Part shown: positions 1 to 64,000 of the stretch, one piece after another
Position numbering within the stretch: position 1 is the first letter of the stretch
Layout of the letters: every line of letters begins with the position of its first letter
Assembly (NCBI GenBank): GCA_963738405.1
Contig: CAVTWJ010000021.1
Location: forward strand, 1 to 64,000
DNA from: a candidate division FCPU426 bacterium
GTDB lineage: Bacteria; Oederibacteriota; Muellerivitia; Muellerivitales; Muellerivitaceae
Reading direction: 5' to 3'
Length of the DNA stretch: 64,000 nucleotides
The notes under the pieces: model-generated
Databases searched by the model: none
The model's input: only the letters and a program-made list of their open reading frames with translations
Told to the model about the DNA's origin: nothing
Program-made: the position numbers and the translations under genes

Positions 1-239
1 CTTTCATTTCGGCGTAATTTTCTTATCCCAGCCGTTCCAGGACGTTCCGATAGGCTTCGGGCGGGTCCGTCAGCACCAGATGAAGGTACTGGCCGGCTTC
101 AGCTCCCCAGGGAACGGACCACCAAGGGAATAGGGTCCAATTGCTTCACCGTCAAAGGCCGGATATCCAAAAAGTACCCGCAGGAGGGGTTCAGTTGCTC
201 CACCCAGGCGGGACGGGGGGTCAGGTCGTGCCTTTCCAT
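1..239 (-). pseudogene. DUF2249/TusA-like small protein; frameshifted and running off the window edge (possible sequencing errors)
   Basis: Manual translation from ATG at 239 gives MERHDLTPRPAWVEQLNPSCGYFLDIRPL..DPIPLVVRSLG, then continues in another frame as QYLHLVLTDPPEAYRNVLERLG. This matches the LDxR..P..L..L.PG pattern. Lies directly downstream of ric. Confidence 0.5.
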
Positions 240-261
240 CCGAAACCTCAAATCAGGCCGC

Positions 262-996
262 CTAAACCAAAAGGCCCATTTCCTTCAGCCGGTAAAACAA
301 AATGTTGTTTTCCAGGTGGATGTGCTTGTGCAGATCCTCTTCCAGTTCCTTCAAGCCCTGGTAAAGGGCCCGATAAGAGGCGCAGGCGTCCACCGGGGTG
401 GTGTAATCGCGGGTGAGGCGGTGGATTTCAAGCCATTCCTCGCCGGTCATTCCATGCTCCCAAACCAGCTGGTTGATCGGGTTTCCTGGAAGACTTCCTT
501 GGGGAATTGTTTCGCCTTAAGGTCCTTGTTTTGGCTCCTGTCCCAAAGCCGCCGAAGGTAGGGAAAAAGCACTTCCTCTTCCTTGGCCAAATGGCCTTCC
601 AACTCCTCCGCCATGGTTCCCAATAGCCCGTGCAAACGGATTAAATCGGGATAACGGCTGCCGTGCTCCCGGGAGACCTTTTCCGACAGTTTCAAAAGCT
701 TTTGAAGCTGGACCTTCGTGAAGGTGTGGTGGGTTTGGAGGATATGGTCGATGAGTTCGGGGATGCTCTTCTTGATCCAGGGGGTGGGGGCATCGGGATT
801 GGAGGGAGCATGGCTCAGAAGCCGTTCCAGCGATTGGACGACCCTTTCCACCGGAATGCCCGCCGCGGCGCAGGCGTCGTCCAGGGAACGCTGTCCGTTA
901 CAGCAATAATCGATCTTGAGGTCCTCAAAGAGGGGAATGGCGGCTTGAATTTTGTGAGGCGATGTCCCTCACCGCCCGTTCGGGGCTGACTTTCAT
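262..996 (-). CDS. ric: Iron-sulfur cluster repair di-iron protein (Ric/YtfE/ScdA), split by frameshifts near 945-965 and 480
   Basis: Joining frames gives MKVSPE..IDYCCNGQRSLDDACAAAG..HHTF..HLAKEEEVLFP..EH..DACASYRALYQGLKELEEDLHKHIHLENNILF. GGGGAG RBS precedes ATG at 996. Confidence 0.9.
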
Positions 997-1055
997 AATG
1001 ACTCCCCGGCAGGCTTGCCCGCCGAATTTTGAAGGCTTTGTTGCATTTGCCGTTC

Positions 1056-1097
1056 AGATTAGGAGTTTCACCGCTGAACCTTCATGACTCAAATCAT
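1056..1097 (-). promoter_or_regulatory. Crp/Fnr-type box plus -10 element upstream of ric
   Basis: ATGATTTGAGTCAT (1097-1084), 22-nt spacer, TAATCT (1061-1056). Confidence 0.7.
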
Positions 1098-1784
1098 AAC
1101 GGGGCCATTTCCCCCAAGTTCCCGCTCTTTTTTCAAAACCTCCTCAAAGTCATCCCCGAGTTTGCAGACGAGGGTTAAATCCCGCCCTTGAAAGTTCAAG
1201 GACACCTGGGCGGCGTGGAGCATGAGCCGGGGCGCCCCGCCCACCGGACGATCCTTGCCGTAAAGGGGGTCGCCCATCACCGGGCAACCCAGATGGTACA
1301 GGTGAACCCGAATCTGGTGCCTTCGTCCGGTCTCCGGTTTCACTTCCAAAAGGGAGGACCTGGAAAAGGTTTGAAGGACCCGGTAGCGGGTCAGGCTGGC
1401 TTTTCCCTTCGGGTCCACCCCCATTCGCCCGGAGCCGAACGCCTTGAGGGAAAATTCGATACGGCCTTCGTCTTGGGCAAGGGTCCCCCAAACCAGGGCC
1501 CTATAAATTTTCAGCACTTCCCGGTTTTCCCATTGCTGGCAGATTTCACGGTGGGTAGGCGCGTCCTTGGCGAAGAGAACCAGCCCGCTGGTTTCCCGGT
1601 CCAGCCGGTGGACCACATAGGCCTTTTTCCCGATTTTTTTTGAGACTGTCTCCACCAGGGGCGGGATTTCGTCCCCGAGGTTTCGGCCAGGGATCACCGC
1701 CTGCCCCGCGGGCTTATCGACCACGACGAGCCATTCATTTTCAAAAAGAATATTTACCTGAGGGGGAGTGGAGGGGGAAACCAT
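1089..1784 (-). CDS. RluA-family RNA pseudouridine synthase
   Basis: Motifs VDKPAG, VHRLDRETSG, TGRRHQIRVHL, GDPLYG, LMLHA. ATG at 1784 is more plausible than 1967. Confidence 0.92.
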   Translation of the reverse strand: MVSPSTPPQVNILFENEWLVVVDKPAGQAVIPGRNLGDEIPPLVETVSKKIGKKAYVVHRLDRETSGLVLFAKDAPTHREICQQWENREVLKIYRALVWGTLAQDEGRIEFSLKAFGSGRMGVDPKGKASLTRYRVLQTFSRSSLLEVKPETGRRHQIRVHLYHLGCPVMGDPLYGKDRPVGGAPRLMLHAAQVSLNFQGRDLTLVCKLGDDFEEVLKKERELGGNGPVMI

Positions 1785-1850
1785 GAAGGCATTAAACCCG
1801 ATGGGGAGCGTTCCCTTCCATCTTTTTGAATCGAAGGAACCCTTTAACTT

Positions 1851-1892
1851 ATGAGCCTTGTCATAAACCCTATGTTCTCCCAGGGTTAAATT
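1851..1892 (+). promoter_or_regulatory. Crp/Fnr-type box plus -10 element upstream of the radical SAM gene
   Basis: ATGAGCCTTGTCAT (1851-1864), 22-nt spacer, TAAATT (1887-1892). Confidence 0.7.
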
Positions 1893-1935
1893 CGGGTGGA
1901 AATTCGCGGACGGCCATTTCCGAGGGGAGATCAGG

Positions 1936-3039
1936 ATGAATATCGAAACCATGGGTTCCAACACCAAACCGAATCACCGTTATTCGGAACGGCCTTTCAT
2001 CGCCATTTGGGAAGCCACCCGGGCCTGCGACCTGGCCTGCGTGCATTGCCGGGCACAGGCCGAATCCAAGCCCTACCCCGGCGAATTGGACACGGCCCAG
2101 GCCCTGGATTTGATCCGCCAGGTCTCGGAATGGAAAGTTCCCCTTTTCGTCATCACCGGAGGCGACCCCCTGAAAAGGGAGGACCTTCCCCGGCTCATCG
2201 GGGAATGCGCGAGCCGCGAAATGACCTTCGCCCTCGCCCCCTCCGTGACGCCCCTCCTCACCTTGGAAAGGCTGAAAGAATTAAAAGAGGCGGGCCTCAA
2301 CCGGGTTTCCATTTCGCTCGATGGGGCGGACCCGCAAACCCACGACACCTTCCGGGGCACTCCCGGAACCTTCGCGCGCTGTTTGGAAACCATGCACTGG
2401 CTGAAAGATTTGGGAATCAAACTTCAGGTCAACACCACCGTTTTCCGCCATAACCGAAACCAAATCGCCGAGATCGCCCATGTCTTGAGGGAATTCGCCA
2501 TTGAGCGCTGGTCCGTCTTTTTCCTGGTCCCCACGGGCCGGGCGGATAAAAGCCAGGCCTTGAACGCCGCGGAAACCGAAGAGGCTCTCAACCAGCTTTA
2601 CGTGATATTAAAGGAAGGCTGGTTCGACATTAAAACCACCGAAGCCCACCACTTCCGCCGGATCATTTTGCAAAGGTCCAATGTCAAACCGGAAAACCTG
2701 GAGGCGGCCATGCGCCAGGGCGTAAGCCCCGGGTTGATCCGCGCCTCCTTAGGCGTCAATGACGGCAGGGGGTTTGTCTTCATTTCCCATACGGGGGATG
2801 TCTGCCCCAGCGGGTTTCTGCCCATTCCGGGCGGCAACGTGAAAAGCGAGCCCCTGGCGGACATCTATCGGGAAAACGGGATGTTTCAAATGCTGAGGGA
2901 TTCGGACGCCTTGAAGGGAAAATGCGGGCGCTGCGAGTACCGCTACCATTGCGGGGGTTCCAGGGCCAGGGCCTTTGCCCTGACCGGGGATATCATGGCC
3001 GCGGACCCCTTTTGTTCCTACCAGCCCCAGCCGGTTTAA
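1936..3039 (+). CDS. Radical SAM/SPASM protein (TIGR04053-like, NirJ/AhbD-related)
   Basis: WEATRACDLACVHCRA (CxxxCxxC), TGGDPL, GVNDGRGFVFISHTG, C-terminal CGRCEYRYHCGGSRARA..DPFC. Confidence 0.88.
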   Translation: MNIETMGSNTKPNHRYSERPFIAIWEATRACDLACVHCRAQAESKPYPGELDTAQALDLIRQVSEWKVPLFVITGGDPLKREDLPRLIGECASREMTFALAPSVTPLLTLERLKELKEAGLNRVSISLDGADPQTHDTFRGTPGTFARCLETMHWLKDLGIKLQVNTTVFRHNRNQIAEIAHVLREFAIERWSVFFLVPTGRADKSQALNAAETEEALNQLYVILKEGWFDIKTTEAHHFRRIILQRSNVKPENLEAAMRQGVSPGLIRASLGVNDGRGFVFISHTGDVCPSGFLPIPGGNVKSEPLADIYRENGMFQMLRDSDALKGKCGRCEYRYHCGGSRARAFALTGDIMAADPFCSYQPQPV

Positions 3040-3094
3040 AAAGCCCCAAGCCAACATTCAAAAAGTGTTCTTCCCCGCCGAGCCTTGCCACAAA

Positions 3095-3206
3095 ATAAAA
3101 AACCCCAGGTAGGGGAGCCACCCGGGGTTATAGAGGCGGTTCTTTTCTTCATTCCGGGTTTGACCCCGTTGACACCTCTCGGTGCCGATTCAAGAACCAC
3201 CTACCG
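3095..3206 (-). ncRNA. Putative structured small RNA (~110 nt) with intrinsic terminator
   Basis: AGGUGGUUCUU/AAGAACCGCCU closing stem encloses GGCACC-GAGA-GGUGUC and CGGG..CCCG hairpins, followed by hairpin AACCCCGGGUGG-CUCCC-CUACCUGGGGUU and a U-run. It has its own promoter. Confidence 0.6.
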
Positions 3207-3212
3207 ATTGTG

Positions 3213-3254
3213 AATATAAGGCTCCCCCCGGTTTCGAAACATGACGTAAATCAG
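3213..3254 (-). promoter_or_regulatory. Crp/Fnr-type box plus -10 element upstream of the putative sRNA
   Basis: CTGATTTACGTCAT (3254-3241), 22-nt spacer, TATATT (3218-3213). Confidence 0.65.
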
Positions 3255-3297
3255 TCTTGCGTTTTTTATTTACCAGAAAAAAGGCCCAACCTTATTG

Positions 3298-3474
3298 TCA
3301 CTCACTTTTTGTTTTCAGTTCTTTTTCCGCCGCCAGCCAATCGATTTGGGGATCATCATGGGGGCAGCCCCGTTCCAGCCATTTGTAATAGGCAAGCGTT
3401 TCGATGGCTTCCTGGGTGACGCCCTTAGGGGATGAAGCGTCGGGGCTTCCGGTTTCTTTCTTTTTGCGCGGCAT
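3298..3474 (-). CDS. DUF2934-family small protein (58 aa, absent from the ORF track)
   Basis: MPRKKKETGSPDASSPKGVTQEAIETLAYYKWLERGCPHDDPQIDWLAAEKEL matches the I..LAY..W..RG.P.....DW..AE motif. GGAG RBS. Confidence 0.85.
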   Translation of the reverse strand: MPRKKKETGSPDASSPKGVTQEAIETLAYYKWLERGCPHDDPQIDWLAAEKELKTKSE

Positions 3475-3620
3475 AGGGTTTCTCCTTTTCTCCCCTCATT
3501 ATACCCGGCGTCAATTTATCTTCACCTTTGCGCCCCCCTTATGACCGGCATCAGGAAGGGGTTCCCCTTTTTAAAGAACCCTCCTTGAAATCCAAGGGCT
3601 TCCTTCCCATTCATTCAAAA

Positions 3621-4688
3621 ATGAAAACTACCCATCCCATTCCCTCGTTTCTGATGTCGGACTCTTCCCTTTCGGAGGGAACGGCCTCCCCCCCGCCCTA
3701 TGACAATGAGGGATTGCTGGACGCCTATTCCAGCGCGGTTATTTACGCCAGCGAGAAGGTCAGTCCCTCGGTCGTCAATATTGACGTCTTTCGAAAGGGC
3801 GGACGGTGGGGCCGTTCCGGGAATTCGCTTCAAAAGGCGGGAAGCGGGTCCGGTTTCTTTTTCACCCCCGACGGCTTCATCCTCACCAACAGCCACGTGG
3901 TCCACGGGGCTCAAGAGATGGAAGTCACCCTTTTGGACGGTCAGACCCACAAGACCCGTTTGATCGGGGAAGACCCGGATTCGGACCTGGCGGTGATCCG
4001 CGTGGACGCCTCGGGCTTCAAGCCCGCAATGCTTGCCGATTCCCGGGCCCTTCGCGCGGGCCAGTTGGTGGTGGCCATCGGCAGTCCCCTGGGGTTCCAG
4101 ACCACCGTCACCGCGGGGGTGGTATCCGCACTCGGCCGGTCCCTGAGGTCCCAATCGGGCCGGCTCATCGACAATGTCATCCAAACCGACGCGGCCTTGA
4201 ACCCCGGAAACTCCGGCGGGCCCCTGGTTAATTCCCGGGGAGAGGTGGTGGGGGTTAATACCGCCACCATCCCCTCCGCCCAGGGGCTCTGCTTTGCCAT
4301 CGCCATCGGAACCGCCCAAAGGGTCGCCATGCAGTTGATGAAAGACGGCAGGGTCCACCGGGGCTATATCGGAATCGGCGGGCAGAATATCGACCTGCCC
4401 CGAAACATTGTCCGTCATTACGGCCTAACGGCGGAAAAGGGCGTGCTCATTGTCGCGGTGGAGGAAAACAGCCCGGCCCAGAGGGCGCTTCTAAAAGAAG
4501 GCGACGTGCTCGTCGAGTTCGAGGGACACCCGGTGGAGGGTATGGATGACCTGCACCGTTTGCTGACGGAAGAACCCCTCGGAGAGATCCGCTCCCTATC
4601 CCTCATCCGAAAAACGGTCCGGCTCGACTTAAAAATTATCCCCATCGAATTTCCTAAGGCTTTATCCGGGGCTTCGGACCCTTCCTAA
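3621..4688 (+). CDS. HtrA/DegP-like trypsin serine protease with one PDZ domain
   Basis: Catalytic triad motifs [22 protein letters not shown]-terminal PDZ. Start uncertain. Confidence 0.92.
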
Positions 4689-4730
4689 CCTGGTTTCAAG
4701 GGTTCCCAAGGGCTGTGTTAAACTAGGCCC

Positions 4731-5429
4731 ATGTTTATTTGCGCCACAAATTCCCCTTCTTTCGGGAACCTTTTCCCCCTTCCTTGGTCAAACCTATTAA
4801 CGATCAGGGGTTGGTTTTCCCTTTTCTCCGTTTCCCTGGCCCCCAAAAGCCCTCAAAACCAGGAGGATCAGCGGCTCATTCAAGAGGCCCTTTCAGGTGA
4901 TGGAGGTTTTGAGAAGCTCGTGAGAAATTTTGAGCAGATGGTCTACCGGGTGGCCTTCCGCTATTTAAACCACGAGGCGGACGCCTGCGATGTCGCCCAG
5001 GAGGTTTTCTTAAGGGTCCACCGGGCCCTTCCCAATTTCAGGGGCGAAAGCTCTTTAAAGACCTGGATCTACGCCATCACCGCCAACATGTCCCGCAATG
5101 TTTTGCGGTCCCGCAAGGCCAGGGCCAAGGTTCAGGTTTTGGTCACGGAAGATAAGGAAGACAAGGGCCCTGGCTTGTTGGAAAGGGCGGAGGACTTGAA
5201 AAGCCCGGGGGCCCTGCGCAGCGCCGAAAGCGCCGAATTAAACCGCGCCATCCAAAAGGCCCTGCAAACCCTGCCCCCGGAATATAAGGAAGCGGTTGTT
5301 TTAAGGGACCTGGAAGGTTTGGAATATGAACAAATCGCGAAGGTTTTGAAGACTGGGGAAGGCACGGTGAAATCCCGCATTTCCCGGGGCCGGGCCCTGT
5401 TACGGGAAGCCCTGAAGGATTGGTTATGA
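4731..5429 (+). CDS. ECF RNA polymerase sigma factor (start uncertain)
   Basis: Region 2 DVAQEVFL..FRGESSLKTWIYAI; region 4 LPPEYKEAVVLRDLEGLEYEQIA..GTVKSRISRGR. Confidence 0.93.
   Translation: MFICATNSPSFGNLFPLPWSNLLTIRGWFSLFSVSLAPKSPQNQEDQRLIQEALSGDGGFEKLVRNFEQMVYRVAFRYLNHEADACDVAQEVFLRVHRALPNFRGESSLKTWIYAITANMSRNVLRSRKARAKVQVLVTEDKEDKGPGLLERAEDLKSPGALRSAESAELNRAIQKALQTLPPEYKEAVVLRDLEGLEYEQIAKVLKTGEGTVKSRISRGRALLREALKDWL
4765..4792 (+). promoter_or_regulatory. Candidate ECF-sigma promoter (autoregulatory)
   Basis: GGAAC-N17-GTCAAA at the 5' end of the ECF sigma ORF. Confidence 0.5.
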
Positions 5430-6655
5430 AAAACTGCAGGAACATCCATCCGCTTTTGGCCCTTTACCGGGACAAGGGCTTAACCCCCGCCCAAGAAAAA
5501 AAGGTGGAGGGGCATTTAAAAAGCTGCGCCCAGGGCCGTAAGGAAATGGAAGCGTTCGACAAGCTTTTCAAATCCATGGCAACGCTTCCCGAACCCCAGC
5601 CTCCTCGGGACCTGCATGAGCGCATCATGTCCCGAATCCAACCCGGTTACCGCGCCAAAACCCCGGTTCTATTACGTTGGAAAATTCCAGCCTTGGGGTT
5701 GGCCGCGGCGGCCTGCTTAACCCTTTTTATGTTGGTTCAATACCCCGATGTGATGAACCCGGGCGGAAAATACACCAACGCTCCTTCCAGCCCCTCTCCG
5801 ATTGCGACGATCGTTCAAAACCAACCCATGGCCGTTCTGCCCCAAACCGCGAAAAAAGAAACTCTTTTTGCCCTTCAAAAAGACCAAACAGCCGGCGCTT
5901 CCAATAACGCCAAGCCTTTTTCTCTCTCCGGCGGCACTGCCTCCTCCAACTCCAGCGAGGATTTAGACCTAGCGAAGGCGGAAGTAGCGCCAAGCCGGGC
6001 CCTCGCGAAGAAACGGATGAAATCGAGCGCTCCAAGAGAATTCTCGCCGGAGCCCTTTTCTTCCGGCGCAAATGATTCAGCCATGCCGCCCGCAGCCCAG
6101 GCCTCTGCTCCATCGAACAACAACACTTCCGCCGACGCGGGCTCGAGCGCTGGCGGCTTAGAAGAAAAACAACAGGAGTTTTCCGCTTCCAATGCTTCAT
6201 CCGCACCGATGGCGGGCGCCGCCGCTCCGGAAGCCAACACGGTGGCCGCATTACCTCCCGAGGCGGCGAAAGAAACAAGAGCTGCTTCCCCCCCTACAAC
6301 CCTTTATCAAAGTTGGAACGGCTCTCAGGAAACCGCATCCTTCGAGGATCAAAAACTGATCACCGACGCCGAGACTTTCAAGAATGACTGGGATATCCTT
6401 CAGCCGGGCAAGGAACTGCCTTCGGTTGATTTCACGACCCAAGCCGTCGTGGCCCTGCTGGATGCCCAGCGGCCCACCGGCGGATACCGCATCGAGGTTT
6501 CAAGGCTGGAGGAAACTTCAGACCAACTGATCGTTCATTACAAAACCGAATCCCCGGCGGCCGGGTCTATGAGCACTCAAGTCCTTACCTGGCCTTGGAC
6601 CCTTCAAGTGATCGCCAAACCCGCCAAGCCGCTGGTCTTTCAAAAGGACCCATAA
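5426..6655 (+). CDS. Anti-sigma factor: zf-HC2-like N-terminus, TM helix, low-complexity linker, PrcB-like C-terminal domain
   Basis: ATGA overlap with the sigma gene. C..HLKSC motif, hydrophobic helix, C-terminal VDF....V.....RPTGGY.I.V..TQVLT.P. Confidence 0.8.
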   Translation: MKNCRNIHPLLALYRDKGLTPAQEKKVEGHLKSCAQGRKEMEAFDKLFKSMATLPEPQPPRDLHERIMSRIQPGYRAKTPVLLRWKIPALGLAAAACLTLFMLVQYPDVMNPGGKYTNAPSSPSPIATIVQNQPMAVLPQTAKKETLFALQKDQTAGASNNAKPFSLSGGTASSNSSEDLDLAKAEVAPSRALAKKRMKSSAPREFSPEPFSSGANDSAMPPAAQASAPSNNNTSADAGSSAGGLEEKQQEFSASNASSAPMAGAAAPEANTVAALPPEAAKETRAASPPTTLYQSWNGSQETASFEDQKLITDAETFKNDWDILQPGKELPSVDFTTQAVVALLDAQRPTGGYRIEVSRLEETSDQLIVHYKTESPAAGSMSTQVLTWPWTLQVIAKPAKPLVFQKDP

Positions 6656-6692
6656 AAAAAGGCCGCCACCCGGCAAGGGTAACGGCCTTTTT
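6654..6692. terminator. Bidirectional intrinsic terminator
   Basis: AAAAAAGGCCG...CGGCCTTTTT between convergent genes. Confidence 0.7.
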
Positions 6693-6711
6693 AGATTCCA
6701 GGTTTTCCATT

Positions 6712-7158
6712 TCAGACGATGGGCACTTCCCTTGATTTCGCCGCGTCCCATCCCACTTCACTCACCTTGCTGTAGGATTCCCTGCGGGAGGATGGGCCCT
6801 TTACCGTTTCCGCCAAGGGTTTCTCTTTGCTCAGTTCCCTTCCCAGATCGGCGATGGCCTCCAAAATGGGACCCAGCTTGTGGCCCAAAGGTGTGAGGGT
6901 ATATTCCACCGTCGGAGGAGAGGTGGGCATCACGGTCCGGTTGATGACTCCCCTTTTTTCGAGTTCCCGAAGGCGGGTGGTCAAAACCTTTGCGGAAATC
7001 GTTCCCAAATCACGCTTTAAATCGCCGAAACGGCGGGTTTCGGCGCGTAAATACCACAAAATTTTGGGGGACCAGGCGCCGGAGAGTAGTTTTAAGCTGG
7101 CTTCTAGGGGACAATTTAGGGGGGGCGAGCCGGATTTATGATTTCGGCGGCGGACCAT
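6712..7158 (-). CDS. HxlR/DUF24-family winged-helix regulator
   Basis: CPLEASLKLLSGAW..RFGDLKRDL.TISAKVLTTRLRELE..PPTVEYTLT. Confidence 0.92.
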   Translation of the reverse strand: MVRRRNHKSGSPPLNCPLEASLKLLSGAWSPKILWYLRAETRRFGDLKRDLGTISAKVLTTRLRELEKRGVINRTVMPTSPPTVEYTLTPLGHKLGPILEAIADLGRELSKEKPLAETVKGPSSRRESYSKVSEVGWDAAKSREVPIV

Positions 7159-7299
7159 GGGGAAACCTCGCGTGAAACGTCTAAAGTAGGGCCCTAAAGC
7201 CCCCCAAAGGTAGTTTCCCCTTAGTACCTACTTCCCTTTGGTGATTGGATACTTATATTAAATCCACTTTGGGGAAAAAACAACAAAAGGAGCTTCGAG

Positions 7300-7950
7300 A
7301 TGAAAAAGCTGTTTTTAGCCGCTTTGGCTTTGAGTTTGTTCGCTTTCACACCCTTAAGGGCCACCGAGTACATCTTTGATAAGGCCCATTCCAACATCGG
7401 TTTTACCGTGTCCCATATCCTGGGGAAGGTGCCTGGAAAATTCACCGATTACGACGGCGGTTTTTCCTTTGATCCCAAGAGCCCCGAAAAATCCAAGATC
7501 AAGGTGACCATCCAAACAGCCAGCATCAACACGGGAATCGACAAGCGTGATGAGCATTTGAAATCGCCCGATTTCTTCGACGCGGCCAAAAACCCCACCC
7601 TCACCTTCGTCAGCAAGAACGTCACCTCCGCCGGGGACCAGAAGTACTCAGTGGTGGGAGACCTGATGATCCATGGGATTACCAAGCCGGTCACCCTGGA
7701 CGTGGATTACCTGGGCGCGGACGAGATGATGGGCACCCCCATCGTGGCCTTCTCGGCTACCACCAAGATCGACCGCAGGGATTTCGGCTTGGTTTGGGGC
7801 AATGATAAGCCCCTTACCAAAGGCGGCAACCTCATGGTCGGCAACGAGGTGACGATTAACCTGGATATCGCGGGAATGGACAAGGTCGCAGCGGCCAAGA
7901 TGATGAAAGCCATGGCCCAACCCAAACCCACCGAGGCACCGAAGAACTAA
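7300..7950 (+). CDS. YceI-family periplasmic polyisoprenoid-binding protein
   Basis: Signal peptide; DKAHSNIGF, RDEHLKSPDFFD, GDLMIHGITKPV, IDRRDFG. Confidence 0.93.
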   Translation: MKKLFLAALALSLFAFTPLRATEYIFDKAHSNIGFTVSHILGKVPGKFTDYDGGFSFDPKSPEKSKIKVTIQTASINTGIDKRDEHLKSPDFFDAAKNPTLTFVSKNVTSAGDQKYSVVGDLMIHGITKPVTLDVDYLGADEMMGTPIVAFSATTKIDRRDFGLVWGNDKPLTKGGNLMVGNEVTINLDIAGMDKVAAAKMMKAMAQPKPTEAPKN

Positions 7951-7972
7951 TTTGATTTGAAAGAAAGCTTCC

Positions 7973-8010
7973 AAAGGGGCCGGGGGACAATCTCCGGCCC
8001 CTTTTTTATT
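7973..8010 (+). terminator. Intrinsic terminator
   Basis: AGGGGCCGG..CCGGCCCCT followed by a T-run. Confidence 0.8.
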
Positions 8011-8070
8011 TCCATCCACCTCTTACCCTTTCTTTCGTTACAATAGGCCCGGGTGAGAAAAGGAGCTGTT

Positions 8071-8283
8071 ATGGTTATATCGGATTTCGAAGCCAACGAT
8101 GAGGTATTCAACCTCCTGACCCGCAAGGTGGGGACCGTGATCAACATCAAGGAGGTCGGGTCCTCCCTTTCCAGCACCTCAAAAAAATACGTGAGGGTCT
8201 TTATCAACAGCGACCTACCCGACGAAATTTGGGCCGTGGACGAGATCGCCCTCTGGGTCCGCCCCAAAAAGATGATGCAGTAA
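8071..8283 (+). CDS. Small hypothetical protein (70 aa)
   Basis: AGGAG RBS, host-like codon usage. Confidence 0.6.
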   Translation: MVISDFEANDEVFNLLTRKVGTVINIKEVGSSLSSTSKKYVRVFINSDLPDEIWAVDEIALWVRPKKMMQ

Positions 8284-8300
8284 CCTTAGCGAATTTTTTT

Positions 8301-8987
8301 ATGTCCCGAATTTATTTCCCGCCCTCATTCTTCAAGTTCCTAAAAGAACTCAAGGCCCATAACGACCGGCCCTGGTTCAACGCCAACAAGGAACGCTATG
8401 AGGAGGTCGTGCGAAATCCGCTTCTGGATTTTATCGGCGACGCGGGCCCTTTTTTGCGCAAGATCAGCCCCCAGATCATCGCCGACAACAGCCCCTCGGG
8501 CGGGTCCATGTTTCGCATCTACCGCGACACCCGCTTTTCAAAGGACAAGACCCCCTATAAAACCCACGCTTCCGCCCGCTTTCCTACGACCCGAGCCAAG
8601 GATGTCCATACGCCCGGCTATTACCTGCACCTGGAAACGGGCGAGGTCTTTGGGGGCGGGGGCATTTGGCACCCTGAGGCTCAGGTTTTGGGCCAGATAA
8701 GGGATTCCATCGCCCACCATCCCTCCAAGTGGAAAGCCGTGATGGCCGACAAGAAATTCAAAAAGCTTTGCTTTTTCGAGGGCGAAAAACTCCAACGCCC
8801 CCCCAAGGGCTACGACCCCTCCCATGAATTGATCGAGACGCTCAAATACAAGGACTTCACCTTCTTCACGCAATTCGACCAGAAACAGGCCGGTTCCCCC
8901 GGCTTCATGGAAAAATTCGTGGAATCCTGCGCCGCCGCCGCGCCCCTGATGAAATTTCTTTGCGAAGCCCTGAACCATCCCTGGTAA
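8301..8987 (+). CDS. DUF2461 (TIGR02453) family protein
   Basis: FLKEL..HNDRPWF.ANK.RYE, FRIYRDTRFSKDKTPYK. Confidence 0.9.
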   Translation: MSRIYFPPSFFKFLKELKAHNDRPWFNANKERYEEVVRNPLLDFIGDAGPFLRKISPQIIADNSPSGGSMFRIYRDTRFSKDKTPYKTHASARFPTTRAKDVHTPGYYLHLETGEVFGGGGIWHPEAQVLGQIRDSIAHHPSKWKAVMADKKFKKLCFFEGEKLQRPPKGYDPSHELIETLKYKDFTFFTQFDQKQAGSPGFMEKFVESCAAAAPLMKFLCEALNHPW

Positions 8988-9030
8988 CATCCTGCGCCGA
9001 CTTTAAAATCTATCTCGGACCAACCAACCC

Positions 9031-10038
9031 ATGGGCACACGCAAACTTCCCGACGCCTTTCTCCAGAAGCTTCAAAAAATCATTCCCGGAAGCCATTGGG
9101 ACAAAGTCCTCAAGAGTTTCGCCCAGGAAAAACCCTGCACCTTCCGGGTCAACAACCTGAAGGCTTCCTCCCGAAATTTGAAAGAACAACTGGAGCCGGA
9201 GGGCTTCAAGGTGGAGAACGTCCTTTGGTACCGGGACGCTTTTATTCTCCGCAAGGGCGCCCAAAAGGATTTGGAAAAAACGAAAGCTTACGAAAAGGGC
9301 GAAATTTACGTCCAGGGTTTATCCAGTATGGTCCCTTCCCTGATTCTCGATCCCCAGCCGGGCGACAAGGCGTTGGATCTGGCGGCGGCGCCGGGAAGCA
9401 AGACCACCCAGCTCTCCTGCCTGATGAGAAACGAGGGGACCATCACCGCCAATGACGAAAACCCTATCCGGCTCGAGAAGCTGAAGGCTAATTTAGAACG
9501 GCAGGGAGCGGCCAATGTGGAACTGCTCCCGCCGGGCGACGGGGGCCTGGTTTGGAAAGACCGCTATGAAACTTTCGACCGGGTGCTCTTGGACGCGCCC
9601 TGCAGTTCGGAAGGCCGTTTCCGGTCCGACATCCCCTCCACGTTCGGTTATTGGAAAGACGACACCAACCGAAAGATGGCGAAACTTCAAAGGCGCCTCT
9701 TCAAGTCGGCGGTTCTGGCCCTGAAGCCCGGCGGGACGATGGTCTATTCCACCTGCACCTTCGCGCCCGAGGAAAACGAGGGGGTCTTGCAATGGGCCCT
9801 GGAAACCTATTGCGACGCCCTTACGGTTGAAAAGATTCCGATCCCTCTTCCCACGCATACACAGGGGCTTTCAGGATGGGGGGATTTGAAATTTGACCTC
9901 CGAGTGGTACAGTCCGTTCGAATCCTTCCCACGCAAGACGTGGAAGGGTTCTTCGCCGTGAAAATCAAGAAGGTTAAATCCATTCCGGCTCCTGAACCGT
10001 GGAGCCCGGAAAATTCTTCTACGAAGGAAAACCTATGA
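9031..10038 (+). CDS. RsmB/RsmF (NOL1/NOP2) rRNA m5C methyltransferase
   Basis: DLAAAPGSKT, DAPCS, YSTCT..PEENE. Confidence 0.92.
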   Translation: MGTRKLPDAFLQKLQKIIPGSHWDKVLKSFAQEKPCTFRVNNLKASSRNLKEQLEPEGFKVENVLWYRDAFILRKGAQKDLEKTKAYEKGEIYVQGLSSMVPSLILDPQPGDKALDLAAAPGSKTTQLSCLMRNEGTITANDENPIRLEKLKANLERQGAANVELLPPGDGGLVWKDRYETFDRVLLDAPCSSEGRFRSDIPSTFGYWKDDTNRKMAKLQRRLFKSAVLALKPGGTMVYSTCTFAPEENEGVLQWALETYCDALTVEKIPIPLPTHTQGLSGWGDLKFDLRVVQSVRILPTQDVEGFFAVKIKKVKSIPAPEPWSPENSSTKENL

Positions 10039-10487
10039 GACGCGAACTGAGATTCAAAACTTTTGACGAAGCCCGAGCCGAATTGGCCCGGCTCGAAAAG
10101 GGCCCGGTGGAAACCACCGGAAACTGGTCCTACTTCCAAATCCTGACCCATTGTGCAAAAGGCGCCGAATCAAGCGTGACTTCCTTTTCAACGCTGAAGC
10201 CCTGGCTCTTGCGCCGGATCGTCGGCCCCATCGCCCTGAAAAAGCTTTTTAAAGACGGCTTTATCCCGGCGGGAATCGGCGCAAAAAAGGGAGTCAAGGT
10301 CGAGCGCCTGGAAGGCGACGAAAAGGCCGCCTTGGCGAGGCTCCGCAAGGCCCTGGACGCTTTCGAGAAACATGAGGGGCCCTGGGGGGAGCATCCCTTC
10401 TTCGGCAAACTCGACAAGAAAAAATGGACGCTCCTGACTTCCCTCCACCTGGCCAACCACCTGAGTTGGGCGAAGCCCAAGGCCTGA
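10035..10487 (+). CDS. DUF1569 (DinB-like) family protein
   Basis: GNWSYFQILTHC..HPFFGKL....W..L...HLANHL; ATGA-coupled to the upstream gene. Confidence 0.82.
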   Translation: MRRELRFKTFDEARAELARLEKGPVETTGNWSYFQILTHCAKGAESSVTSFSTLKPWLLRRIVGPIALKKLFKDGFIPAGIGAKKGVKVERLEGDEKAALARLRKALDAFEKHEGPWGEHPFFGKLDKKKWTLLTSLHLANHLSWAKPKA

Positions 10488-10524
10488 TCGAACAGGTTTC
10501 GAATCCATCGAACCGGAGGATGCC

Positions 10525-10968
10525 ATGAAACGCGAACTGAGATTCAAAACACTGGACGACGCCAGGGCCGAATTGGCCCGGCTGGAAAAGGGCCCGGTGG
10601 AAACCACCGGAAACTGGTCCTACTTTCAAATTCTGACCCACTGCACCAAGGCACTCGACGGCTCCGCCAAGGGCCTCAAGCGCGAGATGCCCTGGTGGAA
10701 GAGGCGCATTACCGGTCCCATCGGATACTGGGACATCCACTTAAGAGGTTTTATCCCTTCTGGAATCCAAGGGCCCAAGAGCGAGCGAATCGAAGGCGTT
10801 GAAAAGGGCGCCTTGGAGCAGCTTCGAAAGGCCATGGATGATTTCGAAAAATCCGAGGGCCCCTGGAGCGACCATCCCCGGCTTGGAAATTTCAACAAGA
10901 AGAAGTGGAACCTGTTTCATGCTTACCATTTGGCCAATCATTTGGGCTGGACCAAGCCGAAAGTATAA
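10525..10968 (+). CDS. DUF1569 family protein, tandem paralog
   Basis: Near-identical N-terminus to the previous ORF; HP..G....W..HLANHL. Confidence 0.82.
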   Translation: MKRELRFKTLDDARAELARLEKGPVETTGNWSYFQILTHCTKALDGSAKGLKREMPWWKRRITGPIGYWDIHLRGFIPSGIQGPKSERIEGVEKGALEQLRKAMDDFEKSEGPWSDHPRLGNFNKKKWNLFHAYHLANHLGWTKPKV

Positions 10969-11097
10969 AGGCCCTAACAGAATTCAACCCCTAGCGGTTT
11001 ATAGTGAAACCGGACCCTAGGGTTCATTCATCGTGATTCCCAAACCCGATTTGATAAAACCTCTATGTCCTTCATCCTTTAGTAAGTAAGCGAGTTC

Positions 11098-11140
11098 CCT
11101 TAAACTCTTCCTGTAATCTTGGTGTATCTTTAATTAAAGC
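11098..11140 (+). promoter_or_regulatory. Conserved upstream motif, copy 1
   Basis: CCTTAA-N11-AATC..GGTGTATCTTTAATTAAA, shared with 13965-14005. Confidence 0.5.
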
Positions 11141-11175
11141 CTTATAAAGCTCAAATAAAGTGAAGTGAAACTTCC

Positions 11176-13902
11176 TTGAAAAATTATTTTTTCAACCTCT
11201 TTAAAATCGTTTTTGGTTGCGTGGCGGCCTGGCAAATCACGGCGTCCATCGCCCCGGTTTATGCCCAATGCGTTCCCTCCTCCGCGACGCTCTACGCGGA
11301 TGCCGATGACGAACTGAATATATGGGTCAATGGAAACCTGATCACGACCTCCCCCGTCTCCTTCGTCAACGCCGGCAGCGGGACCATCCCCACCTTTAAT
11401 ATTCCGACCGGTGATTTCGTGGCAGGAACCAATCTCATCTCGGCTGAGAATATCAACCTCAGTCCCAGCGTGGTAATGGCCGCCTGGGTCATCGATGTGA
11501 CCTGCAACGACGGCAAACACGCCTATTTTTCAAACACGGACTCCTGTTACACCACCTATGACGCCCCGGGCGGCACGGTAAGCGCTCCCGGGCCGATCGG
11601 GGGGAACAACTGGTACCAGCAGAGTTATCCCGCCACAGCTGTTTCAGGTTATTTCACCGGAACCCCCGCCGTCGTGACGGCCGCCAACGCCGCCGCCAAC
11701 GACCCTTGGCTCAAGCCCATGTACAACCCGGCCACCGGTCAATTGGAGCCCTTCACGTCCATCGCGCCGACCGGACTTTCCACAACAGGTAATGAGGCCA
11801 TTTTTTACCGGGGTGAATGCCCCCTGAACGAGATTCCCTACACCCCGCCCGATTTCACGATCCAAAAGGTGCCGGGGGTCACGTCCCTGCCCTCAACCAG
11901 CAACTATGGTTCCTCCGTGCCTTGGACCATCACAGTTTGCAACGACGGTGCGGCCGTCAATACGCCCGTGACGGTTTGGGACCAGATGTTGGGAGGGGTC
12001 GGCGGAAATTATACGGGCCCCTATTATTCCTATACCCCGCCGAGCCAGATTTACAGCGCCAATTCCGTTTCGGGGGGAGCTGTATTTGTATTCCCTTCGG
12101 GTTTCGCCGGGAGCAATTCCTGTGTCACCTTGCTGGCCAATATCGCTAACTTCAATACCTCTTTATCCTGCACCATCCTTAACTCGGCGGGGGTCAGTTG
12201 GTCCGGCACTCCCCAGCCGACCACCACCGCCGCCATACCCGTTTCCTGCTCGACCAACACCTTCACCTTCACACCTACCAAAACATTTACCTTTACCGTC
12301 ACCAATACCAGGACATTCTCACCCACCCCGACCCAAACCCTTACTCCCACGCCTTCACCGACTTTCACCCAGACACCCTCCCCAACTCGAACTTATACGC
12401 CCACCAATACCTTTACCCCATCCAGTAGTCCGACGCCGACCAATAGTTTCACCCGCACCGCCACCGTCACCCCCACCCAGACGCCGACCCAAACACCTAC
12501 GGTCACCTTCACCAAAACTCCCACCCTTACCTACACCCAATCACCGACTTTCTCCCCCACGAACAGCCCAACCGTGACGAACACCGCGACCCGAACTGTG
12601 ACGCCCACCAACACCAATACGGTCACAACGACCCGTACCCCAACCAACTCGCCCACTCAATCACCCACGAGTACTATTACAACCCTCAATACTTCGACGA
12701 TGACCTTTACTTCTACCCACAGCCCGACGGTCACAAGCACCCGCACCTCCACTAATTCTCCCACTCAATCACCCACCAATACCGTTACGACCCTCAATAC
12801 CCCCACAATGACCTTTACCCCAACCGTTACACCCACCGTAACCCGCACCTATACATCCTCTTCAACACCCACCGTGACCTATTCCCCCACCCTCACCGTG
12901 ACGCCGACCAACACCTCCACGGTGACCAATTCCATGACCCCCTCGGTCACCCCCACCGCCACCCTTTCCCCAACCTGGACCCTGACGCCTCAGTTCACCT
13001 ACACCATCACCGATACCTTTACCGCCACCCATACCCTAACCGTCACGAACACCACGACTCAAACCGTGACGCCCACCAGTACCTTTACCGTGACCAGGAC
13101 CGTAACCCCGACTAATACCTTCACCGTAACCAATTCCCAAACGCCCTCCGTAACCCCCACAGCCACCTTGACCCCGACCTGGACCCTCACTCCCCAATTC
13201 ACGCCCACTGTTACCCAAACCTTTACCGCCACCAACACCCCGACGGTCACGGCCACCGTAACGCAAACACTGATTAATACGGCATCCTATACCCCGACTC
13301 CTACCTGGAGCTCTACGCCCTCCGCCACCTGGACCAATATCATGACCTCCACCAGCACCTACACTCCCACCGCAACCCGCACCGCCACTTGGTCCTCTAC
13401 TCCCACTGCCAGCAAAACCTCTACCTGGTCACCCACTCCCACCCCAACGGCGTCAGCTACCCCCAGCCCCACGGCCACCCGGACCTTGACCAAGACTTCC
13501 ACCTCGACCCCCACCGCCAGCTTCACACCAACTCCCACCTTTACCTTCACCCTTACGCCCAGCGCCACCTCCACCTTGACCCTAGCCCCGACTTCCACAC
13601 CCCTCCCGCCCGCGCAGGATGTTTTCTATGTCGATAGGAACGTTTACGACACCTCCCAAGGGTCGGTTTCCATTTACGTGGCCTATAGCGAGGCCGGTAC
13701 GCCCTTCTCGCTGAATGTCTATAATTCCGCGGGCGAGCATATCGTCGACTTGTCGGACCATTACCACCAAACGCCCATCGCGACTTCTTTCTTCTGGAAC
13801 GGCCGCAACAAGTTTGGGGATAAATGCGCCAGCGGGGTTTATGTCCTCTACCTAGTGGAACCCTTCGACCGCAAACTCAAAAGACTGATCCTCATCCGTT
13901 GA
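11176..13902 (+). CDS. Secreted Thr-rich (mucin-like) surface protein with C-terminal FlgD-Ig/T9SS-like domain
   Basis: Signal peptide; beta-rich Cys-containing N-domain; ~450-aa Thr-X tract; C-terminus VYNSAGE..WNGRNKFGDKCASGVYVL..KRLILIR. Confidence 0.8.
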   Translation: MKNYFFNLFKIVFGCVAAWQITASIAPVYAQCVPSSATLYADADDELNIWVNGNLITTSPVSFVNAGSGTIPTFNIPTGDFVAGTNLISAENINLSPSVVMAAWVIDVTCNDGKHAYFSNTDSCYTTYDAPGGTVSAPGPIGGNNWYQQSYPATAVSGYFTGTPAVVTAANAAANDPWLKPMYNPATGQLEPFTSIAPTGLSTTGNEAIFYRGECPLNEIPYTPPDFTIQKVPGVTSLPSTSNYGSSVPWTITVCNDGAAVNTPVTVWDQMLGGVGGNYTGPYYSYTPPSQIYSANSVSGGAVFVFPSGFAGSNSCVTLLANIANFNTSLSCTILNSAGVSWSGTPQPTTTAAIPVSCSTNTFTFTPTKTFTFTVTNTRTFSPTPTQTLTPTPSPTFTQTPSPTRTYTPTNTFTPSSSPTPTNSFTRTATVTPTQTPTQTPTVTFTKTPTLTYTQSPTFSPTNSPTVTNTATRTVTPTNTNTVTTTRTPTNSPTQSPTSTITTLNTSTMTFTSTHSPTVTSTRTSTNSPTQSPTNTVTTLNTPTMTFTPTVTPTVTRTYTSSSTPTVTYSPTLTVTPTNTSTVTNSMTPSVTPTATLSPTWTLTPQFTYTITDTFTATHTLTVTNTTTQTVTPTSTFTVTRTVTPTNTFTVTNSQTPSVTPTATLTPTWTLTPQFTPTVTQTFTATNTPTVTATVTQTLINTASYTPTPTWSSTPSATWTNIMTSTSTYTPTATRTATWSSTPTASKTSTWSPTPTPTASATPSPTATRTLTKTSTSTPTASFTPTPTFTFTLTPSATSTLTLAPTSTPLPPAQDVFYVDRNVYDTSQGSVSIYVAYSEAGTPFSLNVYNSAGEHIVDLSDHYHQTPIATSFFWNGRNKFGDKCASGVYVLYLVEPFDRKLKRLILIR

Positions 13903-13964
13903 TTCGTCGTTTCATAGGTGAAAAAGGGCTTTCATCTTTCTCCCCGCAAAAAAAGTGAATCTTT

Positions 13965-14005
13965 CCTTAATTCTTTTCCCAATCGGGTGTATTTTTATTA
14001 AAACC
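13965..14005 (+). promoter_or_regulatory. Conserved upstream motif, copy 2
   Basis: CCTTAA-N10-AATC.GGTGTATTTTTATTAAA. Confidence 0.5.
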
Positions 14006-14044
14006 ACTCATTGAACCGTTAAATCAGCGGGAAAAGAATCCACA

Positions 14045-15766
14045 TTGAAAAATCCTTCCTCAACTCTCTTAAAAAGGTTCGTGTGCGTCCTTTTCATCTT
14101 CGCCACGACAGGTTTTCTTAGCGTTACTTGGGCCCAACCATGCCAACCGGTCACCGCCCAAATCCTTTCTTCCGGAGACGACTACACCGCCTTTTGGGTC
14201 AATGGAACGCCCGTGCCCGGGGTTCAAAACTACTGCCACGTGGGAAGCTGCATCCCCACCCCCATTCCCGTTCCACTTAGCGATTTTACGCAGGGCCAAA
14301 GCATCGTCCTTTCCGTGGCGACGACCAACACCAGCCCCTCCCAAATCTTAAGCGCCTGGGACCTGGACATCACCTGCAGCGGGGGCGGGAATGCCGAGAT
14401 CACCAGCGAAAACCCCGCCAACTACAGCCTTTATTACGACCCCAACGACGGCGGAAGCTGCGGTATCAGCAGCGCCCCGGCAAACGATGGAAGCGGGAAC
14501 AACTGGACCTCCGTGGTCTATAACCCCGCCGTCAACCTATTTACCCAAACCGCCGTTCAGGTCTCCGCCACCACCACCTATACCACCCTCATTTACGACC
14601 CCGTCACGGGCAACCCCATCACCCAGGTTTCTTTTGATTCAACCGCAAGCGCCACCAACGGGAGCTGCGGCATCCTCTATTACCGCGAAGTGGTGGTGAT
14701 CCCCACCCCCGCCCCCACCCTAGGGCCGGCTACCATTACCGTCTCCAACACCCTTCTCGCGGGTTCCGTGACCGAGAACGGGAACCAGTTTTACGCCTCC
14801 TACGCCGTCAACATTTGCAATTCCGGCGGCCCCATCGAAAGTTTGCCCGTCACGATGCTGGATTATTTTTCCGGGGGCGGCATGCAGGCCAACTCCAACC
14901 TTTGTCCGTCAAGCTCGGGCAACCAGGGGGCCCAGTACCAATGCAACAATCCCTGGCAAGTTGTCTATCCGGCGGGCATTCCGGGCAACGGAGCCTGTGA
15001 GGCCGTCACCGTCAGCATCATCAATTATTACTATCCGAATAACTATTCGCAGATGGTCACGGCTGTGGCCGTGGTGGATTGGCAGACGGCCAGCGCTCCC
15101 GTCAGTTCGGGGGTTGTGACCCTCATGATTCCCGGCCCGCCCACGCCGACTCCAACCTTTACCTATACGCCCACTTTCACCCCAGTGAATACCTCCACCT
15201 TTACCAACACCCCCACCCGAAGCTTCACACCGACTATCACAAACACGCCTACCATTACCCTGTCTCCGACCCAGACTTTCACCAACACTTTAAGCTACAC
15301 GCCCACCTACACCCTCTCGCCCACCCAAACCTACACCCCTACCCTTTCGCCGACGCCCACGCTCACCTTCACCGTCACCAATACCCCCACCATTACTTAC
15401 ACCCCCACGATCACCTTCACACCGACCATTACCTTTACTCCCACCGCCACCATTCCCTACGTGGACAACTTTTACGTGAACCAAAACTTCTTCAACCCCG
15501 CTTCCCAAGGGTCTGTCTCGATCATGGTCCAGTATTCGGCCTACCCCGGGCCCTACTCGCTGAAGATTTACAATACGGCCGGTGAATTCATCCGCGATTT
15601 GTCCAAGGACGCCCACGACCCCTCCACCCTCAGCAAGCCGGTCAGCGAATGGTATCCTTGGAACGGCACCAACACGAACAACGACAAATGCGCCAGCGGG
15701 GTCTATCTGCTTTATTTAATTGAACCCTTCGACCGGAAGATTAAAAAGGTTATCCTGATCCACTAA
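14045..15766 (+). CDS. Secreted Thr-rich protein, paralog with a shorter stalk and the same C-terminal domain
   Basis: Signal peptide; DD....WVNG N-domain; TPTFT repeats; IYNTAGE..WNG..DKCASGVYLL..KKVILIH. Confidence 0.8.
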   Translation: MKNPSSTLLKRFVCVLFIFATTGFLSVTWAQPCQPVTAQILSSGDDYTAFWVNGTPVPGVQNYCHVGSCIPTPIPVPLSDFTQGQSIVLSVATTNTSPSQILSAWDLDITCSGGGNAEITSENPANYSLYYDPNDGGSCGISSAPANDGSGNNWTSVVYNPAVNLFTQTAVQVSATTTYTTLIYDPVTGNPITQVSFDSTASATNGSCGILYYREVVVIPTPAPTLGPATITVSNTLLAGSVTENGNQFYASYAVNICNSGGPIESLPVTMLDYFSGGGMQANSNLCPSSSGNQGAQYQCNNPWQVVYPAGIPGNGACEAVTVSIINYYYPNNYSQMVTAVAVVDWQTASAPVSSGVVTLMIPGPPTPTPTFTYTPTFTPVNTSTFTNTPTRSFTPTITNTPTITLSPTQTFTNTLSYTPTYTLSPTQTYTPTLSPTPTLTFTVTNTPTITYTPTITFTPTITFTPTATIPYVDNFYVNQNFFNPASQGSVSIMVQYSAYPGPYSLKIYNTAGEFIRDLSKDAHDPSTLSKPVSEWYPWNGTNTNNDKCASGVYLLYLIEPFDRKIKKVILIH

Positions 15767-15823
15767 ATTCTTCCCTGCATTCGGCTTATCCCAAGCTCCC
15801 TTCCATGTAAAATACCAGCCTGA

Positions 15824-16678
15824 TTGAAAGCCGTTGAAAAGGAGCCTCCCACGCAAACCCTCAAATCCATCGCTCAGCTTCTTCAAGATTTAAAGGCTAA
15901 AAAACCTCTGATTCACCACCTCACCAACTACGTCACCGCCAACGACTGCGCCAACATCGTCTTGGCGCTAGGCGGGTCGCCGGTCATGGCCGATGACGCT
16001 GGGGAAGTTTCCGAAATGGCGGGCCTGGCCTCGGCCCTGGTCATCAACATCGGAACCTTAAATGAAAGAACCATTCCTTCCATGTTCACCGCCGGTAAAA
16101 GGGCCAACGAATTGGGTGTTCCGGTTGTTTTGGACCCCGTGGGTGCTGGAGCCACTTCTTTAAGAACTAAAACCGCTGAGCGTTATTTGAAAGAAATCAA
16201 ACTGGCGGTCCTCCGGGGCAACATGTCGGAGATCAAGACCCTGGCGGGAGCTGTCGGCGCGACCCGTGGAGTGGATTCCACCGAGGATTCGGCGGGAGGA
16301 AAAGATATCGCCGTAAGTCTCGCCCAAAAATACAAATGCGTTGTGGCCATCACCGGCGCTCAGGACGTCATCACTGATGGAACAAGAGTTGGTTTGATTG
16401 ATAACGGCCACCCCACATTGGCCCATGTCACCGGAACGGGCTGTATGGCGACTTCGCTGGTGGGCTGTTTTTGCGGGGTAACAAAGGATTATTACCTGGC
16501 CGCCTGCGCGGGGGTCATGACAATGGGTTTGGCCGGGGAAAAGGCCTTCAAAACCAACAGTTCTGGCGGCATTGGAACTTTCAGGGTGAACCTAATGGAT
16601 GCCATCTACCAAATGGGCCCGGACGATTATCTTTTGGGCGGCAAACTGACCGAATCGGCGGGCGAAACCAGAACATAG
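15824..16678 (+). CDS. thiM: Hydroxyethylthiazole kinase
   Basis: PLIHHLTNYVTANDCAN..GGSPVMA, INIGTL, LDPVGAGA, RGNMSEI, VTGTGC. Confidence 0.95.
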   Translation: MKAVEKEPPTQTLKSIAQLLQDLKAKKPLIHHLTNYVTANDCANIVLALGGSPVMADDAGEVSEMAGLASALVINIGTLNERTIPSMFTAGKRANELGVPVVLDPVGAGATSLRTKTAERYLKEIKLAVLRGNMSEIKTLAGAVGATRGVDSTEDSAGGKDIAVSLAQKYKCVVAITGAQDVITDGTRVGLIDNGHPTLAHVTGTGCMATSLVGCFCGVTKDYYLAACAGVMTMGLAGEKAFKTNSSGGIGTFRVNLMDAIYQMGPDDYLLGGKLTESAGETRT

Positions 16679-17010
16679 GACAGGTCGATCATCTTGCGGA
16701 TCAGGCTGTCAGGCAAAGACCCATCCAAAATCACTGTATTCCAATGCCTTTTATTCATGTGGTAGCCAGGCTGAACAGAGGGGTATTTCTTTCGAAGGGA
16801 CTGGGCCCAAACGGGATCGCATTTCAAGTTGCTGGACCAAACACCTTCATCGGAAGCCAAAGTCGCGAACATTTTGTTTTCTTTGGTTTTATAAACAGCC
16901 ACTTGCGGCCCAAAGGGAAAGGTTTCTTTCGCTCCCGCTTTTGTGAGGAACAGTTTTCTGTATTTCTGATAGGTCCTGCCCGTGAAAGTTGCGAGACTTA
17001 AAGCTTTCAT
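16627..17010 (-). CDS. MmcQ/YjbR-family protein
   Basis: FPFG...VYK..KMFA..NLKCDP..PGYHMNKRHWNTV..IDLSY. Confidence 0.9.
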   Translation of the reverse strand: MKALSLATFTGRTYQKYRKLFLTKAGAKETFPFGPQVAVYKTKENKMFATLASDEGVWSSNLKCDPVWAQSLRKKYPSVQPGYHMNKRHWNTVILDGSLPDSLIRKMIDLSYVLVSPADSVSLPPKR

Positions 17011-17014
17011 CTTC

Positions 17015-17971
17015 TTAAATTTTTCTTTGAAACATCTGCCATAACTCTTTGCGCCCGAACATCCCCTTAGGACGTAAGAGCATCATCAGAATCAAGCTCA
17101 GCGAATAGATCACCATCCGCAAATCCACACCCGTTACCTGCTGAAGGGGACGTAAAGCTTCGGGCAGGAAAGTAATGATAAAGGCGGCCAAGATGGAGCC
17201 CGAAACCGAGCCCATCCCCCCCAAAACCACCATGATCACGATTTCGACCGATTTCATAAAATCAAAGGAACTGGGGTTGATGAAGCAAAGGTAATGGGCA
17301 AAAAGCCCCCCCGCGATGCCCGCGACTCCCGATGCGGCAACGAAGGTTTGAACCTTATAACGGGTGGTGTTGACCCCCATGGCTTCCGCCGCGATCTCGT
17401 TTTCACGGATGGCCAGCAAGGCCCGGCCATGGGTGGAAAGCACAAACCGGTGGGTGGCCAAGACGCAGGCGGCCAGGACCAGGGCGGTCAAAAAGGCAGT
17501 AGTGGTCCCCGGAATGCCGATGAAGCCCCTGGCTCCCCCGACGGCCTGAATGTTCAAAATAACGACCCTGATGATTTCCCCGAACCCAAGTGTGGCTATC
17601 GCCAGGTAATCCCCTCTTAAGCGGAGGGTGGGAAGCCCAATCAAATAGCCTGCAAAGGCGCTGACCAAGGCCGCCGCCAGGAGCGAAAGGATCAGAGCGG
17701 CCTGGTTGCCAAAGGCTGTTCCATGCAAGGGACTCAATAGGAATACATCCACGGATGCGGAGGTATAGGCCCCCACCGCCATGAAACCCGCGTGACCCAA
17801 CGAGAACTGGCCCGAAAGGCCGTTCACCAGGTTTAGAGAAACCGCCAAAATGGCGTTGATGAGGGCGAAGATGAAAAGCTCAGTGAAATAGGGCGGAAGC
17901 ACCAAGGCCAAACCCTGCGCCGCTCCAGCAACCGCAAGCAGGAGCAACGTTGCCTGCAAGTTGGACTTCAT
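17015..17971 (-). CDS. livM: Branched-chain amino acid ABC transporter permease
   Basis: GQFSLGHAGFMAVGAY, LRGDYLAIATLGFGE, AIRENEIAAEAMG. Confidence 0.92.
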   Translation of the reverse strand: MKSNLQATLLLLAVAGAAQGLALVLPPYFTELFIFALINAILAVSLNLVNGLSGQFSLGHAGFMAVGAYTSASVDVFLLSPLHGTAFGNQAALILSLLAAALVSAFAGYLIGLPTLRLRGDYLAIATLGFGEIIRVVILNIQAVGGARGFIGIPGTTTAFLTALVLAACVLATHRFVLSTHGRALLAIRENEIAAEAMGVNTTRYKVQTFVAASGVAGIAGGLFAHYLCFINPSSFDFMKSVEIVIMVVLGGMGSVSGSILAAFIITFLPEALRPLQQVTGVDLRMVIYSLSLILMMLLRPKGMFGRKELWQMFQRKI

Positions 17972-18010
17972 GCTGATTCCCCCAAACCCGTCGCGGGCAA
18001 AGGATTTAGA

Positions 18011-18316
18011 TCAAACGATTCGATCATAGCCCCCGATCATGGTGGAATTAAGCACCGAACCTTTGAAGTATTTTTCTCGAATCTTTTTATATTCCGGGTC
18101 CGAAAAGAAGGCGTCATGGGTCGCCTTGTCCTTGAACTTGATGATAAAAAGCCGATTGATCGGCAGGGGCGATTCGGACTTTAAAACCTCGGACACCCTG
18201 AAGTCGTAACGAAAACTCCCCTCGTACTTGAAGAGAATCTGGCCCATTTCATCCCGATATTGCTGATAAAGGGCTTCATCGCCTATTTCCAAACCAACGC
18301 ATCTTTCAAATGACAT
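18011..18316 (-). CDS. DUF1330-family protein
   Basis: YQQYR..L.KY.G.F.YDF.VSEVL..INRLFII.F..FFSDPEY. Confidence 0.75.
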   Translation of the reverse strand: MSFERCVGLEIGDEALYQQYRDEMGQILFKYEGSFRYDFRVSEVLKSESPLPINRLFIIKFKDKATHDAFFSDPEYKKIREKYFKGSVLNSTMIGGYDRIV

Positions 18317-18325
18317 GGCGTCTCC

Positions 18326-19228
18326 TTACACCTTCTCCGGCTGGTACTTGCCGAAGATTCCTGCAGGTTTGAAAACGAGAATGAGAATAAGAATGGCGAA
18401 GGCCAGGGCGTCCCGGTAGGTGGAACCTCCATAACCTGCCACCATGGATTCGGCCACCCCCATCACGAAGCCCCCCATCACCGCCCCCCGGATGCTCCCA
18501 ATGCCCCCCAAAACCGCCGCCACGAAGGCCTTGATGCCGATCATAACCCCCATCAGAGGGTCCACCCTGGGGTAAGAAACCCCGACCAGGATGCCAGCCG
18601 CCGCCGCGAGGGCCGAGCCGATGACGAAGGTGAAGGAAATGATGTTGTCCGTAGGGATGCCGACGAGGGAGGCGATTTCATGCGAGTGGGATACCGCCCT
18701 CATAGCGCGACCCAGTTTGGTCTTAAGCACGATCCATTCCAGCACGATCATCAAAAAGAGGGCGGTTCCAAAAACCGTCATCTGGTGGTTGGTAATGGCG
18801 ATGGGGCCGAATTGGAGGATGGACGATTCCGGCATGATGTCCGGGAAAACCCTGGGGGTGGCGCCAAAAACAACCTGCCCCAGGTTTTCAAGAAGAAGGG
18901 AGACACCGACCGCGGTAATAAGCAGGTTCAGCCTGGGCACGTTGCGCAAGGGACGGTAGGCGAGGCGTTCCACCCAAAAACCGAGAAAGCCCGCGACCAC
19001 CATGGAAACCAAAAGAATGATGAGGAACTTGGCGAGGCTGGGGTTTTCCCCGGCGCTCAAGGCCGTGGCGGTAAAAAGCCCGGCGTAGGCCCCCACCATC
19101 ACGATATCGCCATGGGCGAAATTGATGAGGCGCAGGATGCCGTAAACGAGAGTGTAGCCCAAGGCAATGAGGGAATAGATGGAACCCAGGGCCAGACCGT
19201 TCAACAAAAGCTGAAAGAAACTTTCCAT
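18326..19228 (-). CDS. livH: Branched-chain amino acid ABC transporter permease
   Basis: NGLALGSIYSLIALGYTLVYGILRLINFAHGD, KAFVAAVLGGIG. Confidence 0.93.
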   Translation of the reverse strand: MESFFQLLLNGLALGSIYSLIALGYTLVYGILRLINFAHGDIVMVGAYAGLFTATALSAGENPSLAKFLIILLVSMVVAGFLGFWVERLAYRPLRNVPRLNLLITAVGVSLLLENLGQVVFGATPRVFPDIMPESSILQFGPIAITNHQMTVFGTALFLMIVLEWIVLKTKLGRAMRAVSHSHEIASLVGIPTDNIISFTFVIGSALAAAAGILVGVSYPRVDPLMGVMIGIKAFVAAVLGGIGSIRGAVMGGFVMGVAESMVAGYGGSTYRDALAFAILILILVFKPAGIFGKYQPEKV

Positions 19229-19368
19229 ATCCGCCTTCAAACGCTTCAATACTTCCAGAGGATGCTTGGGATTCTAACGGTCAAAACATCCACAAAGGAT
19301 AAAAAAAACATATCCAAGTAAGGGAAACAAAGCCAAAGTTAAACAACAGCCACCAACAAAACAATTTC

Positions 19369-19464
19369 TAGCCACAGATACATGGGATGCACACAGATAT
19401 ACCAAAGAAAAAATCTTTAAATATCCGTTTTTAAAATCCCATGAATCCTATGCATCTGTGGCTA
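19369..19464. repeat. Short inverted-repeat element (CACAGAT type)
   Basis: TAGCCACAGATACATGGGAT ... ATCCCATG..ATCTGTGGCTA around an AT-rich spacer. Confidence 0.7.
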
Positions 19465-19562
19465 ACAAATGGTTTCACATTGCGCTTCCGTAGTTTCAGT
19501 GCCTTGACATGGTATAGCCTGCGTCCGAAGATTAGGCCCTGCAAAATCCTTAGGAGGCTGTT

Positions 19563-20729
19563 TTGGCCAAACGCCGCACCGTTCTGATCCTCAACCTGGT
19601 ATTCAGCCTCTTCTTTCTCTTTAACGCCCTCGCCATTTTGGCGGGTTATTCGCTCTACCCGGCCCATTGGCCCGTTCTTCTCTTAAGCGCGGCCCTGGGC
19701 AACCTGCTTTGGATTCTCATCCCCTTAATCCTTCGGGGCCATACTTCCCCCTTTCTCCGAGTGACGAGGGCCCTGTTAAGCCCCCTTTGGGTTCTCTGGA
19801 CCTTCTTTATTCTTCTCAACACGATTTTTCTTTTGGCTCTCGCCCTGGTTTGGCTCGTGACCCTGCGCTGGGGAGGCCACCCCTTTTGGTCCTTCGCCCA
19901 AATACCTTTCAACGTCTTTTTAGGAGCCCTAGCCTTTATCGTCGTGGTGGGGTTTATCCAGCACCTTTTCACGGTGCGGTTGGAAAGGGTGCGGGTTCCC
20001 ATCCCCGGCCTTCCCAAAGCGTTCGAGGGTTTCAAGATCGCCATGGTTTCGGATACCCACATGGGTTTGTTTTCCCGCCTCTCCCGCATGAGGCAATTTT
20101 CCCGCCTGGCGCTAAAGGAAAACCCCGATCTCTTCACCGTCTGCGGCGATATCACGGACGACGACCCCTTCTACATGCCCAAATTTTTGAAAGGGTTGGA
20201 CCCCCTGCCCGATTCCCTTCCCCAATACGGCATCTTGGGAAACCACGATATCTACGCCAACCCGGTGAAGACGCTCGATGCCCTGAAGGGGAGCCGGCTC
20301 AAGATGCTGGTGAACGAAGGTGTGGAAATTAAGAGAGGGGACGCTTCCATTTGGTTTGCCGGGGTGGGCGACCAAGGCGGCCGTCGAATGGGCCAGCCCG
20401 GTGAATATTCGCCCGATTATGAAAAGGCCCTCAAGGGCAAACCCGAAGGCGCTCCCACAATTCTTCTGGCCCACCAGCCCCAAAACTTCAAGGAGTCCAT
20501 CCAAAGGGGGGTGGAACTGACCTTAAGCGGCCACACCCACGGAGGCCAATTTGGATTCAAGTTTTTAAAATGGAGCCTGGCCAAACCTTTTTTAAAATTC
20601 GACATGGGTTTGTTCAAGGAAGGGAAAAGCAAACTTTACGTCTCGACGGGGACGGGCTATTGGGGATTGCCGGTGCGGTTCGGCCTGTCCCCAGAAATCA
20701 CTTTGATTGAGCTGGTTCCCGAAAGCTGA
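19563..20729 (+). CDS. Membrane-anchored metallophosphoesterase (YkuE-like)
   Basis: N-terminal TM helices; SDTH, GDITD, GNHD, LAHQP, SGHTHGGQ. Confidence 0.9.
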   Translation: MAKRRTVLILNLVFSLFFLFNALAILAGYSLYPAHWPVLLLSAALGNLLWILIPLILRGHTSPFLRVTRALLSPLWVLWTFFILLNTIFLLALALVWLVTLRWGGHPFWSFAQIPFNVFLGALAFIVVVGFIQHLFTVRLERVRVPIPGLPKAFEGFKIAMVSDTHMGLFSRLSRMRQFSRLALKENPDLFTVCGDITDDDPFYMPKFLKGLDPLPDSLPQYGILGNHDIYANPVKTLDALKGSRLKMLVNEGVEIKRGDASIWFAGVGDQGGRRMGQPGEYSPDYEKALKGKPEGAPTILLAHQPQNFKESIQRGVELTLSGHTHGGQFGFKFLKWSLAKPFLKFDMGLFKEGKSKLYVSTGTGYWGLPVRFGLSPEITLIELVPES

Positions 20730-20737
20730 CCCTTCGG

Positions 20738-22012
20738 TTACATCTGCCTGAGCGCCTGGGTGTCGATATCCAGGCAGAGGATATATTGGCTCTCCCCGCG
20801 GGACCGGAAGAGAGAGGACAAGGTGACGCAGTTGTTGCCCGAGGTCATCGAAAGGTAAGGCTCGGTGAGGAAGCTGGTTTTGTTCATCCCCGCCTCGACC
20901 AGATAGTAGAAATAATCCTTCGCCGTGTGGTCCGTTCCCTTGGGCGAGGGGCGAAACAGCTTGGGATTGCGTTTTTCCCTTTCAATGGGGTTCAACACGC
21001 TGTCCGTCACCTGAAACCCGGCCTGGTCCAAGATATAGAAACATTCCACCTGGGGAAACCGGGACGCCATCTCCACCAGTTTGGAGCCGAATTGATCCGT
21101 TGAAAGGCTGGAAAGCTCCATTTGGATTTCTAAAAGAATAGAATGGAACCGGCCCATGTTGCGCCGTTTGAGCCCCACCTGTTCCAGAGAGCGGGCTTTA
21201 TATTCCCCCACCACCCCCCTTACTCTTCCCAAAATGCATGCCTCGTCAAGGTCAAAGGGCCTTTGGGGCCGGGAGAAATAAAACCCCTGGATCATATCCA
21301 CGTCCATTTCCATCAGCACCTGCGCTTCCTCGGCGGTCTCGACCCCCTCGGCGATAATGACGGTGCCCAGCCTTCGGCCCATGCGCACTAACGATTTGAT
21401 GATTTCCCTTTTATAGAAATCGTCTTGGAGGTTTTCGACCAGGTAGCGGTCGATTTTGATGATGTCGGGTTTGATCAGGGGAATGCGGTTGAGGTTGGAA
21501 TGGCCCGCGCCCACGTCGTCCAACGCGATTAAAAAGCCGTAACCCCGCAGAAGCTCGACGAAACGCTGGAGTTCCTTCGTGTCCTCGATGCTGGATTCGA
21601 TGATCTCCACCGCGATGCTGGAGGGCTTCAACCCCATCTGGGCCGCCTCATGGTGCAAATGGCCCGCGCCGACTAGGCCCATTTCCAAAACCGACCGGTC
21701 CAGGTTCAAGGTGAGGAGGTAATCGGGGGTTTGCTGATGAATTCCGCGAAAACCATCCATGACTTTTTTTCGGCAAAGCAGGTCCAGTTCCACTTCCAGG
21801 TCCTGAAGGGCGGCCTGGCGAAAGAGTTCAATGGGCGGGATTAAATTGCGGCTGGAGGGCATGATGCCCCGGGAGAGGCCTTCCAAACCCACGACGCATT
21901 GGCGTTTGAGGGACACCACGGGTTGGAAGTGGGCTTCCACCCATTCCCCCGCGAGGATTTCCTTCAGGTTGAAATTGACCGGGCCGGTTCGGTTAGCGAG
22001 CGTGGTTCCCAT
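20738..22012 (-). CDS. EAL-domain c-di-GMP phosphodiesterase with YkuI-like C-terminal sensor domain
   Basis: FQP..EGLSR, DDVGAGHSNL, IKID, EGVET, QGFYFSRP; C-terminal YILD..G.Q...PY.S...CVTLS. Confidence 0.88.
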   Translation of the reverse strand: MGTTLANRTGPVNFNLKEILAGEWVEAHFQPVVSLKRQCVVGLEGLSRGIMPSSRNLIPPIELFRQAALQDLEVELDLLCRKKVMDGFRGIHQQTPDYLLTLNLDRSVLEMGLVGAGHLHHEAAQMGLKPSSIAVEIIESSIEDTKELQRFVELLRGYGFLIALDDVGAGHSNLNRIPLIKPDIIKIDRYLVENLQDDFYKREIIKSLVRMGRRLGTVIIAEGVETAEEAQVLMEMDVDMIQGFYFSRPQRPFDLDEACILGRVRGVVGEYKARSLEQVGLKRRNMGRFHSILLEIQMELSSLSTDQFGSKLVEMASRFPQVECFYILDQAGFQVTDSVLNPIEREKRNPKLFRPSPKGTDHTAKDYFYYLVEAGMNKTSFLTEPYLSMTSGNNCVTLSSLFRSRGESQYILCLDIDTQALRQM

Positions 22013-22184
22013 GAAGTGACTCCTTCCCCAGGGCGTTTACAAATGTAGTAGGGGTCCATTAAGTTAACCGCCGGACGCAAAAACCTTCAACCGGTGAATT
22101 GGAATACTATGTTAATTATTCAAAACTGCACAAAAGGTTACCGAAAAAAGGGGGTGTTACCCAAAAGGGGAAAGGCCTTTTAAC

Positions 22185-22212
22185 AAAAAAGGCCTGATTT
22201 TTGTCAGGCCTT
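22185..22212 (-). terminator. Intrinsic terminator after livK
   Basis: AAGGCCTGA..TCAGGCCTT with a T-run on the minus strand. Confidence 0.7.
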
Positions 22213-22241
22213 CGAGAGTTCCAATTGTTTGGAAAGTGCGG

Positions 22242-23370
22242 TTAGGGATTGACGGTTGAGACGAATACTTCCTTCCCGCCGGAAATTTTTAAAACCACAG
22301 CCGGCTTCACGGCGTTGCGGTCGGCGTCGATGCTGATGGTACCCGTGATGCCCTCGTAATTTTTAATGGATGCCAGCGCGTCTCGTAAATCAGGGCCGCT
22401 CAGGCTCTTGGCGCTCTTCAAGGCCTGGGCCAAGACCCCCGCCGCGTCATAGGCCAGGGTGGCCAGGGCGTCGGGCACATGCCCCCACTTGGCCTGGTAC
22501 TTCTTTACATAGGCCTGCACCTTGGGGTCGGTGGATTGGGCCGTGAAATGATCCGAATGGTAGCAGCCCTCCAAGGCCTTGCCCCCGATCTCAAAAAGTT
22601 TGGGGGAATCCCATCCGTCCCCGCCCAGAAGCGGCTGCTTCAAGCCCAGTTCCCGGGCCTGCTGGGCGATGAGCCCCACTTCGGTGTAATAGCCCGGCAC
22701 AAAAATCACGTCCGGCTTCACGCCCCGCATGGCGGTCAGCTGGGATTTGAAATCAATGTCGCCCTGTACATAACTTTGATCCGAAACAATGGTTCCGCCC
22801 CGTGCCTTGAAGCGGGCGATGAAAAAGTCCGCCAAGCCCATGCTGTAATCGCTCTTCTGGTCGCGAAAGATGGCGGCGGTCTTGGCCTTGAGCTTATCGG
22901 TCGCGAAATCAGCCATGACCTGGCCCTGGAAGGGGTCGATAAAGCAGACCCGGAAAATATAATCCCCCACCTGGGTGACCTTGGGGTTGGTGGAAGAGGG
23001 CGAGATCATGGGGATCTTGTTGGTCTGGCAGATGGGCGCCGCCGCCAGCGAAAGCGGAGCTGGCCACTTCCCCCACGATGACCTGGGAGGCATCCTCGGT
23101 TAAAAGCTTGGTCACGGCTACCGCCGCTTCCTCGGGCTTCCCCTGATCGTCCAGGGTGGTCACCACCAGCTGTTTGCCGTTGATGCCGCCCGCAGCGTTG
23201 ATTTCGGAGACCGCAAGCATCAGCCCCTCGTGGTTGGATTGGCCGAAAGTGCCCTGGGCCCCGGTCAAGGCGGCGTATTCGCCGATTCTTATTTCGTTGG
23301 GATTTAGCTTGGGGCCGCAGGAAGCGGTCAAGAGGGCCGTCGTAATCAACAAGAGAAATAAGGATCGCAT
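22242..23370 (-). CDS. livK: Branched-chain amino acid ABC substrate-binding lipoprotein (LivK/LivJ), one frameshift near 23057
   Basis: Lipobox LTASC; INAAGGING..DDQGKPEEA..GEVASS joins, after removing one base, to LSLAAAPI..FRVCFIDPFQG..GGDGWDS. Confidence 0.88.
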
Positions 23371-23465
23371 GGACAACTCCTTCACGTAATGGGAATGCGG
23401 GCTAGGATAGGCATGTTGAGGGAAGGCCGTCAAGAATGGCAAACCGAATGAAAACAACAAAGATT

Positions 23466-23561
23466 TTCACCACCAAGACACCAAGTCGCCAAGAAAAACA
23501 GAAAAAAGAGATTAAGTAAAAAAACAAAGGTTAACTTGGTGTCTTTGTGCCTTGGTGGTAA
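23466..23561. repeat. CACCAAG inverted-repeat element
   Basis: TTCACCACCAAGACACCAAG ... CTTGGTGTCTTTGTGCCTTGGTGGTAA. Confidence 0.75.
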
Positions 23562-23579
23562 TTGGAAATTTAAAAATCT

Positions 23580-25820
23580 TCAAAACTTCTTTCCGTAAAG
23601 CCTCAGGGCGTTCAAGACCACCGAAACAGAAGAGAATGACATGGCCAGGGCCGCCCAGGAGGGGGGCACGGTGGCGAAAACCGCCAGGGGCAGGGCCAAT
23701 AGGTTGTAGCCGAAGGCCCAAAAGAGATTCTGTTGGATCACCTCGAAAGTGGCCCGGGAAATGCGGATGGCTTCCACAACCTTCTTTAAATCTCCTTGAA
23801 CCAGCACCATATCTCCCGCCTCCTTGGCCACATCGGCCCCTGTTCCCATGGCGATCCCGAGATCGGCCCCAGACAGGGCGGCCGCGTCGTTATAGCCGTC
23901 CCCCACCATGGCCACCTTGAAGCCTCGGGATTGGATCTCCCGGATATAGTTTAATTTTCCTTCGGGCCCCATGTTGGCCTTGATTTCATCCACCCCCAGC
24001 CTTTCGCCCAAACGCCTAGCGGCCACTTCCCCATCGCCCGTCAGGATGTGGATTTTCAAGCCCAAGCCCTTTAACTGGTTCATGACTTCCTGGGAATCGG
24101 CCCTCAGGGGATCATCCATCACCAGAATCGCCGCGATCTTGCGGTCGACCGAAACCAGTGAAACCGTCTGGCCCCCCTGCCGATAGGCCTCCGAATTGGC
24201 CCTTGCCTGGGGGGAAGCCACCACCCCTTCCAGTACCTCCACGAAGGCCTTGGTGCCGATGGCCACCTCGTGGCCTTCCACCAGGCCTTGGATGCCGGCC
24301 CCCGGAACTTCCTCGATGTTTTCCGCCTTGGGCAGAACCAGGTCCAGCACCATGACTTCCTTCAGAATGGCCTTGGCCAAGGGGTGGTTGGTGTGCTTTT
24401 CAAGCGCCCCGGCGTAGCGAAGAATCTTGTCCTCGGTCCAGCCTTCCAAGGGTACCAGGTCCACCAGCCGGGGTTTTCCTTCCGTTAGGGTGCCGGTCTT
24501 GTCGAACAGGATGACCTCGATCCGCCGGGATTTTTCCAAAACCTCCGCCCGCCGAATCAGGATGCTGCGCCGTGCCGCAACACCGATGCCTACCATCAGG
24601 GCGATGGGGGTGGCCAGCCCCAAGGCGCAAGGACAGGCGATGACCAGAACAGAGATGGCGTGGGTCAGTCCAACCGAAAAGGAACGGCCCGCGAAAAAAA
24701 CCCAGCCCAAGAGGGTCAAGAGGGCGACCGCTAAAACGATGGGCACAAAAATAGAAGCCGCTCGATCCGCCATCCTTTGAACCGGGGCCTTGGAACCTTG
24801 CGCTTCCTCCACCAGCCGGATGATGCGGGAAAGCGCGGTGGTTTCCCCCACCGCCCGGGCCCTGAGGGTAAGGGTATGGCCGCCGTTCAAGGTGCCCGCG
24901 AAAACCAAGTCGCCCATTTTTTTCTCCACGGGTACGGCCTCACCCGTTAAAAGGGCCTCATCCACATACCCCCGGCCTTCCTCGATTTCCCCATCCACGG
25001 GAATGGCCTCTCCGGGCCTCACGCAAACCATATCCCCCTGGGCCACCATTTCAACGGGCAGGTCTTCCTGGCGGGTTTTCTTGACCACGTGGGCCATGGG
25101 AGGTTGAAGGTCCAGAAGAAGCTCCAGAGCCCGGTTGGCCCTTTGACGGGAAAGAATTTCCAGGTAGCGCCCCAAAACCACGAAGAAGACGATAAAACTT
25201 GAAGCCTCGAAATAAACGGGACCGGGCAATCCCAAAACCGCCGGCAGTGAGGAAAGAAACGCCGCCGTGGAGCCTAACGACACCAGCGTATCCATAGAAA
25301 CTTCCCCATGAATCAGGTTTCGCAAGGCCGCCTGGTGAAAGGGCCAGCCCACCATCGCCCAAAGTGGAAGGGCCAATATCAGCTGTTCCCGCACCGAAAG
25401 ATCGAAAGGGAGGAACCACATGAAAAGATGCATCAAAAGGAAGGGCAGTATGAGGAGTCCCCCCGCCACCACCCGCCAACTTAAGCGCATGCGTTCCACC
25501 AGATAATGGTCGGCGCTTTTTTGTTCCGGCAAATAGGGTTTTAACGCGTAGCCCGCCCTTTGCACCGCCTGAACCAGGGTTTCGGTATCTTGCGTCCCCT
25601 CCTCCATCCGCACATAGGCTTTTTCGGAGGCGAAATTAACGTTGGCTCCCCGGACGCCTTTGACCTCCTTTAATTTCCGCTCCACACGGGAGGCACAGGA
25701 GGCGCAGGTCATGCCCTCCACGGAAAAAATAAGAACCGGCCGGGGTTCCCCGGCCCTGGGGTTAGACCCGGTATCAAAGGCCTTGAGGTCATCGGTTTGA
25801 GGAAGGGAAGGGGGCGTCAC
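23580..25820 (-). CDS. copA: Copper-translocating P1B-type ATPase
   Basis: GMTCASC metal-binding domain, TGE, CPCALGL, DKTGT, GDG, YN and MxxSS motifs. Confidence 0.93.
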   Translation of the reverse strand: MTPPSLPQTDDLKAFDTGSNPRAGEPRPVLIFSVEGMTCASCASRVERKLKEVKGVRGANVNFASEKAYVRMEEGTQDTETLVQAVQRAGYALKPYLPEQKSADHYLVERMRLSWRVVAGGLLILPFLLMHLFMWFLPFDLSVREQLILALPLWAMVGWPFHQAALRNLIHGEVSMDTLVSLGSTAAFLSSLPAVLGLPGPVYFEASSFIVFFVVLGRYLEILSRQRANRALELLLDLQPPMAHVVKKTRQEDLPVEMVAQGDMVCVRPGEAIPVDGEIEEGRGYVDEALLTGEAVPVEKKMGDLVFAGTLNGGHTLTLRARAVGETTALSRIIRLVEEAQGSKAPVQRMADRAASIFVPIVLAVALLTLLGWVFFAGRSFSVGLTHAISVLVIACPCALGLATPIALMVGIGVAARRSILIRRAEVLEKSRRIEVILFDKTGTLTEGKPRLVDLVPLEGWTEDKILRYAGALEKHTNHPLAKAILKEVMVLDLVLPKAENIEEVPGAGIQGLVEGHEVAIGTKAFVEVLEGVVASPQARANSEAYRQGGQTVSLVSVDRKIAAILVMDDPLRADSQEVMNQLKGLGLKIHILTGDGEVAARRLGERLGVDEIKANMGPEGKLNYIREIQSRGFKVAMVGDGYNDAAALSGADLGIAMGTGADVAKEAGDMVLVQGDLKKVVEAIRISRATFEVIQQNLFWAFGYNLLALPLAVFATVPPSWAALAMSFSSVSVVLNALRLYGKKF

Positions 25821-26029
25821 GATATCAGGCCCGCCTTATACCCTTCTTCTTCCACGGCTTGAAGGGCTTGGGCTGGGTCAAAAAGGGCGGAATGCTCAAG
25901 GGTTGCTTTTTGTTCCGAAAGGCTGACCTCGGCTTTTTTGACACCGGCCACGCCGGAGAGGGCCTTCTGGACGGTTTGCTGGCAATGCCCGCAGGTCATT
26001 CCCTCGATCCAAAGGACCGTCTGGTTCAT
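25817..26029 (-). CDS. copZ: Copper chaperone (HMA domain)
   Basis: IEGMTCGHC; translationally coupled to the ATPase. Confidence 0.88.
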   Translation of the reverse strand: MNQTVLWIEGMTCGHCQQTVQKALSGVAGVKKAEVSLSEQKATLEHSALFDPAQALQAVEEEGYKAGLIS

Positions 26030-26299
26030 AAGCGGATCTCCTAGAAAATTCAACACGTACAACTTACAAGTTATGGCTAATTTCCTTAAAAATAAAGGAG
26101 ACTTCGATGATATAGAAGTTTCAAAAAATTAGGCATAAAACATGAAAATTCCAGGGTTGAAGCCGGCACCAACATGGATAAGGTGTTGAATTGAGGGTTC
26201 AGGCCGTTTCATAATGACGCCTTCATAAGTCCCTTATTCATTTTAGGCAGCCTGCAGGGGAGTTTCCAAACCATCCACCCTTAACTATCGGAGGAGAAC

Positions 26300-28303
26300 A
26301 TGTCATCCACGGAACGTTTCAATCTGGTTCAAAAAATCATTCAAAACCACCTGGTATCGGGAAAACCCGTCGCGGGTGAGGAAATCGGAATCCGCATCGA
26401 CCAAACCCTCACCCAGGACGCCACGGGAACGATGGCCTACCTGCAGTTTGAGGCCATCGGCATCCCCACGGTCCAAACCAAGCTCTCCGTCTCCTATGTG
26501 GATCACAATATGCTCCAGACCGGTTTTGAAAACGCCGACGACCACCGATACCTGCAATCCGTGGCTTCCAAGCACGGCATTTACTTTTCCCGGCCCGGCA
26601 ACGGCATCTGCCACCAGGTCCATCTTGAAAGGTTCGCCATACCGGGGCAGACCCTCTTAGGTTCCGACTCCCATACCCCCACTTGCGGCGGGCTTGGGGA
26701 GCTTTCCATCGGGGCGGGCGGATTGGACGTGGCGGTCGCCATGGGCGGGGGCCCCTTTTACATGACCATGCCCAAGGTCTTGCGTGTGGAACTAAAGGGC
26801 AAATTAAAGCCCTGGACCACCGCTAAGGACATCATTCTTGAGGTTTTGCGGCGTTTAACAGTTAAGGGCGGGGTAGGCAAGATATTGGAATATTCCGGAC
26901 AAGGGGTGAAGAGCCTTTCCGCGACTGAGCGGGCCACCATTACCAACATGGGGGCCGAACTGGGCGCCACTACCTCGGTTTTCCCGTCGGATGAGAATAC
27001 CCGTGAATATATGAAGGCGCAGGGCCGAGGCAAGGACTGGACCCCCTTAACCGCCGACCCGGGGGCGGGTTATGACGAGGAACTGATCATCGACCTAAAC
27101 AAGCTGGAGCCCCTTATGGCCCAGCCCCACAGCCCGGATAACGTGATTGAGGTTTCCAAGCTGAAGAATGTGGACGTGAATCAGGTTTGCGTTGGGTCTT
27201 GCACCAATAGTTCCTATAGGGACCTCATGGCCGTAGCTAAGATGCTCAAGGGCAAGCATATCCACCCCAACGTCTCCATGACCGTCACCCCCGGCTCCAA
27301 GCAGGTCTTTGAGATGATCGCCAAGAACGGGGCCCTGGCCGACATCATTGCCTCCGGCGCCCGCATTATCGAGTCCGCCTGCGGACCCTGCATCGGCATG
27401 GGCCAGGCTCCCCCCTCGGGCGGGGTGTCGATCCGCAGTTTCAACCGCAACTTCGAGGGCCGTTCCGGAACCCGGGACGCCAAGGTGTACCTGGCCTCGC
27501 CAGAAACCTGCGTGGCCTGCGCCCTGACCGGCAAGATCACCGACCCCAATACTTTGGGCAAGGCCCCCAAGGTCGAGGTGCCCGACAAGTTCACCTGGGA
27601 CGACGACGGCATCATCGCCCCCTCCAAAGACCCTAAGAAGGTCGAGGTCACCCGCGGTCCCAACATTAAGCCATTGCCGGTCAAGGAACCCTTGGCCGAA
27701 ACCCTGGAAGGTGTTCTTTTGCTCAAGGTTGGGGACAACATCACCACCGACCACATCATGCCCGCCGGGTCAAAGGTGCTTCCCTTCCGGTCCAATATCC
27801 CGAAAATTTCCGAGTTCGTTTTCGAAGGCGTGGACCCCACCTTCTCCAAGCGCGCCAAGGAAGCGGGGGGCGGTTTTGTGGTAGGCGGAGACAACTACGG
27901 ACAGGGTTCCTCGCGCGAGCACGCCGCCCTGGCGCCCATGTTCCTGGGGGTCAAAGCCGTGATCGCCAAGAGTTTTGCTCGCATCCATCGGGCCAACCTG
28001 ATCAACTTCGGCATCCTGCCCCTCACCTTCGTGATGCCTACCGATTACGACACCCTGGAAGCCGGCCATCAGCTTTCCATCCCCGACTTGACGCAGGTCA
28101 TGCGGGCCGAACACCCCTTCCCGTTGAAGGACATCACCACCGGAAAGTCCATCCAGGTCATTCACGGCCTGACCGAACGCCAGAAGGAAATCATTTTGGC
28201 GGGCGGGCTCTTGAACCACACCAAGCAGGTCAGCGCCGCGGAAAAAGAGAAGTCCGCGAAGGTTTCAAAAACGCCCAAGGGCGCCAAGGCAAAAAAGAAA
28301 TAA
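26300..28303 (+). CDS. Aconitate hydratase (short Aquifex-type)
   Basis: DQTLTQDATGT, GSDSHT, GSCTNSS, CGPCIGMG, FNRNFEGR, TTDHI, GSSREHAA. Confidence 0.9.
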   Translation: MSSTERFNLVQKIIQNHLVSGKPVAGEEIGIRIDQTLTQDATGTMAYLQFEAIGIPTVQTKLSVSYVDHNMLQTGFENADDHRYLQSVASKHGIYFSRPGNGICHQVHLERFAIPGQTLLGSDSHTPTCGGLGELSIGAGGLDVAVAMGGGPFYMTMPKVLRVELKGKLKPWTTAKDIILEVLRRLTVKGGVGKILEYSGQGVKSLSATERATITNMGAELGATTSVFPSDENTREYMKAQGRGKDWTPLTADPGAGYDEELIIDLNKLEPLMAQPHSPDNVIEVSKLKNVDVNQVCVGSCTNSSYRDLMAVAKMLKGKHIHPNVSMTVTPGSKQVFEMIAKNGALADIIASGARIIESACGPCIGMGQAPPSGGVSIRSFNRNFEGRSGTRDAKVYLASPETCVACALTGKITDPNTLGKAPKVEVPDKFTWDDDGIIAPSKDPKKVEVTRGPNIKPLPVKEPLAETLEGVLLLKVGDNITTDHIMPAGSKVLPFRSNIPKISEFVFEGVDPTFSKRAKEAGGGFVVGGDNYGQGSSREHAALAPMFLGVKAVIAKSFARIHRANLINFGILPLTFVMPTDYDTLEAGHQLSIPDLTQVMRAEHPFPLKDITTGKSIQVIHGLTERQKEIILAGGLLNHTKQVSAAEKEKSAKVSKTPKGAKAKKK

Positions 28304-28317
28304 ACTTTTTTGAACCC

Positions 28318-28351
28318 AAAGCCCCGCCCTTAAAGCGGGGCTTTTTTATTT
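28318..28351 (+). terminator. Intrinsic terminator
   Basis: AAAGCCCCGC..GCGGGGCTTTTTT. Confidence 0.82.
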
Positions 28352-28364
28352 AGGGACCGCCCCA

Positions 28365-29138
28365 ATGAACCCAGAAAATCAAAATGACCTGATCGTGGAC
28401 CAGTTCACGAAGCAGGCCGATTCCTTCGCCGACAGAATGACCTCCGACCCCTTCAACCAGCTTTCCATCGATCTTTTGCTCCAGCGGATTTCCCTTTCCG
28501 GGAAGGAATCGCTTCTCGACGCGGCTTGCGGCCCGGGCCTTTTGGCCTTAGGGCTCGCCCCCCTCGTGAAAAAGGTGACAGGACTAGACCTAGTTCCCGC
28601 CATGCTGGAAAAGGCGAAGGGTTACCAAGCGGAACGGGGAATCAATAATGTCGAATGGGTTTTAGGTGACGCGAACCGTCTTCCCTTCGAGGACCGGCAG
28701 TTCCACGGCGTTCTCAGTCGTTTCGCTTTGCATCCCACGCCCGATCCTCTTCAGTTGATGGACGAGATGAAGCGGGTGGTAAAAAAGGGCGGATGGGTCT
28801 GCGTGATCGATATCGCCCCCGCCGAGGACAAGGCGGAGGCCTTGAACCACATCGAGAAACTAAGGGACCCTTCACACACTTGGGCCCTATCGGTTCCCGA
28901 ATTGAAGGCCCTGGCTCGGGAAGCGGGATTGAAAAATCTCAGTTTTGATTTTTGCGGGTTGGAAAGAGACTTGGAAAACCAATTGGCCGGGTCCTTCCCC
29001 CAAGAGGGGGACGCGGAGAAAATCCGCCAGACCTTCGAGAGCGATTTGGGTGTCAATCATCTCGGCCTCCAAAGCCGCCGGGTGGGGAGCTCGATCCGCT
29101 ATACTTATCCCGTCACCCTGTTGGTGGGATACAAATAA
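28365..29138 (+). CDS. Class I SAM-dependent methyltransferase
   Basis: LLDAACGPG, GDANRLPF, LRDPSH. Confidence 0.88.
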   Translation: MNPENQNDLIVDQFTKQADSFADRMTSDPFNQLSIDLLLQRISLSGKESLLDAACGPGLLALGLAPLVKKVTGLDLVPAMLEKAKGYQAERGINNVEWVLGDANRLPFEDRQFHGVLSRFALHPTPDPLQLMDEMKRVVKKGGWVCVIDIAPAEDKAEALNHIEKLRDPSHTWALSVPELKALAREAGLKNLSFDFCGLERDLENQLAGSFPQEGDAEKIRQTFESDLGVNHLGLQSRRVGSSIRYTYPVTLLVGYK

Positions 29139-29151
29139 CCCTAGAGAGAAC

Positions 29152-29397
29152 ATGATGGAAACCCTTCCCTCCGGAACACCCCTCAACCCCTCCGCGGACC
29201 CCTCCAAGGATCAAGCCGAGCCGCGGATGAACATCGACATCTCGCCCCGAAAACCCGGCGAGCCGGTTCTTTATACCGGTCCCCATCTTTGCGTCACATG
29301 CGCCCAAGCCAACCGCATCACCAGCCAATATCTGAAGGCGGGAGAAACCGCTCCCGAATGCCCTCATTGCGGGTCTGAAGCCCTTTGGGAACCGTAA
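29152..29397 (+). CDS. Small zinc-ribbon/rubredoxin-like protein
   Basis: KPGE...GPHLCVTC..PECPHCG (two CxxC motifs). Confidence 0.6.
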   Translation: MMETLPSGTPLNPSADPSKDQAEPRMNIDISPRKPGEPVLYTGPHLCVTCAQANRITSQYLKAGETAPECPHCGSEALWEP

Positions 29398-29532
29398 ACG
29401 ATTCCTTTACTGTTTCTTTACCGCAATAGTTAAATGGATTCGGCCCGGCAGGGAAAGATTGCCAATTAGGGCCTTTTCCGAAATAATAAGCCTGTAATTG
29501 CTATGTAAATTCGCCGTATTTGAAGGAGCCGA

Positions 29533-30468
29533 ATGGCCCACGATTTCACCGTTACCTTCCGGGGGGTCCGGGGAAGCATTCCCGTGCCTGGTCCATCGAC
29601 GCTCAAAATCGGGGGCAATTCTTCCTGCGTTCAGGTGAATGTCCTTGATCACACCATTTTCCTAGACGCGGGCACAGGCATTGTGGCCGCCGGCCAGCAG
29701 ATGGTGCGAAATTTCTTCGCCAACCGTGACAAGATGAAGCGCTTGAACGTCACCATCCTGATTTCCCATACCCATCATGACCACATCATGGGCCTGCCCT
29801 TTTTCGCGCCCCTCTTCATCGGCGACTCCACCCTTTCCCTCTTCGGACCCTCGGTTTACGGCCCCGTGGGAAGCGATACCGGCTTGAAATTTGTGCTCGA
29901 AAGCCTCATGGACGGGATGTTTTTTCCTATCGACCTTATGGAAACCAACTCTCTCAAGCGCATCGAGACCCTGAAGCCCTTTGACCAGATCCTTTTGGAA
30001 CAGGGCGTGGGCGAACCGATCCTGGCCAACCCCCAGGCGGATATGAAGGTTTCCTTTAAGGACAAGGTCATCGTGACCCAATACCGCGCCTATAACCATC
30101 CCAAGAACGGCACCCTGGTTTACAAGCTTCAATACGCGGGTAAATCGATTGTCTATGCGACGGATTTGGAAGGTTACGCGGAAGGGGATAGGCGCCTGAT
30201 TCAATTTGCCAAGGGCGCGGACTTGCTGATTCACGACGCCCAATACACCACCGAGCAATATACCGGTGCGGTGACCACCCAGGGGTTCGGCCATTCCACC
30301 CCCGAGATGGCCTGCTTTGTGGCCAAGGAAGCCGGGGTCAAACAATTAGTTCTCTATCACCACGATCCCAACCACGATGACGCCATGATTGCCCGGAAGG
30401 AAGAAAACGCGAAGCGGAACTTCCTCAATACCGTTTGCGCGTACGAGGGGCTTACCATTCCTGTTTGA
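29533..30468 (+). CDS. MBL-fold metallo-hydrolase
   Basis: GVRGSIP, GGNSSCV, DAGTG, HTHHDH, HDAQY, GHS, HHDP. Confidence 0.9.
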   Translation: MAHDFTVTFRGVRGSIPVPGPSTLKIGGNSSCVQVNVLDHTIFLDAGTGIVAAGQQMVRNFFANRDKMKRLNVTILISHTHHDHIMGLPFFAPLFIGDSTLSLFGPSVYGPVGSDTGLKFVLESLMDGMFFPIDLMETNSLKRIETLKPFDQILLEQGVGEPILANPQADMKVSFKDKVIVTQYRAYNHPKNGTLVYKLQYAGKSIVYATDLEGYAEGDRRLIQFAKGADLLIHDAQYTTEQYTGAVTTQGFGHSTPEMACFVAKEAGVKQLVLYHHDPNHDDAMIARKEENAKRNFLNTVCAYEGLTIPV

Positions 30469-30512
30469 TGATGAAGCCCCGAAGTCCCCTTTTTGGGGAT
30501 GAAGGTTTAACA

Positions 30513-30809
30513 ATGAAAAACGCAAACGACGAAAATAATTTTATCGATTCATATAACGAGAAATTTAAAAACGCCTCCCATGTAATTGGCTTCATTACGA
30601 TTGTTATCTCCGTGATTGGTTCTGTTTTTATCACTTGGGAAAGCGTGAAATATATAAATCTTCACTTTAATTTTTTAGATAAATTTTCTTCCCTGGTGCT
30701 TATTTCACTCGCAATCGGCTCGGTTTCATTTTTATCTGTACTTTTTATTTCGACAATTTTATTTGGTCTGCTTATGAGAGGGACATATTTAACTTTTAAG
30801 AGACGATAG
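30513..30809 (+). CDS. AT-rich hypothetical two-TM membrane protein
   Basis: Open frame with two hydrophobic segments; much lower GC than the flanks. Confidence 0.5.
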   Translation: MKNANDENNFIDSYNEKFKNASHVIGFITIVISVIGSVFITWESVKYINLHFNFLDKFSSLVLISLAIGSVSFLSVLFISTILFGLLMRGTYLTFKRR

Positions 30810-30855
30810 ATGAACAATCACGATAAGCAACTCATTCAACACTCCATCTCTTACT

Positions 30856-30928
30856 TCAATTCGTCTTGTTCTTCTTGATCTTGTCCTGAAGATCCGCCAA
30901 CTCCTCGGCGGTGGGGGCAGGAGATGGA
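30856..30928 (-). repeat. Displaced duplicate of the 3' end of gene 31637-32317 (att-like direct repeat)
   Basis: TCAATTCGTCTT..TGATCTTGTCCTGAAGATCCGCCAACTCCTCGGCGGTGGG..GAGATGG recurs at 31637-31710. Confidence 0.9.
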
Positions 30929-30994
30929 CTCGCGTTTCTACCCTTCAATTTTAAATTGACGGAAAAGATCGGTCGAAAGCAAGGTTTCTATGGG

Positions 30995-31027
30995 TTGCAT
31001 TTAGCGTAATATTGAGTTAATTTACGC
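30995..31027 (+). promoter_or_regulatory. TA operon promoter with overlapping inverted-repeat operator
   Basis: TTGCAT-N17-TAATTT overlapped by GCGTAA-N12-TTACGC. Confidence 0.65.
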
Positions 31028-31046
31028 AAAGAGCTAAGGAGTTAAT

Positions 31047-31313
31047 ATGCCCAATATCAAATCCATTTCCAGTTTGAGAAACCACGCCCGGGAAATTTCC
31101 GCCCTCTGCCACAAGGAGGATGCCCCCGTTTTTTTAACCACTAATGGGGAAAGTGACTTGGTGGTTATGAGCATGAGCCACTACGATAAATTGCGCGCCC
31201 AACTGGATCTTTTCGAGAAACTCGCGGTGGCCCAGTCCCAATCCGTCGGCGGCAAAAAGGGCGTCACTCACGCGCAAATGATGCAAACCCTAAAACAACG
31301 GATCCATGCCTAA
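31047..31313 (+). CDS. Phd/YefM-family antitoxin
   Basis: MPNIKSISSLRN..EIS.LCH....PVFLT.NG..DLVVMS. Confidence 0.9.
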   Translation: MPNIKSISSLRNHAREISALCHKEDAPVFLTTNGESDLVVMSMSHYDKLRAQLDLFEKLAVAQSQSVGGKKGVTHAQMMQTLKQRIHA

Positions 31314-31611
31314 TAAATTTGAAATCCGCTATCTCCCCGCCGCCCAGAGTGATTTGATTTCCATTCTGGATTGGATCGCCCAGGATAGCCCTCCCCGAGC
31401 CTTGTCCTTCCTCGGAACCATCGACAAAAAAATCGGAAATCTTTCGCTCCATCCCCAAATGGGCTTAATTCCCAAAAACGAAAAATTGCGAGAACTCGGA
31501 TATCACGTTTTGGTCATACAGGATTATCTGGTTTTTTACATCATCCACGCGCAAACTGTCGTTATCCAGCGGGTACTGCATGGATCACGAGACTATACGG
31601 ACATCCTGTGA
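31306..31611 (+). CDS. RelE/ParE-family toxin
   Basis: AQSDL..I.DWIA.DSP..A..L..HP.MG..YLVFY..V.IQRVLHGSRD. Confidence 0.9.
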   Translation: MPNKFEIRYLPAAQSDLISILDWIAQDSPPRALSFLGTIDKKIGNLSLHPQMGLIPKNEKLRELGYHVLVIQDYLVFYIIHAQTVVIQRVLHGSRDYTDIL

Positions 31612-31636
31612 TTTCGTTAAAACCAAGACCCTAAAC

Positions 31637-32317
31637 TCAATTCGTCTTATTTTTTCTGATCTTGTCCTGAAGATCCGCCAACTCCTCGGCGGTGGGTGGC
31701 AAGAGATGGGCCCTCATCTCTTCCATTTGGCTGGAAACATCAAATAACACCGACCACATTTCTTCCCTCTGGAAGGAATCCTGATTCAGGAAATATTGCA
31801 GGAACAACTGAAACCTCACGCAGTTTTCATACAGGTCCACGCAAGGAATTTCCGAAAGGTCCGCGCTTACGAGGGAGAAGGATCTCAAAAGCACTTCCAC
31901 CTCGTCAATCACGCCCTTGAGCAGGGTTCTTAAATCGACACCCTGAATGACGTCGTAATAAACCGTGTCGAAGGTGTCTTGTTCCAGGCTTTCCCGAACC
32001 TTCCCGTCAAAGCGCTTGAAGAGTTCCTGAAATTTCCGTCCCTCTTCCTGCAAAATTTTAACCAGGTCCACCAGCTGAAGAATCTTGGGTAAAAAGTTTT
32101 CCCGGTCCAGTTCCAAGGTCGAGGCCAGCTGGTGGATGTATTGGATGTAATCGTAGGTGGTTTGGGCGCAAGCCCGCAGGGCCACCGAAATTTCCCCGGA
32201 CATCTCCTCGGGGACCTTGCCCTTCTTGAGTTGGGCAAGGACCCTTTGGGTAAAATCATCCCCCGGTTCCCAGGCCTTCAGGTTGTCCATCAATTGTTGG
32301 GGAGTGAGTTCTTCCAT
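31637..32317 (-). CDS. Hypothetical helical protein
   Basis: 226-aa ORF with host-like codon usage, coupled to the PHP gene. Confidence 0.75.
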   Translation of the reverse strand: MEELTPQQLMDNLKAWEPGDDFTQRVLAQLKKGKVPEEMSGEISVALRACAQTTYDYIQYIHQLASTLELDRENFLPKILQLVDLVKILQEEGRKFQELFKRFDGKVRESLEQDTFDTVYYDVIQGVDLRTLLKGVIDEVEVLLRSFSLVSADLSEIPCVDLYENCVRFQLFLQYFLNQDSFQREEMWSVLFDVSSQMEEMRAHLLPPTAEELADLQDKIRKNKTN

Positions 32318-33183
32318 TAAACCCGGTTTTCTCGGCGCCTTTGCGCGATTCTTTCCCGAAGCTTTTCGATATTTTCATAGGGCGGGCGGCCCTGACCCAA
32401 TTGAATGCCCGGTTTGTGTTTGCCGTGGAAGTCGCTGCCGCCGGTCGTCAGGAGGCCGAATTCCTTGGCCAAATCCCCAAAGATCTGCCGGTCCTCGGGT
32501 TTGTGGTCGGGATGGATCACTTCCAGCCCGTCCAGTCCCATCTCCGCCAACTCGGCCACCTTTTGTTTCAGATCCATTCCCTGTAACTTCATTTGGATAG
32601 GGTGGGCCACCACCGCGGCCCCGCCCGACTCGTGGATCATGTCGATGCATTCCTTCGCTTCCCAGGAAGCTTTGGTCACATAGGCGGGAGCGCCCTTGGT
32701 GAGATACTTGCGAAAGGCTTGGTCGTAACTTTCTACATAGCCCTTGGCCTCCAGGGCCTTGGCGATATGGGGCCGACCGACCTGACCTTGAGCGTGGGAA
32801 AGTTCGGTGACTTCTTCCATGGTCAGGGGCATCCCCAGGGCTTTCAGCTTTTCCAAAATAAGTGGATTTCGTTCGGCTCTGGCCCTTTGAAAAATCTCCA
32901 ACCTTTGGGCGATCGGCCCTTTAAAGTCGAATCCATAACCCAAAATATGAAGGGTCCCGGGGGAAAATTTGGCGGACAACTCAACACCGGGCATAACTTC
33001 CAGGCCTTCCCGTTCGGCCTCCCGAATCAGGTCCTCGAGCCCCGAAACGGTATCGTGGTCGGTCAAGGCCACCGCGTCCACGGCTTGTTCCCGGGCAAGA
33101 AGGGCCAGTTCCTTAGGGGTCAGGGTCCCATCGGAATGGTTGGTGTGCATGTGAAGGTCGGCGACGGTTTTCATTGAGGGCAC
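32317..33183 (-). CDS. PHP-domain phosphoesterase (TrpH/YciV-like)
   Basis: DLHMHTNHSDG, TDHD, GRPHIA, AHP, GGSDFHG. Confidence 0.92.
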   Translation of the reverse strand: MPSMKTVADLHMHTNHSDGTLTPKELALLAREQAVDAVALTDHDTVSGLEDLIREAEREGLEVMPGVELSAKFSPGTLHILGYGFDFKGPIAQRLEIFQRARAERNPLILEKLKALGMPLTMEEVTELSHAQGQVGRPHIAKALEAKGYVESYDQAFRKYLTKGAPAYVTKASWEAKECIDMIHESGGAAVVAHPIQMKLQGMDLKQKVAELAEMGLDGLEVIHPDHKPEDRQIFGDLAKEFGLLTTGGSDFHGKHKPGIQLGQGRPPYENIEKLRERIAQRRRENRV

Positions 33184-33211
33184 ATTATAAGGGGGTCTTT
33201 CGAAATAAAAA

Positions 33212-35494
33212 TCAGGTTCTATGGCGGAAAAGTCCAGGCAGAGCGAACCCGCAAAGCATTAGATAGAGGGCTAAACCAATAAAGGAAATCCATTTTCCGG
33301 CCTCAAAGGCCGCGGGGCGGTATTCCAAAAGAAACTGCTGGCTTCCCGCCTGAAGGGGAATCCCCCTTAAAAAACCGTCCGCGGGAAGAACTTTAAAAGT
33401 TTGTTGGGAGGAACTTGCCAGGGCGGTAGCCCTCCAGCTCCGGCTGTAATTATCGGTAATGACCAGAACCGCGGGTTTATTCAGGGTCGCGGTAATTTCC
33501 ATTTCATCGCTTGTCAGGTCCCTCACTTGAACCTGGGATTGCAGTGGACCAGGCTGGGTGCTGATTCCAGGTTCCGTCTCTAAATAAACATTCTTGCCCC
33601 AATCAAACCCCGGTTTGGCCGAATTCTGAATGGCCTGGTCCATCGGTTCCAGGGTCCAGTGATCGGCAAAAAAAGCCCGGGGAGCCACCTTCCAGGGGGT
33701 CTTATCCGCCGTCAATCCATCCCCCTTAACACCCAAGGTATAACGCAGGCGCAAAAGGCCTAATGCGGAGGTGAAATGGTTGAAATTGCTTTTCATCATG
33801 AAGGCAGTGTCCGCGTCGCATTGCTCCACCGCCGCGGCGAATTTGGCGTAGCGGTTGGGAACAACCGGGTCGTCGCCCCAAATGTCGAAACCCTGGGTGC
33901 CCAGGGTGTAATTGTTGGAATCCGCCAGCACCCGGTAGCGTCCCGAATCGCCCAGTACCCGGTAATCTCCCGGGTCGCTTTGGTAGAGTTTCTCCACGAC
34001 GTCGGCCTTAGCCTGGATAGCTTGGTAATCAAAATAAGGCCGGGTGCTCCAGGCAAACAGAAAGGGTTCAAGGCAGGCGAGGGCAACCAGTGCTAACCGA
34101 AATTGGGGGCGATTGGGAATCATCCGGCAGAGAAGATAAAGCGTTCCCAGCACCAAGCTTCCTCTCAAGAGGCTTAAGGCCATCCCTTCGGCGTGGGAAG
34201 CGAATTTCGCGAACAGCGCGCCGTTATTAAAAAAGGAAGCACCGACAAAAATAAGCGTTAGGGCGCCCATGACCGACAACCCTATTCCTAATGGTTTGAT
34301 CCACCGGGACGCTTGGGCCGGGTCCTTCAAGACCTGGTCCAGCCCCATCGCCGCCAGGGCGATCAGGCAAAGGCTGATGAGGATATCCACCTTGCCCACT
34401 CCCCGAAAGGACGCGAAGAGCGGGAACCAGTGGTAGAAGGCCACGAACAAGGGGGTCCGCTTCCCCACCGCCAATAGGGTGAGGAAAAGCGCTGTGAAGG
34501 AGAAGAACTTTTTTTGCGGCTGGCTGGGAGAATTTAAACCGAAGAGGGCTAAAACAAAACCCGTGAGCCCAAGGATGACCACCCCTTCCCAATAAAAGCC
34601 CCCGCCCCAATAGTCGCCCCAATGGCCGAAGAAATTGGGCCAGACCAGGCACCAAAGCCTCTCCGGGGTCATGTCCGCGATGTCCACGATATCTATCGGC
34701 AGTTTGTGGTTGCGCAAACTTTCGCCCGCCGCGTCCCAGCCCGCCAAGACCTGCACCGCGCCGATCAAACCCCCTCCCAGGCCCATCAAAACAAATCCGT
34801 ATAGGAAGGACATCTTCTTTTGAGCGGGCAGGGTGCAAACCGCGTAGACCCCGGTAAAGATCGCGGTGTAGTAGAGGTACTGGACGTGCCCCGCGAAGAC
34901 TTGCATGGCAAAACCCGCTATCCCCAATAAGACCCAATGGAATTTTTGCTCCAGCCGGTAGCCGTCGATCGCCAGAAGGATAAAGGGAATCCAAACCATC
35001 TCGCAAAGATTAGGGAGATGCCCGGGCACGATGCGGATGAAATAGGCCCCCCCAAACATGAAGAGGAACCCCGCCGTCAGGGCGCTTAACGAATGGGAAC
35101 CCCTTTTGAGAATCCAGAAATAGGTGAAGACCCCCCCGAGGAAAACATGCAGGGCGATTCCGAAATTGACCGCGAAGGGCAGGGGCAAAACTAGGTAAAG
35201 CCAGTTGGGGGGATAGAGCAGGGCCGATTGAAAATCGCCGAAAAAGGGCGCCCCGCAGAAAAGCCGGGGGTTCCAAAGGGCCAAATGCCCCTTGGCCAGC
35301 TCTCCAAAACCGAACTTCCTCCACCAGAGGGACTGGTTGGCCAGGTCATCGGCGGCCTTGGAAAGGATCTTGTACCCCCAGGGGTTCAAGAAGGGAGCGA
35401 ACAGAATCAGGGTGGCGGCCAAAAGAATGCCCAAGGCCCAACAGGCAGGAAGGTGGAGGCTCTCAGGGTTAACTCGGACGGATTTTCGGGTCAT
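33212..35494 (-). CDS. YfhO-like polytopic membrane protein (putative GT-C glycosyltransferase)
   Basis: DDL..LWNP..FCGAPF....QSALLYPPNW, many TM helices, C-terminal LVITDNY..W.A..ADGFLRG..YRP. Confidence 0.8.
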   Translation of the reverse strand: MTRKSVRVNPESLHLPACWALGILLAATLILFAPFLNPWGYKILSKAADDLANQSLWWRKFGFGELAKGHLALWNPRLFCGAPFFGDFQSALLYPPNWLYLVLPLPFAVNFGIALHVFLGGVFTYFWILKRGSHSLSALTAGFLFMFGGAYFIRIVPGHLPNLCEMVWIPFILLAIDGYRLEQKFHWVLLGIAGFAMQVFAGHVQYLYYTAIFTGVYAVCTLPAQKKMSFLYGFVLMGLGGGLIGAVQVLAGWDAAGESLRNHKLPIDIVDIADMTPERLWCLVWPNFFGHWGDYWGGGFYWEGVVILGLTGFVLALFGLNSPSQPQKKFFSFTALFLTLLAVGKRTPLFVAFYHWFPLFASFRGVGKVDILISLCLIALAAMGLDQVLKDPAQASRWIKPLGIGLSVMGALTLIFVGASFFNNGALFAKFASHAEGMALSLLRGSLVLGTLYLLCRMIPNRPQFRLALVALACLEPFLFAWSTRPYFDYQAIQAKADVVEKLYQSDPGDYRVLGDSGRYRVLADSNNYTLGTQGFDIWGDDPVVPNRYAKFAAAVEQCDADTAFMMKSNFNHFTSALGLLRLRYTLGVKGDGLTADKTPWKVAPRAFFADHWTLEPMDQAIQNSAKPGFDWGKNVYLETEPGISTQPGPLQSQVQVRDLTSDEMEITATLNKPAVLVITDNYSRSWRATALASSSQQTFKVLPADGFLRGIPLQAGSQQFLLEYRPAAFEAGKWISFIGLALYLMLCGFALPGLFRHRT

Positions 35495-37707
35495 ATCAAT
35501 TTCTTTCGGACGTTCCATATCAACAGCGGAATAAAGAGGAACCAGGAGGCTAAGGAAATCCACTTGCCCGCCTCAAAGCCCTCCGGCCGGTACTCTAACA
35601 GAAAATGCTGGTTGCCAGGCTCAAGGGGAACGGCCCTTAAAAAACCGTCGGCGGGCAATACCTGAAATGATTTTTGCTGAGAATCAGAAATAGGAGCCGC
35701 CCTCCAGCCTCGGCTGTAATTATCCGTGATGACCAAAACCGTGCTCGCCGGGCAGTGGGCTGTGACTTCCATGGCATCCGTAGAGAGGTCTTTCACTTCA
35801 ACCGAACCCCCTTTAACCTTTCCCGCTTGGGGAATGCCAGGGTCCGATTCCAAATAAACCAGGCCCTTGGGATTGAAATGTTTATCCGTCACTTTCGATA
35901 TCACCGAATCGGGGCTCACCACTTCATAGCGTCCCGCCAGGAAGGCCCTGGGCATTTCGAGGGTCGAAGCCTTGTGCTTTTGGTAATGGTCCCCCTCGTC
36001 CCGGAACACATAGCGCAGCCGGACCAACCCCCGAATAAGCGCCTGGGTTCCATCTTCTTTCGGCGACTCCACATAGTTCGTGTACCGAGCGGTCACGGCC
36101 GGATCATCCCCCCAAATATCCAGGGCCCCGGCGCCCAGTGAATAATCTTTCTTCGTGGCGAAAACACGGTAATCACCCTTCTCGGTCGCGTAACAATCCC
36201 GAAGGACCTGGGTCTTTTGGGCCTGGACCGTGAAATCGAAAGAAGGAAGGTTGTTGTGCGCGAAAAAGAAAAGCTCCGACAGGGCGAGGAGCAGGAAACC
36301 GTAACGGAAAAGGGGCCTACGTCTGGCGGCCCAAGCGGTCCAAGACAGGGCGCCCAGCGTCAGTCCGGCGATGGAACATTTGAGGGCGATATCGCCCGAG
36401 TGGTTTCCATAATGGTGAAAGAAGGCGGAATCCGGCGGGATCAGCCCGATCACCAGACCCAGACCTAAGAAAGAAACACAGGCTCCCAGTAATAACTTAT
36501 GGAATTTTTCCATCGAGGGCGGATGGTTCATCACCTCGTCCAACCCCATGACCGCCAGGGCAGCCAGGCATAGGGATATCAATATGTTGAATTTGCCGAT
36601 GCCCCTGAAATGGGAAAAAAGCGGAACGAACCGGAAGAAGAAAGGAAGAAGCGGCCCCCTTTTCCCAATGGCCAGGAGGATTAGGATCAGCCCCAAAAAT
36701 CCGAAGGTGCGCTTTTGGGGATGTTCAGACCGGAACAGCGCGAACAGGGCAGCCGAAAATACGGTCAAACCGGTGGCCAGACCCCCTTCCCAGAAAAGTC
36801 CCCCGCCCCAGTAGCTGTTCCAATCGCCGTACAGGTTCGGCATGAAAAGGCACCACAGCCTTTCGGGCGTCAGGTCGGCGGCATTGACGTAATCCATCGT
36901 CATGGTCCCGCCCCGGGCGCTTTCGAAGGCCGCGTCCCACCCGGCGAAAAGCTGAACGGCCGAAAGCAATAAGGCCCCGCTGAACATCAACCCCAATCCG
37001 CACAGGTAGGAGGTCTTTCTCTTAACCCCCGACAAGTCCATCAAGATATAGAGGGAAAGCGCCAGCAGGGTGTAATAGACGTATTGGATGTGGCCGGAAA
37101 ATACTTGGAGCGCCAGCGCCGCCATGCCGATACCTAAGGAAAAGACGTCCCTTTTGTCCCGGTAGCGGTCCACCGCCATAAAAATAAGGGGGATCCAAAC
37201 CATCGCGCAAAGGTTCGAGAGGTGCCCCGGAACCAGGTGGAGAAAATAGGCTCCGCCCCACATGAAAGAGAATGAAACCACAAGGGCTGATTCCCACCGG
37301 GCGCCCCGGTTCCCCGCCCAGAGGTAGGTGAACCATCCCGCCATAAACACATGCAGAACGATGGAAAGGTTGACCGCGAAGGGCAGGGGCAGAACCATGA
37401 AAAGCCAATTCGGGGGATATAGCAGGGCCGATTGGAACCCGCCGAAGAAGGGTTCCCCGCAGTAGAGGTAGGGGTTCCAAAGGGCTAGATGGCCCTTTTT
37501 GAGTTCGTCAAAACCAAACTGGCGCCACCAAAGGAATTGGCCGGAGAGGTCCTGTCCGTCGCTGGAAATGACCCAATGGGTCGAGGGGGAAAGAAACCAC
37601 CAAAAGAGGACCAGGTTGGCGATGGCTAAAAAGGCAGTCGCCAGCCAAAAGACCTGGCGGTTAGAGAGAAGGGTTTTAACTTGGGGAAAGGGGTCTGTGG
37701 GAGTCAC
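35491..37707 (-). CDS. YfhO-like polytopic membrane protein, tandem paralog
   Basis: Same motifs (LWNPYLYCGEPF..QSALLYPPNW); 4-nt overlaps with both neighbours. Confidence 0.8.
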   Translation of the reverse strand: MTPTDPFPQVKTLLSNRQVFWLATAFLAIANLVLFWWFLSPSTHWVISSDGQDLSGQFLWWRQFGFDELKKGHLALWNPYLYCGEPFFGGFQSALLYPPNWLFMVLPLPFAVNLSIVLHVFMAGWFTYLWAGNRGARWESALVVSFSFMWGGAYFLHLVPGHLSNLCAMVWIPLIFMAVDRYRDKRDVFSLGIGMAALALQVFSGHIQYVYYTLLALSLYILMDLSGVKRKTSYLCGLGLMFSGALLLSAVQLFAGWDAAFESARGGTMTMDYVNAADLTPERLWCLFMPNLYGDWNSYWGGGLFWEGGLATGLTVFSAALFALFRSEHPQKRTFGFLGLILILLAIGKRGPLLPFFFRFVPLFSHFRGIGKFNILISLCLAALAVMGLDEVMNHPPSMEKFHKLLLGACVSFLGLGLVIGLIPPDSAFFHHYGNHSGDIALKCSIAGLTLGALSWTAWAARRRPLFRYGFLLLALSELFFFAHNNLPSFDFTVQAQKTQVLRDCYATEKGDYRVFATKKDYSLGAGALDIWGDDPAVTARYTNYVESPKEDGTQALIRGLVRLRYVFRDEGDHYQKHKASTLEMPRAFLAGRYEVVSPDSVISKVTDKHFNPKGLVYLESDPGIPQAGKVKGGSVEVKDLSTDAMEVTAHCPASTVLVITDNYSRGWRAAPISDSQQKSFQVLPADGFLRAVPLEPGNQHFLLEYRPEGFEAGKWISLASWFLFIPLLIWNVRKKLI

Positions 37708-38243
37708 TTAGAGGCAAGATAGCCCAGTTCTTCCAATTTCTTAATCACTTTTTCGACGCTTTGTTCCACCGTTTCCTTGTCCGTATGGCACACCACCTCG
37801 GGGTTCAAGGGGGCCTCATAGGGGTCGTCCACCCCTGTGAAATGCTTGATTTCGCCCTTCATGGCCTTTTGATAGAGGCCCTTCAGGTCCCTTTGGGCGC
37901 AGACTTCCAGGGGGCAGTCGGCAAAGACCTCGACGAATTTCTGGATCTTGGCGCGGTTGTGGTCCCTCGCCTCCCGATAGGGTGAAATGACGGAGGCGAT
38001 GGCGTTCACCCCGTGCCGGTTCAAAAGCTGGCAAACAAAACCCACCCTTTTCACGTTCTCATCGCGGTCTTCCCTGGAAAAGCCCAACCCCTTGGAAAGA
38101 TGGGTACGGACAATATCCCCATCCAGCGTCTCGTGGGGAATTTTCAGTTCTTCCATCTTGAGGGCCACCCGCTCGGAGATGGTGGATTTGCCCGAACCGG
38201 AGAGTCCCGTGAACCATAGGGTGAAGCCTTTAGACTCTTGCAT
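37704..38243 (-). CDS. cysC: Adenylyl-sulfate kinase
   Basis: WFTGLSGSGKST, LDGD.VR..L..GLGFSREDR, ISPY, FTGVDDPYE. Confidence 0.95.
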   Translation of the reverse strand: MQESKGFTLWFTGLSGSGKSTISERVALKMEELKIPHETLDGDIVRTHLSKGLGFSREDRDENVKRVGFVCQLLNRHGVNAIASVISPYREARDHNRAKIQKFVEVFADCPLEVCAQRDLKGLYQKAMKGEIKHFTGVDDPYEAPLNPEVVCHTDKETVEQSVEKVIKKLEELGYLASK

Positions 38244-38339
38244 GAAAAGAAAACCGCCTTTGATGGAATATGCCCCAAACTAACACGCCCTCCGAATGAA
38301 CTCAAGCAAGCCCATGTCCTGAAGTATTTCTCACAGGGC

Positions 38340-38486
38340 GTCATTGCGAGGAAATAGCCGCCGAATAGGCGGCAGTTTATGACGTGGCAATCTCAGTTTA
38401 AATATGCCTTAAATGACTAACGCGAACGGCAAACTGGGATCGCCACGCCGCTAACCGCCCCCATTGGGGCAGCTCCTCGCGATGAC
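38340..38486. repeat. REP/RPE-like palindromic element
   Basis: GTCATTGCGAGGA..CGTGGCAATCTC ... GGGATCGCCACG..TCCTCGCGATGAC. Confidence 0.75.
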
Positions 38487-38612
38487 AGCATGAACCGAAG
38501 AAATAATACTCAAACTAATACACTACCCAATCGGTAGATGAAAATCTTCAAACCATTGATTAAACTACACGAGCGTTTTTCAACTAAGACCTATTTCCCT
38601 TGAGGAGGCATC

Positions 38613-39548
38613 ATGTCCACACAACGTCCAAAAATAACGGTGGTAGGCGCGGGTAACGTCGGGGCTTCCTGCGCGGCCTGGATGGCCGAGAGGGACCTGG
38701 GCGACATCGTGCTGTTGGATATCCCCGCCGCCAAGGATATGCCCAAGGGAAAGGCCCTGGACCTCTTACAAGTGGGCCCTATCTCGGGATACAACTCAAG
38801 ACTCAAGGGCACCACGGACTACGCCGACACCGCCGATTCGGATGTCTGCGTCATCACCGCGGGCGTGCCCCGCAAGCCCGGCATGAGCCGGGAAGACCTG
38901 GTGGCGGTCAACCAGGGCATCGTGACGGCCGTGACGAAGGAATTGGTTTCCAAATCCCCCAACGCCATTTTGATCGTTGTCACCAACCCGCTCGATACCA
39001 TGTGCTACGTGGCCTACAAGGCTTCGGGATTTCCCAAGCACCGGGTCATCGGCCAGGCGGGGGTACTGGACGGGGCCCGCATGCGGACCTTTTTGGCCGA
39101 AGCGGCCCAGGTCGCGGTTGAGAACGTCACCGCCGGGGTCATCGGCGGCCATGGAGACGAGATGGTGCCGCTGGTTCGCTATTCCACCATCGCGGGAGTG
39201 CCTATTTCCAACATTCTCAAGAAAGAACAAATTGAAGCGATTGTGGAACGCACCCGCAAGGGCGGGGGCGAGTTGGTGGGGCTGTTGGGCGTTTCAGCCT
39301 GGTATGCGCCCGGCGCTGCGGCCGGCTCCATGGTCGAGGCCATTTTGAAAGACAAGAAATTGGTGGTTCCCTGTTCCGTTTATTTGGAAGGCGAATACGG
39401 TCTGAAAGACATGTACTTCGGCGTTTACAGCAAGCTCGGACGCAAGGGGTTGGAACAGGTGCTCGAAGTTCCCTTGAACGACGAGGAAAAAGCCATGGTG
39501 GCGAAATCCGCTTCCCTCATTCAGGACACCATGAAGGCGCTTAAATAA
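38613..39548 (+). CDS. mdh: Malate dehydrogenase (LDH-like)
   Basis: [37 protein letters not shown]. Confidence 0.95.
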
Positions 39549-39556
39549 AAAACAGA

Positions 39557-40894
39557 ATGAATCTTCCTTTGAACCCCAGGAAACGAACTTGGTTCTTCCT
39601 GGGGTTCCTGTTTTTCTTCTTCATCCTTCGTTTCTTTTTCGGCCTCTACTGCCCCCCCGTTACTGACGCCGGGGATTACGTGCAGACCTACGTTATCGGG
39701 CTCAAAAGCTACACCACCCACACTTGGCCCTATTTCGGCCCCGACGTTCAACAGCCCGAAACCCACTTTAAGACCCAAATGCCCGGTGCTTTGGAAGGGC
39801 TTCTGATATCCCTTTCCTTTTGGCTTTGGCCATCGGCTGAATCCCCTACCTTGTTTCTAAATCTTCTTTCTTTTCTAGCCCTCACCCTTTGGGGTTGGTA
39901 TTGCGCCAAGCGTCTGCCGGGCTTTCCACCCCTTTTTATCTTGGCCTGGCTCTATATCGCCCCCTGGACTACCCACTATTCCGCCACCGTTATCAACCCT
40001 TCCTACGCTTTCCTGGGAAGCGCCTTGTTCTTCTTGGGCTTTTGCGAAACCCTGCCTGGGTTTTCACTGGGAGTAATAAAACCCCACTGGGCCAACCTAG
40101 CCATGGGTTTCGGCATCGCCTGGGCCATGCAGCTTCATATGTCTTATCTGGCTTTTTTCCCCTTCTTTTTGCTTTCTCTCTATTTCCAGTTTCAGCGGAA
40201 AAAGTTGGTACAGGCAGTGGGTTACTCGTTTCTCGGAGCCCTTCCCCTTTTAGCCCTGATCCTCCCGACCTATTGGCAGTACGGCTTTAACGCTGGGAAG
40301 GACGTTAATGGTTTTGTCACCGGTTTGAACTGGAATAACGTCAAGGATGTCCTGGGTACTCTGGCCCGGTATTGTTCCATCGCCAGTTTCGAGATGCCCC
40401 GCTTCATCGGAGACCACACCCATGAAAGGGAGATGTATCTATGGACTTCGCCCTGGCTCTTGGTGCCCGGCACCTTTCTTTGGATGTCGGGTTACCTCCA
40501 GCCCCTGGTCATGACCGGCTTCGCATGGGTCAAGAACCATCCCCGAATCGATTGGCCCTGGGTGAAGGGGTTGGGGATCGGGACCTTTCTTTTGGTTTAC
40601 GGCCTCTTTCTTTTCTCACCCGACATGACCGCCTCATTTCGTTTGGTTCTTCTATTCCCCATCTTGTTTCTCTATAGCTTCTATTGCTTCGACGCCTTAA
40701 TGGCAAACCGTTGGTGGAAATGGATTGGAATCGCCTTTATTGTTTTTGGAGTCTTTTTCCAGACCTGCTACGCCCTCAAGTGTATGGGCGGAGACACCTC
40801 CATTTACTCTCAATACCGGGACCGAATGACCCAAGCCCTGCGGCAAAATGACTACCGCATTTTTTCGGAAAGGCGAACCGGAAGCCTTTATTAA
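39557..40894 (+). CDS. Polytopic membrane protein, possible GT-C-fold glycosyltransferase
   Basis: About 10 TM helices; acidic loop after TM1 (DAGDY...GP). Confidence 0.5.
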   Translation: MNLPLNPRKRTWFFLGFLFFFFILRFFFGLYCPPVTDAGDYVQTYVIGLKSYTTHTWPYFGPDVQQPETHFKTQMPGALEGLLISLSFWLWPSAESPTLFLNLLSFLALTLWGWYCAKRLPGFPPLFILAWLYIAPWTTHYSATVINPSYAFLGSALFFLGFCETLPGFSLGVIKPHWANLAMGFGIAWAMQLHMSYLAFFPFFLLSLYFQFQRKKLVQAVGYSFLGALPLLALILPTYWQYGFNAGKDVNGFVTGLNWNNVKDVLGTLARYCSIASFEMPRFIGDHTHEREMYLWTSPWLLVPGTFLWMSGYLQPLVMTGFAWVKNHPRIDWPWVKGLGIGTFLLVYGLFLFSPDMTASFRLVLLFPILFLYSFYCFDALMANRWWKWIGIAFIVFGVFFQTCYALKCMGGDTSIYSQYRDRMTQALRQNDYRIFSERRTGSLY

Positions 40895-41034
40895 TTTCCA
40901 AACATCAACCTAACACCCCGTGAAACCCGCGGTTCTTCCTTTTCCCAAGCCCTCCCTTTCCACCCCCAGTTAACCCACTCACGACCCTTGTCATATACAA
41001 TGAATCCGCCGGTTTAAAAAACGGGGAGGCTGAT

Positions 41035-41466
41035 ATGCCACAAATCAATTTTTGGGCGGTGCTGGTTTCGGCGGTTGTCTATTTCGTGATCGGGTGGGTT
41101 TGGCACTCGCCCCTGATGTTTGGTAAGGTCTGGGAAAAGTGGTTGGGCTTCGACAAGTTGAGCAAGAAAGAAAAAAAAGCCATGATGAAGAAGATGGGCC
41201 CGGTGATGGGCGTGGCCTTTCTGACCACTTTACTGGCCGCCTACTGCCTGGCCTATACGGTGATGTCGGGCATGAGTTTTTACCACGTCGCCGGTGTGTC
41301 GGCGGGACTGCAGGCCGGTTTTTGGACCTGGCTTGGATTTATTGTGACCACCCAGTTGAACGGCGTTCTTTGGGAAAAAAAGCCCTTCAAGATTTACCTC
41401 ATCAATATCAGCTACTACCTGGTTTCATTTTTGGTGATGGGTTCGATCCTGGCGGTTTGGCAGTAA
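41035..41466 (+). CDS. DUF1761-family membrane protein
   Basis: INFWAVLVSA..G.VW.SP.MFG..W; GF..WLGF..IN..Y. Confidence 0.88.
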   Translation: MPQINFWAVLVSAVVYFVIGWVWHSPLMFGKVWEKWLGFDKLSKKEKKAMMKKMGPVMGVAFLTTLLAAYCLAYTVMSGMSFYHVAGVSAGLQAGFWTWLGFIVTTQLNGVLWEKKPFKIYLINISYYLVSFLVMGSILAVWQ

Positions 41467-41488
41467 AAGGCGGCTGACCGCCGGGGGG

Positions 41489-41932
41489 TCAATGGTTTTT
41501 CTTGGCCAGGGCGATGAGATATTTCTCGATCTTGTGAAGATCTTCCTGATTGATGGCAATCGTCTGCACCCCCGCGCGGTGGATGGTGCGGCCCATTTCG
41601 ATAAAGGATTCGGAACGGACGATCTTCGCCAGAAACTTGAGGACCGATTGATAGCGGGGCAGGTGCAAACCGATCTCAACCACCGCCCCGATGGGGAAAT
41701 CTTGTTCCCCCAAAAGCGCCAGCCCTCCCATGGAAATATCCTTGGTAACCGCGTGGTATAGCGAGGACTTGTGGGATAGGGCGGGAAGGTGGTCCACAGT
41801 GGTGGTTTTGTAGTCCACGTGTTCCAAAATGCTTTTGGAATCTTTAGGGTCCACCAATCGGTAATCGACCTTGACCGTCGCCACGATACGCTCATGCTGG
41901 CGTTTCTCGACCCATCCCCTTTTGGTAGGCAT
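41489..41932 (-). CDS. PilZ-domain protein
   Basis: EKRQHER (RxxxR) and DISMGG (D/NxSxxG). Confidence 0.85.
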   Translation of the reverse strand: MPTKRGWVEKRQHERIVATVKVDYRLVDPKDSKSILEHVDYKTTTVDHLPALSHKSSLYHAVTKDISMGGLALLGEQDFPIGAVVEIGLHLPRYQSVLKFLAKIVRSESFIEMGRTIHRAGVQTIAINQEDLHKIEKYLIALAKKNH

Positions 41933-41990
41933 AAGATTCCTTTGTCGGATCTGATTGTCCGGGAATTATAGCCTGACCCGATACCCGAAT

Positions 41991-42989
41991 TTATAGGTTT
42001 ACGATCTCATTTCGGGGATTGCCCTCCTGCCAGCCCAGGATGAGGCAGGAAGCCAAAACCAAAAGGGTTCCCAAGATGAAATGGGGCGTCAGGGGTTCCC
42101 CCAAAAGCCCCCAGCCCAGAAGCGCCGCCAAAATGGGGGTGAGGAGGGATAAGAGGGTGCCCATGGAAAAACTGGTATAGCCGTAGCCCTGGGTAAACAA
42201 AAGCTGGGCCGCCATGGCGCAAAGCCCCATCACTATAAGTATCCCAAGCCCTGGCCCCGCCAAGGATTGAAACCTTCCCAGGGTCTCGAAAGCCCCTCCC
42301 AAAAAGGGAAAACCCAGCAAGCCCAATCCTGCGAAGAAGAACCCGAAGAGGGTAAAACTAAAAAAAACGGTCAAGGCATTGTCGGTTTTCCGGGCCACCT
42401 TGATGGCGGCCACCCCGCCTCCCGCCGCCATGCCGGACAATACCCCGGTCAGGTCCCCCCATTCAAAATGGTCGAAGCTCACCCCCAAAACCAGCCAGAC
42501 CCCGATGCCGGCCAAAAGAAGCGTCAGGGCGAAACCCTTGGGCGGCTGGTGCTTTAAAAACAGCACCCCGAAGACATTGGCCCAAATGGAATAGGTGTAG
42601 TTAAGAAGCGTGCCCTTGGCCGCTGTGGTGAGCTGTAGGGTGATGAAATAAAGAAGGACGGTGAGGCCCCCCAGGATGCCCCGCCATAGAAGGGCCTCCC
42701 GGTTCACCAGTTTGAGTTTCTGGGGCCCGTAAAAATGAAGCAGGGCGATTCCCGCCAAGGCGATGGTGAAGCGGCAGAAGCTGGTTTGCACCGCCCCGAA
42801 GTGGTACTGGTTTCCCCATTTCACCAGGATCGGGAGGAAGCCGAAGAAAACCCCCGAGAGGGTCATCAAGAGGATGCCGTTATGTTTTATTCTTCCCTTG
42901 TGAATTGTTGGTTGAGGTTTTCGGTTCATTCCCATGGGCCGTTCTTGGTGTCTTGGTGGTGAAAATAGATGTGGCCGTTTGAGCCTCAT
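41991..42989 (-). CDS. DMT/EamA-family transporter (start at 42989 or 42935)
   Basis: Ten hydrophobic segments in two EamA repeats. Confidence 0.85.
   Translation of the reverse strand: MRLKRPHLFSPPRHQERPMGMNRKPQPTIHKGRIKHNGILLMTLSGVFFGFLPILVKWGNQYHFGAVQTSFCRFTIALAGIALLHFYGPQKLKLVNREALLWRGILGGLTVLLYFITLQLTTAAKGTLLNYTYSIWANVFGVLFLKHQPPKGFALTLLLAGIGVWLVLGVSFDHFEWGDLTGVLSGMAAGGGVAAIKVARKTDNALTVFFSFTLFGFFFAGLGLLGFPFLGGAFETLGRFQSLAGPGLGILIVMGLCAMAAQLLFTQGYGYTSFSMGTLLSLLTPILAALLGWGLLGEPLTPHFILGTLLVLASCLILGWQEGNPRNEIVNL
42939..42965. repeat. Single arm of a CACCAAG element
   Basis: Reverse complement TTTTCACCACCAAGACACCAAGAACGG. Confidence 0.7.
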
Positions 42990-43615
42990 AGGTGCTTTAA
43001 CACGGGGCGCAGGTCACGGCCCGTTAATTCCCAGTCGCCCTTGCCCTTGAGGAATCGGTCGGGGTTCACCGCGATTTTCTTGCCCGCCACCTTGAAGACC
43101 GCCCTGTCCGACCGGCTGTCCCCTAAGACCGCCGTATGCTTCAAGGAAACCTTGTGGCGTTTGGCGAGGTCTTTCAAGAAGATCGGTTTTTCATGTTCCT
43201 CAAAAATCACCATGCCCCGGCCCGTCACCCTGCCTCCCTTGATTTCAAGGGTCGTCCCCTTAACCTCATCAAACCCAAAGCGGTCTTGAAAATACCGGGC
43301 GGATAATTCATAGCCCAGCGTGGCTAGGGCCACCCCGTGACCTTGTCTCTTGAGGGCCTTCACCGTCTCGCCGATCCCCTTCATCTTGGGGATCTGGGCC
43401 AAGGCCTTATGGATATCGGTCAGTTTCCAGCCCTTCATGCGGCGGGTCACCTTCTTGGCCAGGGTGAGGTGGTCGGTTTTTTCCACCAGCCAGTCTTCTT
43501 CCAGTTTCCGGAAATAATCTTCCGCCCCCATTTTTCTAAAGATGAACCGGGTCGTGGAAACGCCGTAGGTGAGGGTGCCGTCGAGGTCAAAGAGGATTAC
43601 GCGCTTGGGGTTCAA
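42986..43615 (-). CDS. HAD-superfamily phosphatase (SerB/phosphoserine phosphatase-like)
   Basis: FDLDGTL, K motif, GDSRSD. Confidence 0.85.
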   Translation of the reverse strand: MNPKRVILFDLDGTLTYGVSTTRFIFRKMGAEDYFRKLEEDWLVEKTDHLTLAKKVTRRMKGWKLTDIHKALAQIPKMKGIGETVKALKRQGHGVALATLGYELSARYFQDRFGFDEVKGTTLEIKGGRVTGRGMVIFEEHEKPIFLKDLAKRHKVSLKHTAVLGDSRSDRAVFKVAGKKIAVNPDRFLKGKGDWELTGRDLRPVLKHL

Positions 43616-43689
43616 TGAAAAAGGGCCTTTCAGAGGATATGAAGGGCCCTTATTAAACGAAAAATAATGTTTTTTTAAAAGCCTTACGC

Positions 43690-44949
43690 TCACCCCATAT
43701 TGGCGATGACGGCCGTGGCGAATTCGGAGCATTTCACTTCTTTCGCCCCTTCCATCTGCCGAGCGAAATCGTAAGTGACCACCTTTTGACTGATCGTCTT
43801 GTCCAGCGCCTTCACGATCAGGTTCGCCGCTTCCAGCCAGCCCATGTACTCGAACATCATGACGCCGGAAAGAACCACTGAACCCGGGTTTACCTTGTCC
43901 AGATTGGCGTACTTGGGGGCCGTGCCGTGCGTGGCCTCGAATATGGCGTGGCCGGTAACGTAATTGATGTTGCCGCCGGGGGCGATGCCGATGCCGCCCA
44001 CCTGGGCCGCCAGGGCGTCGGATAAATAGTCGCCGTTCAGGTTCAGGGTGGCGATCACGTCGAACTCATCGGGGCGGGTCAAGACCTGCTGGAGGGTGAT
44101 ATCAGCGATGGAGTCCTTGATCACCAGCCCCGCGCCGGGCTTTCCCTCAGGGATCTTGCACCAGGGGCCGCCGTCCAGTTCCACCGCGCCGAACTCGCTC
44201 TTGGCCAGTCCATAACCCCAGTCGCGGAAGGCGCCTTCGGTGTACTTCATGATGTTGCCCTTGTGGACAAAATTCACGCTCTTGCGCTTCAAGCGGATGG
44301 CGTATTGGATGGCCGCCCGAACCAGGCGCTCAGTGCCTTCTTTGGAAACAGGCTTGATGCCAATGCCGGAGGTTTGGGGGAAACGGATTTTTTTGACCCC
44401 CATTTCCTTTTGCAGGAACTCGATCACCTTTTTCGCCTCGGGGGATTCGGCGGGCCACTCGATGCCGGCGTAAATATCCTCGGTGTTCTCGCGGAAGATC
44501 ACCATGTCCACCTTCTCCGGGCGCTTCACAGGCGAGGGAACCCCCTGGTAATAGCGCACCGGCCGGAGACAGACATAGAGATCCAGCTTTTGGCGCAGGG
44601 CCACATTAAGGGAGCTGATGCCGCCCCCCACGGGCGTCGTCAGGGGGCCCTTGATGCCCACCAAGTATTCCTTGAAAGCCTCGATCGTGTCCTCGGGCAA
44701 CCAGTTTTGGAACTTGTCAAAGGCGGTCTGGCCCGCGAAGACCTCGAACCAGGATATTTTTTTCTTGCCCTGGTAGGCCTTGGCCACCGCCGCGTCAAAG
44801 ATGCGTACCGAAGCGCGCCAGATGTCCGGCCCCGTCCCGTCGCCTTCGATAAAAGGAAGCACCGGATTATCCGGCACCTTCAAGACCCCGTTTTGAATGG
44901 AAACTTTTTCGCCCTGCGGTGCTTTGACGTCTTTATAGGAATAAGACAA
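43690..44949 (-). CDS. icd: NADP-dependent isocitrate dehydrogenase
   Basis: [53 protein letters not shown]. Confidence 0.96.
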
Positions 44950-45065
44950 GGAAATCCTCCCCTGAAATTAGGTGATGGGTCCGCGATTGGACGCGGAAAA
45001 GAAAATCGTTCGCAGTTTATGCCTTGAAAAAAGGGGCGTCAAGAAAGACGCCATGAGAAAGGTTC

Positions 45066-46364
45066 TCAGGCTTGGGCGTCGGGGAGATGCCGGAAGTCTT
45101 CGGCACGAAGATTATACTTTCGCATCTTGCGCTGAAGGGTCTTGAGGCTCAGGCCCGACAAACAAGCCGCGTCCTGGAGTTTTCCCTTGGTTTTGGCAAG
45201 GGCGTCCACCAGATAGCCCCGCTCGGTGGTGTCCAGAAGCTGATCGAGCTTTTCACCGGAGGGCGAGACGATTCCTACGTCGAGCTTGGCGATTTGAGGG
45301 CCCGTGGCCATCAAACAGGCCCTTTCAATATGAATTTCCAGCTCCCTTAAGTTTCCCGGCCAGGGGTAGGTCATCAATTGGGAAAGGGCCTCCGGGCTCA
45401 GCTTTTCGGCCGGGGAGCCCGTCACCACCCGGAAGGTTTCGATGAAATGCTGGGCCAGAAAAGGAAGGTCCTGGGGGCGCTCCCTGAGGGAAGGCAATCG
45501 CAGGGTGCGGGAAGCGAACCGGTTGAAAAGATCCAGCCGGATGATTTCCTGGTGGACCAGCTGGTCGATATCTTGCCTTGTGGCCGCCACGACCCGTGGT
45601 TCGTTCTTCCCCGCCGTCTTAGCCAAAACGGACGCCAGTTTTTTCTGGCTGGCTTCACCCAGGCCGCAGATCTCATCCAGATAGAGGGTTCCCCCGGCGG
45701 CCTTTTCCCAGGCTCCGCCGGGTCCGAAAAGCCCGGCCGCGCAATCACCCTCCTGATTGTCCACGCAATGGAAGACATGAAAAGGGGCTTCGGCCCGGCG
45801 GGACCTTTGGTGAAGTGCGCGGGCGAATGATTTTTTTCCCGTGCCTTTTTCCCCCTGCAGCAGCACCGGCCAGCCGTCGTCGGCCCAATGGGACATCTGC
45901 TCAAACACCAGCTGGAACCGCTTATCCCGGCTGCTGATGGTTCCGGCGTTTTGGGGAAGGGGCGCGCCCTTGGTTAGCTCCGTGATATCCTTCACCACTT
46001 CCACGACATAATCGACCGATTTGTGGGACGCGTTCCAAAGGGGATAGATGGAAACCTGGAAATCCCGATTGGCCCCCTGTTCCCCCAGGGTGGCGTATCC
46101 TAGGTGGGGTTGTCCGGTCTCGAAAACCATTTTGGCTTTGCAGAAAAAACATTTTTCAGCGAAACCGTAGAAAGCCTGGTGGCAGGGAAGGCCGCGCAAT
46201 TCGTCGAGCTTTTTCCCCAGGTTCTGGCTGGAGGTCTGGTTGACGAAGACCAGTCGGAACTGCCGGTCGATAATTTTCACCGACTGGGGCAATCCGTCCA
46301 AGACTTCCCTGAGAAAGGGAGCCTTGGTATAGAGGGCGGGAGGCCGGTAACGGCGGGGGCTCAA
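45066..46364 (-). CDS. PAS + AAA+ + Fis-HTH regulator (NtrC-like, lacking GAFTGA)
   Basis: PAS domain; GEKGTGK; GTLYLDEI; WPGNLREL; C-terminal HTH. Confidence 0.85.
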   Translation of the reverse strand: MSPRRYRPPALYTKAPFLREVLDGLPQSVKIIDRQFRLVFVNQTSSQNLGKKLDELRGLPCHQAFYGFAEKCFFCKAKMVFETGQPHLGYATLGEQGANRDFQVSIYPLWNASHKSVDYVVEVVKDITELTKGAPLPQNAGTISSRDKRFQLVFEQMSHWADDGWPVLLQGEKGTGKKSFARALHQRSRRAEAPFHVFHCVDNQEGDCAAGLFGPGGAWEKAAGGTLYLDEICGLGEASQKKLASVLAKTAGKNEPRVVAATRQDIDQLVHQEIIRLDLFNRFASRTLRLPSLRERPQDLPFLAQHFIETFRVVTGSPAEKLSPEALSQLMTYPWPGNLRELEIHIERACLMATGPQIAKLDVGIVSPSGEKLDQLLDTTERGYLVDALAKTKGKLQDAACLSGLSLKTLQRKMRKYNLRAEDFRHLPDAQA

Positions 46365-46405
46365 GCCGCGGCCCTATGCGTGGAAATCACGTCGGAAAAA
46401 TTTCC

Positions 46406-47074
46406 TTAGTTTTTGGAGAGGCTAGGGGGAAGGGGCGCGGTTTCTGTTTTCTCAGGGACGCCCGAGGAAATGTAGTGCTTGAACCGCTTCTTCATTTCCA
46501 GCAGATCCTTGCGGATGGCCGAAAGCTTGTCCGCCAATTCCTGCTCCTCGCCGAAAACCTCGATCGCCTTTTCCAGAAGCTTCAGCGACTCCTGCTGAAG
46601 GGAAACTTCTTTTTGAATGAGCGATTGGAAGGATCCCGTTTCCACCTGCTCGGCAAGATGCCCCGTGACGGTCAGGGTCACCGGGATTCCCGTCAAATCG
46701 TAAAGGGTCTTCACGATGGCCTGGTAGTGCTTCTGCGCCGAGGCCAAGAGCTGCCAAAGGGCGCTGACCGAATTCTCGTCATCCTGGCCCACCGTGGCGG
46801 TGGCGGTGGAAAGAACCATCAAACGGCGATAAAAGAGGTCCAAAACCTGGAAGAGGATGGCGGCCTTGCGGAGGGTGATCTTGCTGATGTGGGTCTTGTT
46901 ATTGAGGAGCACCTTCACTTCATTGACCTTCAACTCGCACTGCTCCAGCAATTCCCGGTTGGCGCGGGCGTCCCTGGGGCTGATGCGAAGGGCCCGGCTG
47001 GCTAAGTGCTGAACATTACGGCCTAAAGACTCTACCGTCTCAATAAGCTGAAAAAGCGAAAAATAAAAGTTCAT
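46406..47074 (-). CDS. Hypothetical helical protein, possibly a degenerate ferritin-like fold
   Basis: GGGGAG RBS; KHYQAI..LYDLTGIP and the following helices resemble ferritin-like bundles. Confidence 0.55.
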   Translation of the reverse strand: MNFYFSLFQLIETVESLGRNVQHLASRALRISPRDARANRELLEQCELKVNEVKVLLNNKTHISKITLRKAAILFQVLDLFYRRLMVLSTATATVGQDDENSVSALWQLLASAQKHYQAIVKTLYDLTGIPVTLTVTGHLAEQVETGSFQSLIQKEVSLQQESLKLLEKAIEVFGEEQELADKLSAIRKDLLEMKKRFKHYISSGVPEKTETAPLPPSLSKN

Positions 47075-47411
47075 GATCGGCTCCCCTATTCTTTCGACCT
47101 TACTTGGGTGGGCTTGGAAAGGCTTATTTAGTAGGTCAAAAGATTCTTTAGATGAAGTATAGCGACTGTACCTATAAGGTTACACAAATAATCGTCGGGA
47201 CAATGTAAATTGTTAAAATATAAGGGTAATCGAAGCATTTAAGGTTTAGCGAAAAATAAACAGATTCTCAAAAAAGGTCATAATTGTCTCTTATGTGTCA
47301 AAATTTACACTTAATTAACAAGCTTTATACCCAAGTTGCCTAGCTTCCTTTGGGCTGTTTTAGCGAAACTTTGGACCACCAGTTCAATCCACCATCACGG
47401 AGAGGTGTTGC

Positions 47412-47864
47412 ATGCTCAAAGAAGGCGCCAAGGCCCCTGAATTTTCTTTGGAAACAGACAAGGGAGAAAAGGTTTCGCTGAAGGATTTCAAGGGCAAATC
47501 GGTGGTGCTTTATTTTTACCCTAAGGACATGACGCCCGGCTGTACCCAGGAAGCCTGTGATTTCCGAGACAACTGGGAAAGGGTGAAGAAAAAGGGAGCC
47601 GTGGTTTTAGGCGTCAGCGCGGACCCCGTGAAAAAACACCAGACCTTCAAGGAAAAGTACAAACTCCCTTTCACACTGCTTTCAGATGAGAAAAAGGAAA
47701 TGTTGAAAGAATACGGAGTGTGGAAGAAAAAGAAATTCATGGGCCGGGAATTTATGGGTATCGTGCGTTCCACGTTTCTCATCGGCAAGGACGGCAAGAT
47801 TGAGAAGATCTGGTCCCCTGTCAGCGTGAAGGGCCATGTGGACGAGGTCATAGAAGCCCTATAG
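47412..47864 (+). CDS. bcp: Thioredoxin-dependent peroxiredoxin
   Basis: [21 protein letters not shown]. Confidence 0.95.
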
Positions 47865-48200
47865 GGTTGGCCCTGGGTCGACACGCCTTCTCTCATCCGT
47901 AATGGGAATATAGTCCAGCTTCACGTCTCCTACGATCTGGCATTGGCAGGCCAGCCGCCATGAGGGCCTTGCCTTGATCGTGGCCAGGGTCTGCCTTTCC
48001 CTCTCGGTGGGGGGCGAAAGGTTTTCCATTCCCTCAATCACTTCCGTCAGGCAGGTGGTGCAAACCGCGCGCTCGCACCGGTAACGGATCGGCAGGTCGT
48101 AGCGGAAGGTGGCGTCTACCAGGGTGTCTTCCACGTCCACCTCGCCCGATTCTCCTGTCCTGGGAAAAGTAATCTTGGCTTTTTTAATTTCTTCCGGCAT
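47859..48200 (-). CDS. [2Fe-2S] ferredoxin
   Basis: CERAVCTTC ... RLACQ. Confidence 0.88.
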
Positions 48201-48298
48201 GTCTTCCTCTTTAATTTACGCTGACGGACCGTCCAGCCCTCGTTGAAAGCTTATCAAGGCTCGCATAGAATGCGGATAAGTTTTTTCAAGGGGGCGCT

Positions 48299-48814
48299 AT
48301 GGCCTTTCTCCGTTTCCTGCATCTTTTTACCTTTGTCTTCTGGTATGGAACCCTTCTATATTTCACCTTCATCCAAGCCCCGGTCCTCTTCAAGACCCTT
48401 CCCCGGGACCTTTTCGGATTGGTTCAAAGCAAGCTCTTTCCGCCCTTTTACATCATCAGTTACGTCTGCGGCACCTTCCTTATCGTCTCGTACCATTTTC
48501 TCAATCCCCTGAAGCCCAACGACCCGCAGGACTGCGTAAAGATCACAGCCCTCTATCTGATGCTTTTGCTTTCCCTGGCCCAAGGAATGTGGATCGGCCC
48601 CAAGGCCGCCCAGCTTCGCTTAGACCGCATCGCCGCGGAAGAGGCCAAGGACGCGCCGAAAGCCGAGAGTTTGAGCCATGAATTCGGCAAGGCCCACGGG
48701 ATTTCCAGCCTGATCAACCTGCTGGTGATCTTGTCCGGCCTGGTTTATCTCATCTACTTCAATCTCAAGCCCGCCGCTCCCGCACCTTCCCTAATCCAAA
48801 AAATATTTGGATGA
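48299..48814 (+). CDS. DUF4149/TMEM205-family membrane protein
   Basis: APVLF..LPR..FG.VQ..LFP..F...HG.SS..NL. Confidence 0.82.
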   Translation: MAFLRFLHLFTFVFWYGTLLYFTFIQAPVLFKTLPRDLFGLVQSKLFPPFYIISYVCGTFLIVSYHFLNPLKPNDPQDCVKITALYLMLLLSLAQGMWIGPKAAQLRLDRIAAEEAKDAPKAESLSHEFGKAHGISSLINLLVILSGLVYLIYFNLKPAAPAPSLIQKIFG

Positions 48815-49611
48815 TTTCAAAAGCTTTTCTTTTTCCCTTTTTCTTTTTTGGATTAATTCTTCTTGTTCTTCCCTCTTGTGCGCATGTTCCAACACCCAAT
48901 TCCAATGGACTTGGGGCCATGTCCCAAACCCCCGCGCCTCCAAACGATAAAAACGCCCAAACTTCCAAACTTTTTCCTCTTCTTCACTATCCCTACCAAG
49001 AGGAAGCGCCAAATCCGATTGAAATAAGCGAGACCTCCCTCCTTGCCTCGGAAAAGGATTGGAGTCGCGACCTGCAAACCCAGCCTGACCGCCTGGACTT
49101 GATCCTTTCCCTCGCCAAGGCGGATCAGGCCCTGGGTTGGTTTGAAACCCAGTACGCTCTTTTAGCCCAGACCCTCCAAAAGATTGACCAGAAAGAGGCG
49201 AATTTTCAGTGGAGTCCTGGCCAGGAACTGCCCGATTCCCCCGCCCATCTTCTTTCCACCGCCCTTTTGGAATCGGAGGCTTTCTACTTCAATCAAGGCC
49301 CGGATCAAACCGAAAAGGCTTCCCGCTTGGCGCGGCTGGCCATGACCTACAACGAGCAGGACCCCTACGCCTATAACGCCTTGGCCGTCTGCCATCAAAT
49401 CCAGGGCAATTCCCAGCACACCTTGAAATACCTTTTGATCGCCTTGAGCCGGGACCCTCAAAACTGCATGGTTCTGGGAAATATCGGCAGGCTTCTCTCG
49501 AGCTTGGGAAAGAAAAAGGAGGCGAGGATCTATTTCAAGCGGGTGATTTCATTGAACAGAGAGCCGGATGAGACAAAGGAAGTGAAGGCCTACTTGAGAA
49601 TTAAGCCTTAG
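48811..49611 (+). CDS. TPR-containing putative lipoprotein
   Basis: Lipobox LPSC; C-terminal TPR-like helices. Confidence 0.65.
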   Translation: MISKAFLFPFFFFGLILLVLPSCAHVPTPNSNGLGAMSQTPAPPNDKNAQTSKLFPLLHYPYQEEAPNPIEISETSLLASEKDWSRDLQTQPDRLDLILSLAKADQALGWFETQYALLAQTLQKIDQKEANFQWSPGQELPDSPAHLLSTALLESEAFYFNQGPDQTEKASRLARLAMTYNEQDPYAYNALAVCHQIQGNSQHTLKYLLIALSRDPQNCMVLGNIGRLLSSLGKKKEARIYFKRVISLNREPDETKEVKAYLRIKP

Positions 49612-50224
49612 GTCCCTGCGCACGGGCCCGTTCCTCATTGATATAGCGGGTGGCCTCGGAAAAGCCGTAGACCGGGGCATCGGTCAGGGCCTTTAAATCG
49701 TTGGTCTTGCCGATCTTTTCGTAATATTCCATCATCCCGGCCAGAACCAGCATGAGAAAGAAGAGGGAAGGTTCCCCAAGGGTCTTAATGAGGTATTGCA
49801 GAAAGAAAATGACCGTCACCGGGTAGGTGTGGCCCTCGTCGCCCAGGGGCAGAACCAATTCGGCCAGCCGGCCGTCCTGTTCCTGGATCAGTTTAAGCGT
49901 AACCGCCCTCTCAACTTTTTCAGGCGCCGTCTCCAGAAGCGTTTGATCCTTCCCCAAGATCACCGGCCGAAACAGGCCCTTGGGGTTGACCGTATCGGCC
50001 ATGGCCTGCTGGAGATAGCCGAACAACAGAGAAACCTGCTTGTTCTCACCCAGCAAAAAGAGAAGCCGGGCCGTCGCTAGGCTGAAAAGCTGAATCTCGT
50101 CCCGCTCCCGGGAGATCCCGTCCACTTCTTCGGACTGATATTCCACAAAAGCCTTAAAGGGCGCCTCGAAAACCACCTTGGCGGTGCCGATGTTTTTTTT
50201 GATTTCTTCCACTGGGGCGGTCAC
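49601..50224 (-). CDS. Hypothetical protein
   Basis: 207-aa ORF directly downstream of moeB. Confidence 0.65.
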   Translation of the reverse strand: MTAPVEEIKKNIGTAKVVFEAPFKAFVEYQSEEVDGISRERDEIQLFSLATARLLFLLGENKQVSLLFGYLQQAMADTVNPKGLFRPVILGKDQTLLETAPEKVERAVTLKLIQEQDGRLAELVLPLGDEGHTYPVTVIFFLQYLIKTLGEPSLFFLMLVLAGMMEYYEKIGKTNDLKALTDAPVYGFSEATRYINEERARAQGPKA

Positions 50225-50245
50225 TCAATCCGGTCCTTGAATGAT

Positions 50246-51406
50246 TTAGTACTTAGGAACCGACGAATCCACCTGATCGCTCCAGCCCAGGATGCCGCCC
50301 GCCACGTTGACCAGGTTGGAAAAGCCCTGCTGCTTTAAAAAGTTGATGGCTTTCATGCTCCGCACCCCGCTCTTGCAATGCACCACGATTTCCTTGTCCT
50401 TCACCTTGTCCAGTTCATGGAATCGGTTAGGCAGTTGGGATAGAGGCAACAAGGTGGAACCCTTGATGTTGGCGATCTCGTACTCGTTGGGCTCGCGCAC
50501 GTCCAACAACAGAAAATCTTGTTTCTCGTCCATCTTGACCTTCAGTTCCAGCGGTGTGATTTCATCCTTATTCATCACCTTGACCTCCTGGGTCTGGGTG
50601 TCTTCCACCCTCATGCCGCAAAATTGCTCGTAATCGATCAGCTCGTGAATGGTCGGGTTCGTTCCGCAGATAGGGCAGGCCGGGTCCTTGTGAAGTTTTA
50701 AGGTGCGAAACTGCATGTCGAGCGAGTTGTAGATCACGAACTTGCCGATGGCGGGCTTGCCGATGCCCGTGATGAGCTTGATGGCCTCGGTGGCCTGGAT
50801 GGCCCCGATGGTGCCCACCATGGCGCCCATGACCCCGCCCTCGGCGCAGGAAGGCACCTCGCCCGGGGGAGGCGGTTCGGGGTAAAGGCAGCGGTAGCAG
50901 GGCCCCTCGGGGGTCTTGAAGACCGTCATCTGCCCGTCGAAGCGGAAGATGGAGCCGTAAATGTTGGCCTTACCCTGAAGCACCGCCGCGTCGTTGGTCA
51001 GGTAGCGGGTCGGGAAATTGTCCGTCCCGTCAATGATCAGATCGTAATCTTTCAAGATGCCCATGATGTTGTCGCTCTTCAGGGCCACGGCGTAGGTATT
51101 CACCTTCACGTCCGGGTTCAGGGCCTTAAGCCGCTTGGCGGCCACTTCCACCTTGGGTTTTCCCACATCTTCGGTGGTAAAAAGCACCTGGCGTTGCAGG
51201 TTGCTGGCGTCCACCGTGTCGAAATCCACAATACCGATGGTGCCCACACCCGCCGCGGCAAGATAAAGGGAAATGGGGCATCCTAACCCGCCCGCGCCTA
51301 CCACCAGCACCTTGGCTTCCAAAAGTTTCTTTTGACCCGTTACCCCCACCTCGGGCAGGAGGATATGGCGCGTATAGCGTTTGATTTGGTCTTGGCTGAG
51401 ATTCAT
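50246..51406 (-). CDS. moeB: MoeB/ThiF adenylyltransferase-rhodanese fusion (MoeZ/MoeBR)
   Basis: GAGGLG, SNLQRQ, CYRC, PSCAEGGV, CPIC, rhodanese CKSGVRS. Confidence 0.92.
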   Translation of the reverse strand: MNLSQDQIKRYTRHILLPEVGVTGQKKLLEAKVLVVGAGGLGCPISLYLAAAGVGTIGIVDFDTVDASNLQRQVLFTTEDVGKPKVEVAAKRLKALNPDVKVNTYAVALKSDNIMGILKDYDLIIDGTDNFPTRYLTNDAAVLQGKANIYGSIFRFDGQMTVFKTPEGPCYRCLYPEPPPPGEVPSCAEGGVMGAMVGTIGAIQATEAIKLITGIGKPAIGKFVIYNSLDMQFRTLKLHKDPACPICGTNPTIHELIDYEQFCGMRVEDTQTQEVKVMNKDEITPLELKVKMDEKQDFLLLDVREPNEYEIANIKGSTLLPLSQLPNRFHELDKVKDKEIVVHCKSGVRSMKAINFLKQQGFSNLVNVAGGILGWSDQVDSSVPKY

Positions 51407-51507
51407 GGGTTTCTCCCCGGTGATTTAGGTGAGGCTTAGGCGGCAACAGGAAAAGCATGATAGGGGCGCAAGAAGGGGCAAATCAACCAATGATCGAATC
51501 CCCGCCT

Positions 51508-51960
51508 TTACGACCCCGACTTTTCCAAATAGCTTTTCAGCATTTCCAAGGTTTGGGTGGTCCTGCGCTTATGGGAAGCAAGCCCGAACCCCAGGCCAAA
51601 ATAGATCTTTTCCCCCAGTCCCTTTGGCTCCACTTTCATCCAATAAAAGGAGACTCGGCATCCCTTTTCAAGGGGGGTGATTTCAATCGCGGCCCTTCCC
51701 ATTAAATTACCTATGTAATCCATGAATATTCGTCGGGGAGGTTCCAACCCGGCGATCCGGTAGTTGAACTTCGCCGGAGGAAATGTTCCTTCAACCTCGA
51801 AATGGATTTCCTGGCCGACGAAGGCCTTCGACTCCCCCTCCCATTTCATTTTTAAACCCAACCGCCAGCAGGACCGTACTTCCCAATCGATCAGGGCCCG
51901 GTAAATTTTTTCAGGTGAACTTTCAATGTCGATTTCTTCCCGGCTTTGGTAATAAGTCAA
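51508..51960 (-). CDS. SRPBCC/START-like protein
   Basis: IDIESSPEKIYRALID...W; GGAG RBS before TTG at 51960. Confidence 0.65.
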   Translation of the reverse strand: MTYYQSREEIDIESSPEKIYRALIDWEVRSCWRLGLKMKWEGESKAFVGQEIHFEVEGTFPPAKFNYRIAGLEPPRRIFMDYIGNLMGRAAIEITPLEKGCRVSFYWMKVEPKGLGEKIYFGLGFGLASHKRRTTQTLEMLKSYLEKSGS

Positions 51961-51993
51961 ACTTCGCTCCTGCCCCTGAAGGTTTCTAAACAA

Positions 51994-52093
51994 TTTTCAC
52001 CACCAAGACACGAAGACACCAAGAAAAGCTCTTATTTCCAAGGTCCAAATCCCTATTCTTGCCTAACTTGGTGCCTTGGTGCCTTGGTGGTAG
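51994..52093. repeat. CACCAAG inverted-repeat element
   Basis: TTTTCACCACCAAGACACGAAGACACCAAG ... CTTGGTGCCTTGGTGCCTTGGTGGTA. Confidence 0.78.
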
Positions 52094-52163
52094 AAAAAGT
52101 TTTACTTGTTGTTCCAAGTCAAACTATTGAATTTGGCAAGTCACATTGTTATTTTAACTGAAA

Positions 52164-52817
52164 ATGAATATCACCTTAAAAGAAGTCCAAGAAAAAGCAA
52201 CTTCCTCCCCCCAGGAAATCCGGGAACTAATCTGCGAGCTTTGCCGCAATTTCTACCAATTAGGCTGGGCTTCCGGCACCGGCGGCGGCATTTCGGTGCG
52301 CGAGGGCGACAAGATTTACATGGCCCCTAGCTCTGTCCAAAAAGAACGTTTAATACCTCAGGATATTTTTGTTCTCGACCTGGAAGGCCAGGTGGTACAG
52401 GAACCTGGCGGTGACCTGAAGCTTTCCCAATGCGCCCCCCTTTTCATGCACGCCTACAAACAGCGCAACGCCGGGGCGGTACTTCACAGCCATTCCCTCA
52501 ACGCCGTCATGGCCACCGAGCTTTTCGACAAACAGTTCAGCGTCCACAACCTGGAAATGCAAAAGGGAGTGGAAGGCTACGGGGCCTTTGACACCGTGGA
52601 AGTGCCGATTATTGACAATACCGCTTACGAATGCGACCTGGCCGATTCCTTGGGCGAGGCTATCCGCAACAACCCCAGGTCCCACGCCATTCTGGTTCGC
52701 AACCACGGGGTCTATGTCTGGGGGAAGGACTGGAAACAGGCCAAGACCCATGCCGAATGCTACGACTACCTCTTCGCCGCCTCTGCCCGCAGAAAACAAC
52801 TGGGGATCGCCCTATAA
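52164..52817 (+). CDS. mtnB: Methylthioribulose-1-phosphate dehydratase
   Basis: GWASGTGGGIS, APSSVQKER, HSHS, NHGVYVWG, ECYDYLF. Confidence 0.92.
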   Translation: MNITLKEVQEKATSSPQEIRELICELCRNFYQLGWASGTGGGISVREGDKIYMAPSSVQKERLIPQDIFVLDLEGQVVQEPGGDLKLSQCAPLFMHAYKQRNAGAVLHSHSLNAVMATELFDKQFSVHNLEMQKGVEGYGAFDTVEVPIIDNTAYECDLADSLGEAIRNNPRSHAILVRNHGVYVWGKDWKQAKTHAECYDYLFAASARRKQLGIAL

Positions 52818-52899
52818 TCCTTTAACATCGGAGGTTTGGAGGGCCGCCAAATCTTTACCAACCATTTAAAATATCAATCAGTTAGTAAGGGGAGGAATC

Positions 52900-53367
52900 A
52901 TGAAAGCCATTTGGATCGATACGAATAAAGAAATTACCGCCGAGGAGCTCAACGCCCAGGGCGTGACTTACGAGCAGTTCGAAACCGACGAAACCAAATA
53001 CAAGGGGCCTCTGGAGGCCCTCATGAAAGAACGCGGCTATGTCACCATGGACCAGGTGAAGATGTGGCCCGAGATGCCCAACTTCGACGCCCTCTGCCAA
53101 AAGTTCGTGGGCGAGCACCTGCACACCGACGACGAAGTCCGCTTCCTTTTGGGCGGCTCGGGAGTCTTTGAAATCCGAAGCCTCGACGACCGCTGGATGA
53201 AGGTCACGGTCGAACCCAGCGACTTCATATTGGTTCCCGCCAACCGTTTCCACCGCTTTTATCTGACCGAAGAAAAGAACATCCATTGCGTCCGGCTCTT
53301 CAAGGACCAATCGGGCTGGACCCCCCTCTACCGCAAGGACTTGGAAGCGGCGGGCGCCACCACATAA
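52900..53367 (+). CDS. mtnD: Acireductone dioxygenase
   Basis: EHLHTDDEVR..GSG.F..VPA..HRF. Confidence 0.92.
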   Translation: MKAIWIDTNKEITAEELNAQGVTYEQFETDETKYKGPLEALMKERGYVTMDQVKMWPEMPNFDALCQKFVGEHLHTDDEVRFLLGGSGVFEIRSLDDRWMKVTVEPSDFILVPANRFHRFYLTEEKNIHCVRLFKDQSGWTPLYRKDLEAAGATT

Positions 53368-53386
53368 GGTTGTCTTCGGTTCAACG

Positions 53387-53417
53387 AAGGGGCGGGATCA
53401 TTCCCGCCCCTTTTTTT
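53387..53417 (+). terminator. Intrinsic terminator
   Basis: AAGGGGCGGGA..TCCCGCCCCTTTTTTT. Confidence 0.82.
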
Positions 53418-53490
53418 GTGTCCCTAATCCCTACTCCAATTGAAGTGGCTATAATGACCGGGCTTTCACCAACTTCTCTTTCGGGGTGCT

Positions 53491-54030
53491 ATGCCGGAGT
53501 TTATTTTAACGCCTGAAAAAAAAACGCTTCCTCAAGCCCCTTCCCTTCTGGATCAAATCCATAAATTGGGATTTCCGGTCGAAATCAATGTGAAGGGAAA
53601 GCCGGAAAACTGGGAATCCCTTCGTTTTTATGAACCCGGTCCCCCAGAAATTGAATGCCATGTGATTTACGATGCCGAGGAAGGCCGGTACGTCCTTCAG
53701 GTATCTTCCGACTCCCCGACCGAGGCCTATGACCTTCAACTTTCTCTCGTGGAAATTCTTCTTAAAAACCTTGGCGGCCAGGTGGATAACCGCTTCACCC
53801 GCGAGAGATTTTCCGCCGCCGAATTCATCAAAAAAATGGCTCATCACCGGGGCTCCCTAAGCGCTCACTGGGATATCCTCTGGCTGGTCTTTTCCTGGGC
53901 GGTCGTCTTTTTCGGAATTTTTCTTTGTTTCTCAGTCCACCCCGGCATGCAGGGGGCCGTGGTTTCCATCGTGGTATTGGCACTGATAAGCGCCGCAGGT
54001 TTAACCTACACCCGATTTAAAAGCAAATGA
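53491..54030 (+). CDS. Hypothetical protein with two C-terminal TM helices
   Basis: ATGA-coupled to queG. Confidence 0.65.
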   Translation: MPEFILTPEKKTLPQAPSLLDQIHKLGFPVEINVKGKPENWESLRFYEPGPPEIECHVIYDAEEGRYVLQVSSDSPTEAYDLQLSLVEILLKNLGGQVDNRFTRERFSAAEFIKKMAHHRGSLSAHWDILWLVFSWAVVFFGIFLCFSVHPGMQGAVVSIVVLALISAAGLTYTRFKSK

Positions 54031-54941
54031 CCCCGGCGGAAACCACCCGCCTTTTGAAACAGAAAGCCACCGAACTTGGGTTCGAGCTTTCCGGCGCGGC
54101 CCCCGCCCTTCCCTCCCCTAATTTTGCCTATTACCTGGATTGGCTCGCCAAGGGCTACGCGGGTGAAATGGGCTATCTGGAACGCCGAAAGGCCGAACGC
54201 GGCGATCCCCAATTGGTTCTCCCAGGCGCCAAATCGTTTTTTTGTGTGGGCCTTAGCTACAACCCCCAACCTGAACATTACCCCCTGTTAGAGAAACATC
54301 CCATTTCCTGTTACGCCTGGGGACAGGATTACCACAAGGTTTTGGGTGAAAAGTTAAAAGCTCTGAGGGATTACCTTTGCGAAACCCTCTGCCCCGGCGC
54401 CCAGGCCAAGTGGTATGTGGATACCGGACCAGTTTTGGAGCGTAGCTTCGCCGCCCAGGCGGGCTTGGGTTGGATCGGCAAGAACACCCTGCTCTTAAAC
54501 CGCAAGTTCGGGTCTCTTTTGTTTTTGGGAGAAATCCTAACGGATGTTGAACTGACCTATGACGAACCCGTCGATAACCTTTGCAAAACCTGCACTTCCT
54601 GCCTGGATGCCTGCCCGGTTGGTGCTTTGGAAGAGGCTGGTGTCTTAAACGCAAACAAATGCATCAGCTACCTCACCCTCGAACATCGTTCGGATTTTAA
54701 AGGTCATGTGGACCTGCACGGCTATCTGGCCGGTTGTGACCTCTGCCAAACCGTTTGCCCCTACAACGCCAATGCCCCGGCGGGACGAGAGGAAGCCTTT
54801 GCTCCCCGGCCTGAAATTCTGGAGTTAACGAAGGAGAAAGCCTCTCAAATGGTCGAAGAGGATTTTAAGAAATTCATTGAGAAGAGTGCGTTGGAAAGAA
54901 TTAAATATCCAATGTGGAAAAGAAATACGAATTCAGGATAG
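54027..54941 (+). CDS. queG: tRNA epoxyqueuosine(34) reductase
   Basis: YAWGQDYH, VDTGPVLER, GLGWIGKN, CKTCTSCLDACP, CISYLTLE, GCDLCQTVCP. Confidence 0.95.
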   Translation: MTPAETTRLLKQKATELGFELSGAAPALPSPNFAYYLDWLAKGYAGEMGYLERRKAERGDPQLVLPGAKSFFCVGLSYNPQPEHYPLLEKHPISCYAWGQDYHKVLGEKLKALRDYLCETLCPGAQAKWYVDTGPVLERSFAAQAGLGWIGKNTLLLNRKFGSLLFLGEILTDVELTYDEPVDNLCKTCTSCLDACPVGALEEAGVLNANKCISYLTLEHRSDFKGHVDLHGYLAGCDLCQTVCPYNANAPAGREEAFAPRPEILELTKEKASQMVEEDFKKFIEKSALERIKYPMWKRNTNSG

Positions 54942-55024
54942 AACGCCAAAGATTGTCCTATCTGGATCCCCATAGTGGACAATCCCAAATTAAATTTAAG
55001 CAGTTTATGAGGTTGGTTTCCTTT

Positions 55025-55552
55025 TCAGCCCGCAACCTCTTTCAAGAGTGCCAAAATCTTGCCTTCGCCATCTCGGTTCGAAACCCTGTCGAATACAAAC
55101 ATAAAAACTGTAAAGAGAGTCAGTATCAACTCGAAAATTGAATATGGAACCCACTCAATCGTTTGGTGACTCAACCCTGGCAATTGAAGAAAGCTTTTTG
55201 CCAATACAAACAGAAAAAGTCCTAACGCAATAAAAGCTAGTAACCAAATGGGGAAAGCGGGTCCAGGCAAACATCCATAAATGCGGCTTCCTTTACCCCG
55301 GTTTTCGATCTTACCCCGAATGGTTATTTTCCCTGCCCCACGAGAGAAAAGTGAAGAAAGTGGGGTAAAAGATATTTTGAAACTTCCGTTTTCCACATTC
55401 CCAACGAGTTTCTCGTAATAGGGCAGTAAATGGAACGTCGGCTCTTTGATGATTCGACTCGACAATTCATGCTCGATTTTTTCTGGAGAATCGGAACTGT
55501 TTATTTCAAAGGGCCGCCATAAAAATATTTTGATTCGTGTCAAAAAAGGCAT
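55025..55552 (-). CDS. AT-rich hypothetical membrane protein
   Basis: GAGG RBS; two TM helices; lower GC than the flanks. Confidence 0.6.
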   Translation of the reverse strand: MPFLTRIKIFLWRPFEINSSDSPEKIEHELSSRIIKEPTFHLLPYYEKLVGNVENGSFKISFTPLSSLFSRGAGKITIRGKIENRGKGSRIYGCLPGPAFPIWLLAFIALGLFLFVLAKSFLQLPGLSHQTIEWVPYSIFELILTLFTVFMFVFDRVSNRDGEGKILALLKEVAG

Positions 55553-55620
55553 ATCAACACCTCAATGAGCATTTAATTTTCTTGTCCAAACCGGGGACCC
55601 GTCGGGGACAATTAATTCTA

Positions 55621-56406
55621 TTACTCTGGCATATCAATCTTAGGAATACTGCTTTCCGGCACATGATGCATGCCGTGGGCACCAGCTTTGCGAATGGTTT
55701 CAAAAAAAAGCCCGAAATCTTCTTTCAGTTTTGAAATATCCAACCCCAAATAGGTTTCAGGAAGCTGATTCCATTTATCCAAAGCCTTCTCATACATCCC
55801 CATGGCGCCGGGCCAGTTGCCGTTCTTGTAGTGGTGAACGCCCACGGCGACTTGAATAATTGCTTGATAGTGCAACTTATCCAAACCCTCCACCTTCATC
55901 CAAATATCCTCAATCATTTCATGGCATTCGAAATAGAACCCACCGTTGAATAGGCGTATTCCCTCCAGGTATTCATGAAGGTATTTAGAATTCTCATCGG
56001 CTTCCCAATCCTTTTTCATGACTTCCTCAATCAGGGTCTGGTCCGCCTCGGGGAAGTTGTATTTGGAAAGATCATCGGGCTTCACCCAGGCAAAATCGGC
56101 CACCTCGATCTTCTGGGGAACCCCGCTTTTGATTCCGCAAAGGAAGATGTTCAGGCGCACCGCGCGGTTGGGATACTGGTAATTGACGATCTTGTAGAAC
56201 TTGCGGATGAAAACTTCAATGCCCAGTTCTTCCTTCAGTTCCCGCACCACGCATTGTTCCAGCGATTCGTTGGGTTCTTTCTTGCCGCCGGGCAGTTCCC
56301 AGAAGCCCCCGAAAGAATCCTCGGGGCGTCTTTGGGTGATGAGATAAAGCCCATTCTCATAGATTAGGGCCGCGCCGACTTCGAGGGGGGATTGAGGGAA
56401 ATTCAT
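55621..56406 (-). CDS. MutT/NudG-like Nudix hydrolase fused to DUF309
   Basis: WELPGGKKEPNES..RELKEELG Nudix box; C-terminal LFNGGFYFECHEMIEDIW..IQVAVG.HH..GN. Confidence 0.85.
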   Translation of the reverse strand: MNFPQSPLEVGAALIYENGLYLITQRRPEDSFGGFWELPGGKKEPNESLEQCVVRELKEELGIEVFIRKFYKIVNYQYPNRAVRLNIFLCGIKSGVPQKIEVADFAWVKPDDLSKYNFPEADQTLIEEVMKKDWEADENSKYLHEYLEGIRLFNGGFYFECHEMIEDIWMKVEGLDKLHYQAIIQVAVGVHHYKNGNWPGAMGMYEKALDKWNQLPETYLGLDISKLKEDFGLFFETIRKAGAHGMHHVPESSIPKIDMPE

Positions 56407-56460
56407 AGGGGAAATGTACCTGAAAATCGCTAATGAACCAACAAAGGAAACATCTAAATA

Positions 56461-56549
56461 TTCACCACCAAGGCACCAAGAACGGGATTAGATTATTTTA
56501 AAACCCCTATAAGGTTTATTTTGGTTTTACTTGGCGCCTTGGGGGTAAA
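56461..56549. repeat. CACCAAG inverted-repeat element overlapping the 3' end of the GIY-YIG gene
   Basis: TTCACCACCAAGGCACCAAG ... CTTGGCGCCTTGGGGGTAA. Confidence 0.7.
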
Positions 56550-56902
56550 GATTGCTTTTTCTTTCTGGCTCGCCTTTTCCTCTTCTTCGGTTTTTGGGTT
56601 TTCTGAAAGGGCATTTTGCCTTTTGTATCCGGCGGAGGAAGAGTTTCCCCGCCGATCAGGCGGATCTTTCGGGCCTTGGGGACCTTTTTAACCTGGTATT
56701 CACGCCGAAGGGCCGTGGAATAGTCACCCTGGGGTTCCTGGAAGATCAGCCGAACCGGCCCATGGGCGGCGGTATATTTGCTTCCCTTGCCCGAATTATG
56801 GGTCTCGATGCGCTTTTCAACGTCCTTGGCGATGCCGGTGTAATAGGTGCCATCGGCGCATTCGGCGATGTAAAGGCTCCACTCTTCCTTGGGGTTCTTC
56901 AC
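56516..56902 (-). CDS. GIY-YIG nuclease-superfamily protein (UPF0213)
   Basis: YIAECADGTYYTG..R...HNSGKGSKYT..A.RRE..K. Confidence 0.9.
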   Translation of the reverse strand: MKNPKEEWSLYIAECADGTYYTGIAKDVEKRIETHNSGKGSKYTAAHGPVRLIFQEPQGDYSTALRREYQVKKVPKARKIRLIGGETLPPPDTKGKMPFQKTQKPKKRKRRARKKKQSLPPRRQVKPK

Positions 56903-56909
56903 CGGCCCC

Positions 56910-57743
56910 TCAGTTCACAAACACGATCTCGCCGACCGGGGGAATGAGCTTCATCTTTTCGCCCTCACCCAGGAAAAGCTTCACGGCCTTCTTACCCTCT
57001 TCCCCCATATCCACTGTGCGATCATTGACCCACATGCCGACGAACTTGTCTGCCACTTCCCGCGAAAGGCCCCGGCCGAAACCGAGGGCGTAATCCAGCG
57101 CTTCGTCACGGTGCGCCAGGGAATATTCGATCGATTGCTTGAGGTGCCTGGAAACCTTAGCCTTCACATCGGGGGCCAAGTCCTTGCGGATGGCATTTAA
57201 GCCCATGGGAAGCACCATGCCGGTCTTTTGAAACCACCATTCGCCCAGTTCTAATATTTTGTGCAGGCCCTTTTCGTGGTAGGTCAGCTGGCCCTCGTGG
57301 ATCAGCAATCCCGCCTCCACCGTTCCCTTCACCACCTCATCCATGATGTGATCAAAATCCACGACCACTTCCACGAAATCGGGCAGGCAAAGCCTCAGGG
57401 CCAAGTAAGCGCTGGTCAATTTTCCAGGCACCGCGATTTTCCGGCCCTTGAGCTGGTCGATGGTCATGGCTTCGGTGGCCACCACCATGGGGCCGTAGTT
57501 GCGGCCGATGGAACCACCGTGGGTCAAGACATCGTACTTGTCCTTCACATAGGCGTAAGCGTGGGCCGAAATGGCCGTGACTTCCATGCGCCCTTCCCGG
57601 GCCCAGTCGTTGAGGGTCTGGATGTCTTTCAAAACATGTTCATATTCGATGCCCTCGGTGTCCAGCTTGCCCTTGGCGAGGCCATAAAACATGAAGGCGT
57701 CGTCGGCGTCGGGGCTGTGGGCGAGGCGGATGCGGGTGGTCAT
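56910..57743 (-). CDS. mqnD: 1,4-dihydroxy-6-naphthoate synthase (futalosine pathway, MqnD/MqnA family)
   Basis: AHSPDADDAFMFY, DIQTLN, PG.LTSA, LIHEGQLTY, LP.G. Confidence 0.85.
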   Translation of the reverse strand: MTTRIRLAHSPDADDAFMFYGLAKGKLDTEGIEYEHVLKDIQTLNDWAREGRMEVTAISAHAYAYVKDKYDVLTHGGSIGRNYGPMVVATEAMTIDQLKGRKIAVPGKLTSAYLALRLCLPDFVEVVVDFDHIMDEVVKGTVEAGLLIHEGQLTYHEKGLHKILELGEWWFQKTGMVLPMGLNAIRKDLAPDVKAKVSRHLKQSIEYSLAHRDEALDYALGFGRGLSREVADKFVGMWVNDRTVDMGEEGKKAVKLFLGEGEKMKLIPPVGEIVFVN

Positions 57744-57838
57744 GAAAATCCCTTTCAAATGATTCGGAATGGCTTGTTTATTTTTCATCTTCCCGGCAGG
57801 GAGCGGTTTTTTCAACCGGAATCATGGGAGGGGGACAT

Positions 57839-57872
57839 AAAAAAAGGCTCCGGGTCCCTGGTCCCGGAGCCT
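57839..57872 (-). terminator. Intrinsic terminator
   Basis: AGGCTCCGGG..CCCGGAGCCT with a T-run on the minus strand. Confidence 0.78.
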
Positions 57873-57891
57873 ATACGAAGACGAGAAAAGG

Positions 57892-59547
57892 TCAATTAAC
57901 CGTAATGGTGCCCGCCATGGCCGTGCAATTGGTGGAGCCGCAAGCGTTCGTGCTGCAGGTCCTCGCGTGATTACCGCAATGGAAATAATAGATTCCTGTG
58001 GCAGGAAAGACATAGGTTATAGGGCCGCTCGTGGTTCCGCCCGTCACGAGGCAGGTCACGGAACCGTTGTCAAACCACAAGGGATGGGTGCCGTTGGCGG
58101 GCAAAATAATCGTATCGCCCACATGGGCCGTTAGGGTCAAGGACCCTCCGGTCGCCGTGGTTCCCCCGCTTGCCGTATAAATAAAGCCGCTGGCGGAAAT
58201 GCCGGTAGAAACCGACGCGGTGGAAACCGTGATAGTCACGGGTGCGGCGGTCGAGGTAATGGTTGGGGTAAAAGTTTTGGTCAAAGTCATGGTCGCGGTA
58301 AAGGTGGAGGTGGGCGTACCCGTAGTGGTTGGCGTGTTGGTAATAGTGGGACTATTGGTGGCCGTGACGGTCAAAGTGGCGGTGGGGGTGTTGGAGGGGG
58401 TCGAGGTTGGGGTTTTCGTCGAACTATTGGTAGTGGTTGCCGTGGCAGTGGCGGTGGAGGTTGCCGTCGGGCTGTTGGTAGGTGTGGATGTCTGGGTTTG
58501 CGTCGGCGTATTGGAAGGGGTGGAGGTGGCTGTAGCCGTGGAGGTCGTCGTTGGACTGTTAGTAGGCGTCGAAGAAGAAGTTGCCGTTCCCGTTACCGTG
58601 GCTGTAAAGGTGGCTGTTCGAGTGGAAGTCTCCGTCGGACTGTTCGAGGGTGTGGCGGTTCCGGTTTGAGTGGAGGTATTAGAAGGGGTGGAGGTAGGGG
58701 TGTTTGTAGCGGTCACGGTGGGGCTGTTCGTGGATGTAGCCGTGGACGTAACCGTTGAAGTCACAGTGAGAGTAAAGGTTCCGGTAAAGGTGGCTGTCAC
58801 AGTCGGGCTATTCGTGGGCGTGGGGGTAAAGCTGGTGGTAGGGCTGTTCGTCGGGGTGGAGGTTGAGGTGGGGGTTGGGCTATTCGTGGAGGTTGAAGTT
58901 TGGGTGGTCGTGGAGGTGACCGTTGGGCTGTTGGTGGGAGTCGGAGAAAAGCTTGGCGTGGGCGTATAGGATGGAGTGGAGGTAATCGTCGGCGTGGCGG
59001 TATCGGTGGGGGTTCCGGTATAGGTCAGGCTGGGGGTGGGGGTAGGTGAAAGGGTATCCGTCGGGGAGGGGGTCGCGGTCGGGGTATCCGAGGGGGTAAA
59101 GCTGTTGGTGGATGTTGGGGTAGGGGTGGGACTATTAGTAATAGTCGGTGTATCGGTCGGGAGGGGGGTATTTGTGGAGGTGAGTGTGGGTGTTGAAGTT
59201 AAAGTGTTGGTAATCGTGGGGGAGAAAGTGGAAGTTCCCGTTGGGGTAGAAGTTGAGGTGGGAGTGGGACTATTGGATGCCGTGGGACTGGAAGTAGGTG
59301 TCGAACTGAAAACCGCAGTATGGGTCGCGGTTCCCGTGGGGGTAGGGCTAGAAGTAGGAGTGTTTGTGGAAGCCAAAGTGGAGGTGGATGTCGGGGTCGA
59401 AGTGGAGGTTCCAGTGACAGGCGTGGCGGTGGGATTGGAATTGTTCGGGGGGCTCGTGGGAGATGATTCTGAGGGACGGGAACAGGAAATAGCGGTTAGA
59501 CCACCCACCCATAGAACCAAAAATGTAAAGGCAACCCTGAAACGCAC
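57892..59547 (-). CDS. Lipoprotein with a long Thr/Ser/Pro stalk and C-terminal cupredoxin domain
   Basis: GGAGG RBS before GTG at 59547; lipobox TAISC; ~400-aa Thr-X tract; VGDTI..HPL..F...G.YYFHCGNH...MAGTITV. Confidence 0.8.
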
Positions 59548-59636
59548 TTCATCCTCCCCCAACAACCCATAGGTCTAACATTTGGCTCTATTGACTAGAG
59601 GGGGGGCAAGGGAAGGGTTACCTAACCTAAAACAAA

Positions 59637-60365
59637 TTAATTGGCGGAAAGGGGGTCCAAAATGGCCGAAAGTACCCTTGGTTTATCGGTCAAATCCCTA
59701 AAAACAAAGTCGGGGGATTCGGCTTGAAGCTGTTCCAGGGTGTAATTACTGCTCGCGACCGCAAGGGTACGGACCCCCAGGGGCCTCCCGCAAAGCACAT
59801 CGTTGGGGGTATCACCAATGATCACGATCTCTTTCCCCTTAAAATCCTGTCCCGTTAGACGTTTGGCTTCGGCCACGGCCCGGGGCGGCAGATCGGCCCG
59901 GTTTCGGGTTCCATCGCCAAAGGCCCCGAAAGAAAAATAGTGGTTCAGCTTATGGGTTTCCAGCTTCCACCGGGCGCCTTCCTCGAAATTGCCGGTCAGT
60001 AAACCCAACAACAGTTCTTTCCGGGGTTCCAATTCGGCCAGCAGTTCCTTCACACCGGGCTTCAACTGTACATGCTGGGGGCCCTTCACCCTTTCCTTCA
60101 GGCTTCTCAAGTATCTTTTCTGTATGACGGGCAGGGCCTTGGCAAAATCCTCTTCCGAAACATTATTGCCATCCAGAAGTTCCCAAATGATTTGCGGGTC
60201 GGTTTTTCCCCCCGCCCGATACCGGGAGGCGTCCACCTTCACAGGGATATTCATTTCCCTAAAGGAAACCTCGATGGAACTGGTGAAGGGCTCTTCCCAA
60301 CCCTTGCGGTAGGTGCTGAGAAGCGTTCCGTCGATATCGAAAAGGACCAGCCTGGTAGGAGTCAT
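59637..60365 (-). CDS. HAD-superfamily hydrolase (phosphoglycolate phosphatase-like)
   Basis: LFDIDGTLL, GKTD, LTGN, IGDTPND. Confidence 0.88.
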   Translation of the reverse strand: MTPTRLVLFDIDGTLLSTYRKGWEEPFTSSIEVSFREMNIPVKVDASRYRAGGKTDPQIIWELLDGNNVSEEDFAKALPVIQKRYLRSLKERVKGPQHVQLKPGVKELLAELEPRKELLLGLLTGNFEEGARWKLETHKLNHYFSFGAFGDGTRNRADLPPRAVAEAKRLTGQDFKGKEIVIIGDTPNDVLCGRPLGVRTLAVASSNYTLEQLQAESPDFVFRDLTDKPRVLSAILDPLSAN

Positions 60366-60367
60366 AA

Positions 60368-61966
60368 TTAAATTACCCTTTGGTATTCGTTTAGGTCTTT
60401 TTTCCAAACCACCACCCCGCAAAAGCGCTCCCCTTCGGGACAAACGGGGATAGTTCCGGCCCGGCTTCGAAGCCCGCAGGGAGGCAATAACCACTTGCCG
60501 ATGCGGGGATGGGTTTCCCGCACCTGCTTGGCCTCATCCAACGAGGCCTTCCATATCTCTTCTTGGGCGTTGTAGCAAAGCCTCATGGCGTGCTTGTGGT
60601 GAAGATTGAGGAGGTCTGAAGATTCGGTAAACCGCACCGCCACGGCGTTAGGAAGAAGATAGGCTGCGAACTCATCCGAGACACCCATCTTTTTTAACCT
60701 GACGATTCCATCCCAGGTGCGATCCATAATTTCAGCGTATTCCTTTTTCAATGCCGGGTCCTGCTCCAGCAAGACTGGCACCAGGTAATCGGGCTCGTCC
60801 AGCGTGAGAGCGTAAAGGGCAGGGCGGGAAGCCGGGGTCATGCGGTGGCGTTGGTCCTGGGAATCCCCGGTATGGGAAAGTTTTTTTCGGAAGGTGTAGT
60901 GGGGATGGAAGAGCGCCCGGGAAAGCTTGCTGTGGGTAGTGACATTCAGGGTCTCGCCCAGGTACTTGTTTTTTCCAGGGTCCAACGCCAATTCAATGGC
61001 CTCGTCATCGGAAAGGGCGGAAGCGGGCAGGCCAAAAACCTCTCGGACTGAGGAGGCTAACATCCTCTCGCCTTCTTTTGAATAATCCACTAGCTTGGAG
61101 GTATAACCCTCCAGCGAGGCGTCGAATTCTTCCCGGAATCGCTTATGGGTCTGGGCCGAGGTTTTAAAAACTTCTTCCATCCTAAATTCGGCGGTCTGCT
61201 CGGGCTCCAGCGGCCTTTCCAATACGGCCTTGTATTCGGGGGCGATGGCCAAAACCTCCTCCACCATCTTCCCGACCACCAGCCGCTGTTCCAGGGGCGT
61301 GTCCAAAGTCTGGCAAAGGCGCCAATAACGCAAAAGGGTGAGCCCCGAGACCGTGTGGTAAAGATAGGCGAAGGCCGCCACCGGCAGTACGTAACGTGCC
61401 ACTTCCTGCGATTTTTTCTGCACCGCCCCCGAGGCCTTCTTGCCGTGGGGGTCGATCTTCTTGAAGCGGACAAAATATTCCCGCTCGACCAGGAGCTTCA
61501 GCTTTTCCGTTAGAGCTTGGTAGCTTTGGGCCTGAAAGGCCGCCGTCTCCCGGTAAATCTTCTCGGCGTCCCCCGCCAGAGGCGGAACGGCCATCTGGGT
61601 CGGGTCTACGGTGACATAACGCTGGGACACCTGCTCCGAATTGTAAAAGGGATGGCTGTGCAGGAAGCTCCAGATGAACTGGCGCGAGACGTTTTCCAGG
61701 GCGAATTGAAAGTGGGCGTGCTGGAGGGTGGTGTGGTGACCCGCCTTGTAAATGGATTTGGCCAGGTCGTCGCGCTTTTTGAGGCGCTCTTCCCGGGCGG
61801 ACCCCTCCAGCCCCGCGCCCATGACCTGCTCGGTAGTGATGATGCCCTTGCTGGAATAGCAGGTCCGAGCCGTCGCCACCGCGTTATCGAAGGGTTTGTG
61901 GAAAGCGTTGACGAGGGTGACTTTGGGGGAAGCGGAAAGAAAGGAGGATTCGGTCATTTCGGTCAT
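60368..61966 (-). CDS. thyX: FAD-dependent thymidylate synthase, tandem-domain form
   Basis: GHHTTLQHA.FQFALENVSR..SQRYV..ARYVLP; second domain QRHR..LLPNA..R.CYNAQEEI. Confidence 0.82.
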   Translation of the reverse strand: MTEMTESSFLSASPKVTLVNAFHKPFDNAVATARTCYSSKGIITTEQVMGAGLEGSAREERLKKRDDLAKSIYKAGHHTTLQHAHFQFALENVSRQFIWSFLHSHPFYNSEQVSQRYVTVDPTQMAVPPLAGDAEKIYRETAAFQAQSYQALTEKLKLLVEREYFVRFKKIDPHGKKASGAVQKKSQEVARYVLPVAAFAYLYHTVSGLTLLRYWRLCQTLDTPLEQRLVVGKMVEEVLAIAPEYKAVLERPLEPEQTAEFRMEEVFKTSAQTHKRFREEFDASLEGYTSKLVDYSKEGERMLASSVREVFGLPASALSDDEAIELALDPGKNKYLGETLNVTTHSKLSRALFHPHYTFRKKLSHTGDSQDQRHRMTPASRPALYALTLDEPDYLVPVLLEQDPALKKEYAEIMDRTWDGIVRLKKMGVSDEFAAYLLPNAVAVRFTESSDLLNLHHKHAMRLCYNAQEEIWKASLDEAKQVRETHPRIGKWLLPPCGLRSRAGTIPVCPEGERFCGVVVWKKDLNEYQRVI

Positions 61967-62136
61967 GGCCTTTTCAAAGGGGGGCTGTCAAAGCGGTTCA
62001 TTTTAACGGAGGCTTCTTCCCAAAGTCACGGGGCAAAACCCAGGCGGGCTCGGTATCTCGTCCCGTTCGGGGTTGGCCCGTTGAAAAAGGTATAATAACT
62101 CCGCCTCATCGACATCCGACTAAAGGACCCCAAGGT

Positions 62137-64000
62137 TTGGACCTTTCTTACACGAAACAAGACCGAACCCCGATCCCTCAAGCTCTCCCTTTTCCACTCG
62201 GGATGGGTGTTTTGCTTTTTCTGGTTTGCTTTGAGCTCTACCTCACCCATCTGACTCCCCTATTCATGGATGACGACTCGCCTGAAACCATCACCGCGGC
62301 CTTTAGCCTAGGGCTTCAGCACCCTCCCGGTTACGCCCTTTTATCCCTGACCCAGCGCCTCTTATGCCTCCTCCCCGTGGGAAATCCAGGCTTCCGAATC
62401 AATCTGGGTTCGGCCTGTTTGGGAGCGGCCAACACGGTTTTGATCCTCTTTTTAAGCCGGAAGATATTCCAACGGCTCATCCCCGGCGGGTTTGGACCCT
62501 TCTCCGTTTTTCCAGCCGGAATCTGCTCCCTTTGCGCGGCCCTGATCCCTGCCTTCTCACCGACCTTTTGGGAAAAATCCTTGGGAGCCAAGGGGTTCCT
62601 CTATCAGGGGGCCAGCTCCCTGGCGCTTTTGATGCTCGCCTGCCTTTTGAAGGACAGCGCTCAAGGGGGGGACAAGGATTCAAGTTCCCGCTCCAGCTCC
62701 TGGTTCCTTTTAGCCGTTCTTCTTTTTGGTCTTGGTTTTGGGTGGCATTGGGAAACCCAGGTCTTATTTATTCCTATTCTTTTCATGTTTAAAAAACCAT
62801 TCCCAAAAGACTCCCTCTTAAAACCTTGCGCGATGGGTCTCTCCTTTCTTTTAACCGGCGCCTCCGTTTTGCTTTATTTGCCGGTAAGGGCCCGCCTCCA
62901 TCCGGTTTTAGACCTGGGAGAACCGGTGAATGCGCGGCTCTTTATGGACGATTTTTTCCGTTATTACACCAGCCAGCATGATTTAGGCTTGGCTTCCACC
63001 TTTTGGGGCGTCCTGAGGGGCCAACTTCCCTGGCTTCGATTAAGTCAATTGTTCCAAACCATCCTCGACATTCAAGGGCGCGCCATCACAAGGCATCTAT
63101 GGGGGGAAATCGGGCCCGGAGTCCTCCTTTTAGCCTTGCTCGGCTTGATTGTTTGGATGAAATCCAAGGAGCGCAGAATGCTTTGGGCCCTTTCCACTCC
63201 CCTTGTTTTACTGGCATTGGCCCTCTGTTCCGCTTCCTGGATTCCCTCCGGCCCCCTGGCCGACTGGTACGTGGATAACTTCCTATTACCCTTCAATTGG
63301 GGCGCGGGGCTTTTCGCGGGAGTGGGCCTCTATGCCTTAGGGATTCGAGCGGGCGGTTTGCTTGCCTCCAAGAGCCGATGGAAATGGTTGGGAAGTTTTT
63401 TCGCCTTGGCCGTCCTGCCTCTACCCCCTCTTCTCCAACAAGAGACAGGGGCGGACCTTTCCCATCAGGTCCTTCGTTATGATTACGGGGTCAACCTCAT
63501 GAAGTCCCTGCCAAAAAATACCGTGTTTTTAGCCGAAGCGGACGAAGACTATTTCACCCTCTATTACCTTCAAATCGTTGAAAAAAAGCGCCCCGACATC
63601 TCTATGGTCCCCGCCTTTACCCTGTTCGAGACCTGGGGCGTGGAGCAGGCGGAAGGGTTTTATCCCGAGCTCGGGCTCACCGACAGGCCCCAGGCTTACC
63701 CCGACCCTTATCATCGGATCGAATCCGCCCTTTCCGAAATTGTGGGGAACAACCTCGGCCGGCGCCCCATCGGTTATTCCTATTTTGAGGGAGCCTTCCA
63801 CCGCTATTACCTTTCCAGCCATCCTTCCCTTCTAGCGGAAAAATCCGGGATCGCGCTGCTCTTGGCTCCCCCCAACCGGAAAACTATTCCCGCCCTTTCC
63901 CTGGGTCAAATCCGAGCCAGGCATTGGAGCACCAATCCTTCGAACACTCATCCCACGCTTCAAGGAATCTGGACCGTGTACAACTTGGCGGCGCAAAGCA
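62137..64000 (+). CDS. DUF2723/TMEM260-like GT-C protein O-glycosyltransferase, truncated by the window end (absent from the ORF track)
   Basis: Manual translation: DDSPETITAA..LGLQHPPGY, many TM helices, DYGVNLMKSLPKN..D.DYF.LYYLQIVEKKRPD; TATAAT upstream. Confidence 0.85.
   Translation, partial: MDLSYTKQDRTPIPQALPFPLGMGVLLFLVCFELYLTHLTPLFMDDDSPETITAAFSLGLQHPPGYALLSLTQRLLCLLPVGNPGFRINLGSACLGAANTVLILFLSRKIFQRLIPGGFGPFSVFPAGICSLCAALIPAFSPTFWEKSLGAKGFLYQGASSLALLMLACLLKDSAQGGDKDSSSRSSSWFLLAVLLFGLGFGWHWETQVLFIPILFMFKKPFPKDSLLKPCAMGLSFLLTGASVLLYLPVRARLHPVLDLGEPVNARLFMDDFFRYYTSQHDLGLASTFWGVLRGQLPWLRLSQLFQTILDIQGRAITRHLWGEIGPGVLLLALLGLIVWMKSKERRMLWALSTPLVLLALALCSASWIPSGPLADWYVDNFLLPFNWGAGLFAGVGLYALGIRAGGLLASKSRWKWLGSFFALAVLPLPPLLQQETGADLSHQVLRYDYGVNLMKSLPKNTVFLAEADEDYFTLYYLQIVEKKRPDISMVPAFTLFETWGVEQAEGFYPELGLTDRPQAYPDPYHRIESALSEIVGNNLGRRPIGYSYFEGAFHRYYLSSHPSLLAEKSGIALLLAPPNRKTIPALSLGQIRARHWSTNPSNTHPTLQGIWTVYNLAAQS

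Follow-up and report, generated by a model that had tools for sequence, protein, structure and literature searches.

C-rich hairpin loops, which sometimes belong to a terminator, serve as anti-Shine-Dalgarno (anti-SD) seeds in the UCCC-loop small RNAs of Staphylococcus aureus, namely the RNAIII hairpins and the Rsa RNAs. FnrS of enterobacteria acts through a single-stranded 5' region, and class II activation by FNR or CRP is characterized by a dyad centered at -41.5. In those passages of a review that concern it, FnrS is placed in the regulon of an FNR-family activator and described as repressing mRNAs (PMC8139620). RoxS and RsaE of Bacillus and Staphylococcus, as portrayed in parts of PMC4409812, are induced together with a nitric oxide (NO)-responsive regulon, and their C-rich unpaired regions block G-rich SDs. 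On the side of the regulators, two motifs have been published for HcpR, wTGTGAnnnnnnTCACAw and TTGACnnnnGTCAA, and the regulon passages of the same paper list dnrN (RIC) as a core gene of NO-responsive regulons (Rodionov et al., 2005; PMC1274295). Since small RNAs are usually discovered by RNA-seq, they are almost unknown in uncultured lineages. Here, a small-RNA gene could be called from sequence alone, owing to a regular promoter that it has in common with its neighbors and to its recurrence in a relative.

The window, that is, the whole stretch of 64,000 nucleotides (64 kb) that was analyzed, contains the following elements on its minus strand.

3254..3241, minus strand: Crp/Fnr-type box CTGATTTACGTCAT, centered at about -41.5; 12 of 14 positions are identical to the small-RNA box CTGACTTCCGTCAT of the relative's locus, L001
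3218..3213, minus strand: -10 hexamer TATATT, 22 nt past the box, with the same hexamer and spacing in L001
3206..3095, minus strand: predicted small-RNA transcript of ~112 nt, its 5' end placed by promoter geometry and its 3' end by the U-tract
3134..3202, minus strand: 5' three-way-junction domain, the most stable part (z = -5.29 when folded alone)
3202-3192 with 3144-3134, minus strand: helix P1, the 11-bp closing stem
3186-3181 with 3176-3171, minus strand: helix P2, 6 bp with a GAGA loop
3168-3165 with 3158-3155, minus strand: helix P3, 4 bp with the loop GUCAAA
3101..3129, minus strand: intrinsic terminator hairpin, 12 bp with the loop CUCCC, -20.1 kcal/mol
3117..3111, minus strand: CUCCCCU tract, made up of the loop CUCCC and two stem bases, within GCUCCCCUACC
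3092..3102, minus strand: tail U6-A-U4, following the terminator hairpin

The best overall explanation, to which we assign a probability of roughly 0.6, is an independent, non-coding small-RNA gene of ~110 nt that is linked to a regulon and would act by pairing through its C-rich loop. An undescribed, Crp/Fnr-regulated small RNA had been proposed in a preliminary description of this DNA, and the promoters shared with the neighboring genes, together with the homologue in L001, make a separate gene with a Crp/Fnr-type class II promoter the most likely reading. The box, the 22-nt gap, TATATT and a start near 3206 were also part of that proposal, and sequence and geometry agree with it: a 14-bp dyad lying 22 nt ahead of the -10 hexamer has its center at -41.5, which gives a predicted start at ~3206. 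The promoter matches the class II dyad type TTGAT-N4-ATCAA/TGAC-N4-GTCA, and, counted from the predicted start, it has the class II spacing, with the dyad at -41.5, 22 nt to the -10 hexamer and a weak or absent -35 element. A -35 hexamer is in fact absent, and a sigma-70 scan for -35/-10 pairs gave no match at this promoter, as is expected of a class II activator-dependent promoter.

No gene lies downstream on the minus strand, as was noted earlier, and the next one is the convergent radical-SAM ORF on the plus strand, which ends at 3039. The layout is therefore not that of a riboswitch or cis-acting leader, with no same-strand gene 3' of the small RNA and the radical-SAM gene convergent to it. 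The ORFs that overlap the small RNA extend beyond its terminator, and none of them is common to L001; a spurious 54-aa ORF across it had no match in a protein database search. A second copy of the small RNA was not found within the 64-kb window.

The promoter is one of a set. Within 2.5 kb, the small RNA is accompanied by three protein-coding genes with promoters of the same build.

262..996, minus strand: ric (iron-sulfur repair di-iron protein), profile match, read in three frames
1097..1056, minus strand: ric promoter, ATGATTTGAGTCAT, 22 nt, TAATCT (pattern match)
1851..1892, plus strand: radical-SAM promoter, ATGAGCCTTGTCAT, 22 nt, TAAATT (pattern match)
1936..3039, plus strand: TIGR04053 radical SAM/SPASM gene, 449.7 bits (cut-off 395), convergent with the small RNA
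3254..3213, minus strand: small-RNA promoter, CTGATTTACGTCAT, 22 nt, TATATT (pattern match)
3298..3474, minus strand: DUF2934 gene, 58 aa, Pfam match
3554..3513, minus strand: DUF2934 promoter, CTGATGCCGGTCAT, 22 nt, TAAATT (pattern match)

A strict composite pattern (TGAT-N4-GTCAT, 22 nt, TAnnnT) has three matches in the window against 0.00 expected, and a relaxed one (TGA-N5-GTCA, 23 nt, TAnnnT) has four against 0.03 expected, a number that none of 100 shuffles reached. All four matches are intergenic and fall between 1056 and 3554, and the distance from box to -10 hexamer is exactly 22 nt at each of them. As the four 22-nt spacers are unrelated in sequence, the promoters are not duplications of one another. 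Three of the six TGAT-N4-GTCA cores in the window were set aside. The core at 22195(+) belongs to a terminator-like hairpin, that at 38971(+) lies within mdh, and that at 55531(+) lacks a -10 hexamer at the 22-nt distance. A fifth box core, at 28088(+), falls inside the aconitase gene and is without a -10 hexamer, and a composite match with one mismatch at 31059..31019(-), which overlaps the phd start codon, was taken as chance. Counts of boxes with one mismatch (26 against 7.1 expected) were not used, because the shuffles ignore codon bias.

Some features of these and other genes in the window deserve a record of their own. In ric, the ATG at 996 opens a frame of 23 codons, the ScdA_N/hemerythrin part follows in a second frame to 447, and the C-terminal part is read in a third (450..262); either the gene is decaying or the assembly contains frameshifts. 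The branched-chain amino-acid binding protein ORF at 22242..23093 (-) matches only positions 107-346 of a 370-position profile; it apparently lacks the N-terminus, perhaps because of another frameshift. The inverted repeat GGCCTGAtttttgTCAGGCC at 22186..22215 (+) resembles a terminator hairpin, its match to the box core being fortuitous, and a Phd/YefM-ParE toxin-antitoxin pair is encoded at 31047..31611 (+).

The predicted RNA is strongly structured. The 121 nt at 3210..3090 (-) have a minimum free energy (MFE) of -53.9 kcal/mol (z = -4.26), and none of 200 shuffles was as stable. Every element of the fold given in the preliminary description was recovered, i.e., the 11-bp closing stem with one U:G pair, the 6-bp hairpin capped by GAGA, the 4-bp hairpin and the terminator. 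The last of these is an intrinsic terminator, with 12 pairs (7 of them G-C) followed by TTTTATTTTG, and it is the strongest of five terminator-like sites between 2600 and 3900. An Rfam scan of the whole window yielded no family at the gathering score, and a relaxed scan of 2950..3350 yielded nine matches with E <= 10, among which neither RsaE nor FnrS was found; the best of them, His_leader (E = 0.24), aligned to little beyond the terminator. The Infernal/Rfam comparison suggested earlier thus matched the RNA to no known family, as befits an undescribed RNA.

A homologue of the small RNA was found in one relative. An alignment-based scan for radical-SAM loci gave at least 80 loci, 79 of them distant (45-52% identity) and one, L001, from the same clade; when only the radical-SAM protein was used for a locus scan, no relative was recovered. 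Closer radical-SAM relatives exist as proteins (P0001, P0002, P0006 and P0007, at 96, 82, 77 and 76% identity, respectively). L001, a MAG contig of 7.6 kb, encodes a radical-SAM protein with 67% identity to that of the window and carries five boxes, before the radical-SAM, RIC, NMO-like and P-type ATPase genes and before the homologous RNA.

L001, radical-SAM promoter: ATGACTTAGGTCAT, 22 nt, TAAGTT
L001, RIC promoter: CTGATTTCCGTCAT, 22 nt, TATAAA
L001 5338..5223, minus strand: homologous RNA, with CTGACTTCCGTCAT, 22 nt, TATATT, then ~108 nt ending in CCCCGGAUAGCUCCCCUACCGGGG-U7-AUUUU

The 22-nt spacing recurs at five L001 sites (radical-SAM gene, the opposite strand of the same palindromic box, small RNA, RIC and NMO), and the P-type ATPase box has no -10 hexamer at 22 nt. 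The remainder of this island, all on the minus strand, consists of NMO-like (2..457), RIC (980..1735), DedA/VTT protein (1822..2679) and P-type cation ATPase (2454..4973) genes.

The homology rests on a covariance model whose only input was the window sequence with its centroid structure and which was searched against 1.22 Mb (the window plus 80 loci). It matched the L001 RNA with 39.4 bits (E = 1.1e-7), and the next matches (E >= 0.42) appear to be other terminators, not homologues. Folded alone, the L001 RNA forms the same four helices despite its diverged sequence (z = -3.57): a 13-bp closing stem with a bulge, a 7-bp hairpin with the loop UUU, a 6-bp hairpin with the loop UUCAUC, and the terminator with the loop CUCCC. 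In the model-fitted alignment of the two sequences, 63 of 63 cells pair, three pairs having changed on both sides and seven on one side, and when the partners were slid by 1-3 columns as a control, pairing fell to 39-57%. A shuffle control, which is weak with two sequences and an alignment fitted to the model, reached the observed covariation in 65 of 500 shuffles. An alignment by sequence only (MAFFT with RNAalifold) misaligned the 5' domain of the two RNAs and was replaced by the model-guided one. At the level of plain sequence, the two RNAs are similar only over the last 36 nt (89%), which contain the invariant GCUCCCCUACC and the U-tail. The structural conservation that had been named as a check was thus found in one relative, L001, where the box, the -10 hexamer, the four helices and the C-rich loop are all kept.

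Across this comparison, conservation of unpaired sequence between the window and L001 is limited to the terminator loop CUCCC(CU). A tract that is both conserved and unpaired is a plausible seed, although it may instead have been conserved for termination or for the binding of a protein. The loop in the window comprises 5 nt atop a 12-bp stem, which limits access to it; in L001, the upper terminator stem has 3 bp over a bulge, and the C-rich tract is more exposed there.

What this loop might recognize is less distinct: the unit of promoter, fold and terminator exceeds chance, but the anti-SD complementarity does not clearly do so. CUCCCCU is the exact complement of AGGGGAG, which occurs 14 times in the window including the complement of the small RNA itself (13 others). 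The occurrences reported earlier are indeed present: AGGGGAG precedes the radical-SAM gene, icd and mtnD, and lies ~37 nt ahead of aconitase. Among 44 start regions picked by hand from an automatic list, GGGGAG is found in 10 and AGGGGAG in 6, compared with 0.9% and 0.2% of random 25-nt windows, and every GGGAG in these regions is part of GGGGAG. Two SD flavors can be distinguished, as 10 starts carry (A)GGGGAG(G) and most of the remaining recognizable ones have AGGAG/GGAGG; the 3' end of 16S rRNA was not found within the window. With GGGGAG a common SD flavor, complementarity to icd, mtnD and others is unspecific, and the caution voiced in the preliminary description, that AGGGGAG may be the usual SD sequence of this genome, was largely right, given GGGGAG at 10 of the 44 starts. 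GGGGAG stands before all three protein-coding members of the island (ric, radical-SAM and DUF2934) and before 7 of the 41 other genes, a post hoc comparison of small numbers.

Duplex energies point in the same direction. The whole RNA paired with the 44 start regions no better than a shuffled RNA did (median -30.2 against -28.6). When the seed alone was used, four of the 44 regions fell below the 5th percentile of the background, and the strongest energies were those of hyp222 (-23.4 kcal/mol) and ric (-19.9 kcal/mol). As for the pairing with the ric ribosome-binding site (RBS) that had been suggested before, this site reads GGGGAGUCA and has the second-best calculated seed duplex (-19.9). The proposed repression of TCA genes through icd, mtnD and aconitase found no support, since GGGGAG is general and, in the seed-only ranking, icd and mtnD lie mid-table, as does the radical-SAM gene, and aconitase ranks low. 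The first-ranked gene is as follows.

46406..47074, minus strand: hyp222, a 222-aa protein with no family match and the top seed-duplex energy

Its RBS (47075..47090, minus strand) contains UAGGGGAGCC, which complements the loop region of the small RNA perfectly over 10 nt. The hyp222 gene is preceded by an AT-rich intergenic region of ~340 nt and followed by a PAS/sigma-54 activator gene (45066..46364). In L001, the SDs are GAGGAG (radical-SAM) and AGGGAGG (RIC) rather than GGGGAG, and the putative targets are not conserved there.

This lack of specificity in target complementarity is one reason to consider that function resides in the structured 5' domain, which would bind a protein, sense a ligand or act as a sponge, and that the loop is kept only for termination or for a chaperone, with no anti-SD role. 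The domain is indeed the most stable part of the RNA, and its architecture is kept in L001. A binding pocket, however, should preserve its junction and loop sequences, and these are entirely different in the two members (GAGA and GUCAAA in the window, UUU and UUCAUC in L001), with the terminator loop as the single invariant unpaired stretch and no Rfam aptamer match. On this evidence, we regard a purely 5'-domain function as unlikely.

Less probable still is that the small RNA represents nothing more than the DUF2934 3' UTR and terminator, or a terminator shared with the convergent radical-SAM gene. The 50 nt past the DUF2934 stop codon show no fold (3305..3256, MFE -3.5, z = +1.46) and no terminator-like site, which means that the DUF2934 mRNA probably ends at the small-RNA terminator; judging from this arrangement, the small RNA probably doubles as the 3' end of that mRNA. 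In this respect, the window has the layout of a 3'-UTR small RNA, with DUF2934 lacking a terminator and the small RNA having its own promoter. The small RNA nevertheless has its own box and -10 hexamer, in the same geometry as the three neighboring promoters, and a 70-nt three-way junction is unnecessary for termination. Moreover, no DUF2934 gene was found in the L001 locus, where the homologue keeps its promoter and is divergent from the radical-SAM gene (convergent in the window); the small RNA is therefore not merely a DUF2934 3' UTR, and the shared-terminator layout is local rather than a trait of the family. As for the radical-SAM gene, the hairpin does lie 62 to 90 nt past its stop codon on the other strand, but when read on the plus strand it is followed by UUAUAGAGG, a poor U-tail.

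The convergent arrangement also allows a cis-antisense reading, in which the transcripts of two co-induced genes overlap at the terminator and modulate each other at the radical-SAM 3' end. The same box precedes both genes, only 56 nt separate the radical-SAM stop codon from the small-RNA end, and the plus strand has no good terminator tail. Yet the RNA is conserved in L001, where its divergence from the radical-SAM gene makes an overlap impossible, which renders this explanation very improbable. The least probable of all is that promoter-like and terminator-like sequences have come together by chance and are not transcribed jointly. The -10 hexamers do match weakly and the sigma-70 scan found no -35/-10 pairs, but a class II activator-dependent promoter is expected to lack a -35 hexamer, the composite pattern occurs far above expectation, and L001 has the same promoter and fold at E = 1e-7.

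The regulatory context can be approached through the wider set of loci. In the 80 loci listed, the composite pattern has 39 matches in 1.16 Mb, and in 11 of these 39, from Acidobacteriota and Bacilli, a RIC-type N-terminus (D[YF]CC[GNS]G) starts <= 330 nt downstream. The TIGR04053 radical-SAM gene is also often accompanied by RIC in these two groups. No Crp/Fnr gene was found in the 64-kb window or in L001. A regulator scan of 142 ORFs of 170-300 aa, taken from 13 of the 28 pattern-bearing loci, detected a protein with cNMP_binding and HTH_Crp_2 domains in 12 of the 13 (L012, L021, L033, L043, L047, L048, L058, L059, L060, L066, L074 and L078), mostly adjoining the radical-SAM gene. The box of the window most resembles, in sequence, those of the HcpR/DNR branch. 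As RIC is a member of NO-responsive regulons according to the regulon passages of PMC1274295, nitrosative stress is favored over plain anoxia; by this analogy, the genes of the island near the small RNA are probably nitric-oxide-stress genes, and NO or nitrosative stress, rather than anoxia alone, is the better guess for the inducer. A full-text literature search found no paper naming TIGR04053. The association of this uncharacterized family with RIC and Crp/Fnr proteins in several phyla gives it a testable nitrosative-stress or low-oxygen context.

A second, unrelated candidate small RNA was seen in three of the 80 loci listed, all from Terriglobia (L012 7896..7725, L048 7883..7712 and L059 3470..3302, all on the minus strand). 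It has the same box type, 22 nt and TATCTT, is divergent from the radical-SAM gene, and comprises a conserved hairpin, GCGUUC[UGCCCC]GAACGC, and a 13-bp terminal hairpin that is not followed by a U-tail. No Rfam family matches it.

Returning to the small RNA as an independent gene, we infer from the sequence its transcription, inducing signal, seed, targets and direction of regulation. A Crp/Fnr-family protein would bind the 14-bp box at -41.5 and activate transcription of the small RNA, along with that of ric, the TIGR04053 radical-SAM gene and DUF2934. The small RNA would thus appear alongside the response to nitrosative stress or low oxygen. Its three-way-junction 5' domain would most likely be a scaffold, and the most likely mode of action would be pairing in trans of the C-rich terminator loop with RBSs of the GGGGAG type, by which translation would be lowered. 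The small RNA, its seed and its promoter are concrete objects that can be tested in a heterologous host.

It is tempting to go further and propose that the island of radical-SAM, RIC and Crp/Fnr genes is a cross-phylum nitrosative-stress module that has repeatedly recruited small RNAs with C-rich loops, as might be illustrated by the CUCCCC-loop RNA described here and the unrelated GCGUUC[UGCCCC]GAACGC RNA in three Terriglobia loci. Taken jointly with a feed-forward role based on GGGGAG, this proposal is speculative and, in our estimation, rather doubtful. If it were true, the loop would pick out a GGGGAG subclass of SDs that includes ric, radical-SAM and DUF2934 of its own regulon, and an incoherent feed-forward loop would delay or cap the translation of these three genes.

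The comparison with described systems reveals both likenesses and differences. Like RoxS and RsaE, as characterized in parts of PMC4409812, the small RNA is ~100 nt long and has an intrinsic terminator and a C-rich unpaired region, with NO induction and SD pairing being putative here. RoxS differs in being controlled by the two-component systems ResDE/SrrAB through a site near -65, rather than by a Crp/Fnr-type dyad at -41.5, and in having four C-rich regions (CRR1-4), compared with the single CUCCC here, where the other loops are GAGA and GUCAAA (same passages of PMC4409812). In addition, RsaE and RoxS have no Rfam match to the small RNA and belong to an unrelated lineage. The likeness to the UCCC-loop RNAs of Staphylococcus aureus, drawn in part from PMC4409812, is one of analogy only, with no sequence relationship. 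Small RNAs of the 3'-UTR type, which share the terminator of an upstream mRNA in the same regulon, are comparable by way of DUF2934; in contrast to them, the window RNA is served by a separate promoter downstream of the DUF2934 stop codon and stands alone in L001. With respect to the regulon, the box core TGAC/T-N4-GTCA resembles the HcpR/DNR motif TTGACnnnnGTCAA, and RIC (dnrN) is a member in both cases, but the boxes differ at their flanks (A/C...T here against T...A) in the motif passages of PMC1274295. The term 'radical SAM' is absent from the text of that paper, and its regulon passages do not list a small RNA. FnrS has a different fold, with no Rfam match at E <= 10, yet the small RNA is similarly placed directly in a predicted FNR-family regulon, its repression of mRNAs being putative (compare the FnrS passages of PMC8139620). 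On the strength of these sequence comparisons, the small RNA probably represents a new family with two members, in the window and in L001, and probably belongs to the same kind of regulator as FnrS and RoxS.
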